DNA of 62,390 nt, filler included, from a bacterium (GCA_027004335.1; 9 parts of 9 records of this genome joined end to end with filler, not necessarily neighbours in it), one strand, 5' to 3'; positions 1 to 62,390 are shown, numbered from the whole stretch's first letter. A program made the numbers and translations. The notes: generated by a model not told the origin, from the letters alone.

Positions 1-2
1 TT

Positions 3-908
3 GTACTCCTGGTATGGATTATTTTTATAGTAAATGTATCATCAAAGAGAAATCACCATAAGAGTTATCGCATTTTTTCGTATACTTTTATGTTTTTTGC
101 TCTTATCGTAAACCCTGCAACTGTAGTTATCATCAAGCTGGCTAGTTTTTCCTTTATAAGAGAAGAAACCTTAACCCCTCAAGAAGTAGAAGCATTTAAT
201 CATTATTATAAAAAACCATTCATTAAACCTACCACCCAAAAACATAAGAATTTAATTTTCATCTATGGGGAAAGCATGGAAAGAACCTACTTTGATGAAA
301 AATTATTTCCGGGATTAATAAAAGGGTTACGAAAATTAGAAACTAAAAGCATAAGTTTCACTGATATCAGGCAACTCCCCTTTACTGGCTGGACTATTGC
401 TGGTATGACGGCCAGCCAATGCGGGATACCCTTAGTAACTTCCTCTAATGGAAACTCAATGTCTGGTATTGACCAATTCCTACCGTCTGCCATCTGCCTG
501 GGAGATCTCCTGAGTAAAAATGGATACTATCTTGTATACATGGGGGGGGCAGACCTCGATTTTGCTGGGAAAGGTAAGTTCTATAAGACTCATGGATTTG
601 CAGAAGTGCTCGGGCGTAAAGAGTTATTACCAGACCTAAAGGACAAAACCTATCTAAGTGGCTGGGGATTATTAGATGATTCTCTTTTTAATTTAGCGTA
701 TAAAAAATTCCTTACTTTATCAAAGAGTAAGAAAAAATTTGGTATTTTTCTACTTACTCTGGATACCCACCATCCTTACGGGCATCCATCCAGAAGTTGT
801 AAGAACATTAAATATGGAGATGGTTCAAATTCTATATTGAATGCAGTCGCATGCTCAGATTATTTAATTACCAACTTTGTCGAAAAAATTCTACACTCCC
901 CATACGGT
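3..908 (+). CDS. mdoB: Phosphoglycerol transferase I (MdoB/OpgB, LTA-synthase/sulfatase family), N-terminal part; open at the window edge and broken at the N gap
   Basis: The frame is open from base 3. Motifs NLIFIYGESMERTYFD, WTIAGMTASQCGIPL, ICLGDLL, FAGKGKFYKTHGF, WGLLDD and LTLDTHHPYG parallel E. coli MdoB as I recall it (YGESLERTYFD, TIAGMVASQCGIPL, TVDTHHPDG). Confidence 0.85.
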
Positions 909-918
909 NNNNNNNNNN
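909..918. other. Scaffold gap (10 N)
   Basis: Run of 10 N without the TTAATTAATTAA linker core. Confidence 0.99.
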
Positions 919-974
919 AAAGAAGATATGAAAAATAGTGTGAAAGATGAGATAAAAATAGTTTCTGGTTCAGA

Positions 975-1598
975 TTGAAAAAAGGGAAAAGAAGAAATCT
1001 CTTGATGATTGTTTCCGCGAATATAAAACACCCAAGGAAAATTTCCACGCCCGGCTCAACTTTGGATACTGGGGCAACTATTCTTCCTTTTCTGGGATTT
1101 ACCGGTGTAATTGGACTTGGACGGAATCTCATGAACAGTGATACTCTAAAAGATAGATTATTCATCCCCAAAAAACTCCCCTGCTGGACAACACTTATGA
1201 TAAGGTTCTGGAATTTCCCTAGAATCAAACACTTACTCTTAATTGATACAAATACAAAAATAGTAAAAATTGACAACAGACAGTTCAAAATTCCCATTCT
1301 TATAGAGTTAACACCAGAACTCCAGACTATTCTGAAGTTCGGATTCTACAGGTCACTCGGACAAAAAACACTCCTCCAGCAAAGCAGAGAAATCAGTTCT
1401 AAAAAATACTTTATCTTAATCGAAAGATGCAAAACAATTTCAAAAATTGAGAAAATAGCAGGAACAGCGGGATTCTGTATGATAGCTGGGAAAGGAAGGC
1501 TATTAACAAAGATCACAAAATTACCAGAAAAAATTTCTTTTAGTGTAAATGACCTTAAACATTTATTGCACATCTCTACATCGCTTTCCTCTCACTAA
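975..1598 (+). CDS. mdoB: MdoB/OpgB C-terminal part (continuation of 3..908)
   Basis: RRNLLMI, STLDTGATILPFLG, IGLGRNL, IRFWNFP and FKIPILIEL follow the downstream MdoB sequence (RNNLFF, TMDNGATVL, LGLGRS, IRLWKFP, FRLPLLL). Same frame as the upstream part. Confidence 0.75.
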   Translation: MKKGKRRNLLMIVSANIKHPRKISTPGSTLDTGATILPFLGFTGVIGLGRNLMNSDTLKDRLFIPKKLPCWTTLMIRFWNFPRIKHLLLIDTNTKIVKIDNRQFKIPILIELTPELQTILKFGFYRSLGQKTLLQQSREISSKKYFILIERCKTISKIEKIAGTAGFCMIAGKGRLLTKITKLPEKISFSVNDLKHLLHISTSLSSH

Positions 1599-1764
1599 AC
1601 AAGCTCTAGGAACAACTGTTCTCCTTGCCACATATAAAGTTTCAAACTATTTTACTGAAAACGGTATCAATGAGGCAACTATACATCGCCTTTCCCCTAA
1701 CCATAAAAATTTCCTCAGCCCTAAAATACTTTAATTTACTATTTCAAAATTGTGCAACAATTGG

Positions 1765-2025
1765 TTATCTATTCCCTATCCTCCTGTTCCACACATGTAC
1801 ACTAACCGGATTAAGGATCACCAGATAAATGATCCAGTACGAGCCCAGAGCAGTAAAGGTGGGCCATGTTGTGTATGAGAAGCCCAGAATAAAAGCTGTA
1901 ATTCTATTTTTGTATTTTATTCTTAAAAATTTTCTCAAAAGAGCATCTATCAATATGGCAACTGGAAGGAAAATAAGTACAATAACGGGGAAAAAGAAAA
2001 TTCTCACAATTCCATCCCGTTGCAA
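1765..2025 (-). CDS. Small hypothetical membrane protein
   Basis: 86 aa with 2-3 hydrophobic stretches; AAGGAG lies just upstream of the TTG start. No family recognised. Confidence 0.4.
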   Translation of the reverse strand: MQRDGIVRIFFFPVIVLIFLPVAILIDALLRKFLRIKYKNRITAFILGFSYTTWPTFTALGSYWIIYLVILNPVSVHVWNRRIGNR

Positions 2026-2065
2026 TTTCTTCTCCTTTCCATATCCTTTTTAGAGAGGTGTGAAG

Positions 2066-2881
2066 ATGAAAAAAGAATTGTTCTTCCATGTGGGACTTGC
2101 AAAAACAGGAACCACCTATCTCCAGTACAGATTTTTCCCATGTTTAAAGGGTGTCAAGTATATCCAGAGAACATCTTACAAGAAAGCTTTTAAAATAATT
2201 GATTCTTCTGAGGTAGAAAAAATATTCGTCTCCAATGAATTTGACAGGCAGTTCTACCGGGAAGTGGGTAAAATTGCTGAAAAATACCCCGATGCAAGGT
2301 TGATAGTCGTTCTTCGTAGACACGATAGCTGGCTGGCATCAGAGTATAAGAGATTTGTTAAAAATGGTTTTGCCGGAAGGTTGCACGATTTTTTAGATAT
2401 TGAAAATGATGATGGCTGGTGGAAGATTGAGGATTTTCTCTTCTGGCCCAGAATAGAATTTGTTTTAAAAAATTTCAGAGAAAAACCTCTTGTGCTTCTA
2501 TATGATGAATTGCGAGAATATCCTTTTTCTTTTTTTGATAAAATCGCAAAGTTCACAGGTACAACCTATGATAGATCAAAAATATCCCTTGCTCCAGTTC
2601 ATAAATCTTTTGAGGATAAGGAATTACGATTCCGCAGGTGGCTGAATCGTTACTTTTCAGGTGAGATCACGGAGAAACATGATTGGAGGAGACCCTTCCA
2701 GAGGTACTTTTTTACTTATCCTATCCGCTATACAGTTCTTGGAATTGGGAAAATCCTTCCAGAGAGCCTGCTGCCCGATGAACCTCTTCTTGATAAAAAT
2801 TATCTTTCTAAAGTCAGGGAATTTTTCTCTGATGACTTGGAAAAATGTCTTACCTATATCAAAGAAGATAATCCAGTTTAA
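2066..2881 (+). CDS. Sulfotransferase-like P-loop protein
   Basis: N-terminal FFHVGLAKTGTTYLQ resembles the PAPS 5'-phosphosulfate-binding loop; IVVLRRHDSWLASEY resembles the 3'-phosphate-binding R...S motif. GAGGTG RBS before the ATG at 2066. Confidence 0.7.
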   Translation: MKKELFFHVGLAKTGTTYLQYRFFPCLKGVKYIQRTSYKKAFKIIDSSEVEKIFVSNEFDRQFYREVGKIAEKYPDARLIVVLRRHDSWLASEYKRFVKNGFAGRLHDFLDIENDDGWWKIEDFLFWPRIEFVLKNFREKPLVLLYDELREYPFSFFDKIAKFTGTTYDRSKISLAPVHKSFEDKELRFRRWLNRYFSGEITEKHDWRRPFQRYFFTYPIRYTVLGIGKILPESLLPDEPLLDKNYLSKVREFFSDDLEKCLTYIKEDNPV

Positions 2882-2918
2882 TTCTCTTCTGACTCAATTC
2901 TTCTGGCATTCAGTTTTT

Positions 2919-5732
2919 CTATTTTTCTACCGTTACCACACCATAGGTATACCTTCCATAGAGACTTCCATTGTTAGCTGTATATGCTTCTTTGTAATTT
3001 TCTCCTGTGTTTAGGTCCTTCTCATCAGTTTGTACATCCGAGATAAATATGTGTATTGGATAGTCGTAATTTGTGAGATCCTCTGGTGTATCCCATTGAA
3101 TTTCCATATTCTTTGTAGATGGGTAGCTCCCTACGGAAATTGTTTTTTCACCGATTTTCATAAGAGAACCCATATCATCTGCTGGGAATCCCTCATATGT
3201 GTCCACTCCATCTGGATTATCAACTGTCAACCAGGGGGTGGAATCATAGTAAAACTCAACCTTTGCTGACTTAACAGGGATATCACCTAAATTTCTTATT
3301 TTTACCTTGATATCTACCGTGTCACCAGGTTTAATCTTTTCGGGTGTAATAGTGATGTCAGAAGCGTTGTATGTAAGATCTGGCTGAATTGTCCTTACAT
3401 CGTTCTCCCCGGTAATATCAATGAGTTTATGTGGGATCGAGTAATATTTTTTGCCAAGGTATTCAAAATATTTTTTTAAAGCTATCCACATTGGTATTCC
3501 TGTATCAAAAAAGTAATCACCTGTTTCCTCATTTTTTTTGAGGAATGAAACTTCATTTCCATTTTTATCAATTACTTTTGTTATGGTAAGTAATTTTGCG
3601 ACGGTGGAGAGAAGCGTGGTTTGTCCAGCAATTCTTACCGCTTTGTTGGGATTGAAATTTTTCCCGTTGATCATTATACTCCCCGGGACCAATCTACGCA
3701 TGGGTTTGGCACTGAGGTCAACCTTAAATGAGATATTGTTAAACTGAACAATACCAGCCGAAAGTTCCTTTGCACCTTCTGGAATGATTGAACTTATAAT
3801 GTCATTGGCTGAATAAGCGAGATTAATCAAATACTCAAGAGTAGTTACATTTTCCATTTTACCATCACTGTATAGGGGGAAATCAATTTCTTTCATTATC
3901 CCTGGAGTGAGTTCAGCATAACTCAGGGTTTCAAAAACATGCGGATTATCTACAAGGTTGTGGAGTGGAAGAATGTTGTAAGCATCCTCAACAGTAACCC
4001 ATCCCTTCCATAGATCTATTCTATACAACGAGGGAACCGACACAGCTTCATCTATGTTATACCCCCACTGGTTAAGTGCGTATATAAACCCTTTTCCAAC
4101 GAGTTTTCCAAGAGAAGATGGGGCATCAACTTTTGAAGACATGAAATAAGGGTTATAAACCAACGGAGTTTCTCCCGGATTATCAAATTCAACATTCATG
4201 CGCTGGATCAACGCATCAGTATAGTACTTAATTTCTGGATCCTCCGGGACACTGCTATCAACCTGGAGAAGTCTGCCATCAATAAGAGTAAGAGTTGAGT
4301 TGGTTGTATTGTAGACAAAGTCAAGTTTGGATAGATATAATCCTCCCATTTCTCCTTGAATTATATAGGTCTTCCTTCCAGAAGGATTGTCTATAAGAAT
4401 GGGGTGGTTTACTCTGTTGTGAGTGTGGGCCGATAAAATTATATCTACTCCTCTCCCTGAGTTATTTCCTATCCCATACTTTGCAATATTGTAATCCTGC
4501 CCTGGTGGGATGTTGGGTCTGTCTATTAAGCCGAGCCCCGTATGCGAGATCACAACAATCACATCAGCCCCGTTAGAATCAAGATCATCTATACCATTTG
4601 AAATGTAATCACTGTCCCTTGGATCAGGGTAGAAGAAAGTCATACCCTCAGCATAGGGGTTGCGTGAGTTTAGTAATTTAAATAGCTGGGGATCTCCTGC
4701 AACTTGTGTGTAGACAGCGTTGTTGGTTACCACACCTAAGAGACCAAATCTTAAACCGTTTCTTTCATAAATCAGAGTTTGATTATACAAGAAGCTATTG
4801 TTGACTTTATTGTTAAAATTGATCTCAAAATATTTTTCATAATCCTTATATGGCTCGTAAAGCGTCGTTGGATCTACATTTCCCCAGAAGATGTACATCT
4901 TGTGCCCCTTTTCTCCTGTAACAAAGTGAGAATATGAATCAAGAAGCAAGTCGGTTAACTGAGGGACCCCAAAGTGGAATTCATGATTACCCACCTGATA
5001 TGCATCTACGCCCATTCTGTCTTCAATTATGTATTGATCCCTTAACCCATTGGTGGTGTCGTGTATCATAGTATCTTCATAATCATCTCCAGCATTGGCG
5101 ATTAATAGGGGAATATTTTTACTGTCTCTATCATCTCTAATTAACTTTATAAGATAAGCCAACCTGGAAAGGCCTCCTCTGGGGTATCTTTTACCTCCCC
5201 ATGGCTTTACATGGGTGTGGAGATCATTATAATGAGCAATTGTAAAGGGAATATGCTGACTGTCCCTTGGTGGAAAAACTGTTAGATGAAAATACACTCC
5301 GTGAAAAGAGTGATCTGCTGGTTCTGCATAAATTGTTACACCACCTGTTTTTGTGGCGTTAACTATTTTCACCGAGGCAAAACCATCGCTATCCGTTGTT
5401 GCAGATGTTGAAGATAGTTTTACCTCCCCTGAACCATACCTTTTTCCTTTGAGTTGAGTGAAATTGATCTCTACATTTTTTGCAGGCTGGTTTTTCTGAT
5501 TAAAATATCTAACAACAAGGTCCTCTCCCCCATTGCCAAGAAATAGAACCTGCAGATCTCCAGAGTATTTTCTAACATGGATAAATTCAGGGTTTTCTAC
5601 AGGACCAAGGAAGACCTCTTTTTCACCTATTGAGAGAAATTTTTCTTCATTTTTCCCGGAACAGGCCGTGAAGAATATGGAAAGAAAGAAAATTAATGTG
5701 AGAATTAGATATTTTCTTTTTATTTTCTTCAT
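2919..5732 (-). CDS. Lipoprotein: Ig-like (Big_1) domain, 5'-nucleotidase/2',3'-cyclic phosphodiesterase-family metallophosphoesterase, and CARDB domain
   Basis: Lipobox FFTA-C. Calcineurin-like motifs HYNDLHTH, NAGDD, VGNHEFHFG, VISHTG and ILSAHTH. ATTDSDGFASVKI is Big_1-like; PDLT...IKPGDTVDIKVKIRNLG is CARDB-like. AGGAGG RBS. Confidence 0.85.
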   Translation of the reverse strand: MKKIKRKYLILTLIFFLSIFFTACSGKNEEKFLSIGEKEVFLGPVENPEFIHVRKYSGDLQVLFLGNGGEDLVVRYFNQKNQPAKNVEINFTQLKGKRYGSGEVKLSSTSATTDSDGFASVKIVNATKTGGVTIYAEPADHSFHGVYFHLTVFPPRDSQHIPFTIAHYNDLHTHVKPWGGKRYPRGGLSRLAYLIKLIRDDRDSKNIPLLIANAGDDYEDTMIHDTTNGLRDQYIIEDRMGVDAYQVGNHEFHFGVPQLTDLLLDSYSHFVTGEKGHKMYIFWGNVDPTTLYEPYKDYEKYFEINFNNKVNNSFLYNQTLIYERNGLRFGLLGVVTNNAVYTQVAGDPQLFKLLNSRNPYAEGMTFFYPDPRDSDYISNGIDDLDSNGADVIVVISHTGLGLIDRPNIPPGQDYNIAKYGIGNNSGRGVDIILSAHTHNRVNHPILIDNPSGRKTYIIQGEMGGLYLSKLDFVYNTTNSTLTLIDGRLLQVDSSVPEDPEIKYYTDALIQRMNVEFDNPGETPLVYNPYFMSSKVDAPSSLGKLVGKGFIYALNQWGYNIDEAVSVPSLYRIDLWKGWVTVEDAYNILPLHNLVDNPHVFETLSYAELTPGIMKEIDFPLYSDGKMENVTTLEYLINLAYSANDIISSIIPEGAKELSAGIVQFNNISFKVDLSAKPMRRLVPGSIMINGKNFNPNKAVRIAGQTTLLSTVAKLLTITKVIDKNGNEVSFLKKNEETGDYFFDTGIPMWIALKKYFEYLGKKYYSIPHKLIDITGENDVRTIQPDLTYNASDITITPEKIKPGDTVDIKVKIRNLGDIPVKSAKVEFYYDSTPWLTVDNPDGVDTYEGFPADDMGSLMKIGEKTISVGSYPSTKNMEIQWDTPEDLTNYDYPIHIFISDVQTDEKDLNTGENYKEAYTANNGSLYGRYTYGVVTVEK

Positions 5733-5923
5733 TCTTGGACCTCCTGAAGATTATTTTATACAGTTATCTCCTAAGATTGCTGAAATTAAAGCTGAATCTT
5801 CTGACTCTCTGAGAAAATAAAGTCTTCCTTCAATAGATTGGAAAGTGTTAAAAAGAAGTAAAGCATTGTCCATCAACACTTATAGTTTATCAGGATTATT
5901 AGAAAAAGTGAATAGAAACAGTG

Positions 5924-5954
5924 AAAAAAATGGGGCTCAAAATGAGCCCCATTT
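5924..5954 (-). terminator. Rho-independent terminator of the 5956..9774 gene
   Basis: Perfect stem AAATGGGGCTCA-3 nt-TGAGCCCCATTT right after the stop codon, running into a T tract on the minus strand. Confidence 0.85.
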
Positions 5955-5955
5955 C

Positions 5956-8900
5956 TCAATATGTAATCCCTACATCAAGTACGAAGTCTATCCCCATATT
6001 TCTCAGGAATGTGAACCCCTGATAGCCTATTCGGAAATATCCAGGTTCAAGGGTGTAGAGGGTATCCATTTTTGTTATAGCTTCATCTGATAATGCACTG
6101 TATGAAATGATGTTGTCGAAAACCCAGCAGTTTTGCTCAGAAAAGTAGACACCATAATAAAGTTCCATATTTTCTCCAAAATAGAAAACTGTTTTTCCAT
6201 CATCCGAAATTTGGGGAGGTATGGATGTTTGAGGATCATTGGGATACTGAGAGAATGTACACGCAGTTAATGGTGTTGCACTGGAAGCAGTTTCTACATC
6301 AGGTGTAAAATATATCTTGGTTACACCTGAATCAGAGTTAAAAAACACGCTTCCCAGTTTGTTGTTTACATGTTGGAGATTGATTCCTTCTTTTGCACCA
6401 GGAGCTGAAATTATGTTTTGGTCTAAAGTCCCATCTGGAGTTACCACCCTTACCCAGTAATTTCCACTGTCGTCTACAGAGTATTCTATGATAGGTTTAT
6501 TTATAGCCTCATCGTAGTCAATATCGATCCAGTCTGTGATTGCTGGAGCAGATGATGTATCAATATCCTGACATGTAAATGTGAAATTGGAAGAAGTTGC
6601 ATAACAGTAGTGTAAATTGTTAGCAGTATCAAAATATGCGATATAAATATTCGCGGTATTAGAGCTTCCCTGCACAACTTTTATTGAAGCAGAAATAACA
6701 GAGCTTGTACTTACTGAATAGGAATTCCAGCTGCTGCCTCCATCTGTAGATGCCCATAAGGTAAGAGCTCCTCCTCCCACAAGAGAAAAAATGCTATTTC
6801 CGATATAGTCAGTATCGAGAACGATATTGTCGCCAAAAGTACTTATAGCATTGTTGGCTGGTTGTATGGGTGACATTATACCTTCTTTTTTGTCTGGTGA
6901 TGCTTCAGGATATCCTGAAGAAATGAAATACCAGCTCCCTGAAAGATCAAGGAGATCAATCCCACCAATAGGATAGATAGGTTCAAGAGTCCGGTGGTAA
7001 CTGGTGTCAGAAGTGACAGCATCAGAGGAAAAGCTTCCACTGCTGCTCTGTTGATAAAAATATAGCCCATTGTTCCATGCTGTTAATTCAACTAAACTTT
7101 GTTGGAGGAATTCTGATATTCCTCTTCTCCCGATACAGGGGAAATCATCAGATCTTAGAAGGGGATAAGAATCAATTTTAGTTGTAAGAGGATCTGAATA
7201 ATGGCCCGGAGACACCTTCCTCTTTTCAATAGACCCAGTGGTACATCCTGTATCACCATTAACATAAGTCAGAATCATTACATTGTCATTATCATCAACC
7301 ATGATGTCATTTTCGTTCAGGTTCAGACCTCCCTGGCCGTATTCAACTCCATAATCATATCCCGTAGAGGTGCCTCCACTTATTACTTCAAGATGCCCTC
7401 TGAAAATGTCAGGGTTTGCAGAAGTGGCGGACTTTTTATAGTAAATAAGTATGTCACCAGAGGAATTCACAGTGATTGCAGGTATCCCGATGGACCTATC
7501 TCCATTTAAAGCACTATCGTATATAAGTTGAGGTGTCCACCTAATACTATTATTACCGCTTATCAGGTAGAGTTTTGCCGCATGGCTATCAAGATCAATA
7601 AAATATGCAAGAACATCTATGTTATTCCCATTCTGTACTGCTTTAATACTGAGAAGGGTTGAATCTGGATCAGCCTGTAGGTCGGCCACATTGTCTGTAA
7701 AAATTACTTTACCATCATTTGGGTCAACAAATGTTTCTTTAATACTCCAATTACCCTCTCCACCTGTTACATAATAGACATGAATATATTGCCCATCAAA
7801 TAAACCTGTAGTAGCATAGAGCTGTAGCGACTTTTCTTCTGCTTTTGAAGCAATAACCGTATCCGGCCATACTTTATCCCACTCCTGAGTATTCCACTTG
7901 AGCAATTTTATGCCTGGATTATTGTAAAGGGATACATAAAGAGTGTAGATAATATAATTAGACTCATCCTCAAAAGCTGTGAATTCAGATACTGGTTCGT
8001 CAACTAAGGAAGTTGGAGAAGAATCAATATAAGTTATTTTCAAACCTCCTCTGTTGTCTTGAGAGGTGTACACTACATAGTAATCGGAGCCACCAAATGA
8101 AGAAAAAGCCAAAATCTTACTCTGTATCCCGTTTATCCCCATCTGGGTTTCTCCCATTAGATTAAGATTTGCTTTCCCAACTGCAGGTTTTGCATAATTG
8201 GGGACTTCGTCATACGAATAAATTGCATAATAGGTTGTAGTATCTTTTTTAGCGTTAATATCAATAACTTCGTGCCAGCCTTTTCCGAGATCCGTAGGGG
8301 TTGCGGAAATAGCTGTCCCATCGGTAACGCTTACAGGAGAACTACCTTCTTTTGCTACAATCTTATATCCTGCAAGATCATCTGTAGTAACTGGTGTTTT
8401 CCAATAAATATTATTACCTGATAGGGTTGGCAGGACTTTTATTACTGTAACTGGTGCAGGAGGTACACTATCATGAGGAATTCCTGTAGCTGTTACTCTT
8501 TCGGAATAGTTTCTTGCTTCATCAAAGGTAAAGAAGGCATAGCAGTATTCTTCGTCATCATTGAGGCCACTTTCATCCAGGTAGGCCATTCCTTTGGAAA
8601 ATTCTTTAACTTTTGAAGCACTTGTATCATCCGTAGATTTTGGGCAGTATCCATTGTCCCCTCTGAGAATCCTTACCCCGGTATAATCATCGTCTGAGGG
8701 TTCCATCCATGAAATTTTCAGTTCGTTACCCTCCGGAACTACTGTAACTGCAATACTATAAACCTTTCCAGGGGGAACAATATCACGGGGTATTCCTTCG
8801 ATTGTTGCGCCGTTGGAGTAATTGGGAACTTCATCAAATGTAAAAAATGCGTAACAATATTCTACGCCGTCAGTTAATTCTGTATCCGTAAAAGTTGTTT

Positions 8901-9774
8901 GCCCTTTTGTCGCTGTTATAACTGCAGTGGCACTAGAATCATTTACCGAAGTTGGGCATTCTCCATTAGCTTTTCTTAGGATCTTAACTCCTTTGTAATC
9001 TTTATCTGCAGGATCATTCCAGCTGAGGGTCAGGGCATTTCCTTCAGGTACAGAGGTGATGGACAAATTGTAAACATCTGCTGGAGGTGTTAAGTCAACT
9101 GAAGGTCCTGCAATTACGACTCCTTTGGAATAATTACCGCTTTCATCATAAGCCACAACAAGATAGTAATAAGTTTCCCCATTTTCAACATTGCTATCAG
9201 TATAGGTCTCATCAGTTCCTGTATAAACTACTTCTCCATCATCAAGAGATGCAGGAACTGAGCCTTCTTTTTTTATTATCTTAACTCCAGCGAAGTCCTC
9301 ATCAGGAGGGTTTGTCCATATGAGTTTTATGTCTCCATCGAATAGAAACTGAATCAATAAATTTGATACATCAGCAGGTGGTTGAGTATCTTCTGGTGTG
9401 CCGGATACAACTATTCCTTTGGAAAAATGACCTTTTCCATCTGTTGTGGCTACAAGGTAGAAGTACTTGGTCCCATTGGTTAAGCCTGTATCTGTGAAAG
9501 TTGTTGCATTACCATCAAATACTTTAGTTCCATCTTGCAGATTAGTCGGTTCGTTTTTTTCTTTTCTAACAATTATTACCCCTTTTACTGTGGAGCTATT
9601 GGGCATTTCCCATTTTAAGATGAGAGTCTTTCCTGCTGCAGGAGCTGAAACAGTTAAATTAGCTACCTCAGGAAGAACTGATGTTGCTGTCCCCTTTGTC
9701 TTGTTGCTTCCTCCGCATGATGCGAAGAAAGCAAGAAAAAAAAGAAGAAAAATTGGAATAATTCTCTTTCTCAT
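5956..9774 (-). CDS. Large lipoprotein with five tandem fibronectin-III-like repeats and a beta-rich (propeller-like) C-terminal region
   Basis: Lipobox FFAS-C. Five ~100-aa units of the form PP..V..L...L.W..P...D..GV.I..K...P....DG....T.TD..L..G..YYY....DE..NYS. Asp-box-like STDGGSSW near the C-terminus. GGAGG RBS. Confidence 0.85.
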   Translation of the reverse strand: MRKRIIPIFLLFFLAFFASCGGSNKTKGTATSVLPEVANLTVSAPAAGKTLILKWEMPNSSTVKGVIIVRKEKNEPTNLQDGTKVFDGNATTFTDTGLTNGTKYFYLVATTDGKGHFSKGIVVSGTPEDTQPPADVSNLLIQFLFDGDIKLIWTNPPDEDFAGVKIIKKEGSVPASLDDGEVVYTGTDETYTDSNVENGETYYYLVVAYDESGNYSKGVVIAGPSVDLTPPADVYNLSITSVPEGNALTLSWNDPADKDYKGVKILRKANGECPTSVNDSSATAVITATKGQTTFTDTELTDGVEYCYAFFTFDEVPNYSNGATIEGIPRDIVPPGKVYSIAVTVVPEGNELKISWMEPSDDDYTGVRILRGDNGYCPKSTDDTSASKVKEFSKGMAYLDESGLNDDEEYCYAFFTFDEARNYSERVTATGIPHDSVPPAPVTVIKVLPTLSGNNIYWKTPVTTDDLAGYKIVAKEGSSPVSVTDGTAISATPTDLGKGWHEVIDINAKKDTTTYYAIYSYDEVPNYAKPAVGKANLNLMGETQMGINGIQSKILAFSSFGGSDYYVVYTSQDNRGGLKITYIDSSPTSLVDEPVSEFTAFEDESNYIIYTLYVSLYNNPGIKLLKWNTQEWDKVWPDTVIASKAEEKSLQLYATTGLFDGQYIHVYYVTGGEGNWSIKETFVDPNDGKVIFTDNVADLQADPDSTLLSIKAVQNGNNIDVLAYFIDLDSHAAKLYLISGNNSIRWTPQLIYDSALNGDRSIGIPAITVNSSGDILIYYKKSATSANPDIFRGHLEVISGGTSTGYDYGVEYGQGGLNLNENDIMVDDNDNVMILTYVNGDTGCTTGSIEKRKVSPGHYSDPLTTKIDSYPLLRSDDFPCIGRRGISEFLQQSLVELTAWNNGLYFYQQSSSGSFSSDAVTSDTSYHRTLEPIYPIGGIDLLDLSGSWYFISSGYPEASPDKKEGIMSPIQPANNAISTFGDNIVLDTDYIGNSIFSLVGGGALTLWASTDGGSSWNSYSVSTSSVISASIKVVQGSSNTANIYIAYFDTANNLHYCYATSSNFTFTCQDIDTSSAPAITDWIDIDYDEAINKPIIEYSVDDSGNYWVRVVTPDGTLDQNIISAPGAKEGINLQHVNNKLGSVFFNSDSGVTKIYFTPDVETASSATPLTACTFSQYPNDPQTSIPPQISDDGKTVFYFGENMELYYGVYFSEQNCWVFDNIISYSALSDEAITKMDTLYTLEPGYFRIGYQGFTFLRNMGIDFVLDVGITY

Positions 9775-9793
9775 CTCTAACCTCCATTTAATT

Positions 9794-9893
9794 NNNNNNN
9801 NNNNNNNNNNNNNNNNNNNNNNNNNNNNNNNNNNNNNTTAATTAATTAANNNNNNNNNNNNNNNNNNNNNNNNNNNNNNNNNNNNNNNNNNNN
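9794..9893. other. Artificial contig linker
   Basis: N44-TTAATTAATTAA-N44, which places stops in all six frames. Confidence 0.99.
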
Positions 9894-9894
9894 A

Positions 9895-10032
9895 AACACT
9901 TTTGTTACAATTATGGGGCTTGAAGGAGCGGAAAAATACAGAGATTCTCTGTTTGCTGAGGTCATGGATGTGATTCCTCCTCGAAGCATTCTTGCTGAAA
10001 TGGTAAAATTTATTGTAAGGAGAGATTATTAG
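9895..10032 (+). CDS. ispA: Polyprenyl (farnesyl/geranyl) diphosphate synthase, C-terminal fragment
   Basis: Hand translation NTFVTIMGLEGAEKY...LAEMVKFIVRRDY* matches IspA C-termini. It lies directly upstream of dxs, the conserved ispA-dxs order. Confidence 0.8.
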   Translation, partial: NTFVTIMGLEGAEKYRDSLFAEVMDVIPPRSILAEMVKFIVRRDY

Positions 10033-10041
10033 GAGGCTCTC

Positions 10042-11916
10042 ATGTTGTTAGAGAAAATCAGTTCCCCGGAGGACCTGAGGAAACTAAATATTGATGAACT
10101 GAACACCCTTGCAGATGAAATAAGAAGATACATTATTCAGGTGGTATCCAGAACGGGCGGCCACCTTGCTCCCAGTCTTGGAGCTGTGGAACTTACACTG
10201 GCATTGCATTATGTGTTTGATACTCCGAAAGATGTTATTGTATGGGATGTTGGACATCAGGCGTACGCACATAAGATTATTACAGGGAGAAAAAATGATT
10301 TTAAAAAACTCAGACAATTTGGTGGAATAAGTGGTTTTCTTTCAAGGGACGAAAGTGAATATGATGTTTTCGGGGCAGGTCACAGTAGTACTTCAATTTC
10401 AGCAGCGTTAGGAATAAGGGAAGCCCTTGATAAAAAGGGTGAAAAAGATACTAAGGTTATTGCAGTGATTGGTGATGGTGCACTAACTGCTGGTGTTGCT
10501 TTTGAAGCTTTAAATAATGCTGGTGCTAAAGAAGATAAAGATATTATTGTCATTTTAAATGATAATGGAATGAGTATTTCTCCCAATGTTGGTGCAATTG
10601 CATCTTTTTTAAGCAGGAAAATGACAGGGAAGTTAATGACTTCCCTGAGAAATGATGTAAAGAATTTTTTGAAAAAATTGGGTGTTCCCGGAGCTATTGA
10701 TCTTGTACGGAGAATAGAAGATTCAATGAAAAGCATAATCTCCCCCAGTTCTCTTTTTGAATCGTTTGGTTTTACATATCTTGGACCCATTAATGGTCAT
10801 AAAATTGAAGAGCTAATTGAGGTTTTCAGGAATGCCAAAATACAGAAGAGACCCCTTCTTATCCATGTGTTAACAAAGAAAGGAAAAGGTTATGCTCCTG
10901 CAGAGATGAATCCAGAGAAATTTCACGGTGTCGGGCCATTTGATGTGAGCAGCGGAGAATTTTCAAAAAGCAAGAAACCTCCTTCCTATACATCAATATT
11001 TTCAAACACTTTGATAAAACTTGCCAAAAGTGATGAAGATATTGTGGCAATTACTGCTGCTATGCCTTCAGGAACAGGTCTGAATAAGTTTAAAGAGGTT
11101 TTCCCGGATAGGTTTTATGATGTTGGTATAGCTGAACAGCACGCCGTCCTCTTAGCTGCTGGTATGGCAATAAAAGGACTTAAACCTGTCGTGGCTATAT
11201 ATTCTACCTTCTTGCAGAGAGCTTTTGATCAGTTGATTCATGATATAGCTCTTCAGAATTTGTCTGTTATTTTTGCTCTGGACAGGGCTGGAATAGTGGG
11301 AGAGGATGGTCCCACCCACCATGGTATTTTTGATCTCAGTTATCTCAGACTCATTCCAGGTTTTACCGTTGCTGTTCCTAAGGATGAAAACGAACTTAAG
11401 GATCTGCTTTACTCTGCTTTTCAGTGGGGGAGTGGCCCCAAAGCTATCAGATATCCCAGAGGGGCGGGGGTGGGCGTTGAAGTGACGGAAGCCTTTAATT
11501 TAATTCCTGAGGGTCAGTGGGAGATTTTAAAGGAGGGGCACAGTGGAGTTATTTTTGCAACGGGTTATGGTGTATATCCTTCGCTAAGGGTTGCCGATAA
11601 ACTTGCAGCAGAAGGAATTAATCTTGCAGTTGTTAATGCGAGATTTATTAAGCCTCTTGATGATAAGATATTGAAGAATTACCTCCACTTACCTGTTGTA
11701 TTTGTTGTGGAAGAGAACAATATTGTAGGTGGGTTGGGTGGAGCGATTTCTGAGTATTACTGTGACGATAAGGGCCCTATTGTTTTCAGAATAGGCATAA
11801 AGGACATGTTCCCTCCTGTGGGTTCCCAGAGCGATGTGAGGAAATTTGTGGGGCTCGATGAGGAGGGGATCTATCTTCAGATAAAAAATCTCTATTCAAG
11901 GACTTCTCTTTCGTGA
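10042..11916 (+). CDS. dxs: 1-deoxy-D-xylulose-5-phosphate synthase
   Basis: GGHLAPSLGAVEL, WDVGHQAYAHK, GDGALTAG...LNDN (TPP-binding), DVGIAEQHA, GEDGPTHHG and IRYPRG. AGGAGG RBS. Confidence 0.98.
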   Translation: MLLEKISSPEDLRKLNIDELNTLADEIRRYIIQVVSRTGGHLAPSLGAVELTLALHYVFDTPKDVIVWDVGHQAYAHKIITGRKNDFKKLRQFGGISGFLSRDESEYDVFGAGHSSTSISAALGIREALDKKGEKDTKVIAVIGDGALTAGVAFEALNNAGAKEDKDIIVILNDNGMSISPNVGAIASFLSRKMTGKLMTSLRNDVKNFLKKLGVPGAIDLVRRIEDSMKSIISPSSLFESFGFTYLGPINGHKIEELIEVFRNAKIQKRPLLIHVLTKKGKGYAPAEMNPEKFHGVGPFDVSSGEFSKSKKPPSYTSIFSNTLIKLAKSDEDIVAITAAMPSGTGLNKFKEVFPDRFYDVGIAEQHAVLLAAGMAIKGLKPVVAIYSTFLQRAFDQLIHDIALQNLSVIFALDRAGIVGEDGPTHHGIFDLSYLRLIPGFTVAVPKDENELKDLLYSAFQWGSGPKAIRYPRGAGVGVEVTEAFNLIPEGQWEILKEGHSGVIFATGYGVYPSLRVADKLAAEGINLAVVNARFIKPLDDKILKNYLHLPVVFVVEENNIVGGLGGAISEYYCDDKGPIVFRIGIKDMFPPVGSQSDVRKFVGLDEEGIYLQIKNLYSRTSLS

Positions 11917-12644
11917 TCAAGAAGAAAAGAGCGGATATACTCATAGTTGAAAAAGGTCTTGCTCCTTCTCGTGAGAAAGCCAGAGCATTAATAATGGCAG
12001 GAGAGGTCTTTACTGACGACCAAAAGGTACTTAAACCTGGAGAATTTCTTCCCGTGGATGTGCAATTGCATATAAGAGAATCCATTCCATATGTGAGCAG
12101 AGGCGGTTTTAAGTTAGCTCATGCTCTTGATCATTTTAATGTATCTGTTAAAGGTAAAATTGCTCTTGACGCAGGGGCTTCCACAGGGGGATTTACCGAT
12201 GTGTTGCTTCAAAGAGGGGCAAAACTGGTCTATGCAGTTGATGTTGGTAGGGGTCAACTTGCGTGGAAGCTCCAGAGTGATAGAAGGGTGGTTGTTAGGG
12301 ACAGACTCAATATAAGATATATAAAAAGAGATGATCTTGATCCTCCTCCCGTAATTGCAACCCTTGACCTCTCTTTCATCTCTCTTACTCTTGTACTGGA
12401 ACCTGTAAAGGAAGTTCTTGAGAGAGATAAAGAAATTATTGTCTTAATAAAACCTCAATTTGAAGTGGGGAAAGAAAGGGTGGGGAAAGGTGGAATTGTA
12501 AGGAATGGGGAATATAGGATTAAAGCAGTGGAAAAGGTGATAAAATTTGCTGAAGCTATTGGATTAAGGTCAGAAGGTTATGTGGAATCACCAATTAGAG
12601 GACAGAAGGGAAATGTAGAATATCTATCATATTTTCACCTGTAA
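11913..12644 (+). CDS. tlyA: TlyA family rRNA (cytidine-2'-O)-methyltransferase
   Basis: S4 domain followed by YVSRGGFKL, LDAGASTGGFTD, DLSFISL, LIKPQFE and SPIRGQKGNVEY. GTGA overlap with dxs. Confidence 0.96.
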   Translation: MIKKKRADILIVEKGLAPSREKARALIMAGEVFTDDQKVLKPGEFLPVDVQLHIRESIPYVSRGGFKLAHALDHFNVSVKGKIALDAGASTGGFTDVLLQRGAKLVYAVDVGRGQLAWKLQSDRRVVVRDRLNIRYIKRDDLDPPPVIATLDLSFISLTLVLEPVKEVLERDKEIIVLIKPQFEVGKERVGKGGIVRNGEYRIKAVEKVIKFAEAIGLRSEGYVESPIRGQKGNVEYLSYFHL

Positions 12645-14306
12645 TTAGTTTTCTTTATCAGGAACTGCAAGATCAAGAATTACCTTCACAACAGGGTTCT
12701 TGCCTGTTACATTTCTGAGAAATCTTCTAACGGAAATTCTTATTTCTTCCTCAATTAAGAGCAGGTGTTCCCTATCAATTTTTCCCATCCTCTGAAAAGT
12801 TGTTGCAGCACTTTTATAGATATCTTCATAATACTCTTCCATTATTTCATCTTCAATTATACCCATGCTGAAAATTTTTGGTCCGTATAAGAATTCCTTT
12901 GAGGTTGTGATTATGCCAAAAATAACAAGAATCCCCTCTCTTGCCACAAATTTTCTTTTCTTCATTAAATCGCTTTGGATCTCTCCCAGGTATATTCCAT
13001 CCAGGTACATTACCTCTACAGGATATTCAAATTTTTCTACTGCACTACTACTTATGGTGACTCCCTCTCCATTCTGGAGAATAAAGGCCTTTTTGCTTCC
13101 CTCCTTCATTGCCAGTCTCCTATGTTTTTCAAGATGTCTATATTCCCCGTGTATGGGAATAAAAATTTCTGGTTTTGTAAGGTTGATCATTTCTCGTAGT
13201 TCTTCCTGATACCCATGGCCTGATGCATGGACATTGTGGAGTTTCTCATAATATACTTCTTTTGCGCCTAATTTGAAGAGGTTATTTATATAGGAATAAA
13301 TAGCTTTTTCCTGTCCGGGTATGAATTTTGCAGAGATGATAATTATATCATGGTTCTTGATTTTTATTTTTTTATCCTCGTTTCTTGAGATCCTGTAGAG
13401 TGTGGAGAAGGGCTCTCCCTGGCTTCCTGTAACAATTATTGTTAATTGAGAGTCTGGAATCCCCTTAATATCGCTTACGAAAATACTTTTTTCTTCCTCA
13501 GTTATGATTCCGTGTTCCTCGGCAATTTCCAGTGATTCTTTAATGCTTCTTCCACTTACAAAAACTTTTCTGTCTAACTGCTTTGAGATTTCTATTACTT
13601 CTTTTATCCGGGTAATATGGGAAGAAAATGTTGTAAATATTACTCTTCCTGGTGCTGATGAAAATAGGGAGTAAAGATACTTTTTTACTTCATATTCGGG
13701 AAGGGAATGCCCCGGCATTTCACTATTCGTGCTATCGGATAAAAGAACTTTAACACCTTTATTACTATAGTAAACGAAACGATCTCTACAGAATTTTTCT
13801 CCGTAAAGAGGTTTCGGATCAATTTTGAAATCGCCGGTATGGATTATTACGCCATCTCTGGAATCCAGTGCTATGGCAAAACTTTCAATCATGCTGTGGG
13901 TGACAGGGATAAATTCAATTTTCACATCCTCAAGAGGTATAACTCTATTTTCTGGTAATGGTTGCCACAGCGGTTTTGCGTTTGTGTCACTTTCTGAGAA
14001 TCTTTTTCGCGCCATGGCAAGTGTAATTGGGCCGCCGTAAATTGGGATATCTCTTGAAAGGAGTGAAAAAAGATAGGGCAGAGAACCTATATGATCATCA
14101 TGACCATGGGTGAGAAGGACTGCACTTATCCGTTCTTCATTTTCTAAAAGGTATCTGAAGTCTGGCATCAGAATGTCAACACCGTGATGGTAACATGACG
14201 GGAAACCTATCCCGGCATCAATTAAGAAAATATTATCATCAATCTCCACCACGGTGCTGTTCATACCTATTTCACCGCATCCTCCCAGAGGAAGGATTTT
14301 TATCAT
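12645..14306 (-). CDS. rnj: Ribonuclease J
   Basis: PLGGCGEIGMN, THGHDDHIG, HTGDFKID, DSTNS, TGSQGEP, HASGHG and PIHGEYRH. Confidence 0.96.
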   Translation of the reverse strand: MIKILPLGGCGEIGMNSTVVEIDDNIFLIDAGIGFPSCYHHGVDILMPDFRYLLENEERISAVLLTHGHDDHIGSLPYLFSLLSRDIPIYGGPITLAMARKRFSESDTNAKPLWQPLPENRVIPLEDVKIEFIPVTHSMIESFAIALDSRDGVIIHTGDFKIDPKPLYGEKFCRDRFVYYSNKGVKVLLSDSTNSEMPGHSLPEYEVKKYLYSLFSSAPGRVIFTTFSSHITRIKEVIEISKQLDRKVFVSGRSIKESLEIAEEHGIITEEEKSIFVSDIKGIPDSQLTIIVTGSQGEPFSTLYRISRNEDKKIKIKNHDIIIISAKFIPGQEKAIYSYINNLFKLGAKEVYYEKLHNVHASGHGYQEELREMINLTKPEIFIPIHGEYRHLEKHRRLAMKEGSKKAFILQNGEGVTISSSAVEKFEYPVEVMYLDGIYLGEIQSDLMKKRKFVAREGILVIFGIITTSKEFLYGPKIFSMGIIEDEIMEEYYEDIYKSAATTFQRMGKIDREHLLLIEEEIRISVRRFLRNVTGKNPVVKVILDLAVPDKEN

Positions 14307-14373
14307 TTTTTCAAAAGCTCCTCTTTTTATAAAAAAGTTTTATCGTAGAATATTTTATGTGGAGGAGAGTTCC

Positions 14374-15495
14374 ATGTCAAATCTAAGAATATATGTGCAT
14401 ATCCCTTTCTGTGTTTCCAGGTGCCCCTACTGTGATTTTGTGTCTTTTGCAATCAGAGATGAAGAGCTTTATCAGAAGTATGTCGGAGCTGTTTGCAGGG
14501 AGGCGGAGATCAGAAAAGAGGAATTCAGAGGAATGAGAGTTATCTCAATCTATTTCGGGGGAGGCACTCCTTCAATTTTCCCGGCATACCTTCTTGAGAA
14601 CTTGTTGGATTGTATTACTAAAAATTTTCCTCACATTCATCGTCATTCAGAGATAACCATTGAGGTAAATCCAGCCACCGTTGAAAGAGAAAATTTTGCT
14701 GTTTATAAAAAAGCAGGGTTTAACCGCGTTTCTATCGGGGTGCAAAGTTTAGATGATGCTGTTTTAAGATTCTTAGGGCGGATACATTCAGCTAAAAACG
14801 CTTTAGATTCTCTTGAAGAAGCCGTAAAGTTTTTTGAAAATGTCAGCGCGGATCTCATATGGGGAGTTATGGATGATTCTGATAAGAGAATCTTAAGTGA
14901 CCTCTCGGAATTTGTTAAAATGGGTGTTTCTCATCTCTCAACCTATCTTCTAACACTGGAGGAGGAAGTCCCACTCTACAAAAGATGGATAGGAGGTGAA
15001 TTTAAATTACCCGAGGAAGAAGTGCTTGAGAAATGGTACTATCTCATTTCTGATTTCCTTGAATCAAAGGGTTTTATCCACTATGAAATTTCCAATTTTG
15101 CCAGAAAGGGTAAATTTTCTGTTCATAACTGGGGTTACTGGATAAGGGATCCATATCTGGGTCTGGGGGTGGCGGCTCATAGTTTTAATATTGAGAAAAA
15201 CAGGAGATGTGAAAATTACAGAGAGTTAAGAAAATATTTTTCAGCAGTTAATGAGGGTAAATATCCATTTGAGATGTCAGAAAATTTAGATGAAAATGAA
15301 GCCATTTTTGAGAAGGTCTGGCTTTCTTTAAGAACGAATTCAGGGATATCTGAAGAACTTCTCTCTGAGATAGCAGGAAAGGAAAAAGTGAAAGAATTGA
15401 TCTGGTCAGGGTTGCTTAAAAGGAGGGGAAAAAGGATAATCGTCCATCCCGGAAAATGGTTTCAGCAGGAGGCGATAATTAAGGCACTTACATAA
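14374..15495 (+). CDS. hemW: Radical SAM heme chaperone HemW (HemN-like)
   Basis: YVHIPFCVSRCPYCDF, YFGGGTPS, NRVSIGVQS, HYEISNFA and HNWGYW (the HNxxYW HemW signature). Start moved to the ATG at 14374 after GGAGGAG. Confidence 0.92.
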   Translation: MSNLRIYVHIPFCVSRCPYCDFVSFAIRDEELYQKYVGAVCREAEIRKEEFRGMRVISIYFGGGTPSIFPAYLLENLLDCITKNFPHIHRHSEITIEVNPATVERENFAVYKKAGFNRVSIGVQSLDDAVLRFLGRIHSAKNALDSLEEAVKFFENVSADLIWGVMDDSDKRILSDLSEFVKMGVSHLSTYLLTLEEEVPLYKRWIGGEFKLPEEEVLEKWYYLISDFLESKGFIHYEISNFARKGKFSVHNWGYWIRDPYLGLGVAAHSFNIEKNRRCENYRELRKYFSAVNEGKYPFEMSENLDENEAIFEKVWLSLRTNSGISEELLSEIAGKEKVKELIWSGLLKRRGKRIIVHPGKWFQQEAIIKALT

Positions 15496-15539
15496 TATAT
15501 TCGTAATCTTCCTGTTTGTTTTGTATTTGTGAGAAAAGT

Positions 15540-15548
15540 TGATATAAT
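15540..15548 (+). promoter_or_regulatory. Putative extended -10 sigma70 promoter
   Basis: TGaTATAAT, 27 nt upstream of the ATG at 15576. Confidence 0.5.
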
Positions 15549-15575
15549 ATGAGAAAATCGTAATGGAGGGAAAAA

Positions 15576-16130
15576 ATGAAAAAGTACCTTTTCCTGGTTG
15601 TTGCTTTATTACCCTTTGCGTTTTCTCCTTCTCCTCTGTCAGCTTTTAATTTTGATCTCGCCCTTAGGTTGGGAGTAATGAAAGTGCAACATCCTGATTA
15701 TACTGAAACAAAGTGGGGCTTCGGAGCAGATGGTGCTGTATCTATGGGGATCACACATCTCGTAGGGGCTGAGTTAAGGACCGGCTATTGGGATGTTAAG
15801 GTAAAGAATCCCGAAATAAATATTTCCAGTGGGAAAATCTCATTACATTTTCTCAAGTTATATCCAACTGTTGCTTCAATAAAGATTCATCCTTTATATT
15901 TTATTCCTATAATCGATCCATATGTAATCCTGGGGCTCGGCATGTGGAAAATAAAGGAAGAAAATAAATCTTCCTACAATGGCTTTGGAGGAGATGGAGG
16001 AGTAGGGGTATCTGTAAAGGGTGGATGCTTTGGATTTGATATAAGATTTTTGATGGAAAGACCTGATTTTAAGAGTTCTTTCACAGATTATAAGATCACT
16101 CTTGCACCGGTGCTTTATTTGGGTTTTTAA
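15576..16130 (+). CDS. Small outer-membrane beta-barrel protein
   Basis: Signal peptide, alternating amphipathic strands, IDPYVILGLG and a C-terminal YLGF (terminal Phe). GGAGG RBS. Confidence 0.75.
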   Translation: MKKYLFLVVALLPFAFSPSPLSAFNFDLALRLGVMKVQHPDYTETKWGFGADGAVSMGITHLVGAELRTGYWDVKVKNPEINISSGKISLHFLKLYPTVASIKIHPLYFIPIIDPYVILGLGMWKIKEENKSSYNGFGGDGGVGVSVKGGCFGFDIRFLMERPDFKSSFTDYKITLAPVLYLGF

Positions 16131-16220
16131 CTAATAATCTCAGAAGAGAGCCGACCATTTAAAGTTGTGGTGTTTTAGTTTTCTTGAAGTAGATGTTATA
16201 GGGTAAAAAGAGGTGTTAGG

Positions 16221-18875
16221 ATGAGATCTCTATGTGTAAAAAATTTTTGTATCATATTATTTTTCCTCTTTTTTGCCGGATGCCTATTTAGTTTGAAAAA
16301 AACAAAGGAGAAATTTCCAATGGCAGGAGATGTCATATCTTTCAAACTTGATAACGGTCTTACAGTTCTTTTGAAATCTGATCACAGGTCTCATGTTACT
16401 GCTGTTCAAATGTGGGTTAGAGTGGGAGGTGCTGACGAAAGTGATTCTGAAGCTGGTATATCCCATGTGGTGGAACATATGCTTTTTAAGGGTACCGAGA
16501 AAAGAGGAGTGGGGAAAATTGCGCGGGAAGTTGAATCTGTTGGTGGAGAAATAAATGCATACACTTCTGATGATGAGACTGTTTTTCATCTTGTGGTTCC
16601 TTCAAAATATACCTCCCTCGGGCTTGATATAATTGCTGATATGGTCCAGCATTCAAAGTTTGATCCAAAAGAGTTTTCAAAGGAGAAGGCTGTTATTCTT
16701 GAGGAGATAAGGAGAGGAAAAGATGAACCGAGGAAGCAACTCTACGAAGATCTTATGAAATTGATTTACAAAAAACATCCCTATGGAAGACCTGTGATTG
16801 GGTATCCTGAAACGGTGGAAAAACTTACCAGGGATCAGGTTTATAGTCATTATAAGAAATGGTATGTTCCCAATAATATGATTCTTGTAGTTGTTGGTGA
16901 TTTTGATCCTCAGAAAGTAAAAAATGAAATAGAGGAACTCTACAAAAATTTTGAGCCACATCCTGTAAAACACCCTCGTCCTCAGGAGCCTTATTCTGAT
17001 CAATTAAGAGTAAAAGTTGTTAAAGCTGATGTTCCAAAAGCTTATATGGCTGTGGGTTTTTTAACTACACCTTTGAAGAATGGTAGTACAGTTCCCCTTG
17101 ATATTTTTTCAAGTTTTATAGCAGGTGAAAATAACAGGGTTCTTAATAGGATTCTTAAGGAACAAGAAAAGCTAGTTTACTTCCTCAGCAGTTATGATTA
17201 TACCCCTGTGGATAAGGGAGTTTTTATTATCACCGCCTATCTTGAACCATCTAAGATAACTACAACAGTGAGTGAGATATCAAAGGTTCTTAGAGAATAT
17301 AGAAGGGAAGAAATAAATGGGGATATGCTTGAACTTCTGAAAAAGGAGACAGAGAGAGAGTTTATTTTTTCTAAGGAGACTGTTCAGGGACAGGCCAGTG
17401 ATCTTGGTTCTTTTCAGCTTATTGGGGGTGATTACGGATATGAGGATAGTTATCTCCATCAAATAAAAAGTGTTAATCCCGAGAAAGTTCTGGCAGCAGT
17501 TAAAACCTTTTTGAAACCTTCAAGAGCGAGAATTCTTGTTATGATCCCGAAGAATTCTTCTATTTCTCCTGAAAAACTTGAGAATTCTATTAAAGAGGCA
17601 TGGAACTTAAAGGAGAGGAAAAGAATAGAGTATAAAGTAGAAAATCTCGGGGAAGTAAAGAAAGTCTTTCTTGGTGATTCTGCAGTCTTGATTTTTAGAC
17701 ACAGGGATTCTATTCCAACATCTGCAATTAGTATCGTGATGAAAGGTGGGTTGATTGCTGATCCCCCTGGAAGGGCAGGGTTGAATTATATTCTTGCTAC
17801 AATGTGGAGAAAAAGAACCCAGCATCTTTCACCTCAGGAACTTTCCGATGAGCTTGATAAGATCGGAGGGAGCATCTCTGTTACGCCGAACAGGGATATT
17901 ACTACATTAACTTTTACCTTTCTCAGCGAGTATCGTGAGAGAGCATATTCCCTTTTTAAAGAAATTCTTTTAGAGCCCATGTTTACGAAGGATGATCTTG
18001 AAGAAGCTCGCAGTGATGCCATAGCAATTCTTGAATCCCTTGAAAATAACATGTGGAGGTACACTCTTGGAGAATTCCTCAATCTCTACTATGGTAACTA
18101 TCCTTATGGTCATCTTCTTCAGGGGAAGATTTCTGATTTGAGGAAGGTAACTCTTGATGATGTCAAAGGAATGTATAAGAAACTTATTTCTCAAAAACCC
18201 ATAATTATTTCTGCAGTTGGTGATATAGAGTTTAATAGTTTTCTTAGGAATATGAAGGACTTAGCTTTTTCTTTGCCCCATGAAGAATTAGGAATTTCTA
18301 TTACAGAACCTCATGTAGTAACAGGAAAAGAAATATTTGAGAAGAAAGAGAAGAATCAGACCCATATACTGGTTGGTTTTCCTGGGGTGGCAATAAATAA
18401 TTCTAACAGAGTCCCTCTGGAAGTGATTGAAAATATCCTTTCTGGAATGGGTAACAGGCTTTTTGTTGATTTGAGGGATAAAAAGAGTCTTGCATATGTA
18501 GTCACAGCAGCAAATGTTTCACCTATGAAAAAAGGTTTTTTTATAATTTACCTAGCTACTGCTCCGGAAAAGGTGAATACAGCAATAAGTTCTCTTAAGG
18601 AAGAAATTAAAAAGATTATAAATAAAGGGTTTACTGAAAAGGAGCTTGAAAATGCTAAAGAGTATATGATAGGTTCTCTTGATGTGGCTCTGCAGGCTAA
18701 CAGTAGCATTTCAAATACCTATGCAATTAATCAATTTTATCATGACGACCCCCTTTTTCTGGAAAAGAAGAAAAAGATCATTGACGGAGTAACCCTGAAG
18801 GAGATAAATAAGCTGGCAAAGAAATTCTTTGTACTAGATGATGCAGATTGGGTGATCATAGGAGAGAAAAAGTGA
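16221..18875 (+). CDS. M16 (pitrilysin-family) zinc peptidase, probable lipoprotein
   Basis: LDNGL, GISHVVEHMLFKGT (HXXEH), NAYTS, HPYGRPVIG and YVPNNM, plus a second inactive M16 half with RLFVDLRDKKSLAY. Possible lipobox FFAG-C. Confidence 0.95.
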   Translation: MRSLCVKNFCIILFFLFFAGCLFSLKKTKEKFPMAGDVISFKLDNGLTVLLKSDHRSHVTAVQMWVRVGGADESDSEAGISHVVEHMLFKGTEKRGVGKIAREVESVGGEINAYTSDDETVFHLVVPSKYTSLGLDIIADMVQHSKFDPKEFSKEKAVILEEIRRGKDEPRKQLYEDLMKLIYKKHPYGRPVIGYPETVEKLTRDQVYSHYKKWYVPNNMILVVVGDFDPQKVKNEIEELYKNFEPHPVKHPRPQEPYSDQLRVKVVKADVPKAYMAVGFLTTPLKNGSTVPLDIFSSFIAGENNRVLNRILKEQEKLVYFLSSYDYTPVDKGVFIITAYLEPSKITTTVSEISKVLREYRREEINGDMLELLKKETEREFIFSKETVQGQASDLGSFQLIGGDYGYEDSYLHQIKSVNPEKVLAAVKTFLKPSRARILVMIPKNSSISPEKLENSIKEAWNLKERKRIEYKVENLGEVKKVFLGDSAVLIFRHRDSIPTSAISIVMKGGLIADPPGRAGLNYILATMWRKRTQHLSPQELSDELDKIGGSISVTPNRDITTLTFTFLSEYRERAYSLFKEILLEPMFTKDDLEEARSDAIAILESLENNMWRYTLGEFLNLYYGNYPYGHLLQGKISDLRKVTLDDVKGMYKKLISQKPIIISAVGDIEFNSFLRNMKDLAFSLPHEELGISITEPHVVTGKEIFEKKEKNQTHILVGFPGVAINNSNRVPLEVIENILSGMGNRLFVDLRDKKSLAYVVTAANVSPMKKGFFIIYLATAPEKVNTAISSLKEEIKKIINKGFTEKELENAKEYMIGSLDVALQANSSISNTYAINQFYHDDPLFLEKKKKIIDGVTLKEINKLAKKFFVLDDADWVIIGEKK

Positions 18876-19623
18876 TTCTTCATGATAATTTTAGACCTTC
18901 CGCTGAAATGGTGCGATGGGTAAAAAGTGTAAATTATGAAAAGATACCTCAAAGCATCAGAGAAATAACAAAATACCAGATTCTTGGTCTCCTTGGAGCT
19001 ATTTTTGGAAGCTTAAAAACCGATCTTGGCAAAAAAGTGATTAGGTTCTATGAAAAGCATTCTCAGATAGGAGAATTTCCCCTTCCTGGATCGGAGAAAA
19101 AGATTTCTTTAAAGGATTCTGTTGAAGCTTTTGCATCCCTCTCAATGCTTCTTGATTACGATGATTATCTTTTTATGGGTCATACAGGTCATTCTGCTGT
19201 GTGGGTATCTCTTCTCCCCGCTCTTGCTCTGGGAAGAAGTTCAAAAGATGTAATAAAGAGTATTGTAATTGGAAATGAAGTTGGGGGTAGACTTGGTGGC
19301 GCAGTACTCTTTGGTCCCCACAATGGGCAGATGTGGTCCTTTATCCATGGGGTAAATACTGCTTTAATTTATGGAAAGTTACTTGAACTTCCCTTTGAAT
19401 CACTACTTGACGCTGTAGGAATATATCTTTATCAGGCTAATTATCCACTCTATCCAGGATTTATGGGCTCTGAAGCTAAGATTTTTACTGCTGCACGGCC
19501 AATCAGGGAAGGCTTCTTTGCTGTGGAAGCAGCAGAAGATGGTTTCAGCGGTCATAGCAGGATCATTGAGGCAGAAAAGGGATTTTTAAAGAATTTTTCT
19601 TTTTCCCCCCTTGATTTTATGAT
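18872..19623 (+). CDS. MmgE/PrpD family protein, truncated at the segment end
   Basis: IPQSIREITKYQILGLLGAIF, LDYDD...GH, VIGNEVGGRLG and GFSG...IIEAEKGF. GTGA overlap with the M16 gene. Confidence 0.75.
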
Positions 19624-19723
19624 NNNNNNNNNNNNNNNNNNNNNNNNNNNNNNNNNNNNNNNNNNNNTTAATTAATTAANNNNNNNNNNNNNNNNNNNNN
19701 NNNNNNNNNNNNNNNNNNNNNNN
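19624..19723. other. Artificial contig linker
   Basis: N44-TTAATTAATTAA-N44. Confidence 0.99.
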
Positions 19724-20387
19724 TTCCGAATCTCCTTGCTCCAGGAGAAGCTTTAAGAGAATAGATCTCGTTTATTATTTTTACCATATCATCAGCTGGA
19801 ATGTATTTAAGAGGGATAACCTCCATTTTAATTTCACCACCAGATGTGTCTATTACAGAAATTATCTTCAAAATTGTGTTAATAACTTTTCCAGTCTCTC
19901 TTAAAATAAGAACATTTGTTGGAGCATAAGCAATGAGCTTTCCCTCGCTGGTAAGAAAATTTTTAATGATATTCTGCGCTTCTGTGGCAGAAACAAAACT
20001 TAAGGGAATAATTTTAATAAAATACTCATCAGTTGCTGGCATATATCCTTTACCTACATAAACTCTAAGTGGTTCCCCCGTGATGTTACCTGTCTTAATT
20101 ATTTTATAGATTCTACCAGCTCTCACAGTAGTAAAGCCCTTCATCTTAAGTACAGTAAGGAAAACCCTATAAGCATCCCTTACGCTCATTTTTTCACCAC
20201 CAATAATAGTAACTTTCCCCCTGAGCTGGTCACTGACAATAAAAGATTTCCCTGTCAGCTTGCTTATGGCTTTTACTACATCCAGCACCCCTGCGTTATT
20301 AAAAGAAAAAGTTACACTCCTCCCATGTAGTGACCCTGAAAAAATGAAAAGAAAAAGAAAAACAATTATTGCACATTCTTTTCTCAT
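19724..20387 (-). CDS. gspD: Type II secretion secretin GspD, N-terminal part (N0-N1 and start of N2)
   Basis: Signal peptide; FNNAGVLDVVKAISKLTGKSFIV...LRGKVTI (N0 domain); IIPLSFVSA, YAPTNVLIL and VIPLKYIPA (Secretin_N repeats). Follows gspC. Confidence 0.93.
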
Positions 20388-20390
20388 TTT

Positions 20391-21365
20391 TCACCTCAAT
20401 CTGTATGTAAATGTCATATCTTGACCATTCCTGAGTATCTCTATCTCAAATGTATCCTCGGTCTTAAGAAACTGAAAGAGTTGCAGTGCCTTCTCTGGGC
20501 TACTTATTTCTTCTCCATTAACTCTCTTTATAACATCCCCATTTCTCAACCCAATCTTTGCAAAAACTCCACTGGGACGAATATTAAAAACTTTATATCC
20601 TATAATCTTACCATTCCTAAAATAGGGAACAACCCTTGCCTGAGTTAAAACAGGTCCCAGGTTACTTGTAATCTTTTCAAAATCTTCTTTATTAATTTCA
20701 AAGCTGCGGTTTCCAACTCTTCTTACCTCAAGATTTGGAGGGTTATTGGGGTTAGGGCCAGGACTCACAATATCGGGAACAACTGTATGAATTGGAGGAT
20801 GGGAAGGAGTGTTACCTCCCCCTCCCGCTGCAAGTTTCTCATATAAATTCAGTTTCTCCCTTCTGCCACCCCTTAAAAGGATAACACTATCCCTTCTGAT
20901 TTCAAAAAGTTCGGCACCCTGAACCTTATCATGGAGAAAATAAATATCCGTCTTTTGAGTATTCTCATCCTTTATAATAGCCATGGAACTCTCAGGAGGT
21001 ACCGTAACAAATACCCCCAACAGTTTTAATTTGGCTTTACTTTCCACCACCTGGTCCTGCTGCTGTTGAAGAGGAGCTTCATTAACTTTTACATTGAATA
21101 TATTCCTGTTAAGTATGATCTTATAATCATCTTTTGGGGTAACCTCCTCCCTATTTCTCCTGAAACCGCTTAGAGAAGTATGGGGATTGATTCTTATCTG
21201 GGGAAAATTAGCATTTTTTTCTGTGATTACGAGAGCAATATTCCAGATAAGAAAAGAGAGGGCATACGCCAGAAGAATAGTGAAAAAAAGATTGACTAAA
21301 AAAGAATACTTTTTCAAAAAATCAAGTAAATTTTTTTCAATCCATGACATCTTAAATTGGGACAA
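20391..21365 (-). CDS. gspC: Type II secretion protein GspC with C-terminal PDZ domain
   Basis: N-terminal TM helix, RNIF, LKLLGV...AII and EIRRDSVIL (HR domain), then QARVVPYFRNGKIIGYK...GLRNGDVIKRVNG (PDZ). Alternative ATG start at 21350. Confidence 0.93.
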   Translation of the reverse strand: MSQFKMSWIEKNLLDFLKKYSFLVNLFFTILLAYALSFLIWNIALVITEKNANFPQIRINPHTSLSGFRRNREEVTPKDDYKIILNRNIFNVKVNEAPLQQQQDQVVESKAKLKLLGVFVTVPPESSMAIIKDENTQKTDIYFLHDKVQGAELFEIRRDSVILLRGGRREKLNLYEKLAAGGGGNTPSHPPIHTVVPDIVSPGPNPNNPPNLEVRRVGNRSFEINKEDFEKITSNLGPVLTQARVVPYFRNGKIIGYKVFNIRPSGVFAKIGLRNGDVIKRVNGEEISSPEKALQLFQFLKTEDTFEIEILRNGQDMTFTYRLR

Positions 21366-21420
21366 CTACTGCTTCTAAAAGTTCCTGAATAAGTGCATTT
21401 TTCCACTAAAAAACAGGTGG

Positions 21421-22542
21421 TTATACAATCAACTGCCCCTCTTTGTGAAGCACAAATAGTTCTTCTTTTCTCTGAATCTTAACAGTAGGAGAAAACACCA
21501 CAAAATCCTGATGAAAAGGGGCGCTGACTTTCCCGCCAAAACTGCTATTATCACCAAAGGCAATATGTATAGTGCCAAGAATTTTCTCTGCCTCAAGAAT
21601 ATTCTCAACATGTGTAGCACCAGAATTGGTACCTATGCCCAGCTCAGCGACATTTCTGCATCTATCATCCTCAGCAAACTTGGTTTCAAGTAACTCTCTT
21701 ACTCTTCCCTCACCTTTAATTTCAACAGCATTACCTTTTTCAATAAAAACTACAATCTGAGAATCCAATTTACCCTCTTCAGGTCCATATTCAATCACAA
21801 GTTTTCCTTCTGCTGTTTCTTCTACAGGAGCCACAAACACTTCTCCGGCAGGAAGATTTCCAAAGGCTCCAGGAGACACAAGAAGGCCTGTATCTGCTAT
21901 AAACTCTCTCCCCTCTACACTTAAAGAAATAGCTGTTCCATTAGGAGCTTCAATGAAAACTTTTTCTGCACCAACTAACCTCTCTTTTACTCTGAGAGAA
22001 AGGGATTCTATCTCTCTATAATCAACATTCATCGCTCCCAATAACATATATCTTTCAAAAAGCGGCATGCTGGCATATCTTGTTTTCTTAATACTGGTAA
22101 GAAGCCTTCTAAAAAATGTATGAGAAGTAGAAAAAAAAGTAAGAGCAACAACTCCATCTATTCTGTCCCCACTTTCCTCAGCAATTTTTCTGAGTAATTC
22201 TTCTTCATCACTATTAGTAGACTTACTCAGGATCTTCTCAAAAAGATCTTCTTCCACCTCACCTGTAAAATTTGGAAGAAGTTCCTCCCACACTTTTAAA
22301 TGAGGCTCTTCACCATGCATTTTTGCGGCAGGAAAAATAATTAGATCAACATCACAAAGATATTTTCCCTCATCAAGTAGTTTTCTCCCCATTTGTAGAA
22401 GATCCTCACCCTTTTCTCTAACTCTTTCAGGAAGGGTCTCAGGGTCATTAACCAGCACGAAGATCCTCTCATCCTTCTTTACATTTAAATTTATCTCAAG
22501 AATATTTCTCAGAGCTTTTATTTCGTCCTGACTAAAACTCAT
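21421..22542 (-). CDS. M29-like (aminopeptidase T / leucyl) metallo-aminopeptidase
   Basis: NGTAISLSVEGR, GNLPAGEVFVAP, AELGIGTN, EAEKILGTIHIAFG and HQDFV. Confidence 0.88.
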   Translation of the reverse strand: MSFSQDEIKALRNILEINLNVKKDERIFVLVNDPETLPERVREKGEDLLQMGRKLLDEGKYLCDVDLIIFPAAKMHGEEPHLKVWEELLPNFTGEVEEDLFEKILSKSTNSDEEELLRKIAEESGDRIDGVVALTFFSTSHTFFRRLLTSIKKTRYASMPLFERYMLLGAMNVDYREIESLSLRVKERLVGAEKVFIEAPNGTAISLSVEGREFIADTGLLVSPGAFGNLPAGEVFVAPVEETAEGKLVIEYGPEEGKLDSQIVVFIEKGNAVEIKGEGRVRELLETKFAEDDRCRNVAELGIGTNSGATHVENILEAEKILGTIHIAFGDNSSFGGKVSAPFHQDFVVFSPTVKIQRKEELFVLHKEGQLIV

Positions 22543-23005
22543 ATTTCCTCACCTGTTAATAACCTGTATAGCCCATGTACTGATTCATGTCCGACATCTC
22601 CCCCTGCTCCAGGAGCCCCGACAGAATCGCCAACTAAAAAAAGATTTTTCATCCCCGGTAAAGAGTATCCAGGTCTGAGTTCTCTCGTTTGATCAATATT
22701 AATCTGGGCTCCATCCACCATTTCAAGATATGAAACCCTTTTCCACTCAATATTTGTCTCAATATCCCATGTAGAAAATATCTTATCAAGAATTTCCTTT
22801 CTCTTCTCCTCTCTCTTTTTTTGATCCTTCATATCATCAAGTAAAGTAGGATAAAAAAAGGTCAACAATTGCTTCCCCTTTGGTGCTATAGAAGGATCAA
22901 TATTTGATGTAAACATCCCAAAAGCTATGGGAGTATCAAAGTAAATCAGCCCCTTCTCTTTTGAAACTCTTTTTTTTAAAGTAATATCCACCACTATCCC
23001 AGAAG
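22539..23005 (-). CDS. FAD-dependent oxidoreductase (phytoene desaturase-like), C-terminal fragment
   Basis: SNIDPSIAPKGKQLL and RPG...KNLFLVGDSVGAPG are typical of CrtI-like family C-termini. Cut by the linker. Confidence 0.75.
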
Positions 23006-23105
23006 NNNNNNNNNNNNNNNNNNNNNNNNNNNNNNNNNNNNNNNNNNNNTTAATTAATTAANNNNNNNNNNNNNNNNNNNNNNNNNNNNNNNNNNNNNNN
23101 NNNNN
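23006..23105. other. Artificial contig linker
   Basis: N44-TTAATTAATTAA-N44. Confidence 0.99.
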
Positions 23106-23186
23106 TGTTATACCAAATGGAGTGAATATGGAAAAATTCAAAAATCTGATAAAGCCTCCAGAATATAAAAATGATAAAATAATCAT
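23106..23186 (-). CDS. Possible N-terminal fragment of a gene cut by the linker
   Basis: The ATG overlaps the upstream TGA (ATGA) and the frame MIILSFLYSGGFIRFLNFSIFTPFGIT stays open to the segment end. Confidence 0.35.
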
Positions 23187-23572
23187 TTTTTCTGCAGGCA
23201 GAATAATCCCTTCAAAAGGATTTCAGGACTTTTTGATTTAAATGATAATCCATACCCGGTAATCTTGAATTCGCTATTTTTCGTAGAGTAATAAAATTTT
23301 TCTCCATCAAAAATAAAATCTTCATAATCTTTTTTAGAAAACCTGCTCTTTCCTGATGGAGAAACAAGAGAAAATTCTTCAGAGGCTATATCATTCTTGA
23401 GGGTTATGGAAAAATAAATGTAATACCCTCCTCTTGTAACCCCGACAAAATACCACTGATTAATTTTTGCCTTAGAATTATAAACATATGGGAGAAACTT
23501 TTCCCAATTTTCAATATAGTGTCCTCTCAGCAGAAATGGGAAAAGAAAAAAAAGCAGGAGGATTTTTTTCAT
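23183..23572 (-). CDS. Hypothetical exported protein
   Basis: MKKILLLFFLFPFLLRG looks like a signal peptide. ATGA overlap with the upstream MBL gene. Confidence 0.6.
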   Translation of the reverse strand: MKKILLLFFLFPFLLRGHYIENWEKFLPYVYNSKAKINQWYFVGVTRGGYYIYFSITLKNDIASEEFSLVSPSGKSRFSKKDYEDFIFDGEKFYYSTKNSEFKITGYGLSFKSKSPEILLKGLFCLQKK

Positions 23573-24504
23573 AAAATAACTTCTCCGCCTGCTTTGATCT
23601 CAATGTAGTTATCTTTCCATTCATCTTTAAACTTGCCAATGGTGTAATCACAGGAGTCGTGAGCGGAAATTCCAACTTTCACAACTTTCTTCTCTTTCAA
23701 AAAAGAAATCAACTCTTCCACATCTTTCCTGTTAGGTGGATTCCATGGGGGTTTCCCTGTCCCTAAAATTCTCTGCATGGGAGGCCCAATCCCACAACGT
23801 CTGCTCCGGGTAGCCGGGAGATGAACCCCACCTAATACTGCATATACTGGGGAAGGAATTAACTTTTCCAGATAATTCAGGAGATTCTGTACCTTCTGAT
23901 GCCCGCAACCAACAATCACCACAAGCCCTTTACCTTTAAGATTTACCACAAGAGCTTGTTCAAGGATCTTCCCTGTAAAATAATCCATGGCTGGAAGCGG
24001 TTCTGTAACAAGAATACCTCTTTCAATTATAGTTGGGGTCTTGTTTATCACTACATCAGCTGTAGGATGGCTCATCCTTACAGGGACGAATACCGTGATT
24101 CCCTTTAAATCAAGATCATTTTTTGAAAGAGAAAATGTCCTCTTTAACTGATTTTTCATACCTCCAATATGGTCCAGATGCATATGAGAAATTACTATAG
24201 AATCAATTTCATCAGGAAATTTCAGTCCCAAGAGTTTCGCGTTTTGAACAAGAGGAGAAGGCTCTTTATTTTTCACATTAAAACCTGTATCAAACAATAC
24301 CCCATACCTATCAGCTTTGACATAGTAAGAAACACCAGGTTCTCCCTGAAACCTTTTATCAACAGGATAGTAATCAATAAGAAAAGTTATTTTCAACTTT
24401 CTAACTTCACCTAAAAAATCGGGCGCGATCCTGGTTTCAGGTACCTTTTCAAGTCTTTTATCAACCCACCTCAACCCACTTTTATATCTAAGGTAAAAAA
24501 ACAT
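23569..24504 (-). CDS. Metallo-beta-lactamase-fold hydrolase
   Basis: LFDTG, ISHMHLDHIGG (HxHxDH), EQALV, VGCGH, LGGVHL and AHDS. AGGAGG RBS. Confidence 0.9.
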   Translation of the reverse strand: MFFYLRYKSGLRWVDKRLEKVPETRIAPDFLGEVRKLKITFLIDYYPVDKRFQGEPGVSYYVKADRYGVLFDTGFNVKNKEPSPLVQNAKLLGLKFPDEIDSIVISHMHLDHIGGMKNQLKRTFSLSKNDLDLKGITVFVPVRMSHPTADVVINKTPTIIERGILVTEPLPAMDYFTGKILEQALVVNLKGKGLVVIVGCGHQKVQNLLNYLEKLIPSPVYAVLGGVHLPATRSRRCGIGPPMQRILGTGKPPWNPPNRKDVEELISFLKEKKVVKVGISAHDSCDYTIGKFKDEWKDNYIEIKAGGEVIL

Positions 24505-24528
24505 TTTTGCCTCCTTTCCTGAACCTAT

Positions 24529-24570
24529 ATTATACCATAAGTTGTCATTCAGGAAATAAGTTACTATATT
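24529..24570. promoter_or_regulatory. Overlapping divergent sigma70-type promoters
   Basis: Minus strand: TGgTATAAT (24537-24529) towards the MBL gene. Plus strand: TTGTCA-17 nt-TATATT (24542-24570) towards the DUF72 gene. Confidence 0.5.
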
Positions 24571-24593
24571 ATTTACGGAAGAGGAGGAAATTT

Positions 24594-25313
24594 ATGAAAA
24601 AATATATAGGTTGCTCCGGGTACTTCTACTGGGCATGGAAGGGGAAATTTTACCCGGAGGAATTGAAACCATCAGGGTGGTTAAACTTTTATGTGAAAAA
24701 ATTTAACACAGTTGAAATAAATTCCACCTTTTATCGCTTCCCCAAAAAAACAAATCTCAAAAAATGGTACAGACAGACTCCAGAGGATTTTAAATTTACA
24801 GTTAAAGTAAACAAGGAGATAACCCACCTTCATCGTTTTAAAAATACAGGGGACCGTTTAAAAGAATTCTACGAAGTAGTAGGAGAAACCCTTCAGGAAA
24901 AATTAGGCACACTTCTTTTTCAACTTCCTCCTGGCTACAAATACAGCGAAGAGAACCTTGAAAGAATAATTTCTCAGATAGACCCTGGTTTTAAGAATGT
25001 AATTGAATTTAGAAACAAAGGATGGTGGAATGAGAAAGTTTATAATGCCTTTTCTGAAAAGGGAATAATTTTTTGTTCTATAAGTGCTCCACGATTACCA
25101 GATGATATCATTAAAACTTCTGATACAGGGTATATAAGGTTTCATGGTAAAACAGGTTGGTACGATTACAATTATTCAGGAGAAGAACTGAAGGAATGGA
25201 GCAGCATAATAAAAGAAACTAATTTCAAAGAGGTATTCATCTATTTCAACAATGATCACAACGCGTATGCCCCGTACAATGCACTGGAACTTGTTAAAAT
25301 AATGTCAGATTAA
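24594..25313 (+). CDS. DUF72 domain protein
   Basis: YIGCSG...WKGKFYP, FNTVEINSTFYRFP, LFQLPP, EFRNKGW, YIRFHG, YNYS and YFNND. Start at the ATG at 24594 after GAGGAGG. Confidence 0.95.
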   Translation: MKKYIGCSGYFYWAWKGKFYPEELKPSGWLNFYVKKFNTVEINSTFYRFPKKTNLKKWYRQTPEDFKFTVKVNKEITHLHRFKNTGDRLKEFYEVVGETLQEKLGTLLFQLPPGYKYSEENLERIISQIDPGFKNVIEFRNKGWWNEKVYNAFSEKGIIFCSISAPRLPDDIIKTSDTGYIRFHGKTGWYDYNYSGEELKEWSSIIKETNFKEVFIYFNNDHNAYAPYNALELVKIMSD

Positions 25314-26359
25314 TACCTCTTCCAGTAGAGAATATTGAAGTTTCCTCCTTTTTTTCTTTCAAGGACCGTATCAATCTCTGCCTCTCCCCCTTCAACAAAA
25401 CCCTTTGAAACCACACTGAAAGTATCACTATAAAGGCTGACCCTAATGTTGTATTTACTGCTAAAAGTTAAAATATTCATTATTTCTTCTTGACTCAATC
25501 CAGCTTCTGAGAGGACTTGTTTAAAATCCTCAATATTTTCAAAGGGCTTATCCTTTCTTGCACTTACAATTTCCTGTGCAAGACTCATATCAATTTGGGG
25601 ACTCAAGTAAGTAAGAACCTCCGGGGAAGCAGTGTTGACATTAATGTAATAGTTTTTTATCCTCTTCTTTGGATACACAGTTATATATGGTAAAATTTTT
25701 TTTATCACATCAAGAGTCCAATCTTTAATCATAAAAAGATCAGAAAAATGGGGCATCATGCTGTTTCTCGCTTCATAGGGAGGATTTAGGGAGAGGTAAT
25801 AAGCACTCTCCGCACCATCAGGTAGAGGATCATCGTTGCAATCCACCCAGTCTATCAGAGGAAAAACTATATCTTCAGCAACATCAGGTTCAATGCCAAG
25901 TTTTTCTAAAAAAGAGACAAACCTGTAAATTTCAGGGTCACGCAACCCTCTTTCAGAAGCCTGGCCTCTATTAATTCCGTTTAAATTTATCTTTGATTGT
26001 TCATCCTCTATTCGTAATTGAACACTCCCGTAATCCCTGAGGGGAATAGGAGGTCTTTCTGTGGCAAAAAAAGACCACACTTCTGAAACCTCCTCCTGAT
26101 TCATCGGATTTTCTTCCCAGTGGGAAACATAGTCAATTCTTCTGTGATTTTCTTCATCATTCTGCAAATCATAGGAAAGGAGCAGCTTTGCTGCCTCCAC
26201 TCCACTTCTTGCTAAATAATAAGCTTTCAACTTCCCCACAAAATTCTGGGTAGATGAGATATTAATCCTGGATGAATAAGTTAATTCTGTTACAAGGTAT
26301 GTCATAGCAGCAATAAGCATTACTGTAATAAGAAGTGCGGCACCAGATTCTTTTTTCAT
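25310..26359 (-). CDS. gspK: Type II secretion minor pseudopilin GspK
   Basis: Prepilin-like G/AALLI start lacking Glu5; AYYLARSG, IEDEQSKINLN, DWVD, GAESAYY and INVNTASPEVL. Confidence 0.95.
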   Translation of the reverse strand: MKKESGAALLITVMLIAAMTYLVTELTYSSRINISSTQNFVGKLKAYYLARSGVEAAKLLLSYDLQNDEENHRRIDYVSHWEENPMNQEEVSEVWSFFATERPPIPLRDYGSVQLRIEDEQSKINLNGINRGQASERGLRDPEIYRFVSFLEKLGIEPDVAEDIVFPLIDWVDCNDDPLPDGAESAYYLSLNPPYEARNSMMPHFSDLFMIKDWTLDVIKKILPYITVYPKKRIKNYYINVNTASPEVLTYLSPQIDMSLAQEIVSARKDKPFENIEDFKQVLSEAGLSQEEIMNILTFSSKYNIRVSLYSDTFSVVSKGFVEGGEAEIDTVLERKKGGNFNILYWKRY

Positions 26360-27060
26360 TTCTTCCCCGGTTTAAAAAGGCTATCAATTGAATATGGAAT
26401 TTCAACAACTTCTTTGAATAGTACAGGCTCAGAATCCTCAGCACCCGGCTCAGGAAGATATAGAGATATTTCTACAAGATGAGGTAAATAATAACTGCCA
26501 TTCTCCCTCGTATCCCAATTATCATACCACTGATGACTGAATTTATCATAATACCTGAAATTCAAGCCCTTTACTTCAAACATCATTGGATATGTGATTC
26601 CCCCCGAAAGGGGATCTCTGTCAAGGGTGGTATCCTGCCTGCAAAAAAGGTCCAGGAGATCAGGGTTATCCATATCAATATCAACGAAATAGCTTAACTC
26701 AACACTGCTTCCCCACGGTTTTACCCCCTCCCCATAAACAACCCTGTACCCCCCTGAAAGGGAAGAAAAAATCACTTTATCACTGGGTAATCCGTTAATT
26801 GTATCATCTATCCCTATGAAAAAAGTTGCAGGTAAAATCTCCTTACGCTTCTCAGGAGGAATATAATCAAGATATGCAGATTGAAGCTGTGTTCCTATTT
26901 TATCCATTATCACTCTCGCTGATCTGTAAAGTCCTTCCTTTTCTGTTAAAGTATTATAGGATTTTACAGTAACCCAGAAGGAGGAGTAGATGAAACTTAT
27001 GATAAGGGCAGTGATGGTAAGAGCAAGCAGCACTTCAATCAGGGTAAAACCTCTTTTCAC
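26356..27060 (-). CDS. gspJ: Type II secretion minor pseudopilin GspJ
   Basis: KRG/FTLIEVLLAL N-methylation motif; FRYYD...WYDNWD...LPHLVEISL; position between gspI and gspK. Confidence 0.9.
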   Translation of the reverse strand: MKRGFTLIEVLLALTITALIISFIYSSFWVTVKSYNTLTEKEGLYRSARVIMDKIGTQLQSAYLDYIPPEKRKEILPATFFIGIDDTINGLPSDKVIFSSLSGGYRVVYGEGVKPWGSSVELSYFVDIDMDNPDLLDLFCRQDTTLDRDPLSGGITYPMMFEVKGLNFRYYDKFSHQWYDNWDTRENGSYYLPHLVEISLYLPEPGAEDSEPVLFKEVVEIPYSIDSLFKPGKK

Positions 27061-27470
27061 TCCATTTTCCTCACAATATATGTTACAAGCGAATAATCCC
27101 TGGTACCAGTTTCTTCTTTCCAGTGGACAATTACTTTAAGAATCTTCACCTCTGTATTTTCAGGTAGAAATGCAGCCCAGGCCACATCCTCCGTGCCTAT
27201 ATCTTCTACTTTGGTTTCTACTTCAATATTTGGATACTTATCCTTAATCTCTTCATCCTCTATCTTCATATTTTCATCAATAGTTTGCTGAGCTACAAGA
27301 TTCTCCATATATTCCTCCGCAACCATGTATGATATAGTATTCTCTCTCGCAGCTTCATGTAATTGAATATTCTGGATCGTAAGAGAAATGAGTGAGACCA
27401 TAACAGTAGCAATTATCATTAGAGCTACAATAACTTCAAGAAGGGTAAACCCCTTATTCCTGCTCAACAT
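27057..27470 (-). CDS. gspI: Type II secretion minor pseudopilin GspI
   Basis: KG/FTLLEVIVALMI motif, size and position. Confidence 0.88.
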   Translation of the reverse strand: MLSRNKGFTLLEVIVALMIIATVMVSLISLTIQNIQLHEAARENTISYMVAEEYMENLVAQQTIDENMKIEDEEIKDKYPNIEVETKVEDIGTEDVAWAAFLPENTEVKILKVIVHWKEETGTRDYSLVTYIVRKME

Positions 27471-27990
27471 AGGTCATTTCCTTGTACCCATCAAAGACCT
27501 TAAAATCTCCTGTAAGAGGCAAAAGCATCAATGTCATTTCATCGTCACTCTTATTCTTAAAATGAATTGTGGTGGGATCAACAAATCCTTCAGGATAAAA
27601 AGTTACAGTGACTTTCCCTTCAGAAATTTTTCCCCTGGAAATAGTATCAATATCCTCAATTTTTACAGATGATGGGAGAGCGTATTTTTTCTTTACAAAA
27701 TCATCTTTATAAGGAATCATCTCCACAGTCCCTTTTTCTTTGTCCTCTCTCCCCACGGTAATGTAGTAGCTTCCATCTTCCAGATCAAAATTGAGGTAGA
27801 AGTTCTTTTTCTGAATCGTAGCCTCACCATATAGATACTGGACGAGTCCTCCCACCTTTCTTATACTTTCCTTAATATCATCTCCACCTATCCTGCCAAT
27901 ATTGGGAATCAGAATCGTGGCAATTAGCCCTATAATAAGAAGAACAACACTAAGTTCTACAAGTGTAAAGCCACTCTTATTGCTGTTCAT
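27454..27990 (-). CDS. gspH: Type II secretion minor pseudopilin GspH
   Basis: SG/FTLVELSVVLLIIG and VTFYPEG; position after gspG. Confidence 0.88.
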   Translation of the reverse strand: MNSNKSGFTLVELSVVLLIIGLIATILIPNIGRIGGDDIKESIRKVGGLVQYLYGEATIQKKNFYLNFDLEDGSYYITVGREDKEKGTVEMIPYKDDFVKKKYALPSSVKIEDIDTISRGKISEGKVTVTFYPEGFVDPTTIHFKNKSDDEMTLMLLPLTGDFKVFDGYKEMTYVEQE

Positions 27991-28420
27991 CAAGATTCCA
28001 ACTGGTTATATCAGCATCCTCTCCCTCACCTCCCGGTTCACCATCTCTTCCATAGGAAAGAATATCATATTTACCATGATGTCCGGGATAAACATAGACA
28101 TATGAGTGACCCCATGGATCAACAGGAACTTTATTGGAATTTAAATATCCACCTTCTCTCCAGTGCTTCGGTATCTTTCCAGTGGCCGGTTTCTCTATCA
28201 GGGCTTTAAGCCCCTGTTCTTGGGAGGGATAATCACCATTATCCAATTTATAAAGTTCAAGGGCATTCATAATTGTTTTTATGTCAGCAACTGCTTTTGT
28301 TCTTCTTGCCTGCTCAGCTCTTGGTAAAACACTCAATGTAACAAGGGTGGCAAGTAATCCAATTATTACTACTACCACCATAATTTCAATCAATGTAAAA
28401 CCTCTATCTTTCCTCTGCAT
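27977..28420 (-). CDS. gspG: Type II secretion major pseudopilin GspG
   Basis: RG/FTLIEIMVVVVIIGLLA, ALELYKLDNGDYP, QGLKAL, DPWG and SYGRDGEPGGEG. ATG at 28420 after GGAGGT. Confidence 0.97.
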   Translation of the reverse strand: MQRKDRGFTLIEIMVVVVIIGLLATLVTLSVLPRAEQARRTKAVADIKTIMNALELYKLDNGDYPSQEQGLKALIEKPATGKIPKHWREGGYLNSNKVPVDPWGHSYVYVYPGHHGKYDILSYGRDGEPGGEGEDADITSWNLDEQQ

Positions 28421-28483
28421 AATTACCTCCTTATCCACTAATTTTGACTCAATTTCTCTCCTTCTCGTTCCGGATTACCCAAT

Positions 28484-29716
28484 TTATCTAATAAGCTGAT
28501 TCATCTGGAACAATGGAAGCAGGATTGAGATCATTATAAAAAACACAAGACCAGCCAACAAAATGATCATTACAGGCTCAACAATAGATACAACAGCATT
28601 GAGAAAAGATCCCACCTGATCTTCATAGGCATCTGCAACTCTGATCAGCATAGGTTCAAGCTCCCCAGTTTTTTCTCCAACAGAAATCATCTTTATCACA
28701 ATAGGAGGAAAAACTCCGCTATTAGATAACGGAGAAGCCAAAGATGCTCCTTCAATCACCGCAGATTTGGAATCTTCAATTGCCTTTTCAAGTACTCTGT
28801 TATTAACGATGTTTTTTACTATATCAAGAGATACCACAATACTGACACCGCTACCCAACAGGGTTCCAAGAGTTCGCGCAAAACGGGAGATTGCTATCAT
28901 CCTTAAAATATTCCCAGTAAGGGGAAGATTCAATAAAAAGGAATCCCACCAGTATCTCCCTTTCTCTGTATCTATAAATCGCTTGAAAAGGTAAGCAGCA
29001 AGAATAAAAAGTAAAAGAAAGATCCACCATGTATCCCGGAGAAAATTTACAAATCCAATGAGGAGCCTTGTATATATAGGCAGAGCATGCCTCATCTCCT
29101 GAAAAATGAGAGTAATTCGTGGTATAACGAAAATAAAAAGAAAGATTACCACACCACCCATAAGAAAAAAAAGTATTGTAGGATAGGTGAGAGAAGCATA
29201 GAGTTTATTCCTGAGAGATACCTGACTTTCATAGTAATCTGCGAGTCGCTCAAGTACTATTTCAAGAGTTCCACTACTTTCTCCAGCTCTTACCATATTT
29301 ATGTAAACCGGCCCAAAAGTTTTTTTAAAAGGTTCCAGAGCATCAGCAAGTGAAGAACCCTCATTCACCTTACCCTTTACATGGGCAAAGACCTTCTTTA
29401 ATTTTACCTTTTCTGATTGCTCAAGAAGAGCATCAAGAGCTTCAATCAGAGGAATTCCTGCTCTTAAAAGAGTAGCAAGCTGCCTCGTAATAACCGCCAC
29501 ATCCTGAAGAGTAATTCTTGAAAAGAGATCAGAAAATGAAAACTCCCACCATTTTTTACCTGCTCCCCTCTCCTCTTCGCCCACAAGGGAAATAGAGGAA
29601 ACAAAGAAGCCCTGCGACTTCAACTTCTGGCGTGCACTTTTCTCACTGTCTGCTTCAACTATACCCTTGCTTTTTCTCCCTGAAGAATCATACCCACTGT
29701 ATTCATAAATCGCCAC
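28484..29716 (-). CDS. gspF: Type II secretion inner-membrane platform protein GspF
   Basis: TRQLATLLRAGIPL, MVRAGESSGTL, LTYP, RFARTLGTLLGSGV and MISVGEKTGEL. Confidence 0.97.
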   Translation of the reverse strand: MAIYEYSGYDSSGRKSKGIVEADSEKSARQKLKSQGFFVSSISLVGEEERGAGKKWWEFSFSDLFSRITLQDVAVITRQLATLLRAGIPLIEALDALLEQSEKVKLKKVFAHVKGKVNEGSSLADALEPFKKTFGPVYINMVRAGESSGTLEIVLERLADYYESQVSLRNKLYASLTYPTILFFLMGGVVIFLFIFVIPRITLIFQEMRHALPIYTRLLIGFVNFLRDTWWIFLLLFILAAYLFKRFIDTEKGRYWWDSFLLNLPLTGNILRMIAISRFARTLGTLLGSGVSIVVSLDIVKNIVNNRVLEKAIEDSKSAVIEGASLASPLSNSGVFPPIVIKMISVGEKTGELEPMLIRVADAYEDQVGSFLNAVVSIVEPVMIILLAGLVFFIMISILLPLFQMNQLIR

Positions 29717-31428
29717 TAAACCACTTCCTCCTGGGTTACCCTGAGGACTTCTTCAACAGTGGTTATCCCTTCAACGACCTTCCTGGCACCATCCTCCTTC
29801 AAAGTGGTCATACCCTCTTCAATAGCTACTTTTCTTATTTCTGAAGCGTCCCTCTTCTGGGTAATCATCTTTCTTATTCTGTCAGAAATGATAAAAAGCT
29901 CAAAAATCCCAGTTCTTCCTTTATATCCAGTATACATGCAGTATTCGCACCCCTGTCCCTTGTAAAGTTTTCCATCCTTCAGAGCTTTTCTGGTAAGGCC
30001 CAACTCGGATAGCTCAGCATCGGTGGGCTCATATGCAATCTTGCAGTGAGGACAGGTGGTCCTAACAAGTCTTTGAGCCAGAACAGCTACAAGAGAAGAC
30101 GAGATCAAATAAGGTTCTATCCCCATATCCACTAACCTTGTAACAGCACTGGGAGCATCATTGGTGTGAAGGGTGCTGAAAACCAGATGGCCTGTGAGAG
30201 ATGCCTGAATGGCAATCTCAGCCGTTTCAAGATCCCTGATCTCCCCTACAAGTACAACATCAGGGTCCTGCCTAAGAATTGACCTTAAACCTGCTGCAAA
30301 AGTAAGATTAATTTTGGGATTAACCTGGATTTGATTAACCCCTTTCAACTGGTATTCTACAGGGTCCTCTATCGTCATTATATTCTTATCTTCAGAATTT
30401 ATCTTATTTAAAGCAGCATAAAGGGTAGTTGTCTTACCACTCCCAGTAGGTCCCGTCACAAGAATTATTCCATTAGAACGTCTTAAAAGTTTCTTAAATC
30501 TTGCAAGCTTATCTCCACTGAGTCCAATTTCTTCTAATCCTAAAAGAACACTGCTTCTATCAAGGATTCTCATTACCACCCTTTCTCCAAAAATGGTTGG
30601 AATTGTGGAAACTCTGATATCAACATCCTTTCCCGCAACCTTCGTTCTGATTCTTCCATCCTGTGGAAGTCTCTTCTCAGCTATATTCAGACCAGCCATA
30701 ATCTTTACACGAGAAACTACACTGGCATGAAATCTTCTCGGAACCTGAAGAATATTATGAAGAACTCCGTCTATTCTGTACCTTACCATAACATCTCTTT
30801 CAAAGGGTTCAACATGGATATCACTCACTCTCTGCTTTACCCCTTGAAATAACAGGGTATTTACCAGGCGAATAATTGGAGCTTCATCTACACTATCCAG
30901 AAGATCAGTCGGTTCACCTTCTTCTAATTCTGATGTGACTACACCGAGTTCCCCATCTTCTTCCAGATCTTCTATCATCTCATCCGCGGCATTTGTGGCT
31001 CGATTGTAAAGATTATTAATAGCATTGGAGATTTCTCCGCTTGTTGCCACCACAGGAAAAACAACTTTCCCCAGAAGCATCTGAAGATCATCCACCACAG
31101 AAATATTGAGCGGATCAGAAATGGCGATGACAACCATGTCACCCCTTTTTTCAACAGGAACAACTTCGTTTTTCCTTGCATAATTGATGGGTATCTGAGA
31201 AACAATTTCTTCAGGAACCTTACCCGCATCAATGTGGGGAAGAAATGGCATTCCAAACTGTTGGGCAAGAGCTTCTTTTAGATCCGCCTCGGTAATATAC
31301 TTTTGATGAATCAGTATCTCACCAACTCTTTTATCTGGCCGTGATCTCTGGGCAGAAAGCACTTCTTTAAGTTGTTCACTACTTATTTTCCCTTTTTCTA
31401 ATAAAATTTCTCCTATTTTCTTTTTCAT
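29716..31428 (-). CDS. gspE: Type II secretion ATPase GspE
   Basis: SDIHVEP, RLPQDGR, Walker A GPTGSGKTT, TIEDPVE, LRQDPDVVLVGEIRD, TGHLVFSTLH and the CxxC...CxxC zinc motif. Confidence 0.98.
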   Translation of the reverse strand: MKKKIGEILLEKGKISSEQLKEVLSAQRSRPDKRVGEILIHQKYITEADLKEALAQQFGMPFLPHIDAGKVPEEIVSQIPINYARKNEVVPVEKRGDMVVIAISDPLNISVVDDLQMLLGKVVFPVVATSGEISNAINNLYNRATNAADEMIEDLEEDGELGVVTSELEEGEPTDLLDSVDEAPIIRLVNTLLFQGVKQRVSDIHVEPFERDVMVRYRIDGVLHNILQVPRRFHASVVSRVKIMAGLNIAEKRLPQDGRIRTKVAGKDVDIRVSTIPTIFGERVVMRILDRSSVLLGLEEIGLSGDKLARFKKLLRRSNGIILVTGPTGSGKTTTLYAALNKINSEDKNIMTIEDPVEYQLKGVNQIQVNPKINLTFAAGLRSILRQDPDVVLVGEIRDLETAEIAIQASLTGHLVFSTLHTNDAPSAVTRLVDMGIEPYLISSSLVAVLAQRLVRTTCPHCKIAYEPTDAELSELGLTRKALKDGKLYKGQGCEYCMYTGYKGRTGIFELFIISDRIRKMITQKRDASEIRKVAIEEGMTTLKEDGARKVVEGITTVEEVLRVTQEEVV

Positions 31429-31430
31429 AA

Positions 31431-32817
31431 TTACTTTGTCACCGGTGCAGAGTAATTTGTCACGGGGGAAGGGTAACTCGTGCCTGTAGTTGTCTTGGCT
31501 CCATATGGAGTAATTATCACTTCCTTTTTAATTTCCTCTCTTTTAACTGGAGGAATGCCAAGCTGGCTTCCCACTGTTAGAATCTTACCTAAATTCACTG
31601 CCCCAACTTCCTCTTTAAAATTAGATAGAGTATTTCGGTGAAGATTATTAAGAAACACCAAGTCCCTTGTATCTTTCACAATATAGGGAGTAATAAAGAT
31701 GAGAAGATCGGTTTTGGTCGTGGATTTTTTTCTTGATTTAAACAACCATCCAAAAATTGGAATATCCCCCAAAATTGGAACCTTTGTTTCACTGTAACTC
31801 TCCTGAGAGGATATTAATCCTCCAATCACCACAGTTTGTCTATCTTTTACTACCACTGTGGTTTTGGCTGATCTCTTTCTCGTAACAATTCCCTGCTGAT
31901 TAACATTTATTCCCTGAGGTTGTTGGGGATTTACCTGTGAAATTTCCTGATAAATTTTTAACTTAACATGGTCACTTTCATTAATCTGGGGAGTAATTCT
32001 CAGAGTTACGCCTACATCTTTCCTCTCAATACTGGTCAGGATATTACCACCAGAGGTTACATTCTGACCGGTAATAAAAGGAACATTTTCACCCACTACA
32101 ATTTCTGCTTCTTCATTATCACTTGTAAGTAAATGTGGGGTTGAAATAATATTTACTGCATTAGAAGTTTCAATGGCTCTCAAAAGAGCCGCTACACTTG
32201 GAACCTGAACACCTCCACCAAGATCTATCATTTTACCCAAAAAGCCTAAAAATAACCCTCCAAGACCCCCAAGAGATGTAGGTGTAAGACCAAGAGTATT
32301 TATTCCACCAAGGGCTTCGCCACCCAACACCACAGCCTCACCCTCCTGCAACAATTTCCCGCCATGTAGAGAAATGCCTAAATCTCTCAATTTATCAAGA
32401 GATATCTCAAGAATTGCCGCTTCAACAAAAACCTGTCTTCTGGGTACATCAAGCTGATTCACAACACTTTTTACAAGAGCATAATCAGCAGGAGAAGCTA
32501 TCACAATAAGTGAATTCGTTGCCTTATCAGCACTTATCCTTATCCCGCCCTGAAACTTTGCCACAGGAACTTTACCTTTTATTTTTGCCTGCTTTAACCC
32601 TGAAGCAAGTTGAGCTATCGTAGAAGCAAGCTCTGTAGCATCGGCATATTTTAAATAAATAACATGAACCTGGCTGTTTGCCGAACCTACCTCTATGTCA
32701 AACTTTCTAATAAGTGATTTCACCTTCTTCATATCTCCCTCTGTACCGAGCACTATAACTGAATTTGTTCTGCTCTCAGAAATAACTTTAAATCCACCTT
32801 TCACCACCACCGATTCC
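31431..32817 (-). CDS. gspD: Type II secretion secretin GspD, C-terminal part (end of N2, N3 and secretin domain)
   Basis: RTNSVIV, IYLKYADA, DKATNSLIV, LDVPRRQVFVEAAI, VGENVPF, DVGVTLRITPQIN and KVPILGDIPIFGWLF. Confidence 0.96.
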
Positions 32818-32917
32818 NNNNNNNNNNNNNNNNNNNNNNNNNNNNNNNNNNNNNNNNNNNNTTAATTAATTAANNNNNNNNNNNNNNNNNNNNNNNNNNN
32901 NNNNNNNNNNNNNNNNN
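32818..32917. other. Artificial contig linker
   Basis: N44-TTAATTAATTAA-N44. Confidence 0.99.
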
Positions 32918-32918
32918 A

Positions 32919-33770
32919 ATATTAAGCGGCTCCTTACCAGCTAAGCTTTTTTTAAAAGGGTTTTTAAATTTTTTTGTTGTTGCATCTTATGAGGATGTTG
33001 ATGAGTTTGGTTACAGTACAACTTTTGAGAAAAAAGTTGATCCCTTTTTTTCTTTTTTCTACAAAAACTGGTTCAGGGTGAATGTTTCAGGTATAGAACA
33101 TATGCCATCAAAAGGTGGTGTTATTTTAGTGGCAAATCATGCAGGGATGATCCCCTGGGATGCTGCAATGCTCTCCTATGCACTTAAAAATAATCCACCA
33201 TATAGAAAGGTTCGTCCGCTGGTGGAGAATCTGTTTTTTTATTTTCCATTTCTTGGAGCGTTTATTTCCAGAGTGGGGGGGATAAGGGCTAATTTTGAAA
33301 ATGCTCACCGGCTATTGATGAAGGGAGAAGTTGTAGCAGTTTTTCCCGAAGGTCTCAAAGGTCTTGGAAAGCCTTACCGGGAGAGATATAAATTACAGAG
33401 GTTCGCAAGAGGAGGGGTCATCCGCCTTCATCTGGAAACAGGTCTGCCAATCGTACCTATAGGGATTGTTGGTTCTGAAGAAGCGCATCCGATCATCTTC
33501 TCTTCGGAATATCTTGCTGCAGAACTGGGAATGGATTTTTTCCCTATTACCATAACTTTTCCATGGCTTGGAATTCTTGGTCTTATGCCTCTTCCCTCAA
33601 AGTGGTATATAACTATCGGAAAACCTCTAAATTTCAGCCAAGAAAGAGATTTATGGAAATCTCTTGACGAGGAAATGATTATCAGTAAATTAACAAATAG
33701 GGTAAAGGAAGTAATTCATGAACTACTTTCGGAAGGCATTAAAAAAAGAAGATCTGCTTTTCTTGGCTAA
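32919..33770 (+). CDS. Lysophospholipid acyltransferase family protein (5' partial)
   Basis: The frame is open from the segment edge (DVDEFG...WFRV). Motifs VANHAGMIPWD, VFPEG, RFARGG and PIVPIGIVG. Confidence 0.9.
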   Translation: MLSGSLPAKLFLKGFLNFFVVASYEDVDEFGYSTTFEKKVDPFFSFFYKNWFRVNVSGIEHMPSKGGVILVANHAGMIPWDAAMLSYALKNNPPYRKVRPLVENLFFYFPFLGAFISRVGGIRANFENAHRLLMKGEVVAVFPEGLKGLGKPYRERYKLQRFARGGVIRLHLETGLPIVPIGIVGSEEAHPIIFSSEYLAAELGMDFFPITITFPWLGILGLMPLPSKWYITIGKPLNFSQERDLWKSLDEEMIISKLTNRVKEVIHELLSEGIKKRRSAFLG

Positions 33771-36191
33771 TACCCTGCTTGTTGCACTTCTTTTTTTCAG
33801 TGTGTTACTTTTTTCCTCGTGTCATAGTAGCCAGAAGAAAACTTCTGGTCGGGGAAAACTTGCTGTAATGGCCTATCCTGCACCGGGCACATATCCCAGC
33901 AATTATCACCTTGAGGTGACTCTTTCTACCAGTAGAGATGCATATATCTACCTCACTCTTGATGGATCAATTCCTGTACCAGGGAGAGCCACCACTTTTG
34001 GTGGAAAAGCCCCAATCTACGATATTCCAATTATACAGGATACATGGTTATGTTATTATGCGGTTGATATGGAGGGAAATCAAACGGCAACAAATTGTGT
34101 TTCTTACCATATCAAACCTCCTCCCACAAGCAGTGTGTATCCTCCACCTGGAGCGTATAATCATCCCCTAAAAGTAACTATTTCTACTAATATTCCTGCC
34201 ATAATTTATTATACTACAGATGGAATGGATCCTGTTCCCGGTAGTGAAGATACCTCTGAGGGGGATGCTCCAGTAGAGGTGAATATTCCCTCTACTCTTC
34301 TTTTGAAGTATTTTGCTGAGGATAATCTTGGTGGAAGAGAGGATATTCATTCTGCAAGATATATTATTGATACAACCCCTCCCCATTCCGAAGCTTCTCC
34401 GCCCGGCGGTGATTACACCCATTCGGTTTCTGTTACTCTCAGGATAACCAATGATGTAGGAACAATATACTATACGACTGATGGAGAAGATCCTTCTGAT
34501 AAATCTGAGGATCTTTATGCAAATGGTGGTAGTACCAGAATTGGTAAGGTCAAGGTTTCAGATATAAAATTAAATTCTTCATCAGTAATAAAATTCTTTG
34601 CCATTGATGGAGTAGGTAATAGAGAATTCCCTCCAGATGCAAACCCTCCATATCATGCTGAGTATTATGTGATTAATGATGTGCCTGTGCTGTATGCAAA
34701 TCCAAAGGGAAGGTACTATTCGGAGACCTCCATTACAGTGGAATTAGATGCATACCCTGATGATACTAAAATTTATTGGGCTCTTGATGAGCAACCTCTG
34801 GAGCAAAGAAGCTATCTGTACAAGCATCCTATCATAATTAGTGGACTCGGTGATCACGATCTCTATTTCTTCGGAGTTAGAAACGGGGTCTACACTGAAA
34901 CAAAAAAGGAGGTATATCATTTAGGTTATGTTAGACCGCCCGAGACATACTCTGAAGAGTTTACATCTACAGATTATATTGATGTAACAGATTCCACTGG
35001 TGTGGTCATAAATACTTCTGATCCAGGTACAGTAAGACTTGATACCTATCATGCTACTTTTTTGCAGAATGTAAATAGTAGCGATGTGGATCTTGGTTTT
35101 GGATATTACAGAGGTTATCTACTTGTTGCCGAGAGATTCGGTGGAATGGTAGTTTATGATGTTTCAGTTCCTTCTCAGGTAAAAAAGATAACAACCTTTG
35201 GAATTAACCCGGGGAATACCAATACAGGTCCATACCTTGATGTAGAAGCTTCTGAAAATCTTCAGATTGCAGCTGTGACTTATCCTCTCGGCGCATTAAT
35301 ACTTGATATTTCTGATCCAACCTCTCCCCGGCAAATAGCAAATTTTTCTGCTCTTTCACAGATCTTCTATTCCCCTCCTGTGGTAAAGATAGAGGATAGT
35401 TACCTCTATGCAGGGGGTTATAAAAATAATAATCCTACTTTGTTCATTTATGATATTTCCACCCCTTCCTCTCCATCACTTGTTTCTACAATGGAAGGAG
35501 TGACCAATGCTGCTGTTACTGATCTTGAGGTTAATGGGAATTCCCTCTACCTTTTCACCGCTGATGGTCATATACAGCTGATTGATATAACTGATAAACA
35601 GAACCCTGTTAAGAAAGGAAAGATCCTTGCCTGTACCAATTGTTCCGGGAGCGACCTTGCGGTGTATGGGGACTATGTTTATGCTGGTTACAACAGTTCA
35701 CAGGGGGGAAATCTCTCTATTGTAAGTTTTTCGGATCCTGTATCTCCGGCGGTGGTGAAGAAAAAAGTTTTACCGCTAGATAACAGAGCTGTTAATGGTG
35801 TCAGTATATCAGGTGTAATGATGACAGTTTCCAATGGAAATAACGGAGTCTGGTTCTATGATATAAGTGATCCACTTAATCCTCTCAAAAAGGACTTAGT
35901 GACTCCTCAAATGGCTCATAACAATGCTTTCGAACCAGGGGAGAATCTCATTAAAAATAACGCACTTTTTGTTATAGATGCATCTACCGGTTTCAGAACA
36001 TTTGAGGTACCGTACAATTTAGGTGACTATTTAACTTCTGGAGAAATCCTGTCTTTTAATGTGAATCCTAATCAGTATGCTCTTAAAGGGGTTAAACTTG
36101 ATGTGTCCCAGACTTTAAACAAAGGGGGTGTTGATTATCAGGTTTCCCCCGATGGAGGAACAACATGGTATGATATAACACCAGGTAATTA
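33718..36191 (+). CDS. Lipoprotein with four chitobiase/beta-hexosaminidase-C-like (Fn3-associated) domains and LVIVD-type repeats (3' partial)
   Basis: Lipobox FSS-C. Repeats P.PG.Y...V.L......IYYTTDG.DP (three clear, one degenerate), then six D.S.P..P units (e.g. ILDISDPTSP, FYDISDPLNP) and SPDGGTTW. Confidence 0.85.
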
Positions 36192-36291
36192 NNNNNNNNN
36201 NNNNNNNNNNNNNNNNNNNNNNNNNNNNNNNNNNNTTAATTAATTAANNNNNNNNNNNNNNNNNNNNNNNNNNNNNNNNNNNNNNNNNNNN
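36192..36291. other. Artificial contig linker
   Basis: N44-TTAATTAATTAA-N44. Confidence 0.99.
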
Positions 36292-37931
36292 ACCTTGTAG
36301 TGAGCCATATTCTGCCTGCACCATTCAATCAATTCATTCTCGGCTATCTGCCCCTTATATTCGTCTTCAAGAACAATCCAGGCTTTAATTACTTCACCCA
36401 CTTTTCCCTCAAGATCAGGAAGACCTGCTACAGCCACTTCATGTACAGCGGGATGATCAGCTATTAATGTTTCAACATCAGCGGGGAATACACTGTATCC
36501 TTTGTGTTTGATTAATTGTTTTTTTCTCCCCGTAATCTTCACCCTACCTAATTCATCAATAATACCAAGATCGCCGGTTAACAACCAGTTCTTGCCTTCT
36601 ATATTCTTAACGGTCTCTGCAGTTTCCTCTGGGTTTTTAAGATACTCTTTCATAACCTGAGGCCCAGCCACCCAGAGCTCCCCAACTTCACCAGGATTAA
36701 GTTTATTTCCCTCCTCATCACAGATCCACCAGTCTGTACCAGGAAAGGGAAGGCCTATAGTACCCGTTGTCCTTATTCCATAAAAAGGACCTGCACTTAC
36801 AACAGGGGAAGCTTCAGTAAGACCATAACCTTCCACAAGTTTAGCTTTAACTATTTCCTCAAATTTTTCCTGAACCTGCCTGTGAAGGGGTCCTGCACCT
36901 GAAACTGCCATAAGAAGTTTTTTATTAATTCCTGTTTTTTCAATTCCAGGGTAATCTGCCAGTCTCTGGAAAAGAACCTCAGGCCCAAGATAAATCCCAC
37001 TTTCATCGGGAACCACTTCAAGAACTTTTTGAATAAACTCTTCCGTAGAAGGGGGTCTGGGAAAGAGCATCATACAACCACCAAAGGCAAAGGAAATATT
37101 CATAACAGTGGTCATAGCAAAAGAATGGAAAAGTGGGATCACTCCAATAGGACACATTCCAGGTCTTGCTTTAAACATCCACAACCGACTCTGGATAGCA
37201 TTAGATACAAGATTAAAATGTGTAAGAACTGCAGCCTTAGGAACCCCTGTGGTCCCACCCGTCATTAGATAAACAGCAGGATCCTCATATGGATCAATCT
37301 CTACGGAAGGTACATTGGGAGAAGTTTTAAGAAGATCCATAAATCCCAGGTGTGAAATATCTACCTTACCAGTGGGTATCTTCTTCAATAACTTTCCGAG
37401 GAATCTTTTTAATCCGGGAAGAAAATCAGCAACATTTGTAACAATAATATGATCAAGTTTGTGTTTACCAAGAACAGGCTTAAGGGTAGTTTCAAATAGG
37501 CTATCTAAAATAATTATTCCCTTTGCACCGGTTAGTCTTAACTGATGAAGTATTTCCATGGGCTTGTAAGTAGGATTCATCCCGGTTACAATAACCCCTA
37601 AAAGTTGAGCAGCATAATAAGAGATAACATACTGAAAACTATTAGGAAGCAACAAAGCCAATACATCACCTTTTTTATAACCAAGCTGATGAAGCGAAGT
37701 TGCAAGTCTCTCCACATAATTCCAGAAATCTCTATAGGTCATTTTTTCATCCAGGAACCAGATGAGATCTTCACCGGGCCATTTCTCCACTGCTTCCTTA
37801 GCAAATTCACCAAGAGTCACTAGTGGAAATTCATAATTTTTGGGCACTTCATCGGGCCAGCCTGCTTCTTTTTTAAACCAGGGCCTGTCTTCCGGAACAT
37901 AAAATAACTTTTTTATGGTTTCTTTATCCAT
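36292..37931 (-). CDS. Long-chain fatty acid--CoA ligase (3' partial)
   Basis: MTGGTTGVPKAAVLTH, PLFHSF, EGYGLTEASP, GTIGLPFP, GPQVMKEY, WLLTGDLG and GRKK. GGAGG RBS. Confidence 0.93.
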
Positions 37932-38007
37932 TTAAAACACCTCCTCTACTTTAATCGCAGGATAAAAATATCACTTATTCTTATAAAAATCAAGGCCTGT
38001 GATAGTC

Positions 38008-39561
38008 CTACAAATCAAAAAACTCCCCTAATACAAAATCAGCATCCATCCTTTTAACAAAATTCATGTTATAAGGTTTATTAAGGAAGCGAGTGGCCCA
38101 TTTTTTTACGTCGGGAAATCGAGAAGAGGATAACTTTTTATAAATACTCAAAGCCCCACTCCTTTTACCCTGAAGATCATTTACCCTTCCAATCCATAAC
38201 TCTGCAACTTCATGCCTGTAATCAGTATCCTGTAGTGAGAGAGCCCGTTCAAAATCTTCTCTTGCTTCACTTACATACTCAGCTTTTAACCTCATCCAAC
38301 CTCTGAGAAGAAAATACTGCGGCTCCTTTGAATCAATCTCTATAGCAGAATCAAGCTCTTCAATGGCTTTACAAATATCCATTTTATACCACCATGCGTT
38401 ATATGCGCTTATGTAGTGTCTCAGGGCCCTTACCTTTTTTGATCTTGCAAACCTGTTGGGTGGTATCGATGAACCTTTAATTGTAAGTCTTCCATACCAG
38501 AGGTCAGTTATACTAACGGGGAAGTACGGATTATTATTTAAAGGTGATTTACCCACTGCCACATAAAGAGTATCATTTTCGACATCGAAAATAGCAGAAG
38601 ATGAATTATACACGCAAGAGAGTACAGAGCCAGTTCCCCTTTCTATTTTTGCCCATGGATCGAAATGATCACCAAGAATTTCAACAGATTTCGCAGGGGT
38701 GATTTCACCAAAATTTTTTTTCAGAAGTTCCTTCATTCGTACATCTCTACCAACATTGAAAAGAGTCCAGATATATGCAGGAACCCTCTCATTTTTCCTG
38801 AACTCTGGAGAATGGTAAGTATTATTGTAGTAAAGATAAGAATTTTTTCTGAGGTTGCTCCTGTTATATTTTTTCGCTATCATTTCAAAAATTGCCCCGC
38901 CGAAGGCAGGATTGGATACAAGCAAACCCCATCCACTAAAGCGAGAAGTTGTTGAAATTATTTTTTCTACATCCTCAAGGTTCTTCGCTTTTAAAGCAAG
39001 TGTAGCTGCGAGTGATACTATATTTGTACCCTTTCTTGCAATGTCCTTTGTATAGTTTAGATGAAGGTCAAAGATAGTACCATTCTCAGTAAGGGTCGTG
39101 ACACCCGGGATAAGAGCAGAATCTGAAGTAACAGTGATAGTGGAGTTGTAACCTTTTGGTTTAAATACAATTAGAGCATGATTTTCGTCCCACACATCAC
39201 CTCCAAAAAAATCAAAATTCCTTGCATGAATCAAGTTCCCACCTCTGGTAAAATTGCCCCACCCCAAAAACGAGGAACACCCTACAAGAACCTCGGGGAA
39301 AATACTCCTATTAAAAACTCCACTAATATAAAGTAAATGAGGGAATACATCGGCAAAAGCAAGAGCTCTCTGAACCTCTCTTACAGATACTCCTATTCCC
39401 TTTGCAAGTCCCTTAACAATCATTTCTCCTTCGTAAGTAAGTGATGTCATAACATTTCTTTCAATATATCTTGAAATCAACCCCCGCAATCCTTTTCTTA
39501 CTGCAGCAGGCCTACCCTGTGTTGAATGTTCTACAAGTAAATCAACAATCTGTGTAAAAAT
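38008..39561 (-). CDS. C45-family / Ntn-hydrolase amidase with C-terminal TPR repeats (5' partial)
   Basis: G-CSSF...LIHARNFDF is the autoproteolytic Cys-nucleophile motif. The C-terminus has TPR-like helices (AIEELDSAIEIDS...RG...AREDFERALSL). Confidence 0.82.
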   Translation of the reverse strand: MFTQIVDLLVEHSTQGRPAAVRKGLRGLISRYIERNVMTSLTYEGEMIVKGLAKGIGVSVREVQRALAFADVFPHLLYISGVFNRSIFPEVLVGCSSFLGWGNFTRGGNLIHARNFDFFGGDVWDENHALIVFKPKGYNSTITVTSDSALIPGVTTLTENGTIFDLHLNYTKDIARKGTNIVSLAATLALKAKNLEDVEKIISTTSRFSGWGLLVSNPAFGGAIFEMIAKKYNRSNLRKNSYLYYNNTYHSPEFRKNERVPAYIWTLFNVGRDVRMKELLKKNFGEITPAKSVEILGDHFDPWAKIERGTGSVLSCVYNSSSAIFDVENDTLYVAVGKSPLNNNPYFPVSITDLWYGRLTIKGSSIPPNRFARSKKVRALRHYISAYNAWWYKMDICKAIEELDSAIEIDSKEPQYFLLRGWMRLKAEYVSEAREDFERALSLQDTDYRHEVAELWIGRVNDLQGKRSGALSIYKKLSSSRFPDVKKWATRFLNKPYNMNFVKRMDADFVLGEFFDL

Positions 39562-39661
39562 NNNNNNNNNNNNNNNNNNNNNNNNNNNNNNNNNNNNNNN
39601 NNNNNTTAATTAATTAANNNNNNNNNNNNNNNNNNNNNNNNNNNNNNNNNNNNNNNNNNNN
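39562..39661. other. Artificial contig linker
   Basis: N44-TTAATTAATTAA-N44. Confidence 0.99.
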
Positions 39662-39663
39662 AA

Positions 39664-39996
39664 TACGCAGTAAAAGAATTAGGAGACATAGTTTATATTG
39701 AACTCCCTGAAGTGGAAACTGAAATTGAAGCAAAAGAACCCTTTGGCACAATAGAATCTGTAAAAGCTGTTTCAGACCTTATTTCTCCGGTTACAGGGGA
39801 AATCATACAGGTAAATGAATCAATTCAGGAAGCACCAGAAGAATTAGCAGATGATCCCTATGAAGAAGGCTGGTTGATAAAAATTGAAGTGGAAGAAGCC
39901 TCAGAATTTGAGGACCTGCTAACACAGGAAGAATACCTCAATCTGATTCAGGAAGAAGCCTCAGAGCCAGTGGAAGTAGAGGAAGAGGAAGAGTAA
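39664..39996 (+). CDS. gcvH: Glycine cleavage system H protein (5' partial)
   Basis: YAVKELGDIVYIELP, IESVKAVSDL (lipoyl Lys), SPVTG and DPYEEGWL. Confidence 0.96.
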   Translation, partial: YAVKELGDIVYIELPEVETEIEAKEPFGTIESVKAVSDLISPVTGEIIQVNESIQEAPEELADDPYEEGWLIKIEVEEASEFEDLLTQEEYLNLIQEEASEPVEVEEEEE

Positions 39997-41330
39997 TGTT
40001 CATTCCTCATTCACCGGAGGAAATCAAAAGTCTACTTGAGGAATCTGGTTTAAAAAATATCAAAAAACTGTTTGCACAAATTCCCCAAAATGTACAGGAA
40101 AAAGCAAATATAAATATTGATGCCATCAAAGATCAACAGGCTCTTATAAGATTCTTCAAAAATCTTGCAGAAAAAAATACCTCTCCGCCTCCTGAGCGAA
40201 TTTTCGCAGGGGGAGGTGCATATCTTCACTTCATACCTGCAGCTGAGGAAGAAATACTTAGCAGAACAGAGTTCTACACTGCATATACCCCCTATCAGCC
40301 AGAGGTAAGTCAGGGTACCCTACAGGCAATTTTTGAGTTTCAGACTATGATAGCTGACATCTTTGGAATGGAAGTAGCGAATGCCTCAATGTATGATGGT
40401 GCATCCTCACTGGCAGAAGCAGTATTGATGGCAAAACGTCTCGATAAAAAAAGAGATAGGAAGTTGGTTTTTGTTGCTTCTAATATACATCCTGAATATA
40501 TTCAAGTTGTTAAAACTTACCTTGGATCTTCAGAGATTGAAATTGCACCTCTCCCCTACAACGAAAAAAGCGGTAAAATTGAGAAAGAACTTTTAAAGGC
40601 AAGCAAAGAAGCTTTCGCATGGGTGATAGGATACCCAAATTTTTTTGGCATAATTGAAGATGTTGAAGAAATAAGAGCGATGGCAGATGAAAAAGAGGTT
40701 AAGTTAATAACGGTTACTCAGGAACCATTTGCCCTTGGAATTTTTGAATCTCCGGGGGAATTTGGTACTGATATTGCAGTTGGTGAGGGACAGAGTTTTG
40801 GCATTCAACCCTACTTTGGAGGTCCCGGTCTGGGACTTTTTACCACAAAAATGGAATTTGTAAGACAGATGCCGGGAAGGCTTGTAGGTGAAACTGTGGA
40901 CAACAATGGGAACAGAGGATATGTACTTACTCTCGCCACCAGAGAGCAGCATATAAGACGAGAAAAGGCAACTTCCAATATATGTTCAAATCAGGGGCTC
41001 AATGCCCTTGCTGCCACAGTATACCTTGCACTTGTAGGAAAAGAAGGATTCAGAAGAATTTCTGAGATCAACTATAAACTTGCCCACTACGCCTTCAAAA
41101 ATCTTATAGAAATTGAAGGAATTTCCCCTGTCTTTACAGGAGAATTTTTCAATGAATTCGTTTTAAAGATACCAGAAGAAAAAGTTAAAAGAGCTATAAG
41201 GGAAAATTTTATGCCGGGAATCCCTCTGGAAAAATTTTTCTCCCGATGGAAGGATCTGTATCTTTTTTCCTTTACGGAAATTAATACATTAAATGCCATT
41301 GATGCACTAAAAGAGGTTATGGAGAGATAA
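39996..41330 (+). CDS. gcvPA: Glycine dehydrogenase subunit 1
   Basis: EFYTAYTPYQPEVSQGTLQAIFEFQ, ANASMYDG and TREQHIRREKATSNICSNQ. Confidence 0.97.
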   Translation: MFIPHSPEEIKSLLEESGLKNIKKLFAQIPQNVQEKANINIDAIKDQQALIRFFKNLAEKNTSPPPERIFAGGGAYLHFIPAAEEEILSRTEFYTAYTPYQPEVSQGTLQAIFEFQTMIADIFGMEVANASMYDGASSLAEAVLMAKRLDKKRDRKLVFVASNIHPEYIQVVKTYLGSSEIEIAPLPYNEKSGKIEKELLKASKEAFAWVIGYPNFFGIIEDVEEIRAMADEKEVKLITVTQEPFALGIFESPGEFGTDIAVGEGQSFGIQPYFGGPGLGLFTTKMEFVRQMPGRLVGETVDNNGNRGYVLTLATREQHIRREKATSNICSNQGLNALAATVYLALVGKEGFRRISEINYKLAHYAFKNLIEIEGISPVFTGEFFNEFVLKIPEEKVKRAIRENFMPGIPLEKFFSRWKDLYLFSFTEINTLNAIDALKEVMER

Positions 41331-42782
41331 ATGGCAAAAGCAAACCAACATATAGCATACAGAGAAAAACTTCTTTTTGAGCTTTCCAGGGAAGGAAAAA
41401 GAGGAGTTACACTTGAAGATCCATTACCAGATTTTCCACTTCCTGAAGACAGAAGAAAGGATCTGGGAAATCTTCCTTCTCTTTCTGAGAGTGAAGTTGT
41501 AAGGCATTTTATAAGACTTTCCCACCTTAATTTTGCTGTGGATCTTGGATTTTATCCGCTGGGATCATGCACCATGAAATATAATCCTAAAGTAAACGAG
41601 CAAGTTGTTAAAAATGAGAATTTTTCAATGCTTCACCCCTATTTACCAGAAGAAAAAGTTCAGGGAATACTTGAAGCAATGTACCTTCTACAAAATGCCT
41701 TAATTGAAATTTCAGGACTTTCTGCGGTTACCCTTCAGCCTGCCGCAGGAGCACACGGTGAGCTAACTGGAATGATGATAATGAAGGCATTCCATGCTGA
41801 TCATAATACCGGCAAAGACACAGTCCTAATTCCTGATACAGCCCATGGAACCAATCCTGCTTCCTGCAGAATGGCTGGATTTAAAGTGATTCCTGTAAAA
41901 GTTGGCAAAGAGGGTTATCTACATCTTGAAGATGTAAAAAAATTGATGAATGACAACATTGCAGGAATTATGATCACAAATCCAAATACACTGGGTATTT
42001 ACGAAGAAGAACTACACAAGATTGCAGAATTGCTTCATGAAAATAACGCTCTTGTTTATGGTGATGGTGCGAACATGAACGCTCTAATGGGTTACGCAAA
42101 ACCGGGAGATATTGGAATAGATATTCTTCATTTCAACCTTCATAAAACTTTCTCAACACCACATGGAGGTGGTGGTCCTGGAGCAGGACCTGTGGCAGTA
42201 AGGGAAGATTTGAAGCAATATCTTCCAGTACCTGTGGTGGATGAAAAAGATGGTAAATATTATCTAAGTTATGAAATTCCTAAATCAATTGGAAAAGTTA
42301 AGGCATTCTATGGTCACACTTCGGTGATACTCAAAGCACTGGCCTACATTTTAGTGTTAGGTGGAGATGGACTAAAGGAAGTTTCTGAAATTGCAGTGTT
42401 AAATGCATGTTACATAAGAGAAAGACTGAGAAAATATTACCATCTACCTTTTGAAACACCAAACATGCACGAAGTTGTGTTCACAGATAAATTCCAATTA
42501 GAAAATGGTATAACCACCATGGATATCGCCAAGGCTCTCATAGACAGAGGATTCCATCCCCCTACAGTCTATTTTCCTCTGGTTGTTAAAGATGCACTTA
42601 TGATAGAACCTACAGAAACGGAAAGTAAAGAGGAATTAGATAATTTTATCGATGCAATGATAGAAATCGCAAAAATAGCCAGGGAAAACCCGGAGGAACT
42701 CCACAACGCACCACAGAATACAATAGTTGGTCGTCTTGACGAGGTCAGGGCTGCGAGACACCCGAAGTTGAAGTTTGGTTGA
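41331..42782 (+). CDS. gcvPB: Glycine dehydrogenase subunit 2
   Basis: YPLGSCTMKYNP, QPAAGAHGE, AHGTNPAS, NLHKTFSTPHGGGGPG (PLP Lys) and MIEPTETES. Confidence 0.97.
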   Translation: MAKANQHIAYREKLLFELSREGKRGVTLEDPLPDFPLPEDRRKDLGNLPSLSESEVVRHFIRLSHLNFAVDLGFYPLGSCTMKYNPKVNEQVVKNENFSMLHPYLPEEKVQGILEAMYLLQNALIEISGLSAVTLQPAAGAHGELTGMMIMKAFHADHNTGKDTVLIPDTAHGTNPASCRMAGFKVIPVKVGKEGYLHLEDVKKLMNDNIAGIMITNPNTLGIYEEELHKIAELLHENNALVYGDGANMNALMGYAKPGDIGIDILHFNLHKTFSTPHGGGGPGAGPVAVREDLKQYLPVPVVDEKDGKYYLSYEIPKSIGKVKAFYGHTSVILKALAYILVLGGDGLKEVSEIAVLNACYIRERLRKYYHLPFETPNMHEVVFTDKFQLENGITTMDIAKALIDRGFHPPTVYFPLVVKDALMIEPTETESKEELDNFIDAMIEIAKIARENPEELHNAPQNTIVGRLDEVRAARHPKLKFG

Positions 42783-42921
42783 TTTTATCCTTTGACTTCT
42801 GAATCTTTAACCTAATTAATCTGGCAAGAGCTGAGTTTGGCTGAAGGGAAAGGATTTTTAAATATGCAAGCATAGCGTTTTGATATCTTTCCTGTAACTC
42901 ATAAATACCCCCCAGATTATA
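42745..42921 (-). CDS. TPR-repeat protein, C-terminal fragment (absent from the ORF track)
   Basis: Hand translation YNLGGIYELQERYQNAMLAYLKILSLQPNS...* fits the TPR consensus (YNLG..Y...G.Y..A...Y.KAL.L.P). The frame is open to the segment end. Confidence 0.7.
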   Translation of the reverse strand, partial: YNLGGIYELQERYQNAMLAYLKILSLQPNSALARLIRLKIQKSKDKINQTSTSGVSQP

Positions 42922-42922
42922 C

Positions 42923-43022
42923 NNNNNNNNNNNNNNNNNNNNNNNNNNNNNNNNNNNNNNNNNNNNTTAATTAATTAANNNNNNNNNNNNNNNNNNNNNN
43001 NNNNNNNNNNNNNNNNNNNNNN
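42923..43022. other. Artificial contig linker
   Basis: N44-TTAATTAATTAA-N44. Confidence 0.99.
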
Positions 43023-44033
43023 GAGATTGGTGAAAATGGAGTTGTTTTTATTGATGAAATCCAAAGGAAGGAGAATGCTGGCTTATTTTTAAAAGGCTTA
43101 TACGATATGGGATTGAATTACAAATTTGTAGTTTCTGGTTCGGGAAGCATTGAATTAAAGGAAAAGATAAAGGAATCCCTTGTTGGGAGAAAAAGAATAT
43201 TTCTTGTAACTCCTCTTAATTTCCGTGAATTTCTGCATTATAAAACTTCCTACAGGTATATAGGTAATCTTGAAAAATTTTTAACTGTGGAGGAAGAAAA
43301 GGCTCACCTCCTTCTTAAGGAGTATCTTAATTTTGCTGGTTATCCGGCAGTTGTTAAAGAAAAAAGTTTGCAGCAAAAATATATGATTATTTCAGAAATA
43401 TTCAGCAGCTATATTGAACGGGACATTACCTCTCTTTTAGGAGTTAAAAGAAATGATGCTTTCGTGGAAATGATAAGACTTCTTGCTTCAAATTTAGGCC
43501 AGATTGTTAACTATACAAACTTTACACAACATCTTGGGATCTCATTCCAGACTTTGAAAAATTTCCTCTATTATGCTGAAAAAACCTTTATCGTTGAAAG
43601 AGTAACTCCCTATTTTAACAATCCGGTAAAGGAATTAACAAAAAATCCAAAGTATTATTTTTACGATGAAGGACTACGAAATTTTGCTATAAATCTGTTT
43701 GGTAATGTAACAGATTTTTCTCCGCTATTTGAGAATCTTGTCTGGCAGATTTTAAAAGAAAAAACTTTTTACTCAGCTGCCTCAATCCATTATTGGCGGA
43801 CTCAGAATGGTGCAGAGGTTGATTTTGTAGTTAATTATGGAAGAGAAATAGTACCTTACGAAGTTAAATATGTTTCCCTTGAAAAACCAGCTATTACCCG
43901 ATCCCTGAGAAGCTTTATTACAAAATACTCTCCACCAGTTGCCTATGTTGTAAATCTTTCCCTCAGTAAGACCATTAGGGTTGGAAATACACCTGTAAAA
44001 TTTATCAGATGGTGGGAGATAGGCGAGAGGTAA
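43023..44033 (+). CDS. AAA_14 ATPase with DUF4143 domain (5' partial)
   Basis: Walker B VFIDEIQ upstream of the annotated Met; SGS...ESLVGR, GYP, PKYYFYDEGL, LFEN and YWRT...EVDFV...EVK. Confidence 0.9.
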   Translation, partial: EIGENGVVFIDEIQRKENAGLFLKGLYDMGLNYKFVVSGSGSIELKEKIKESLVGRKRIFLVTPLNFREFLHYKTSYRYIGNLEKFLTVEEEKAHLLLKEYLNFAGYPAVVKEKSLQQKYMIISEIFSSYIERDITSLLGVKRNDAFVEMIRLLASNLGQIVNYTNFTQHLGISFQTLKNFLYYAEKTFIVERVTPYFNNPVKELTKNPKYYFYDEGLRNFAINLFGNVTDFSPLFENLVWQILKEKTFYSAASIHYWRTQNGAEVDFVVNYGREIVPYEVKYVSLEKPAITRSLRSFITKYSPPVAYVVNLSLSKTIRVGNTPVKFIRWWEIGER

Positions 44034-44102
44034 AAAGAAAGCGGATCAAATTCCCCTTCCCTCTCTCATAAAATTTCATTATAATTAGAGAAAGGGAATG
44101 CA

Positions 44103-45572
44103 ATGGATTTAAAAAATATTCCCAGCATCGCGATTCATTTTGACCCCAACCCTGCAAATGTAGCGGGAGCTCTGGCATTTGATTATTATCTTCAGGATCA
44201 CGATTATTCAGGCGAAATTTTAAAGATTCTTGCTGACTCAACCCCTCTACTGGAGAGACTCTACGCCATGGCAAAGGGCTCCAGCGGGAGAGACATTCAT
44301 GGAGATCAATTTCTTATGACAGGAATGCTCGTAGTGATAATCGGAGCTTATCCCCCTGAAGGTATGCTTTATGCCAGTGAAACCTACAAAAACCACTTTG
44401 TAGAAATGATAGATGAAATGCTCACCAGCCTCCAGCAGAAAAACCTATACATCTACTTTATCCTTCCGGAAAAAATAGAAAGGGGCGTGGATCACACCTT
44501 GCTTCCAGAAAGCTCCAGAGTAAGGATTCTGGCACCAGATGAGTGGAATAGAGAGTTTCCCGGACTTGGTGATTACCTTAAATTTGATCATCAGCTCTCA
44601 TCGGACTTCATGAGCCTCTATATTGTTCTTATGGCAATATCCCTTATGGCGGAAAATTATTTCCTCGCAGAGGATCTCTTCAACAGAAGGTTTTTGCTTT
44701 ATTTTGATAAGGAATTAAATAAAAACGCAGCATATGAGATCCCCTTATTTTTTGAATCACCCATAATTTCTGAATTTGGGGAAGAACTTGTAAATACAAA
44801 AGCAAACATCCTCAAATCAACTGAAAATCATTTCCCCGTTTTCCTCTTTGGTGAACCATGCACAGGAATTGAGGAAACAGCAAAATTTATCCATGCAGCA
44901 ACCAGGATAAAGGGCTCTCTTGAGGAGTTTAATGAGGATTTTATCCACATTGAAGCCTTCAATTCAGAAGGAGGAGTAGACAGAATATTATTTGGAGATG
45001 GAGATAAAAAAGGACTTTTAGAATCATTCTCTGAAGGAGGAACCCTTTTCATAAGCAGAGTTGAAAATCTCCCGCAATACATCCAGAAAAAGCTTCTGAA
45101 TCTCCTGCAAGAAAAGAAATATATTAAAAACAATGGGGAAAAAGTCTCAATAAGTGGAAATATTAAACTTCTCGTGGCCTCAAATTATTATCCGGAAGAA
45201 CTTCAGAAGAAGGGAAAACTTCTACCAGAATTCTATCAAACAGTAACCACAAATATTGTGAGGCTACCCTCTCTCAGTGAGTGGGAAGGAGCTGATCTAA
45301 TGAAGCTTATAAATCTCCTGACATTGAAATATGGTGAAAAAAACTCCATAAATCTGCCCAACCTGAATGGACTTGATGATGGTGAATATCAATACTACTA
45401 TACCGTTATCGATCCCGAAACCCTGGATAAGCTAATGGAGAGGACATGGGAAAAAGGCAATATCTGCGAGTTGAAAAAAATTCTCTACAGGTATTTCGCC
45501 TATGGCAGGATCATTGAGGACAGTGATCTCACCGGTTATGGGAAATTACTGGATTTTAAAGGAAGAGACTAA
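44103..45572 (+). CDS. Protein with a degenerate sigma-54-activator (bEBP) AAA+ domain
   Basis: PVFLFGEPCTGIEETAKFIH, LFG, GLLE...GGTLFI..V..LP...Q.KLL.LLQ, LPSL and GNICEL follow the bEBP motif order, but the catalytic residues are altered. Confidence 0.8.
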   Translation: MDLKNIPSIAIHFDPNPANVAGALAFDYYLQDHDYSGEILKILADSTPLLERLYAMAKGSSGRDIHGDQFLMTGMLVVIIGAYPPEGMLYASETYKNHFVEMIDEMLTSLQQKNLYIYFILPEKIERGVDHTLLPESSRVRILAPDEWNREFPGLGDYLKFDHQLSSDFMSLYIVLMAISLMAENYFLAEDLFNRRFLLYFDKELNKNAAYEIPLFFESPIISEFGEELVNTKANILKSTENHFPVFLFGEPCTGIEETAKFIHAATRIKGSLEEFNEDFIHIEAFNSEGGVDRILFGDGDKKGLLESFSEGGTLFISRVENLPQYIQKKLLNLLQEKKYIKNNGEKVSISGNIKLLVASNYYPEELQKKGKLLPEFYQTVTTNIVRLPSLSEWEGADLMKLINLLTLKYGEKNSINLPNLNGLDDGEYQYYYTVIDPETLDKLMERTWEKGNICELKKILYRYFAYGRIIEDSDLTGYGKLLDFKGRD

Positions 45573-45591
45573 CAATTACATTTTTTCTTTC

Positions 45592-45620
45592 TTTACCCTC
45601 TACAAATCTTGTGCTATAAT
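45592..45620 (+). promoter_or_regulatory. Putative sigma70 promoter with extended -10
   Basis: TTTACC-17 nt-TATAAT, with TGc immediately before the -10, upstream of the ATG at 45647. Confidence 0.55.
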
Positions 45621-45646
45621 CATTAACATAGGACATTAAAAGAAAA

Positions 45647-45973
45647 ATGGGTAAGATTGGGAAAATTGATCTAGGCCAGCAGATAAAAAAAATTTTTCAC
45701 TCAAGTAAGGAATTCATGCTTGATATGGGGAATTATGTCTATGAAGATGGAATGTTTATCCCCACAGCAAGAGAAATTGAGGAAGGTTCAATTATACATT
45801 TTAATTTCACCTTGCAGGACAGGAAGTCCATACTCAGAGGAACAGGTAAGGTCCAGAGTATTTCCAGAAAACCCCCGTTAGGATGGAAAATTCTCTTCGT
45901 TGAATTAGATGAGAGGAGCAAGAAGAATCTCCAGATGATTATTGACTGGAAAAGAAAACATGGCCAATCGTAA
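45647..45973 (+). CDS. PilZ-like domain protein (resembles the myxobacterial TIGR02266 type)
   Basis: F.S..EF......DGMFIPT...EGSIIHFNFTL...LRGTGKV......G..I.FVELD..S follows the PilZ beta-barrel pattern. Confidence 0.7.
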   Translation: MGKIGKIDLGQQIKKIFHSSKEFMLDMGNYVYEDGMFIPTAREIEEGSIIHFNFTLQDRKSILRGTGKVQSISRKPPLGWKILFVELDERSKKNLQMIIDWKRKHGQS

Positions 45974-47231
45974 GGAAAAATGGTCAAATTTATTTATGCT
46001 CCCTCTTCTTATTATACTTTTCGCCTGTCAAGGATTAAGTTTTTCTGCAAAAGAAAATCCAATTAAGAAATTAAAATTCTCTGTTAGGCTCACAGAAGGA
46101 CTTCAATTACTTTACATTTCAGATCTCTTTTTAAACGGAGACAATTTTAACCAAAATCTCAATCCTGTTATCCCTATGACAGGGCTCTTTCCCTTCCCAT
46201 TTACTACCATTACAGGAGAGACTACAGGTAGAGGAGGCGAGACAATACTTTACGATTACAGTGAATGTACTACCAGTCCCCTGTGCCATTTATTTTATCA
46301 TATTTCATACCCTGGAAATTCTTATATAAAAGAGAGAAAGATCAACATTCTTATAAAATCATCTTATCCCAATCAGGTTACAGATGACTCTGTAATTGAA
46401 ATTAATGAAAACCAGAAATTAAAAAACGGAGCAAACAGAGCTATTTTGCTTATTACTGGCGAAGATGGGCTTTTAAAAATCAATGACATCTTTCCACCCC
46501 TTTCACCAGTGGAGAACAAAGAGGAAATCTACTATTTTTCAAAAATAACTGCTTCTTCACAGATATATCCTTCTTCGGTTACTTTTGCATCAGGGTATGT
46601 AGTATATCCAGATGATGGCAAGATAAAAAAAATTTGCGAAGATAACAACCTGCAAATTGTAGTAGATAACAACTACTCTCTTGAGATTACACAGGATTCA
46701 AATTTAAACTTTTATAACATTTTTCCTGAAAAAAATGAAGTAAGATACTCTTTGAGACAGGGGAGTATCACTCTAAATTTCTATTTTACAGAAAAATCAC
46801 CAGTGAAACATATATACTTCAGTGCAAGAACCACAGAAGCAATCTCTTTTGAAGAAAAAATAATCAATAATGACTCAACTTCAGATACCCTTACAGGCTA
46901 TCTCAGTAACGGCCAGATCATGCTTAATTATGATAAGTTTACAGGAATTCTAACATATTTTAAAAACTGGGATAACTTGAAAATTTCAGGACAAATTAAA
47001 GGAGAAGATGGAGTCTTTGATATAAATATCTCAGCTCAGCTCGGGGTCATGTGGGATGTTGATTACTGGTGGGATTCCTACAAAAGCGAAGATATTGCTC
47101 CCGATGAAGAGGGAAATTTAAAGTATATGCTTTTAAAAGATGGCACCGGGAGTGTAACTCTCTATGACAAAGGTGGAATTCACTCATCCAGGAGTTATTC
47201 TCTCTCCTTTGAGGGTGGAGTGATAAAATAA
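45960..47231 (+). CDS. Hypothetical lipoprotein
   Basis: Lipobox LFA-C after a hydrophobic stretch; beta-rich body; overlaps the end of the PilZ gene. No family recognised. Confidence 0.7.
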   Translation: MANRKEKWSNLFMLPLLIILFACQGLSFSAKENPIKKLKFSVRLTEGLQLLYISDLFLNGDNFNQNLNPVIPMTGLFPFPFTTITGETTGRGGETILYDYSECTTSPLCHLFYHISYPGNSYIKERKINILIKSSYPNQVTDDSVIEINENQKLKNGANRAILLITGEDGLLKINDIFPPLSPVENKEEIYYFSKITASSQIYPSSVTFASGYVVYPDDGKIKKICEDNNLQIVVDNNYSLEITQDSNLNFYNIFPEKNEVRYSLRQGSITLNFYFTEKSPVKHIYFSARTTEAISFEEKIINNDSTSDTLTGYLSNGQIMLNYDKFTGILTYFKNWDNLKISGQIKGEDGVFDINISAQLGVMWDVDYWWDSYKSEDIAPDEEGNLKYMLLKDGTGSVTLYDKGGIHSSRSYSLSFEGGVIK

Positions 47232-48590
47232 CTAACTCCTCTTCTTGAGGATTATCCTTACAGGAACACCTGTAAGCTGAAATTTTTCTTTTAGTTTGTT
47301 TTTAACATATCTTAGGTAATTTTCACTTACTTCCTCTGGCTTATTTGTAACAAGAAGAAATGTGGGAGGCTTGGTTTCAACCTGTGTAATATAATAAAAC
47401 TTAACAGGTCTAAAACCTTTTCCAAGAGGATGGGAATGAAACTCAATGATCTCCCTGAAAAATCTATTTAATTGTCCCGTAGTTATTCTCATGGTGTACA
47501 TATTGCAGGTTTTAATAATGGCTTCATAAAGTGAAGCCAAACCATAGCCAGTTTTAGCAGAAACAAAAACTATGGGGGTGTGTTGAAGAAAAGAATATCT
47601 GAAATTTATATATCCAATCACCTTTTTCTTAAACTTTTCAGGATCACCTTTAACAAGATCCATCTTATTAAAGACTATTACAACAGCTCTTCCCCTTTTC
47701 TGGGTAAGACTCAGGAGCCTGAGATCTTGAGTGGTTATACCCTCTCTGGAATCCATCACTAAAAGGGAGATATCAGCTTTCTCAAGAATCTCAATACCTT
47801 TCAAAGAAGATTTTCTTTCAACCCTACTATCAATTCTTGACTTTCTTCTTATTCCTGGAGTGTCAATGAGAATAAAATCCTTTTTTTTCCATCTAAAAAA
47901 AATATCAATGGTATCTCTAGTGGTTCCTGGGATTTCACTTACTAAGACTCTTTCCTCCCTGATGATTTTATTCAAAAGAGAAGATTTCCCTACATTTGGT
48001 CTTCCAGTAATTGTGAGCTTCACCGGTTCATCCTCTTTATCCTCCTTTAAATCGGGCAATGAGAGTTGACTATTCAAATGCTCCATAAGTTCCTCAATAC
48101 CCGCTTTATGTTTTACTGAGACGGGGAAAATATCTTCAACATCTACACCACTCTCATAAAACTCACTTAATTTCACCTTATTAAGAGGGGGATCAGCTTT
48201 ATTTACAAGGAGGTAGAATCTTTTATTCTCTTTCCTCATCTTATCAATCAACTCTTTATCAAGGGGTAAAAGTCCATCCTTAAAATCCACGACCAAGAGT
48301 ACCAGATCTGCTTCCCTTATCCATTTCAGGCCCTCAGATTCAATTTTTTCCTGCAAAATGTCACTTCCTCCCAATCCACCCATATCAACAAGATCAAATA
48401 TCTTTCCATACCAGTTGACTCTGTGAAAAAGGGGATCTCTCGTTACACCAGGAGTATCATCTATTAGTGCTCTTGAATTTCCTGAAATCATATTAAAAAG
48501 TGATGATTTACCCACATTGGGCCTACCTACCAGAACTATTAGAGGGATTTTCTCTGCTTCCACCACCTTATATTCTCTATCCTCAACCAT
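47232..48590 (-). CDS. der: Ribosome biogenesis GTPase Der (EngA)
   Basis: Two G domains (GRPNVGKSSL twice, PGVTRD/PGTTRD, NKAD/NKMD) and a KH-like C-terminus. The true start may be a GTG a few codons downstream. Confidence 0.97.
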   Translation of the reverse strand: MVEDREYKVVEAEKIPLIVLVGRPNVGKSSLFNMISGNSRALIDDTPGVTRDPLFHRVNWYGKIFDLVDMGGLGGSDILQEKIESEGLKWIREADLVLLVVDFKDGLLPLDKELIDKMRKENKRFYLLVNKADPPLNKVKLSEFYESGVDVEDIFPVSVKHKAGIEELMEHLNSQLSLPDLKEDKEDEPVKLTITGRPNVGKSSLLNKIIREERVLVSEIPGTTRDTIDIFFRWKKKDFILIDTPGIRRKSRIDSRVERKSSLKGIEILEKADISLLVMDSREGITTQDLRLLSLTQKRGRAVVIVFNKMDLVKGDPEKFKKKVIGYINFRYSFLQHTPIVFVSAKTGYGLASLYEAIIKTCNMYTMRITTGQLNRFFREIIEFHSHPLGKGFRPVKFYYITQVETKPPTFLLVTNKPEEVSENYLRYVKNKLKEKFQLTGVPVRIILKKRS

Positions 48591-48696
48591 TCTTCTAATT
48601 CCCTCTCTATTCTACCAATCTTGTCCCTTCTTCGCTTTATTTTTTTCTCCCCCCTCTCATTGTATTTCTTCTCAATTTTTGCTATTTTTTTCGCAT

Positions 48697-49623
48697 TCAA
48701 ATGTCATACCCAAATTCTTTGATAATTCTTTTCTTATCAGTCCAGTTGGGAGTAACTTTTACCCACAGTTCAAGATAAATTTTTACACCTAAAAGAGCTT
48801 CCATCTCCACTCTGGCATATTTCCCGATTCTCTTGATCATACTCCCCCTTTTTCCAATGATAATCTTCCTTTGAGAATCTTTCTCCACATGAATTGTAGC
48901 TCTGATATAAATTAAATTTTTCTCACTATCCTCTTTAAACTCCTCCACAACAACAGCAGTGGAATAGGGTATTTCTTTATAAGTCAGGAGAAAAATTTTC
49001 TCTCTAACAAGTTCAGAGGCTAAAAATCGCTCAGGGAGATCAGTTAAATAATCTTCAGGGAAAAGGGGAGGCTCCCGTGGAAGAAATTTCTTTAGCGTCT
49101 TTTCAAGATCTGAAAAATTTGTTCCCTTTAATGCGGAGATAGGGATTATCTCCTTAAAGGGAAGGATATCCTTATATTGGTCTATGAGAAGTAAAAGTTT
49201 ATCTTTCCTTATAAGATCAACTTTATTCATTCCCAGAATTATAGGCTTATCTGTATTTTTCAGTATATTAACCAGCTCCTCCTCATCTTTACCAAAAGGC
49301 CTTGTAACATCGGATAACATCAGGACAATATCAATTTCTCCCAGAGTCCTATTTATCTGCTCCAGCATAACTCTGCTTAATACTTTTTTACCACTGTGGT
49401 ATCCCGGGGTATCCCAGAAAATGAATTGAGCATTGGGAAGAGTCTTGACTCCCAGTATCCTGTTTCTTGTAGTCTGGGGTTTGTGGGTAACGATGGAGAT
49501 TTTTTCTCCTAAAAGAGAATTTAAAAGTGTAGACTTTCCAGCATTGGGTTTACCCACAATAATTATATAACCGGAGCTGAAATTTTTATATTTTTCAGGA
49601 AAATCTTTAGAAAATATTTTCAT
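48697..49623 (-). CDS. era: GTPase Era
   Basis: GKPNAGKSTL, KPQTTR, DTPG, NKVD, ISA, EIPYS, IIGKRG and LELWVKV. Confidence 0.97.
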   Translation of the reverse strand: MKIFSKDFPEKYKNFSSGYIIIVGKPNAGKSTLLNSLLGEKISIVTHKPQTTRNRILGVKTLPNAQFIFWDTPGYHSGKKVLSRVMLEQINRTLGEIDIVLMLSDVTRPFGKDEEELVNILKNTDKPIILGMNKVDLIRKDKLLLLIDQYKDILPFKEIIPISALKGTNFSDLEKTLKKFLPREPPLFPEDYLTDLPERFLASELVREKIFLLTYKEIPYSTAVVVEEFKEDSEKNLIYIRATIHVEKDSQRKIIIGKRGSMIKRIGKYARVEMEALLGVKIYLELWVKVTPNWTDKKRIIKEFGYDI

Positions 49624-50311
49624 CTTCTGCCTCTAATTTTTTAAGAGCATCTTTTGCCGCTTCCAGTTCTGCCTCTTTTATACTTTTCCCTCTTCCCCTT
49701 CCGGCAGGAGACTTCTTTACCACAACTTCAACCTCATATACCCTGTCATGGGGAGGTCCCTCTTCAGAGATGACATTATAAATGGGCAGAGTTGAAAATT
49801 TTTTCTGTACAAGTTCCTGCAGAAGGCTCTTATAATTTTTAGAATTTTCCGATCTAAAAAGTTTACTCTCCATACCTCCTATTATCAGTTTTTCAGCAAT
49901 CTTTCTTGCAGCATCATACCCACCATCAATAAAAACAGCTCCGATAATCGCTTCAATGGTGTTGGAGAGAATCGATCTCCTGTTTTTTCCACCCTGTCTC
50001 ATCTCACCTACCCCAAGAATAATAAATTCACTCAGTCCAATCTTTAGAGCATCATCAGCCATGGTTTCTCTATTCACAAGCATGGATCTCATCTTTGTAA
50101 GCTCCCCTTCAGGCAACTGAGGAAATTTCTTAAAAAGATATTCAGAAACAACAAGTTCCGCCACAGCATCTCCAAGGAATTCAAGCCTTTCATAATGAGG
50201 AACATCATGCCCATCTCCCGCATATGAAGGATGAGTAAGAGCTTCTAATAGCAAATTCTTATCTTTAAATTGATATCCCAGGATTTTCTCCAGTCTCAAT
50301 AAGTTTTCCAT
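49607..50311 (-). CDS. rnc: Ribonuclease III
   Basis: ALTHPS, ERLEFLGDAV, EAIIGAVFIDGG and a dsRBD (YKSLLQE...GPPH...AA). Start set at the ATG at 50311. Confidence 0.97.
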   Translation of the reverse strand: MENLLRLEKILGYQFKDKNLLLEALTHPSYAGDGHDVPHYERLEFLGDAVAELVVSEYLFKKFPQLPEGELTKMRSMLVNRETMADDALKIGLSEFIILGVGEMRQGGKNRRSILSNTIEAIIGAVFIDGGYDAARKIAEKLIIGGMESKLFRSENSKNYKSLLQELVQKKFSTLPIYNVISEEGPPHDRVYEVEVVVKKSPAGRGRGKSIKEAELEAAKDALKKLEAEDENIF

Positions 50312-51569
50312 AACCAAATCTTCCCTTTGAAGCAATTACTTTTACTTTATAAATCATATTCGGGGTAAGCTTACCACCTGTCAGAACAGGGAGGTAATTT
50401 TCTGCATAACCAAACCAGCCATTATCTTTTTTTTCTTCAACAAGAACACTCAGAACCTTTCCCTCATTTGCCATAGCCCATTTCTCTCTTAACATTCTAT
50501 CAATTCTCTTCATTTCTTTCATTCTTTCATGTTTAATTTCAGATGGTACTTTGTCTGAAAATGTTGAAGATGGGGCATAAGGTCTATCAGAGTAAGTAAA
50601 AGGATGAATATAACTTACCCCCAGATCAAGAAGAAGTTGCCTAGTTCTCTCAAACATTTTCTCCGTCTCCCCAGGGAAGCCAACAATCACATCCACACCG
50701 ATGGATGGATTCTGGAAAAACCTGTAAATTTTATCAACAACTCTCACAATATCCCTGACTCTGTATCTTCTTCCCATTTTCTTAAGCAGAATATCACATC
50801 CAGTCTGAAAGGACAGGTGAAAGTGAGGAACAATGTTGGGAGAATCTAAAATAATTTTCAGGAATCGCTCTGAGACCTCATTAGGGTCAAGAGAGGTGAG
50901 GCGAACTCTCAGAAATCTCTTTCTCCTTGAAATTTCCCAGAGCAATTTTTCAAAGGATTCACCTCTCTCTTTCCCATAAAGTCCAAGATGTATACCAACA
51001 ATAACAACCTCTTTATATCCCGCGGAAAATATCTTTTCCATCTCTTCAATAACTCTACCGATGGGAACGCTTCTGCTTTTTCCCCTTGTATATGGGACAA
51101 CACAGTAGGTACACATCAGGTCACATCCTTCTTGGATTTTCAAAAAAGCTCTGGTGGTAGTGAAAATAGTGTCACCGAAGCATTTAAGCTCTTTGAGGCT
51201 TCTAAGTTCATCCCTATAAATTCCCGGTGGAACCTCTCCTCTCAATATTTTTAAAATATTCTCTTTTTTAGAAGTACCTACCACATAATCTGCCCAGCCC
51301 TTATCAATTAAGTCATCATCTCCAATTTCCGCTCCACATCCAGTATAGATCACAACGGCAAACGGGTTTCTCTTCTTTGCCTGATGGGCGTATCTCCTGC
51401 TCTCCTGCTGAGCCTTTTTTGTAACAGCACAGGAATTAACTATATAAAAATCCGCATCTTCCTTAAAACTAACCTCAATAAAATCCTCTGGCAGATGTCC
51501 TCTTATCCATGTCTCATCATAATAGTTCACCTTACAACCAAGGGTATGAAATGCTATCTTCTTCACCAT
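50265..51569 (-). CDS. mtaB: tRNA t6A37 methylthiotransferase MtaB
   Basis: TLGCKVN, NSCAVT, TGC, TRAFLKIQEGCDLMCTYC (radical SAM), DVIVGFPGE and a TRAM-like C-terminus. Confidence 0.9.
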   Translation of the reverse strand: MVKKIAFHTLGCKVNYYDETWIRGHLPEDFIEVSFKEDADFYIVNSCAVTKKAQQESRRYAHQAKKRNPFAVVIYTGCGAEIGDDDLIDKGWADYVVGTSKKENILKILRGEVPPGIYRDELRSLKELKCFGDTIFTTTRAFLKIQEGCDLMCTYCVVPYTRGKSRSVPIGRVIEEMEKIFSAGYKEVVIVGIHLGLYGKERGESFEKLLWEISRRKRFLRVRLTSLDPNEVSERFLKIILDSPNIVPHFHLSFQTGCDILLKKMGRRYRVRDIVRVVDKIYRFFQNPSIGVDVIVGFPGETEKMFERTRQLLLDLGVSYIHPFTYSDRPYAPSSTFSDKVPSEIKHERMKEMKRIDRMLREKWAMANEGKVLSVLVEEKKDNGWFGYAENYLPVLTGGKLTPNMIYKVKVIASKGRFGYGKLIETGENPGISI

Positions 51570-52591
51570 CTCTCCTCAATTATCCCTCCACCGAGGAGTA
51601 CATCTTTATCATAAACAGCAGCAATCTGACCCGGAACGATTACACGGGGTTCATCAAAAACAATCATGCAATTATTATCTTTATATATTACCTTCCCTTT
51701 AAATGGAGGGGCACGATACCTTATCTGAATAAGATAATCTTTTCCCTCTTCAGGTTTAACAAACCAGTTACATGCAGAAACTCTCATTTTCTTCCAGCCA
51801 AGTCTATCTTTCGTTGTAACAAAAACATTTCCAGTAGCAGCATCGATCTCAGCAACATAAAGAGGTTTTCCATAAGCCACTCTTAGCCCCTTTCTTTGAC
51901 CCACGGTATATCTGTAATAGTCATCTATTTTTCTTAACTTCTCTCCTCCTGGACCAAGTATCCAACCATTTTTCCTTCTCTTAATCTTATTCTCAATAAG
52001 TCCCCAGAATTTTTTATCCACAAAACATATTTCCTGACTCTTCTTTTTTATTCTAAAACCCTTCTTTTTTACATAATCTTCCACATCTTTTCTCAACTTA
52101 TCATGCAGGGGAAAAACAATTCTCTCCAGTACCGATGGAGTCACAAGAGCAAGAAAATATGATTGTTCAATTCTTGGTTCCCTCCCCCTTCTTATCACAG
52201 GAGAACCTCTGTATTCTCCTATACCCGCATAATGTCCCGTGGCAATTTTATCACCGTTTTTCAAATTAATCCTATCAAGGAAAGCCCCGAACTTTATAAA
52301 TCTGTTACAGAGAGTACAGGGATTGGGAGTTTTTCCAGAAAGATAGGTCTTAACAAAATAGTCTATGATCTTTTTTTCAAATTCCTTTCTCACCTCAACT
52401 ACCGTGCAACGCACCCCTAACTTCTCAGCAATCCTGCAAGCATCAGAAACGATCTTCTGTGCATAAGGAAAAGAAGGATAATCCTCAGGAATCCAGTCCA
52501 TAGTTACTACCTCTACCTGAACACCCATCTCAATAAAAATTAAAAGTACTGCTGTACTATCAACACCACCACTGAACGCTATATAATACAT
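51563..52591 (-). CDS. mnmA: tRNA 2-thiouridylase MnmA
   Basis: SGGVDS, TPNPCTLCN..IKFG, ATGHYA, QSYFL, SQEICF, TVGQRKGL and PGQ. Confidence 0.96.
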   Translation of the reverse strand: MYYIAFSGGVDSTAVLLIFIEMGVQVEVVTMDWIPEDYPSFPYAQKIVSDACRIAEKLGVRCTVVEVRKEFEKKIIDYFVKTYLSGKTPNPCTLCNRFIKFGAFLDRINLKNGDKIATGHYAGIGEYRGSPVIRRGREPRIEQSYFLALVTPSVLERIVFPLHDKLRKDVEDYVKKKGFRIKKKSQEICFVDKKFWGLIENKIKRRKNGWILGPGGEKLRKIDDYYRYTVGQRKGLRVAYGKPLYVAEIDAATGNVFVTTKDRLGWKKMRVSACNWFVKPEEGKDYLIQIRYRAPPFKGKVIYKDNNCMIVFDEPRVIVPGQIAAVYDKDVLLGGGIIEERW

Positions 52592-52677
52592 CAGAACTTA
52601 ACCATAATAGATTGAATTAGAGAATAGTAGACCCTTTTAGCAGGTTCAGGGTGACTGCCAGGAATCACTCTCCCCTC
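52591..52677 (-). CDS. C-terminal fragment of an unidentified gene
   Basis: Open frame EGRVIPGSHPEPAKRVYYSLIQSIMVKF*, whose TGA overlaps the mnmA ATG (TGATG). Confidence 0.5.
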   Translation of the reverse strand, partial: EGRVIPGSHPEPAKRVYYSLIQSIMVKF

Positions 52678-52777
52678 NNNNNNNNNNNNNNNNNNNNNNN
52701 NNNNNNNNNNNNNNNNNNNNNTTAATTAATTAANNNNNNNNNNNNNNNNNNNNNNNNNNNNNNNNNNNNNNNNNNNN
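52678..52777. other. Artificial contig linker
   Basis: N44-TTAATTAATTAA-N44. Confidence 0.99.
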
Positions 52778-52924
52778 CTCTTCACCTACCCTGATAATTT
52801 CCTTACCGGGATCAAAAACATAACCAAAGATCTTTCCTGAAGACCAGTCATAGTCAAGAGAACCAACTTCATCTAATTTGCGTAAGATTTCTTCCCTGCT
52901 CAATCCTTTTTCAGGTAGTTCCAT
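52778..52924 (-). CDS. N-terminal fragment of a group II PLP decarboxylase / sphingosine-1-phosphate-lyase-like protein
   Basis: LPEKGLSREEILRKL...D.DWSSGKIFGYVF resembles the LP..G...D..W..G...G.VY start of this family. AAGGAG RBS. Only 49 aa are visible. Confidence 0.65.
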
Positions 52925-53118
52925 AGCACACTCCTTTTTCAGTTTGTGGTAAATTATAAACTAAAAATTTAAAAAGGGCAAAGGGGAACCTGTTTAAAAA
53001 ACGGAAATGTAACTATACATACTGAAACCTTATAAAAATTAGAAAGTAGTTCGTATGAATCTGGACTGAAACAAGCATGAGTCAATTCCATTTTTTCTTC
53101 GCTATTTTTCAAAAAAAG

Positions 53119-53127
53119 TGTTATAAT
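53119..53127 (+). promoter_or_regulatory. Putative extended -10 promoter of the por-bfu operon
   Basis: TGtTATAAT in the AT-rich intergenic region, 86 nt upstream of porC. Confidence 0.55.
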
Positions 53128-53213
53128 AAATTTAATAGTAATTGTTGTTTTAAAAGATTATAAAACCTCTTAGATGGGGATGAGCTTTTTGTAATGGAAC
53201 AGGTTCCAGAGCT

Positions 53214-53759
53214 ATGATAGAGATCAGGTTTCACGGAAGAGGCGGTCAAGGTGCTGTTACATCTGCTGAGATACTTGCTCAGGCAGCAATAGAGGAAGGT
53301 GAATATGCCACAGCTTTTCCCTCCTTTGGGTCCGAGCGAAGAGGCGCGCCTGTTTTAGCTTTTACCCGCATTGATAAAGAACAGATCAAATTGAGAACAG
53401 GTATCTATCAGCCAGATATTGTGGTTGTTCTTGACCCTACATTGATAGAAAGTCATAATGTTGCAGAAGGTCTTAAGAAAAATGGCCTTGTTGTGATCAA
53501 TACAAAGAAACCTCCTGAATTCTGGAAGGAAGAGATTGGGGTCAACAGAGTATGTACGGTAAAAGCTACAGTTATTGCTATGCAGGAACTTGGAGTCCCC
53601 ATAACAAATATTATTATGCTGGGTGCGCTTCTCAAAGCTGAACCCTTGGTGAGGCCTGAGATGATTGAGAAGAGGATAAGAGAGAGATTTCCCCATATAG
53701 CTGAGAAAGAGGTTAGAGCCTTTGACAGAGCAATTAATGAAAGCAGGGTAATACAATGA
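53214..53759 (+). CDS. porC: Pyruvate/2-oxoacid:ferredoxin oxidoreductase gamma subunit
   Basis: [35 protein letters not shown] and NIIMLGA. Confidence 0.95.
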
Positions 53760-54049
53760 AACTATCGGAAAAGCCCAAATGGCAGGAACTTCCCCTCGCT
53801 GCAAGTATAGTTGAACCTGCAACAAGTCTTGAGTACAAAACAGGGGATTGGAAGACCTTAAAGCCAGTTGTTGACACCACCAAGTGTATAAGATGTGCGA
53901 CCTGCTATATTTTCTGTCCCGAAGCAGCTTATGAGGAAAATGAAGAGGGATACTTTCTTCCCAATTATGATTACTGTAAGGGTTGTGGAATTTGTGCAGT
54001 TGAATGTCCTGCCATGTGTATTCAAATGGTGGAGGAAGAGGCTGAGTAA
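53756..54049 (+). CDS. porD: Pyruvate/2-oxoacid:ferredoxin oxidoreductase delta subunit (2x[4Fe-4S])
   Basis: KTGDW..KP, CIRCATCYIFCP and YDYCKGCGICAVECP. Confidence 0.95.
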   Translation: MKLSEKPKWQELPLAASIVEPATSLEYKTGDWKTLKPVVDTTKCIRCATCYIFCPEAAYEENEEGYFLPNYDYCKGCGICAVECPAMCIQMVEEEAE

Positions 54050-55227
54050 TGGCACATAGAACAGGAATTGAGGTAAGTCTTGCGATAGCAGAAGCTGCCA
54101 GGCAGGCAGAAGTAGAGGTGATTTCTGCTTATCCAATTACCCCCCAGACTCATATAGTTGAAAGGCTTGCTAAGATGGTAGCTGATGGTGACCTTGAAGC
54201 TGATTTTATTACAGTTGAATCAGAACATACCGCCATGAGTGCAGCAGTTGGTGCATCTTTAGCGGGAGCAAGGGCATTTACTGCTACATCGTCTCAAGGT
54301 CTGGCTCTAATGGACGAAATAGTCTACCTTGCTTCCAGTCTGAGAACTCCAGTGGTTATGGCACTTGCTAACAGAAGTCTTTCCGGACCTATTTCCATAT
54401 GGAACGATCATTCAGATATTATGAATGTAAGAGATGCAGGCTGGATTTCTATTTTTGCCAATAATGGGCAGGAGGCGTATGATTTAACTCTCATGGCATA
54501 TAAAATAGCTGAAGATCATAGGGTGTTGCTCCCCGTCATGATTTCATTTGATGGATTTATTCTAACTCATATGATTGAGCCAGTTTGTGTTTTTGATGAT
54601 GAGGAAATTAAAGGTTATCTCCCACCTTTTAATCCTCCTTATAAGGCTGACCCTGAACATCCAGTTACATTTGGCCCGGTAGGGGTTCCAGATATTTACA
54701 CTGAAGCAAAGAAACAGCAAGACTTTGCCATAAGGAGTTCTATCAGCGTAATAAAAGAAGTGTTTGCAGATTTTGAGAAAGAGTTTGGAAGGAAATACAA
54801 ACCTGTAGAATCCTATATGGCTGAAGATGCAGATGTGATATTACTTTCTCAGGGATCAGTTTATGAAACAACTGAGATAGCGGTTGATAGGTTGAGAAAA
54901 GAAGGTAAAAAGGTTGGGTCTGCTGAGGTTAGACTCTGGCGTCCCTTCCCATTTGAGGACCTGAGAAAAGCAGTTGCCAATGCGAAAGTCGTTGTGGTGC
55001 TTGATAGAGCTATATCTTTTGGTGGACAGCCTGGCCCGCTTTTAGGAGAAATTAGAAGTGCTTTGTATCCATTGGAGAAAAAACCTGGAGTGATCGGGGT
55101 GACAGCCGGGCTTGGAGGAAGGGATATAATGATTCAGGATTATGAAAAGATGTTTGAATATGGGTACAATTACCTTAAAACAGGTAAGGAACCTGAAGCA
55201 GTAACAATTGTGGGGTTAAGAGAATGA
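54049..55227 (+). CDS. porA: Pyruvate/2-oxoacid:ferredoxin oxidoreductase alpha subunit
   Basis: AYPITPQT, VESEH, TATSSQGL, NR, DHSD, DGFILTH, RPFP and GLGGRD. Confidence 0.95.
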   Translation: MAHRTGIEVSLAIAEAARQAEVEVISAYPITPQTHIVERLAKMVADGDLEADFITVESEHTAMSAAVGASLAGARAFTATSSQGLALMDEIVYLASSLRTPVVMALANRSLSGPISIWNDHSDIMNVRDAGWISIFANNGQEAYDLTLMAYKIAEDHRVLLPVMISFDGFILTHMIEPVCVFDDEEIKGYLPPFNPPYKADPEHPVTFGPVGVPDIYTEAKKQQDFAIRSSISVIKEVFADFEKEFGRKYKPVESYMAEDADVILLSQGSVYETTEIAVDRLRKEGKKVGSAEVRLWRPFPFEDLRKAVANAKVVVVLDRAISFGGQPGPLLGEIRSALYPLEKKPGVIGVTAGLGGRDIMIQDYEKMFEYGYNYLKTGKEPEAVTIVGLRE

Positions 55228-56189
55228 TAAAGACTACAAGACCCAGAGAAGGCTTCCTTAATATCTTTGCCTATCAAACTGTGACAAGAGAAGAATACTT
55301 TGTTAGAGGTCACAGAGCGTGTCAGGGTTGTGGTGCCGCTCTGGGATTAAGATTAATTATGAAGGAAGCAGGTCCAAATACTATCGTGGTTAATGCTACA
55401 GGGTGCATGGAAATAATAAGTTCTCCCTACCCTTACACATCATGGGCTGTACCATGGATCCATGTTGCTTTTGAAAATGCTGCCGCAGTTGCCAGTGGTG
55501 TTGAATCTGCGATTAAGATTTTGAGAAAAAAGGGGAAAATACCGGAAGATAAAGAAATAAATATCATTGTGTTTGGTGGTGATGGTGGTACAGCGGATAT
55601 AGGAATTCAGGCATTATCAGGTGCATTGATAAGAGGTCATAAATTTCTCTATGTTTGTTACGATAATGAAGCATATATGAATACAGGGGTTCAGGGTTCT
55701 TCTGCAACTCCCTATGGTGCATCAACTACCACCACTCCAGCAGGGAAGATGAGCATTGGGCAGGGATACTGGAAAAAGAATTTAGTGGAAATAACTGCTG
55801 CTCACAGGATTCCCTATGTGGCAACTGCATGTCCGAGCTATCCTCTTGATCTTATGAAAAAAGTAAGAAAAGCCCTTGATGCTGATGGACCTTCTTTTAT
55901 TCACATGTTTTCAGTTTGTCCGACGGGGTGGGGAACTCCTCCTGAGCTTACCATAAGAATAGGAAGGCTTGCAGCGGAGACAGGAATGTTCCCACTTTAT
56001 GAAATAGATCACGGAAAATATAAGTTGACACTGGACCTACCCAATGGGCTTAGACCCATTGAGGATTTTCTTAAAGTTCAGAAGCGCTTCAGGCACTTAA
56101 CGAAGGAAGATATTGAAGTAATCCGTAATCGTGTTCAGGAGGAGTATGATAGATTGAAAAAAATGGAAAGATTTACTCAGGAAGAATGA
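55224..56189 (+). CDS. porB: Pyruvate/2-oxoacid:ferredoxin oxidoreductase beta subunit
   Basis: GHRACQGCG, ATGC, FENAAA, GGDG...YDNEAYMNTG (TPP-binding) and CPTGW. Confidence 0.95.
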   Translation: MIKTTRPREGFLNIFAYQTVTREEYFVRGHRACQGCGAALGLRLIMKEAGPNTIVVNATGCMEIISSPYPYTSWAVPWIHVAFENAAAVASGVESAIKILRKKGKIPEDKEINIIVFGGDGGTADIGIQALSGALIRGHKFLYVCYDNEAYMNTGVQGSSATPYGASTTTTPAGKMSIGQGYWKKNLVEITAAHRIPYVATACPSYPLDLMKKVRKALDADGPSFIHMFSVCPTGWGTPPELTIRIGRLAAETGMFPLYEIDHGKYKLTLDLPNGLRPIEDFLKVQKRFRHLTKEDIEVIRNRVQEEYDRLKKMERFTQEE

Positions 56190-56680
56190 AAATGCCTCAG
56201 CTTCCAGTTGAACCTGCAAAAGCAGTTTCTGAAATTTTAAGTCGGTATCACGGTGATCCTGCGAGGATGATAGAAATTCTCCAGGACCTTCAGGAAATCT
56301 ATAGGTATTTACCGAAAGAGGTCATTGAAGAAGTTTCTCATCAGACAGAGATCCCGATAAACAGGATTTATCATATTGCAACATTTTATAAAGCCTTTCA
56401 TCTTGAACCGAGAGGTGAAACTATAATAACAGTATGCACAGGAACTGCCTGTCATGTGAGAGGTTCTTTCAGAACCCTGGATCTGCTTTCCGAACGTCTT
56501 GGCGTTAAACCTAATGAGACAAGTGGTGATTTGAAATATACTCTTGAAACAGTAGGTTGTGTAGGCGCATGTGCGCTTGGCCCTATAGTGATCATAAATG
56601 GGAAATACTATGGACATATGACTCCAGATAGGATGGACAGGGTACTTAAAAGGATGGGAATAATTGAGAAGTATTCGTAA
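56186..56680 (+). CDS. NuoE/HydC/BfuC-like [2Fe-2S] subunit
   Basis: LQDLQ..YRYLP, IATFY, VCTGTACHVRG and GCVGACALGP (four Cys). Confidence 0.93.
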   Translation: MKMPQLPVEPAKAVSEILSRYHGDPARMIEILQDLQEIYRYLPKEVIEEVSHQTEIPINRIYHIATFYKAFHLEPRGETIITVCTGTACHVRGSFRTLDLLSERLGVKPNETSGDLKYTLETVGCVGACALGPIVIINGKYYGHMTPDRMDRVLKRMGIIEKYS

Positions 56681-58532
56681 AAAAGAAGATCTCCTGAATT
56701 TATATGAAAATTTGCGGAAGGAGAGAGAGAAGCAAGGAAAGTTTATCTCTGTTTGTGTAGATACAGGATGTCTGGCCACTGGTTCTGGAGCGGTTTTTTC
56801 TGCTCTCAAAGAGGAAATTGCAAAAGCGGGACTGAACCCTGAGGGGGAGGGAGTCAAAAAAATACTCAGGGGAACAGGCTCATTAGGTTTTGATAGTGAG
56901 AATCCAGTTGTTGTAATTTACCCTGAAAAAATATTTTATAGAAAAGTTAGGCCTGGAGACGCGAAATATATTGTACATAAGACTCTTTTAAACGGTGAGA
57001 TTATTGAGAGGCTTCTATATAAGGATCCTGAAACAAATGAACCAATTCCTTATCTGGATGATATCCCGTTTTATAAGCATCAGAAGCGTCTTCTGCTGGC
57101 AAATCATGGAATAATTGATCCTTTAAGCATTGAAGAATATATTTCAATAGGGGGATACCAGGCGCTTCTCAAAGCTCTTACGGAAATGGAACCACCCCAA
57201 ATAGTGGAAGAGGTAAAAAAGTCAAAGTTGAGAGGGAGAGGAGGCGCAGGTTTTCCAACCGGAATCAAGTGGGAAGATGCGGCTAAGAGGGATTCAGACA
57301 TAAAGTATGTTATATGTAACGCTGATGAAGGTGATCCTGGTGCTTATATGGATAGGTCTTTGTTAGAGGGGGATCCGCATAGCGTAGTTGAAGGGATGAT
57401 TATCGGTGCCTATGCAGTAGGTGCAAGCCACGGATATATTTATGTAAGAAGAGAATATCCAAAAGCTCTGGAAAGCGCTACAAAGGCAATAGAAGATGCA
57501 CGGGAAGCAGGATTGCTGGGGGATAATATTCTGGGAACGGGTTTTTCTTTTGATATAGAAATAGCAAGGGGAGGAGGAGCTTTTGTTGCTGGAGAATCAA
57601 CGGCTCTGATGGCTTCAATTGAGGGGAAGCCTGCTGAACCTCACACCAAATATATCCATGCTACGCAGGCTGGACTTTACAGTAAGCCTACAGTTTTAAA
57701 TAATGTGGAGACATGGGCAAATGTTCCAATTATTATAAATAAAGGAGCTGACTGGTATGGAAATATAGGGACCGAGAAAAGCAAAGGAACCAAGATATTT
57801 TCCCTTGTTGGTGCTGTAAAGAACTCCGGGCTTGTAGAAGTTCCCATAGGAACAACTCTGAGGGAGGTAATCTTCGATATCGGTGGTGGTATCGCCAGCG
57901 AGAAAAAGTTTAAGGCGGTACAAACAGGTGGACCATCGGGGGGGGTTCTCCCTGAATCTCTTCTGGACATGCCTATTGATTTTGATACATTAACGAAGGC
58001 TGGTTCAATGATGGGCTCAGGTGGTATGATTATCATGGATGAGCATACATGTATGGTGGATGTAGCTCGCTATTATATTGATTTTCTTTCCAAAGAATCC
58101 TGTGGAAAATGTACCCCGTGCAGGGAAGGGCTCAGGCAGATGTTAGATATTCTCACCAGGATTACTCAGGGGGAGGCAACAATGGATGATCTTGACCTCC
58201 TTGAGGAACTTTCATATGTTGTTAAAGATGCGAGTTTATGTGGACTGGGTCAGACTGCTCCCAATCCAGTTCTTTCTACTCTTAAATATTTTAGGGATGA
58301 ATATGTAGCTCATGTAAGAGATAAACATTGCCCTGCCGGTGTCTGTGCTGCATTGATAGAATATGAGATCATTCCAGAAAAATGCACTGGTTGTCTTGCA
58401 TGTAAGGTAAGATGTCCAGTGGGTGCAATTGAAGGGGAAAAAGGAGAAGTTCACAAAATAGATCCAGATAAGTGCATAAGGTGTGGAATCTGCATGGAAG
58501 TGTGTACATTTGATGCAGTGAGGATAAAGTGA
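56664..58532 (+). CDS. NuoF/HydB/BfuB-like FMN and NAD(P)H-binding subunit, long form with C-terminal 2x[4Fe-4S]
   Basis: LRGRGGAGFPTG.KW, CNADEGDPGAYMDR, NNVET, GGPSG, ESCGKCTPCREG, SLCGLG, H...CPAGVC, CTGCLACKVRCP and CIRCGICMEVC. Confidence 0.95.
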   Translation: MRSIRKKEDLLNLYENLRKEREKQGKFISVCVDTGCLATGSGAVFSALKEEIAKAGLNPEGEGVKKILRGTGSLGFDSENPVVVIYPEKIFYRKVRPGDAKYIVHKTLLNGEIIERLLYKDPETNEPIPYLDDIPFYKHQKRLLLANHGIIDPLSIEEYISIGGYQALLKALTEMEPPQIVEEVKKSKLRGRGGAGFPTGIKWEDAAKRDSDIKYVICNADEGDPGAYMDRSLLEGDPHSVVEGMIIGAYAVGASHGYIYVRREYPKALESATKAIEDAREAGLLGDNILGTGFSFDIEIARGGGAFVAGESTALMASIEGKPAEPHTKYIHATQAGLYSKPTVLNNVETWANVPIIINKGADWYGNIGTEKSKGTKIFSLVGAVKNSGLVEVPIGTTLREVIFDIGGGIASEKKFKAVQTGGPSGGVLPESLLDMPIDFDTLTKAGSMMGSGGMIIMDEHTCMVDVARYYIDFLSKESCGKCTPCREGLRQMLDILTRITQGEATMDDLDLLEELSYVVKDASLCGLGQTAPNPVLSTLKYFRDEYVAHVRDKHCPAGVCAALIEYEIIPEKCTGCLACKVRCPVGAIEGEKGEVHKIDPDKCIRCGICMEVCTFDAVRIK

Positions 58533-59263
58533 TGGTTAAGATAACCATTGATGGGAAAAAAATTTCTGCGAAAGAAGGCGAGACTGTCTTAAAAGCTGCA
58601 CAAAGAGCAGGAATTTTTATTCCTACTCTATGTAACAATGATGCAGTTAAACCCTATAGCGCATGCAGGATGTGTCTGGTTGAAGTTGCTAAAAATGGCA
58701 GAACCAAGCTCGTAACTTCCTGTGATTATCCCGTGGAGGAAGGAATTGAGGTAAATACAAATACGGAGCGGATCCAGAGAGACAGGAAGGTGATTCTGGA
58801 ACTTTTAATTGCAAGAACAGGCGAAACACCTGAATTAAAAAAGCTTGCTGAAAAAGTAGGGGTTAAAGAGGTAAGATTTAAAGTAAGAAACTTTGATGAC
58901 TGCATACTTTGCGGACTTTGTGTTAGAGTATGTGACGAAGTGGTTGGGGCTCATGCTATTGGTTTCAGGGGAAGGGGCATGGAGCGAGAAGTAGTGCCAC
59001 CTTTTGATGTAGAAAATGAGCAATGTCTTGCATGTGGTGCATGTGCGGAAATATGTCCAGTAAATATCATAGATATTTTTGAACACGACGGGACAAGAGA
59101 ACTTCCAAAATGGCATAAAAAGTCCAGGCTTGTGGCATGCAGGGTTTGTGGGAAATACTTTGCTACTGAAGAAGAAATTGAAATGATCAGGGCAAAGACT
59201 GGCTTACCCGACGAGATACTATATGTCTGCCCTGATTGTAGGGAACATAATTTTACTATTTAG
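58529..59263 (+). CDS. Short NuoG/HydA-N-terminus-like Fe-S subunit without a catalytic domain
   Basis: IPTLC...ACRMCLVE...TSC ([2Fe-2S]), CILCGLCVRVC and CLACGACAEICP (2x[4Fe-4S]), and C-terminal CRVC...CPDC. Only 244 aa. Confidence 0.9.
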   Translation: MMVKITIDGKKISAKEGETVLKAAQRAGIFIPTLCNNDAVKPYSACRMCLVEVAKNGRTKLVTSCDYPVEEGIEVNTNTERIQRDRKVILELLIARTGETPELKKLAEKVGVKEVRFKVRNFDDCILCGLCVRVCDEVVGAHAIGFRGRGMEREVVPPFDVENEQCLACGACAEICPVNIIDIFEHDGTRELPKWHKKSRLVACRVCGKYFATEEEIEMIRAKTGLPDEILYVCPDCREHNFTI

Positions 59264-59363
59264 CAAAGCTTATCCTTTTTTACAATAAGAGATTTTGATT
59301 GTGATAAGAAATTCGGCTATCATTAAATGATTTTTCTTATCTTACCTGATCTTGCATATTGGT

Positions 59364-59391
59364 TTGACAGCATGGAGTAATTTTGTAAAAT
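59364..59391 (+). promoter_or_regulatory. Sigma70 promoter of the tRNA pair
   Basis: TTGACA-16 nt-TAAAAT, ending 11 nt before tRNA-Gly. Confidence 0.75.
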
Positions 59392-59402
59392 TATTAACGC
59401 AG

Positions 59403-59478
<76 letters not shown>

Positions 59479-59487
59479 TTTTTTTCT

Positions 59488-59561
59488 GGCGGCGTACCCA
59501 AGAGGCCTAAGGGGGCGGTCTGCAAAACCGCTATTCACCGGTTCGACTCCGGTCGCCGCCT
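59488..59561 (+). tRNA. tRNA-Cys (GCA), CCA not encoded
   Basis: Acceptor stem GGCGGCG/CGCCGCC, anticodon arm GCGGT-CTGCAAA-ACCGC, T loop GTTCGAC and U discriminator, followed by CTA. Confidence 0.97.
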
Positions 59562-60583
59562 CTATTAAATAAGTGCTTTTTAAGCCATTTTTCAATTACT
59601 GGGAGAGTTTCCTCTGTTGCGTCAACTCCCACTACAAGGTCTATGTGACCATAGTCATGTTTGAATCCCTCGGGTTTTCCCATGACCACTAAAAACTTAT
59701 CTCTGGAAGAGATATATTTGTAACTCAGCCTGATCCCCTCTGCCGGCGCCATTTTATCAACATCCCCGGCTATTAAAAGTACTGGATATTTAAGATCCTT
59801 AAGGGATGTAAGATAATTGATGTTATATTCATCTATTAGGGGTCCTTTTTCAATAGCATCTTTAAGCTGATCTACCATTTTAATAGGGGTGGTTGGGCTT
59901 ACCGCTCTTGTTATCATTATGGATACATCAGAGGGGGATATGTCATTTACATTTCCAAGTAACTTCAACAGTGAGATTTTTTTGAGAAAGTAAGGAGAGA
60001 AAGGTTTTACTATGTAATTCCCCGGAAACGACCATGCATAGGGAGTAACAAATTTAAATTTATCCAGTAGGTTAATCAGGGGGATATAAATTTTCCTCTG
60101 CCATGCAGAGAATGTTACAGGAGCTGCAATAGCTATTATCCCAATAAGGTGAGTGTCAAATACATGGGAACCATAAGCTAAATCGGTGATTCCACCCAGG
60201 CTGTGACCCATAATAAAATATTTTTTGACACCTCTTTTTTTCACGCTTTTGATAAGGGCTTTTAAATCATATCTCCATAACCTCCCTATTGTTATAATCC
60301 TGGGAGAGTTACAGTGTGATGCACCATGCCCCCGAAAGTCTATAGCGAAACCTTTGAACCCCTTTTTTGAGAGGATTCTCGCGAAGGATTTAGAGGGTAC
60401 AGCGTCAAAGTTGTTATGATTTGCACCAAGTCCATGGAGATATATTATGGCGGGCAGAGTGCTGCTTCCAGGATAGGTGAATACTGGTAATTTGCATCCA
60501 TCTGTGGTCCTTATCCAGTAGGATGGGATATCATGGCTGGAGCAGGAAAAGATGAAAGTAATGAGTATCAGTAGAAAGAGCAA
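59531..60583 (-). CDS. Alpha/beta-fold hydrolase lipoprotein (lipase/esterase-like)
   Basis: Lipobox IFS-C; LHGLG, DFRGHGAS, GHSLGG (nucleophile elbow), AGDVDKMAP (Asp) and YGHIDL (His). Confidence 0.9.
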   Translation of the reverse strand: MLFLLILITFIFSCSSHDIPSYWIRTTDGCKLPVFTYPGSSTLPAIIYLHGLGANHNNFDAVPSKSFARILSKKGFKGFAIDFRGHGASHCNSPRIITIGRLWRYDLKALIKSVKKRGVKKYFIMGHSLGGITDLAYGSHVFDTHLIGIIAIAAPVTFSAWQRKIYIPLINLLDKFKFVTPYAWSFPGNYIVKPFSPYFLKKISLLKLLGNVNDISPSDVSIMITRAVSPTTPIKMVDQLKDAIEKGPLIDEYNINYLTSLKDLKYPVLLIAGDVDKMAPAEGIRLSYKYISSRDKFLVVMGKPEGFKHDYGHIDLVVGVDATEETLPVIEKWLKKHLFNRGGDRSRTGE

Positions 60584-60597
60584 CTTCTTAAGTTTTC

Positions 60598-62139
60598 TTA
60601 TCCCATGATTTTAAGAATCTCCTTTTCTATTTTTTCAGGATTCTTTTCCACTATTTTAGTATGAATCATCCTCCTTCTGTCAAGGGTATTTATATTTTGA
60701 GGGATATTTTTCCCGGTTTCTCTGCTAATTAATCTGACAATCTCTACCCCTGATAACCCTTTTATCTCCGGGATATCTGACGCGTTGTAAGGGTATCCGT
60801 GAAGAGCTTTAAAGACATCTACTCCAAATTTTGCCCAGTGAGCAGTGGAAGCAACAACCATTTTTCTATTGTCCTTTTGCTTCCCTATATAACTTTCTGC
60901 TACCAGTTCTCCCACAGAGGTGTGGGGGTCCATGAGGTAACCTGTTTCAGTATAAATTTTTTTAATATTTAAGAGGGTTGTGTCATTGTTAACCCATCCG
61001 GCGGAAAATAGAGAACTTATCTTATCCTGAGTTTCTTCATCCACATGGAAAAAGCCTTCATGCTTGATCTGCTCCATCCACTTTCTTATTTTTTGTGTAT
61101 TCTCAGTAAGATGATAGAGAAGCCTTTCAAGATTACTTGAAATAAGAATATCCATGGAAGGAGAGGGGGTTTTGACGAGAGTTCGTGATCTCAGGTCATA
61201 TTTTCCTGTGGTTATAAAGTCGTAGAGGATGTTATTCTGGTTTGATGCACATATGAGTTTCTTTATGGGTATTCCCATCTCTCTTGCATAGTATGCTGCA
61301 AGAATATTTCCAAAATTTCCAGTGGGTACGGTAATGTTTATCTCCTCCCCTGCTCTAATTTCACCTTTTTTTAGAAGAGTTAGATAGGAGTAAATGTAAT
61401 ATACAATCTGTGGTAGCAATCTTCCCCAGTTTATTGAATTGGCTGAAGACATCTTTATCTGCAGAGAATCAAGTTTTTTTATAAATTTTTCATCGGTAAA
61501 AATATATTTAACTGCATTCTGAGCGTCGTCAAAATCACCTTTAATGCCGTAAACATGCTGATTCTTTCCATCCTGAGTAATCATTTGAAGCTCTTGAAGA
61601 TCACTTACGCCTCCTTCGGGGTAGAGTACTGTTATGTCAATTTTTTCTCTGTTCTTAAACCCTTCCAGTGCCGCAGTGCCGGTATCTCCTGAAGTGGCAA
61701 CTAAAATAAGATACCTAACCCCTGGCAAATTTTTGCTTTTTCTTTCTTCGTTTAATTTTCTCAATGAAGCTTCAAAAAAGAGGGGCATTACCTGTAAGGC
61801 CATATCTTTGAATGCAGATGTTGGTCCATGAAATAGTTCAATTAAAAATAATCCATTTCTCAGGTGTATTAGAGGAGCTACTTCTGGAGTGTCGAACTTT
61901 TCAAAGGCTTTTTCTATTAGTTCTTTTATTTCGTCATCGGCAAAATCTATTTCAAATTTTTTGAAAATATAGAATACAAGCTCGTGATAGTTCATAGATA
62001 GAAGAGAATTTATTTCTTCAGGTGTGAGGGGAGGAATTTTTTCAGGAACAAATAATCCCCCATCAGAAGAGATTCCTTTTAAGATAACTTCTCTGAAAGT
62101 GTATTTTTCTTCTTCTCCACGAGTGCTGAAATACTTCAT
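60598..62139 (-). CDS. thrC: Threonine synthase
   Basis: YFSTRG, DGGLFVP, ELFHGPTSAFKDMALQ (PLP Lys), ATSGDTG, SANSINWGR, VPTGNFGN and SPSMDI. Confidence 0.97.
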   Translation of the reverse strand: MKYFSTRGEEEKYTFREVILKGISSDGGLFVPEKIPPLTPEEINSLLSMNYHELVFYIFKKFEIDFADDEIKELIEKAFEKFDTPEVAPLIHLRNGLFLIELFHGPTSAFKDMALQVMPLFFEASLRKLNEERKSKNLPGVRYLILVATSGDTGTAALEGFKNREKIDITVLYPEGGVSDLQELQMITQDGKNQHVYGIKGDFDDAQNAVKYIFTDEKFIKKLDSLQIKMSSANSINWGRLLPQIVYYIYSYLTLLKKGEIRAGEEINITVPTGNFGNILAAYYAREMGIPIKKLICASNQNNILYDFITTGKYDLRSRTLVKTPSPSMDILISSNLERLLYHLTENTQKIRKWMEQIKHEGFFHVDEETQDKISSLFSAGWVNNDTTLLNIKKIYTETGYLMDPHTSVGELVAESYIGKQKDNRKMVVASTAHWAKFGVDVFKALHGYPYNASDIPEIKGLSGVEIVRLISRETGKNIPQNINTLDRRRMIHTKIVEKNPEKIEKEILKIMG

Positions 62140-62140
62140 C

Positions 62141-62389
62141 TTATACCTCTACTATTTTAGCAGGGTTATCTTTAAGAAGGTATTTTATTTTCTTCTCCCC
62201 AAAGTTTTTTTTAAGCTTTGGTATAGTGGTGATTACTTCTTTTAGTTGCTGGGGGGAATGTGTGTCAGTGGCAAGAAAGTGATATTTGCCTTCTTCCAGA
62301 AGGGAGATAAATTTTTTTCTCACATATCTCCCGTAGTGTCCAGCGTAGCTGCCGACATTGCCCTGGAGAAGTCCACCCCTGTGTGTGAA
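62141..62389 (-). CDS. CpsB/CapC (PHP-family) tyrosine phosphatase-like protein, C-terminal fragment
   Basis: GGLLQGNVGSYAGHYG, HFLATDTH and NPAKIV. The frame is open to the window edge. Confidence 0.8.
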   Translation of the reverse strand, partial: FTHRGGLLQGNVGSYAGHYGRYVRKKFISLLEEGKYHFLATDTHSPQQLKEVITTIPKLKKNFGEKKIKYLLKDNPAKIVEV

Positions 62390-62390
62390 T

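Follow-up and report, generated by a model that had tools for sequence, protein, structure and literature searches.

The window analysed here, a stretch of 62,390 nucleotides in which the contigs of a bacterial genome are joined end to end, contains an operon that links a 2-oxoacid:ferredoxin oxidoreductase (POR) to a BfuABC module, which raises the question whether both halves act as a single enzyme and whether such an enzyme would couple two electron carriers. The operon type is not new. POR-associated Bfu loci, mentioned in the first-pass annotation as a bioinformatics prediction, were published as Por-Bfu (Por-BfuA-G), for which a BfuABC enzyme of Type 2 was predicted (Schut et al. 2022, PMC9304861; this and the other articles are drawn on to the extent of their accessible text), and the operon as first described is one more member of this group. 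The annotation had also known of no biochemically characterised example, and a literature search gave none that had been purified or assayed; the word Bfu is absent from the accessible main text of a review on PFOR (PMC13768988). Like the published Por-Bfu, the window locus combines four POR subunits with BfuABC in one cluster, encodes a BfuA without A3 and A5, carries the GEST motif of the published row and has tRNA genes at its boundary. Its host belongs to a phylum with two genomes in the collection, whereas the accessible part of Schut et al. lists Chloroflexi and Proteobacteria and gives no interface. The new data, from structure modelling and gene comparisons, point to a physical complex and to a likely docking site, the PorB arm, between the two halves.

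Organization of the operon

The seven genes are located on the plus strand and arranged as porC-porD-porA-porB-bfuC-bfuB-bfuA (53214 to 59263, by ORF calling), all on the 9,613-base contig C141 and with no N-run in this interval. The six junctions overlap by 4 (ATGA), 1 (TAATG), 4 (ATGA), 4 (ATGA), 17 and 4 (GTGA) bases, and these overlaps suggest that the genes are co-transcribed. Coordinates, strand and all overlap lengths confirmed the run described in the first-pass annotation, and the boundaries that it had named were recovered as well. Upstream, a divergent ORF outside the system (52778 to 52924, minus strand) is truncated where the contig stops, with 48 codons left, and matched no family among the Pfam and NCBIfam profiles. 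Downstream, a promoter-like site is followed by tRNA-Gly(GCC) and tRNA-Cys(GCA) (59364 to 59562, plus strand); this site, TTGACA-16-TAAAAT at 59364-59391, scored 11/12 and was the best of the region in a scan that yielded 23 sites against 14.9 +/- 3.7 expected and no convincing site for porC. A terminator-like site 3' of bfuA was not found. A foreign origin of the operon was not shown by composition, with a GC content of 0.42 versus a contig mean of 0.386 and a contig tetranucleotide rank of 81 of 119. In keeping with the claim that the operon contains no hydrogenase, formate dehydrogenase or membrane Nuo subunit, the profiles identified only POR and NuoE/NuoF/NuoG-like proteins, the last one, NuoG/HoxU-like and 244 amino acids long, being devoid of a catalytic domain.

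Cofactor sites of the BfuABC module and the degenerate B5 site

The bfuC gene (56186 to 56680, plus strand) encodes a NuoE/HydC-like protein of 164 amino acids with a thioredoxin-like domain (PF01257, E 1.1e-48) and the C1 [2Fe-2S] ligands Cys84, Cys89, Cys125 and Cys129. The bfuB gene (56664 to 58532, plus strand, TTG start) encodes a long NuoF/HydB-like protein of 622 amino acids with the FMN, SLBB, NADH_4Fe-4S and C-terminal 4Fe-4S domains (PF01512, PF10531, PF10589 and PF00037), the AlphaFold model of which (pLDDT 91.3) matched 8A6T_B and 9MQX_B best (TM 0.91-0.92). The FMN domain and the B1, B2 and B3/B4 sites are intact, including the B1 ligands C480/483/486/526, the three Cys and one His of B2 (C463, H550, C556 and C561, with Thr501 at the variable fifth position) and the eight Cys of B3/B4 at 574-614. 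The motifs GDPGA.M, K.F.L and GGPSG noted earlier in this protein occur as GDPGAYM (223-229), KIFSL (377) and GGPSG (422), and the Bfu signature residues Ala227, Met229 and Phe307 are present, as is His550. Schut et al. print F182, and by the count along the 7T2R alignment the motif Phe of their Suppl. Fig. 10 is residue 282.

The bfuA gene (58529 to 59263, plus strand, GTG start) specifies a Type 2 protein of 244 amino acids that matches WorA over its full length (9MQX_A, E 7.9e-53). It contains the A1, A2 and A4 ligands and lacks the His-ligated A3, A5, a catalytic domain and a long C-terminal helix; seven residues follow the last Cys of its C-terminal zinc-finger motif C204/207/234/237. Both traits agree with the description of Por-BfuA as a zinc finger protein without the C-terminal helix (PMC12318220). 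Without a long NuoG, an H-cluster or a molybdopterin domain, this protein does not qualify the module as a Complex I NuoEFG, a HydABC hydrogenase or an NAD-linked formate dehydrogenase.

A feature unnoticed in the first-pass annotation is the loss of two of the four cluster Cys at the B5 site of BfuB, where Cys31 and Cys36 are retained and Ser73 (TCA) and Asp77 (GAT) replace the second Cys pair (56880 to 56894, plus strand). All four Cys are kept in the other 68 of the 69 POR-linked BfuBs that have the B5 domain, and L266 retains four as well. A sequencing error is an unlikely cause, since both codons are at least two bases away from Cys codons, neighbouring residues are changed too and one of these Cys is also lost in the sister sequence P0002. 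Among relatives of the BfuB N-terminus, nothing but the protein itself exceeded 50% identity. The B5 [2Fe-2S] cluster was stated to be conserved in all BfuABC members (PMC9304861), and this BfuB departs from the 2022 family definition at B5 while B1, B2, B3, B4, C1 and the signature residues agree with it. The loss breaks the wording of 2022 but not the revised Bfu core, as later structures show that B5 need not be a cluster. The NfnABC enzymes of Caldicellulosiruptor saccharolyticus and Thermococcus sibiricus, which likewise have no [2Fe-2S] cluster at B5, bifurcate with Zn at this site and define B1-FMN-C1 as the minimal site (PMC11829005, PMC12018979). They differ from the window module in that Zn is held (by three Cys and one Glu in C. 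saccharolyticus), whereas only two Cys are left here, and in that they belong to Type 1 and use NADPH as the third substrate, whereas the window BfuA is of Type 2. In T. kivui HydABC, deletion of the B5 domain sharply lowered bifurcation (PMC12018979), and B3/B4 were required for it.

WorABCSL of Acetomicrobium mobile (PDB 9MQX) provides the closest solved BfuA, which is matched in full length, with a zinc finger and without A3, and the second-closest BfuB. In this enzyme a low-potential donor feeds A4, bifurcation was shown and both acceptors were needed (PMC12318220). WorA recruits WorS via a C-terminal helix that is absent from the window BfuA, and WorB has an intact B5 site (PMC12318220), unlike the window BfuB. 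The GEST motif was not accepted as settling NADP specificity: T. kivui HydB carries GEST and its enzyme reduced NADP+, not NAD+, but the near-identical GESS occurs in the NAD-using WorB.

Conservation of the gene arrangement and natural variants

In the 80 best BfuB loci on genome contigs, porB directly precedes bfuC in 45, and 14 others end too soon to be judged; among PorB-centred metagenome loci the same holds for 27 of the 68 assessable ones. The porCDAB-bfuCBA synteny is thus conserved. Locus L266/L249 shares the gene order, with proteins that are 45-61% identical to those of the window, and its BfuB segment reads identically to the published Por-Bfu row (Schut et al., Suppl. Figs 9-10). 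In a BfuB tree (FastTree only), the window protein and that of L266/L249, the match to the published Por-BfuB (clade 45), fall into one clade of 136 rows with an SH-like support of 97; GES[T/S] occurs in 128 of these 136 rows versus 1 of 41 outside. Within this clade, the window BfuB is located outside the 32-row subclade of L266.

The relatives include a series of natural variants. The ferredoxin-reducing B3/B4 domain is absent from 13 of 65 complete POR-linked BfuBs, and inspection of these 13 truncated loci gave no small ferredoxin gene in its place. The whole B5 domain is lost in L165. BfuA is kept beside POR though BfuBC is replaced in seven loci (L136, L141 and five hold-out loci), and in L261, L268 and L269 the BfuA docking half alone follows porB directly as an ORF of 120-139 amino acids. 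In close relatives of PorB a GltD-like flavoprotein is inserted; the PorB tree was built by a quick method with three partial rows left out. No natural PorB-BfuA fusion was seen among 120 listed of 1,909 longer PorB relatives, and these 120 are mostly intein-bearing forms or GltD insertions. Since B3/B4 is missing in 13 of 65 proteins and BfuBC is replaced in seven loci, bifurcation is not the conserved trait; nor, with two B5 ligands lost in the window BfuB as well, can it be read from the order of the genes by itself.

These variants bear on the alternative that survives best, namely that the complex exists as modelled but works without bifurcation, either as a pyruvate:NAD(P)+ oxidoreductase or loosely coupled, with electrons taking the BfuA-B1-FMN route and the ferredoxin branch idle. 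The losses at B5, of B3/B4 and of BfuBC would fit such an enzyme, as would the GltD-like insertions, by which direct wiring of POR to NAD(P) recurs in the group, and the oxidative direction, which is downhill. However, the eight Cys of B3/B4 are all retained in the window BfuB, as are the B2 site and the three signature residues, the thioredoxin-like domain of this protein still folds in the predicted structure, bifurcation can go along with Zn at B5 and WorABCSL needs both acceptors despite a low-potential donor (PMC12318220). We regard this alternative as unlikely, and bifurcation by the window copy as likely, albeit unsure. A broader reading, which we put forward tentatively and with some doubt, is that BfuA provides, in its C-terminal ferredoxin/zinc-finger half, a plug-in adaptor for a dedicated N-terminal arm of PorB, by which one POR clade can be wired to interchangeable outputs, namely BfuBC, a B1/GltD-like flavoprotein or the bare adaptor; the window copy would then be a confurcating pyruvate synthase without a B5 cluster, perhaps even without metal, in which nature puts the minimal B1-FMN-C1 mechanism to the test.

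A predicted docking site between PorB and BfuA

A structure model of the four chains PorC, PorD, PorB and BfuA, without PorA and based on custom alignments of 46-50 rows, docked BfuA on PorB and PorD with ipSAE values of 0.83, 0.80 and 0.83, whereas three controls, including one with PorB replaced, reached 0.00 at best. Of 157 solved pairs, 116 came up to the ipSAE mark, as against 2 of 215 mismatched ones; these figures are only roughly valid for this model. The runs agreed in at least 83% of contacts with a partner pLDDT of at least 85. Since the match lists of PorA and BfuA share no PDB entry, a remembered complex of this kind is unlikely. The contacts of lowest error connect the N-terminal arm of PorB (residues 12-19; 55257 to 55280, plus strand), the predicted docking element, with BfuA residues 138-139, 169-175, 212 and 216. 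PorD residues 43-46, 81-83 and 85-88 also contact BfuA, and no contact is listed for PorC. Most of the contacts lie in the C-terminal half of BfuA (2[4Fe-4S] and zinc finger; 58901 to 59263, plus strand), and the contact region adjoins BfuA Cys135, Cys169 and Cys172.

The arm motif occurs in 71/71 PorBs with a BfuA-type neighbour versus 2/39 without, an association that comprises only four independent pairs (p 0.125), and in none of 28 PorB-GltD fusions. In a hold-out set of 20 regions, scored after the rule had been fixed and with L252 left out, the motif was present in 17/17 cases; the PorB of one hold-out locus, L260, has the motif but no partner.

By these data, POR and BfuABC very probably form one complex. 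The competing view, in which the genes are co-expressed but BfuABC serves another partner and is linked to a conventional, separate POR by free ferredoxin only, draws on one native-gel analysis of D. mccartyi, where the POR subunits migrated and no Bfu subunit was detected alongside. In the accessible part of this blue-native complexome, PorA, PorB and PorG peak together in extraction mode 3, for which none of cbdbA683-685 is listed, but sensitivity was low and PorD was missed too; cbdbA684, which by gene order is probably BfuB, appears only in the disruptive mode 2. Short BfuABC modules of the same BfuB clade also have other gene neighbours (26 rows lack porB), about 20% of the genome is missing, and a separate AOR and a molybdopterin enzyme are present. 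Two separate enzymes nevertheless appear improbable, because the docking model stands against controls that scored 0.00, the arm of PorB goes with a BfuA neighbour, BfuA can be reduced to its docking half and still remain beside porB, and the AOR locus contains no WorS-like ORF of at least 100 amino acids, in line with a BfuA that has no WorS-binding helix. Conserved synteny, a docking model that passes its controls and co-variation of the docking parts support the earlier proposal, in which POR supplies the third reaction to the Bfu module, but its novelty is lost to the Por-Bfu of 2022.

POR subunits and predicted substrate

According to the profiles, all four POR subunits belong to the pyruvate/2-ketoisovalerate group. 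The porC gene (53214 to 53759, plus strand) encodes the gamma subunit of 181 amino acids (TIGR02175, 217.9 bits, cut-off 81.1; PF01558), and porD (53756 to 54049, plus strand) the delta subunit of 97 amino acids with two [4Fe-4S] motifs (Cys 44/47/50/54 and 74/77/80/84; TIGR02179, 99.8, cut-off 60.05). The alpha subunit of 392 amino acids is encoded by porA (54049 to 55227, plus strand), with a profile ranking of PorA_Arch (496.5) over VorA (334.4) and PadG (290.4), and the TPP-binding beta subunit of 321 amino acids by porB (55224 to 56189, plus strand), which scored 420.8 with the pyruvate synthase profile PRK11865 and 359.4 with the Vor-type PRK11864 (cut-off 405 for both). In gene order, TPP and cluster ligands and substrate motifs the POR resembles the four-subunit PFOR of Methanosarcina acetivorans (PDB 9BT4), the chain 9BT4_B being the closest solved match of PorA (E 1.7e-101). 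The PFOR family uses free ferredoxin (PMC13768988), whereas the window POR is predicted to dock on BfuA.

The NAD-linked phenylglyoxylate oxidoreductase PadEFGHI is another POR-type core wired to an NAD-reducing flavoprotein. It differs from the window system, as the Pad profiles fell far below their cut-offs and the flavoprotein module is BfuABC.

Pyruvate is probably the substrate. A Por-Bfu of the same build acting on another oxoacid, such as 2-ketoisovalerate or phenylglyoxylate, in amino-acid breakdown would account for the pyruvate equivalog cut-offs missed by PorA (496.5/550), PorC (223.3/225) and PorD (113.5/120) and for strong matches to Vor and Pad profiles, and the literature search found no assayed member of the clade. 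This has little likelihood, however, as pyruvate profiles outrank Vor and Pad in all four subunits, PorB passes the pyruvate synthase cut-off, the YPITP and NR motifs of PorA match those of 9BT4, YPITP is present in 59/59 scored Bfu-linked PorAs and the genome holds three other oxoacid oxidoreductase loci.

Proposed mechanism, direction and genome context

The best explanation of the whole, to which we give about an even chance, is a docked, likely pyruvate-specific Por-Bfu that is likely a confurcating pyruvate synthase. POR would dock via the PorB arm and PorD onto BfuA to form a single enzyme in which electrons of NAD(P)H are combined with those of reduced ferredoxin for the carboxylation of acetyl-CoA to pyruvate. 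Electrons may pass from FMN via B1, A1, A2 and A4 to the PorD clusters, the PorB cluster and TPP, and ferredoxin may enter at B3/B4 and C1. Coupling would, with somewhat better than even prospects, rely on the B1-FMN-C1 core, with no [2Fe-2S] cluster at B5.

With the potentials of Table 1 of Schut et al. (PMC9304861), pyruvate synthesis from NADH and ferredoxin is uphill by about 110 mV (21 kJ/mol) and with NADPH by 60 mV (12 kJ/mol), so that very low pyruvate is needed. Synthesis is nevertheless moderately favoured as the main net direction because the genome has 17 matches to acyl-CoA dehydrogenase, 13 of them at E <= 5.5e-25, and also encodes an Etf:quinone oxidoreductase-like protein and a pair of proteins of the PEP synthase/PPDK family; the host is probably a fatty-acid oxidiser. 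The genome is 80% complete, and a partner may be encoded elsewhere; searches of it gave no second NuoEFG-like set and no hydrogenase, NuoD or RnfD, nor PF00346, PF00374 or PF02906, nor a small ferredoxin at the PF13370 cut-off. The reverse wiring, in which PorD occupies the ferredoxin site of BfuBC as the low-potential exit, mid-potential electrons enter BfuA and bifurcation drives pyruvate synthesis by reducing NAD+, is energetically attractive and in line with the homology of PorD to B3/B4 (PorD profiles match BfuB 570-620) and the missing B3/B4 of 13 linked loci, but is improbable, as the model of PorC, PorD, PorB and BfuA places POR on BfuA and POR retains BfuA in loci without any BfuBC.

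If Por-Bfu works as proposed, CO2 would be fixed into pyruvate with half of the electrons from NAD(P)H, which would be relevant to energy-limited syntrophs, Dehalococcoidia and engineered carbon fixation. The predicted interface can be mutated at PorB residues 12-19 and in BfuA around Cys169-172 and the zinc-finger helix. Together with the natural variants, which lack B5 ligands or B3/B4, have BfuBC swapped or keep the adaptor alone, it makes testable whether there is one enzyme and which parts bifurcation needs.

With respect to the downstream neighbourhood of related operons, a glpX-like gene follows in several Dehalococcoidales loci, and both of the two genes tested belong to PF03320.

Genetic organization of the operon and its host genome

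The seven open reading frames between positions 53214 and 59263 (+ strand) were found where the first-pass annotation had placed them, on a single contig of 9,613 bases that is free of gaps across the operon. All six junctions overlap as described, by 4, 1, 4, 4, 17 and 4 bases, and profile searches returned the assigned gene identities, namely porC, porD, porA and porB, followed by NuoE-like bfuC, long NuoF-like bfuB and short NuoG-like bfuA. The proposed boundaries were likewise recovered: the upstream one is a divergent open reading frame that is truncated at the end of the contig, and the downstream one consists of a promoter-like site with two tRNA genes. The seven genes are probably co-transcribed.

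The genome comprises 1.5 Mb and is 80% complete; searches of this four-fifths for a hydrogenase, NuoD or RnfD gave no match. Its phylum is represented by two genomes in the collection, and in the other one (97% complete) the operon queries matched nothing beyond a short NuoF and a distantly related POR. Three further 2-oxoacid oxidoreductase loci of the genome (L199 on contig C98, L200 on C202 and L212 on C75) comprise a Kor-like alpha-beta-gamma set, an alpha-beta fusion cut by a contig end and an Ior-alpha-like fragment. Five 151-base records of a hydrothermal vent metagenome (run X1) match the window at 53142-53292, 54482-54632, 54816-54966, 57558-57708 and 57766-57916 with 0-1 differences; these matches, possibly not independent of the source, faintly hint at a vent habitat.

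Assignment to the Por-Bfu group

The bioinformatic prediction of POR-associated Bfu loci was located as Por-Bfu in Schut et al. 2022 (PMC9304861), where subunits A-G are assigned to Type 2 on 12 sequences and the system is given as uncharacterised. Literature searches found no purified Por-Bfu, in agreement with the earlier statement that no biochemically characterised example was known, and the word Bfu is absent from the main text of a 2026 PFOR review (PMC13768988). The BfuB segment of locus L266 reads identically to the published Por-Bfu row (Schut et al. 2022). This locus has the gene order of the window over the fetched part (porD to bfuA), with identities of 45-61%, and in the BfuB tree that had been proposed as a check both BfuB proteins share one GES[T/S] clade (136 rows, SH-like 97). 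The BfuA protein of the window fits the Por-BfuA described in a 2025 paper (PMC12318220), which carries a zinc finger and is without the C-terminal helix. WorA is its closest solved relative, matching over the whole length. The operon is a real, conserved system and, with the prediction already in print, no new kind of system. What it adds is a PorB/PorD-BfuA interface that can be tested, together with a set of naturally occurring reduced variants.

Conservation of the porB-bfuC linkage

The proposed synteny search located porB directly before bfuC in 45 of the best 80 BfuB loci (genome_contigs), the others having a different context (21) or ending too soon (14); taxa named among the BfuB loci include Dehalococcoidia, Smithella, Syntrophaceae and Desulfobacteraceae. 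Among the best 80 listed PorB-centred metagenome loci, 27 were linked, 2 carried a variant module, 39 were unlinked and 12 were too short, both counts being samples. In the PorB tree, where the 45 genome rows owe their linkage to the selection, linked proteins group together (12 changes vs 40.1 shuffled); L113, the nearest relative of the window's PorB, is also linked. PorC and PorD are apparently fused in one open reading frame in the linked operons L038, L054, L062, L070, L079 and L118. At L009:426-4074, a gene for a remote member of the PorC family (32% identity) lies ahead of a bfuCBA set, perhaps an Ior- or Kor-linked version.

Predicted docking of POR to BfuA

The interface modelling proposed for the full heptamer was carried out with four chains, PorC, PorD, PorB and BfuA, using alignments built for this analysis, and the PorB/PorD-BfuA docking passed its controls. 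The ipSAE values were 0.83, 0.80 and 0.83, vs 0.00 for the best of three controls, with at least 83% of the contacts agreeing between runs and a partner pLDDT of at least 85. Of the solved complexes, 116 of 157 attain the ipSAE mark, as do 2 of 215 mismatched pairs, rates that are a rough guide for a four-chain job with such alignments. Modelled contacts join PorB 10-23 to BfuA 134-139 and 169-175, and PorD 43-46 and 81-88 to the BfuA zinc-finger helix 219-226. If the ligands are arranged as is usual in two-cluster ferredoxins, the contact regions flank the clusters of BfuA Cys135/166/169/172 and PorD Cys44/47/50/84, which, by comparison with complex I and PFOR structures, would be A4 and the distal cluster. 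The model supports binding of POR to BfuA.

A native-gel study of D. mccartyi (PMC6005880) counts against POR and BfuABC as one enzyme: PorA, PorB and PorG co-peak in slices 32-33, and in the available part of the study cbdbA683-685 are unlisted for that extraction, cbdbA684 being listed only for a disruptive one. The sensitivity of these gels was low, PorD being missed too (PMC6005880).

The PorB arm and partner variants

The motif of the PorB N-terminal arm consists of a hydrophobic residue followed by an aromatic one, 15 and 14 positions ahead of the GHRAC-type motif. By this rule, set post hoc and leaving three linked rows without the region unscored, the arm motif occurs in all 71 scored PorBs that have a BfuA-type neighbour vs 2 of 39 without. 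Since only four motif/partner pairs are independent (same direction 3.5 times on average, opposite never; p 0.125), the association is suggestive; the arm appears to track a BfuA-type neighbour, in agreement with the docking model.

In the order of another genome, G042, this PorB occurs in 53 of 61 genomes. Twenty regions from that order, picked for contig room, made up a hold-out, of which one, cut on the wrong side, was dropped. The partners (n=19) were bfuCBA (9), a B1/GltD-like flavoprotein with bfuA (5), a short BfuA-half frame (3) and none (2), and the motif was present in 17/17 PorBs with a partner and 1/2 without. The short frames (120-139 aa) match BfuA residues about 101/125-239 only; confined to this C-terminal 2[4Fe-4S]/zinc-finger half, they stand alone directly after porB in L261, L268:936-1298 and L269:947-1357. 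At L136:6962-9803, L141:6988-9650 and the five hold-out loci L255, L263:965-3665, L264, L265 and L270, porB is followed by a protein combining a NuoF B1 helical bundle with a GltD-like FAD/NAD(P) part and then by bfuA. BfuBC are absent from these seven loci (Pfam domains tested in three), which are candidates for a non-bifurcating pyruvate:NAD(P)+ oxidoreductase. Across these partner variants, POR thus keeps beside it the stretch of BfuA that the model docks, whatever else is altered.

In the PorBs P0043-P0070 and P0073, a GltD-like flavoprotein domain is inserted close to the C-terminus; their matched part shares 57-65% identity with the window's PorB (proteins only). The arm motif is present in 0 of 28 scored PorBs with such an insertion. 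PorB relatives of 640-880 aa with intein and homing-endonuclease Pfam domains comprise P0038-P0042 and many of P0071-P0157. Related por operons at L122:2978-7653, L143:4830-9570 and L145:3589-8277 are directly followed by HdrA-like and MvhD/CCG-domain genes, which may encode another bifurcating-type partner of the same POR group (Pfam tested for L143).

Cofactor sites of BfuB and possible electron bifurcation

BfuB of the window retains the ligands of B1, the B2 site and B3/B4 as well as the signature residues Ala227, Met229 and Phe307, and BfuC retains the C1 ligands. The AlphaFold model of BfuB (pLDDT 91.3) matched bifurcating HydB and WorB best. At B5, only Cys31 and Cys36 are present, the second pair being replaced by Ser73 and Asp77, whereas, of the 69 POR-linked BfuBs that have a B5 domain, the remaining 68 keep four cysteines; in the sister sequence P0002, one B5 cysteine is gone. 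Because B5 is required by the 2022 family definition (Schut et al., PMC9304861), the window's Por-Bfu counts as a variant. Deletion of the B5 domain crippled HydABC of T. kivui (PMC12018979), and two NfnABC enzymes bifurcate with zinc at B5 (PMC11829005, PMC12018979). On balance, we lean towards NAD(P)/ferredoxin coupling by the window's enzyme.

Among complete POR-linked BfuBs, 13 of 65 stop before B3/B4 (0 of 9 in the hold-out), 12 of these 13 falling in one Chloroflexota clade. These 13 proteins of 557-565 aa end after the B2 site, without the B3/B4 ferredoxin-reducing domain, and are encoded in L034, L036 (9977-11659), L037, L039, L041, L043, L045, L047, L048, L051, L064, L065 and L131. 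The glpX gene (class II fructose-1,6-bisphosphatase) follows the operon in the B3/B4-less loci L036 (12606-13646) and L047 (10537-11562), and similar frames occur in L039, L041, L048, L051 and L064 (PF03320 match in both tested). The POR-linked BfuB at L165:1796-3262 starts at the FMN domain and has B3/B4 but no B5 domain.

Substrate and direction

Pyruvate profiles outscore Vor and Pad for all four POR subunits, the pyruvate equivalog cut-off being passed by PorB only, and the motifs of the alpha subunit agree with those of the solved PFOR 9BT4. Acyl-CoA dehydrogenases account for 17 matches in the genome, which also encodes an Etf:quinone oxidoreductase-like protein and two proteins of the PEP synthase/PPDK family. 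Since beta-oxidation yields acetyl-CoA and NADH, and a route to pyruvate is needed, pyruvate synthesis would be the favoured direction. The GEST motif does not discriminate NAD from NADP use. With potentials from Table 1 of Schut et al. (PMC9304861), pyruvate synthesis would cost about 21 kJ/mol with NADH and 12 with NADPH, and pyruvate would therefore have to be drawn off.
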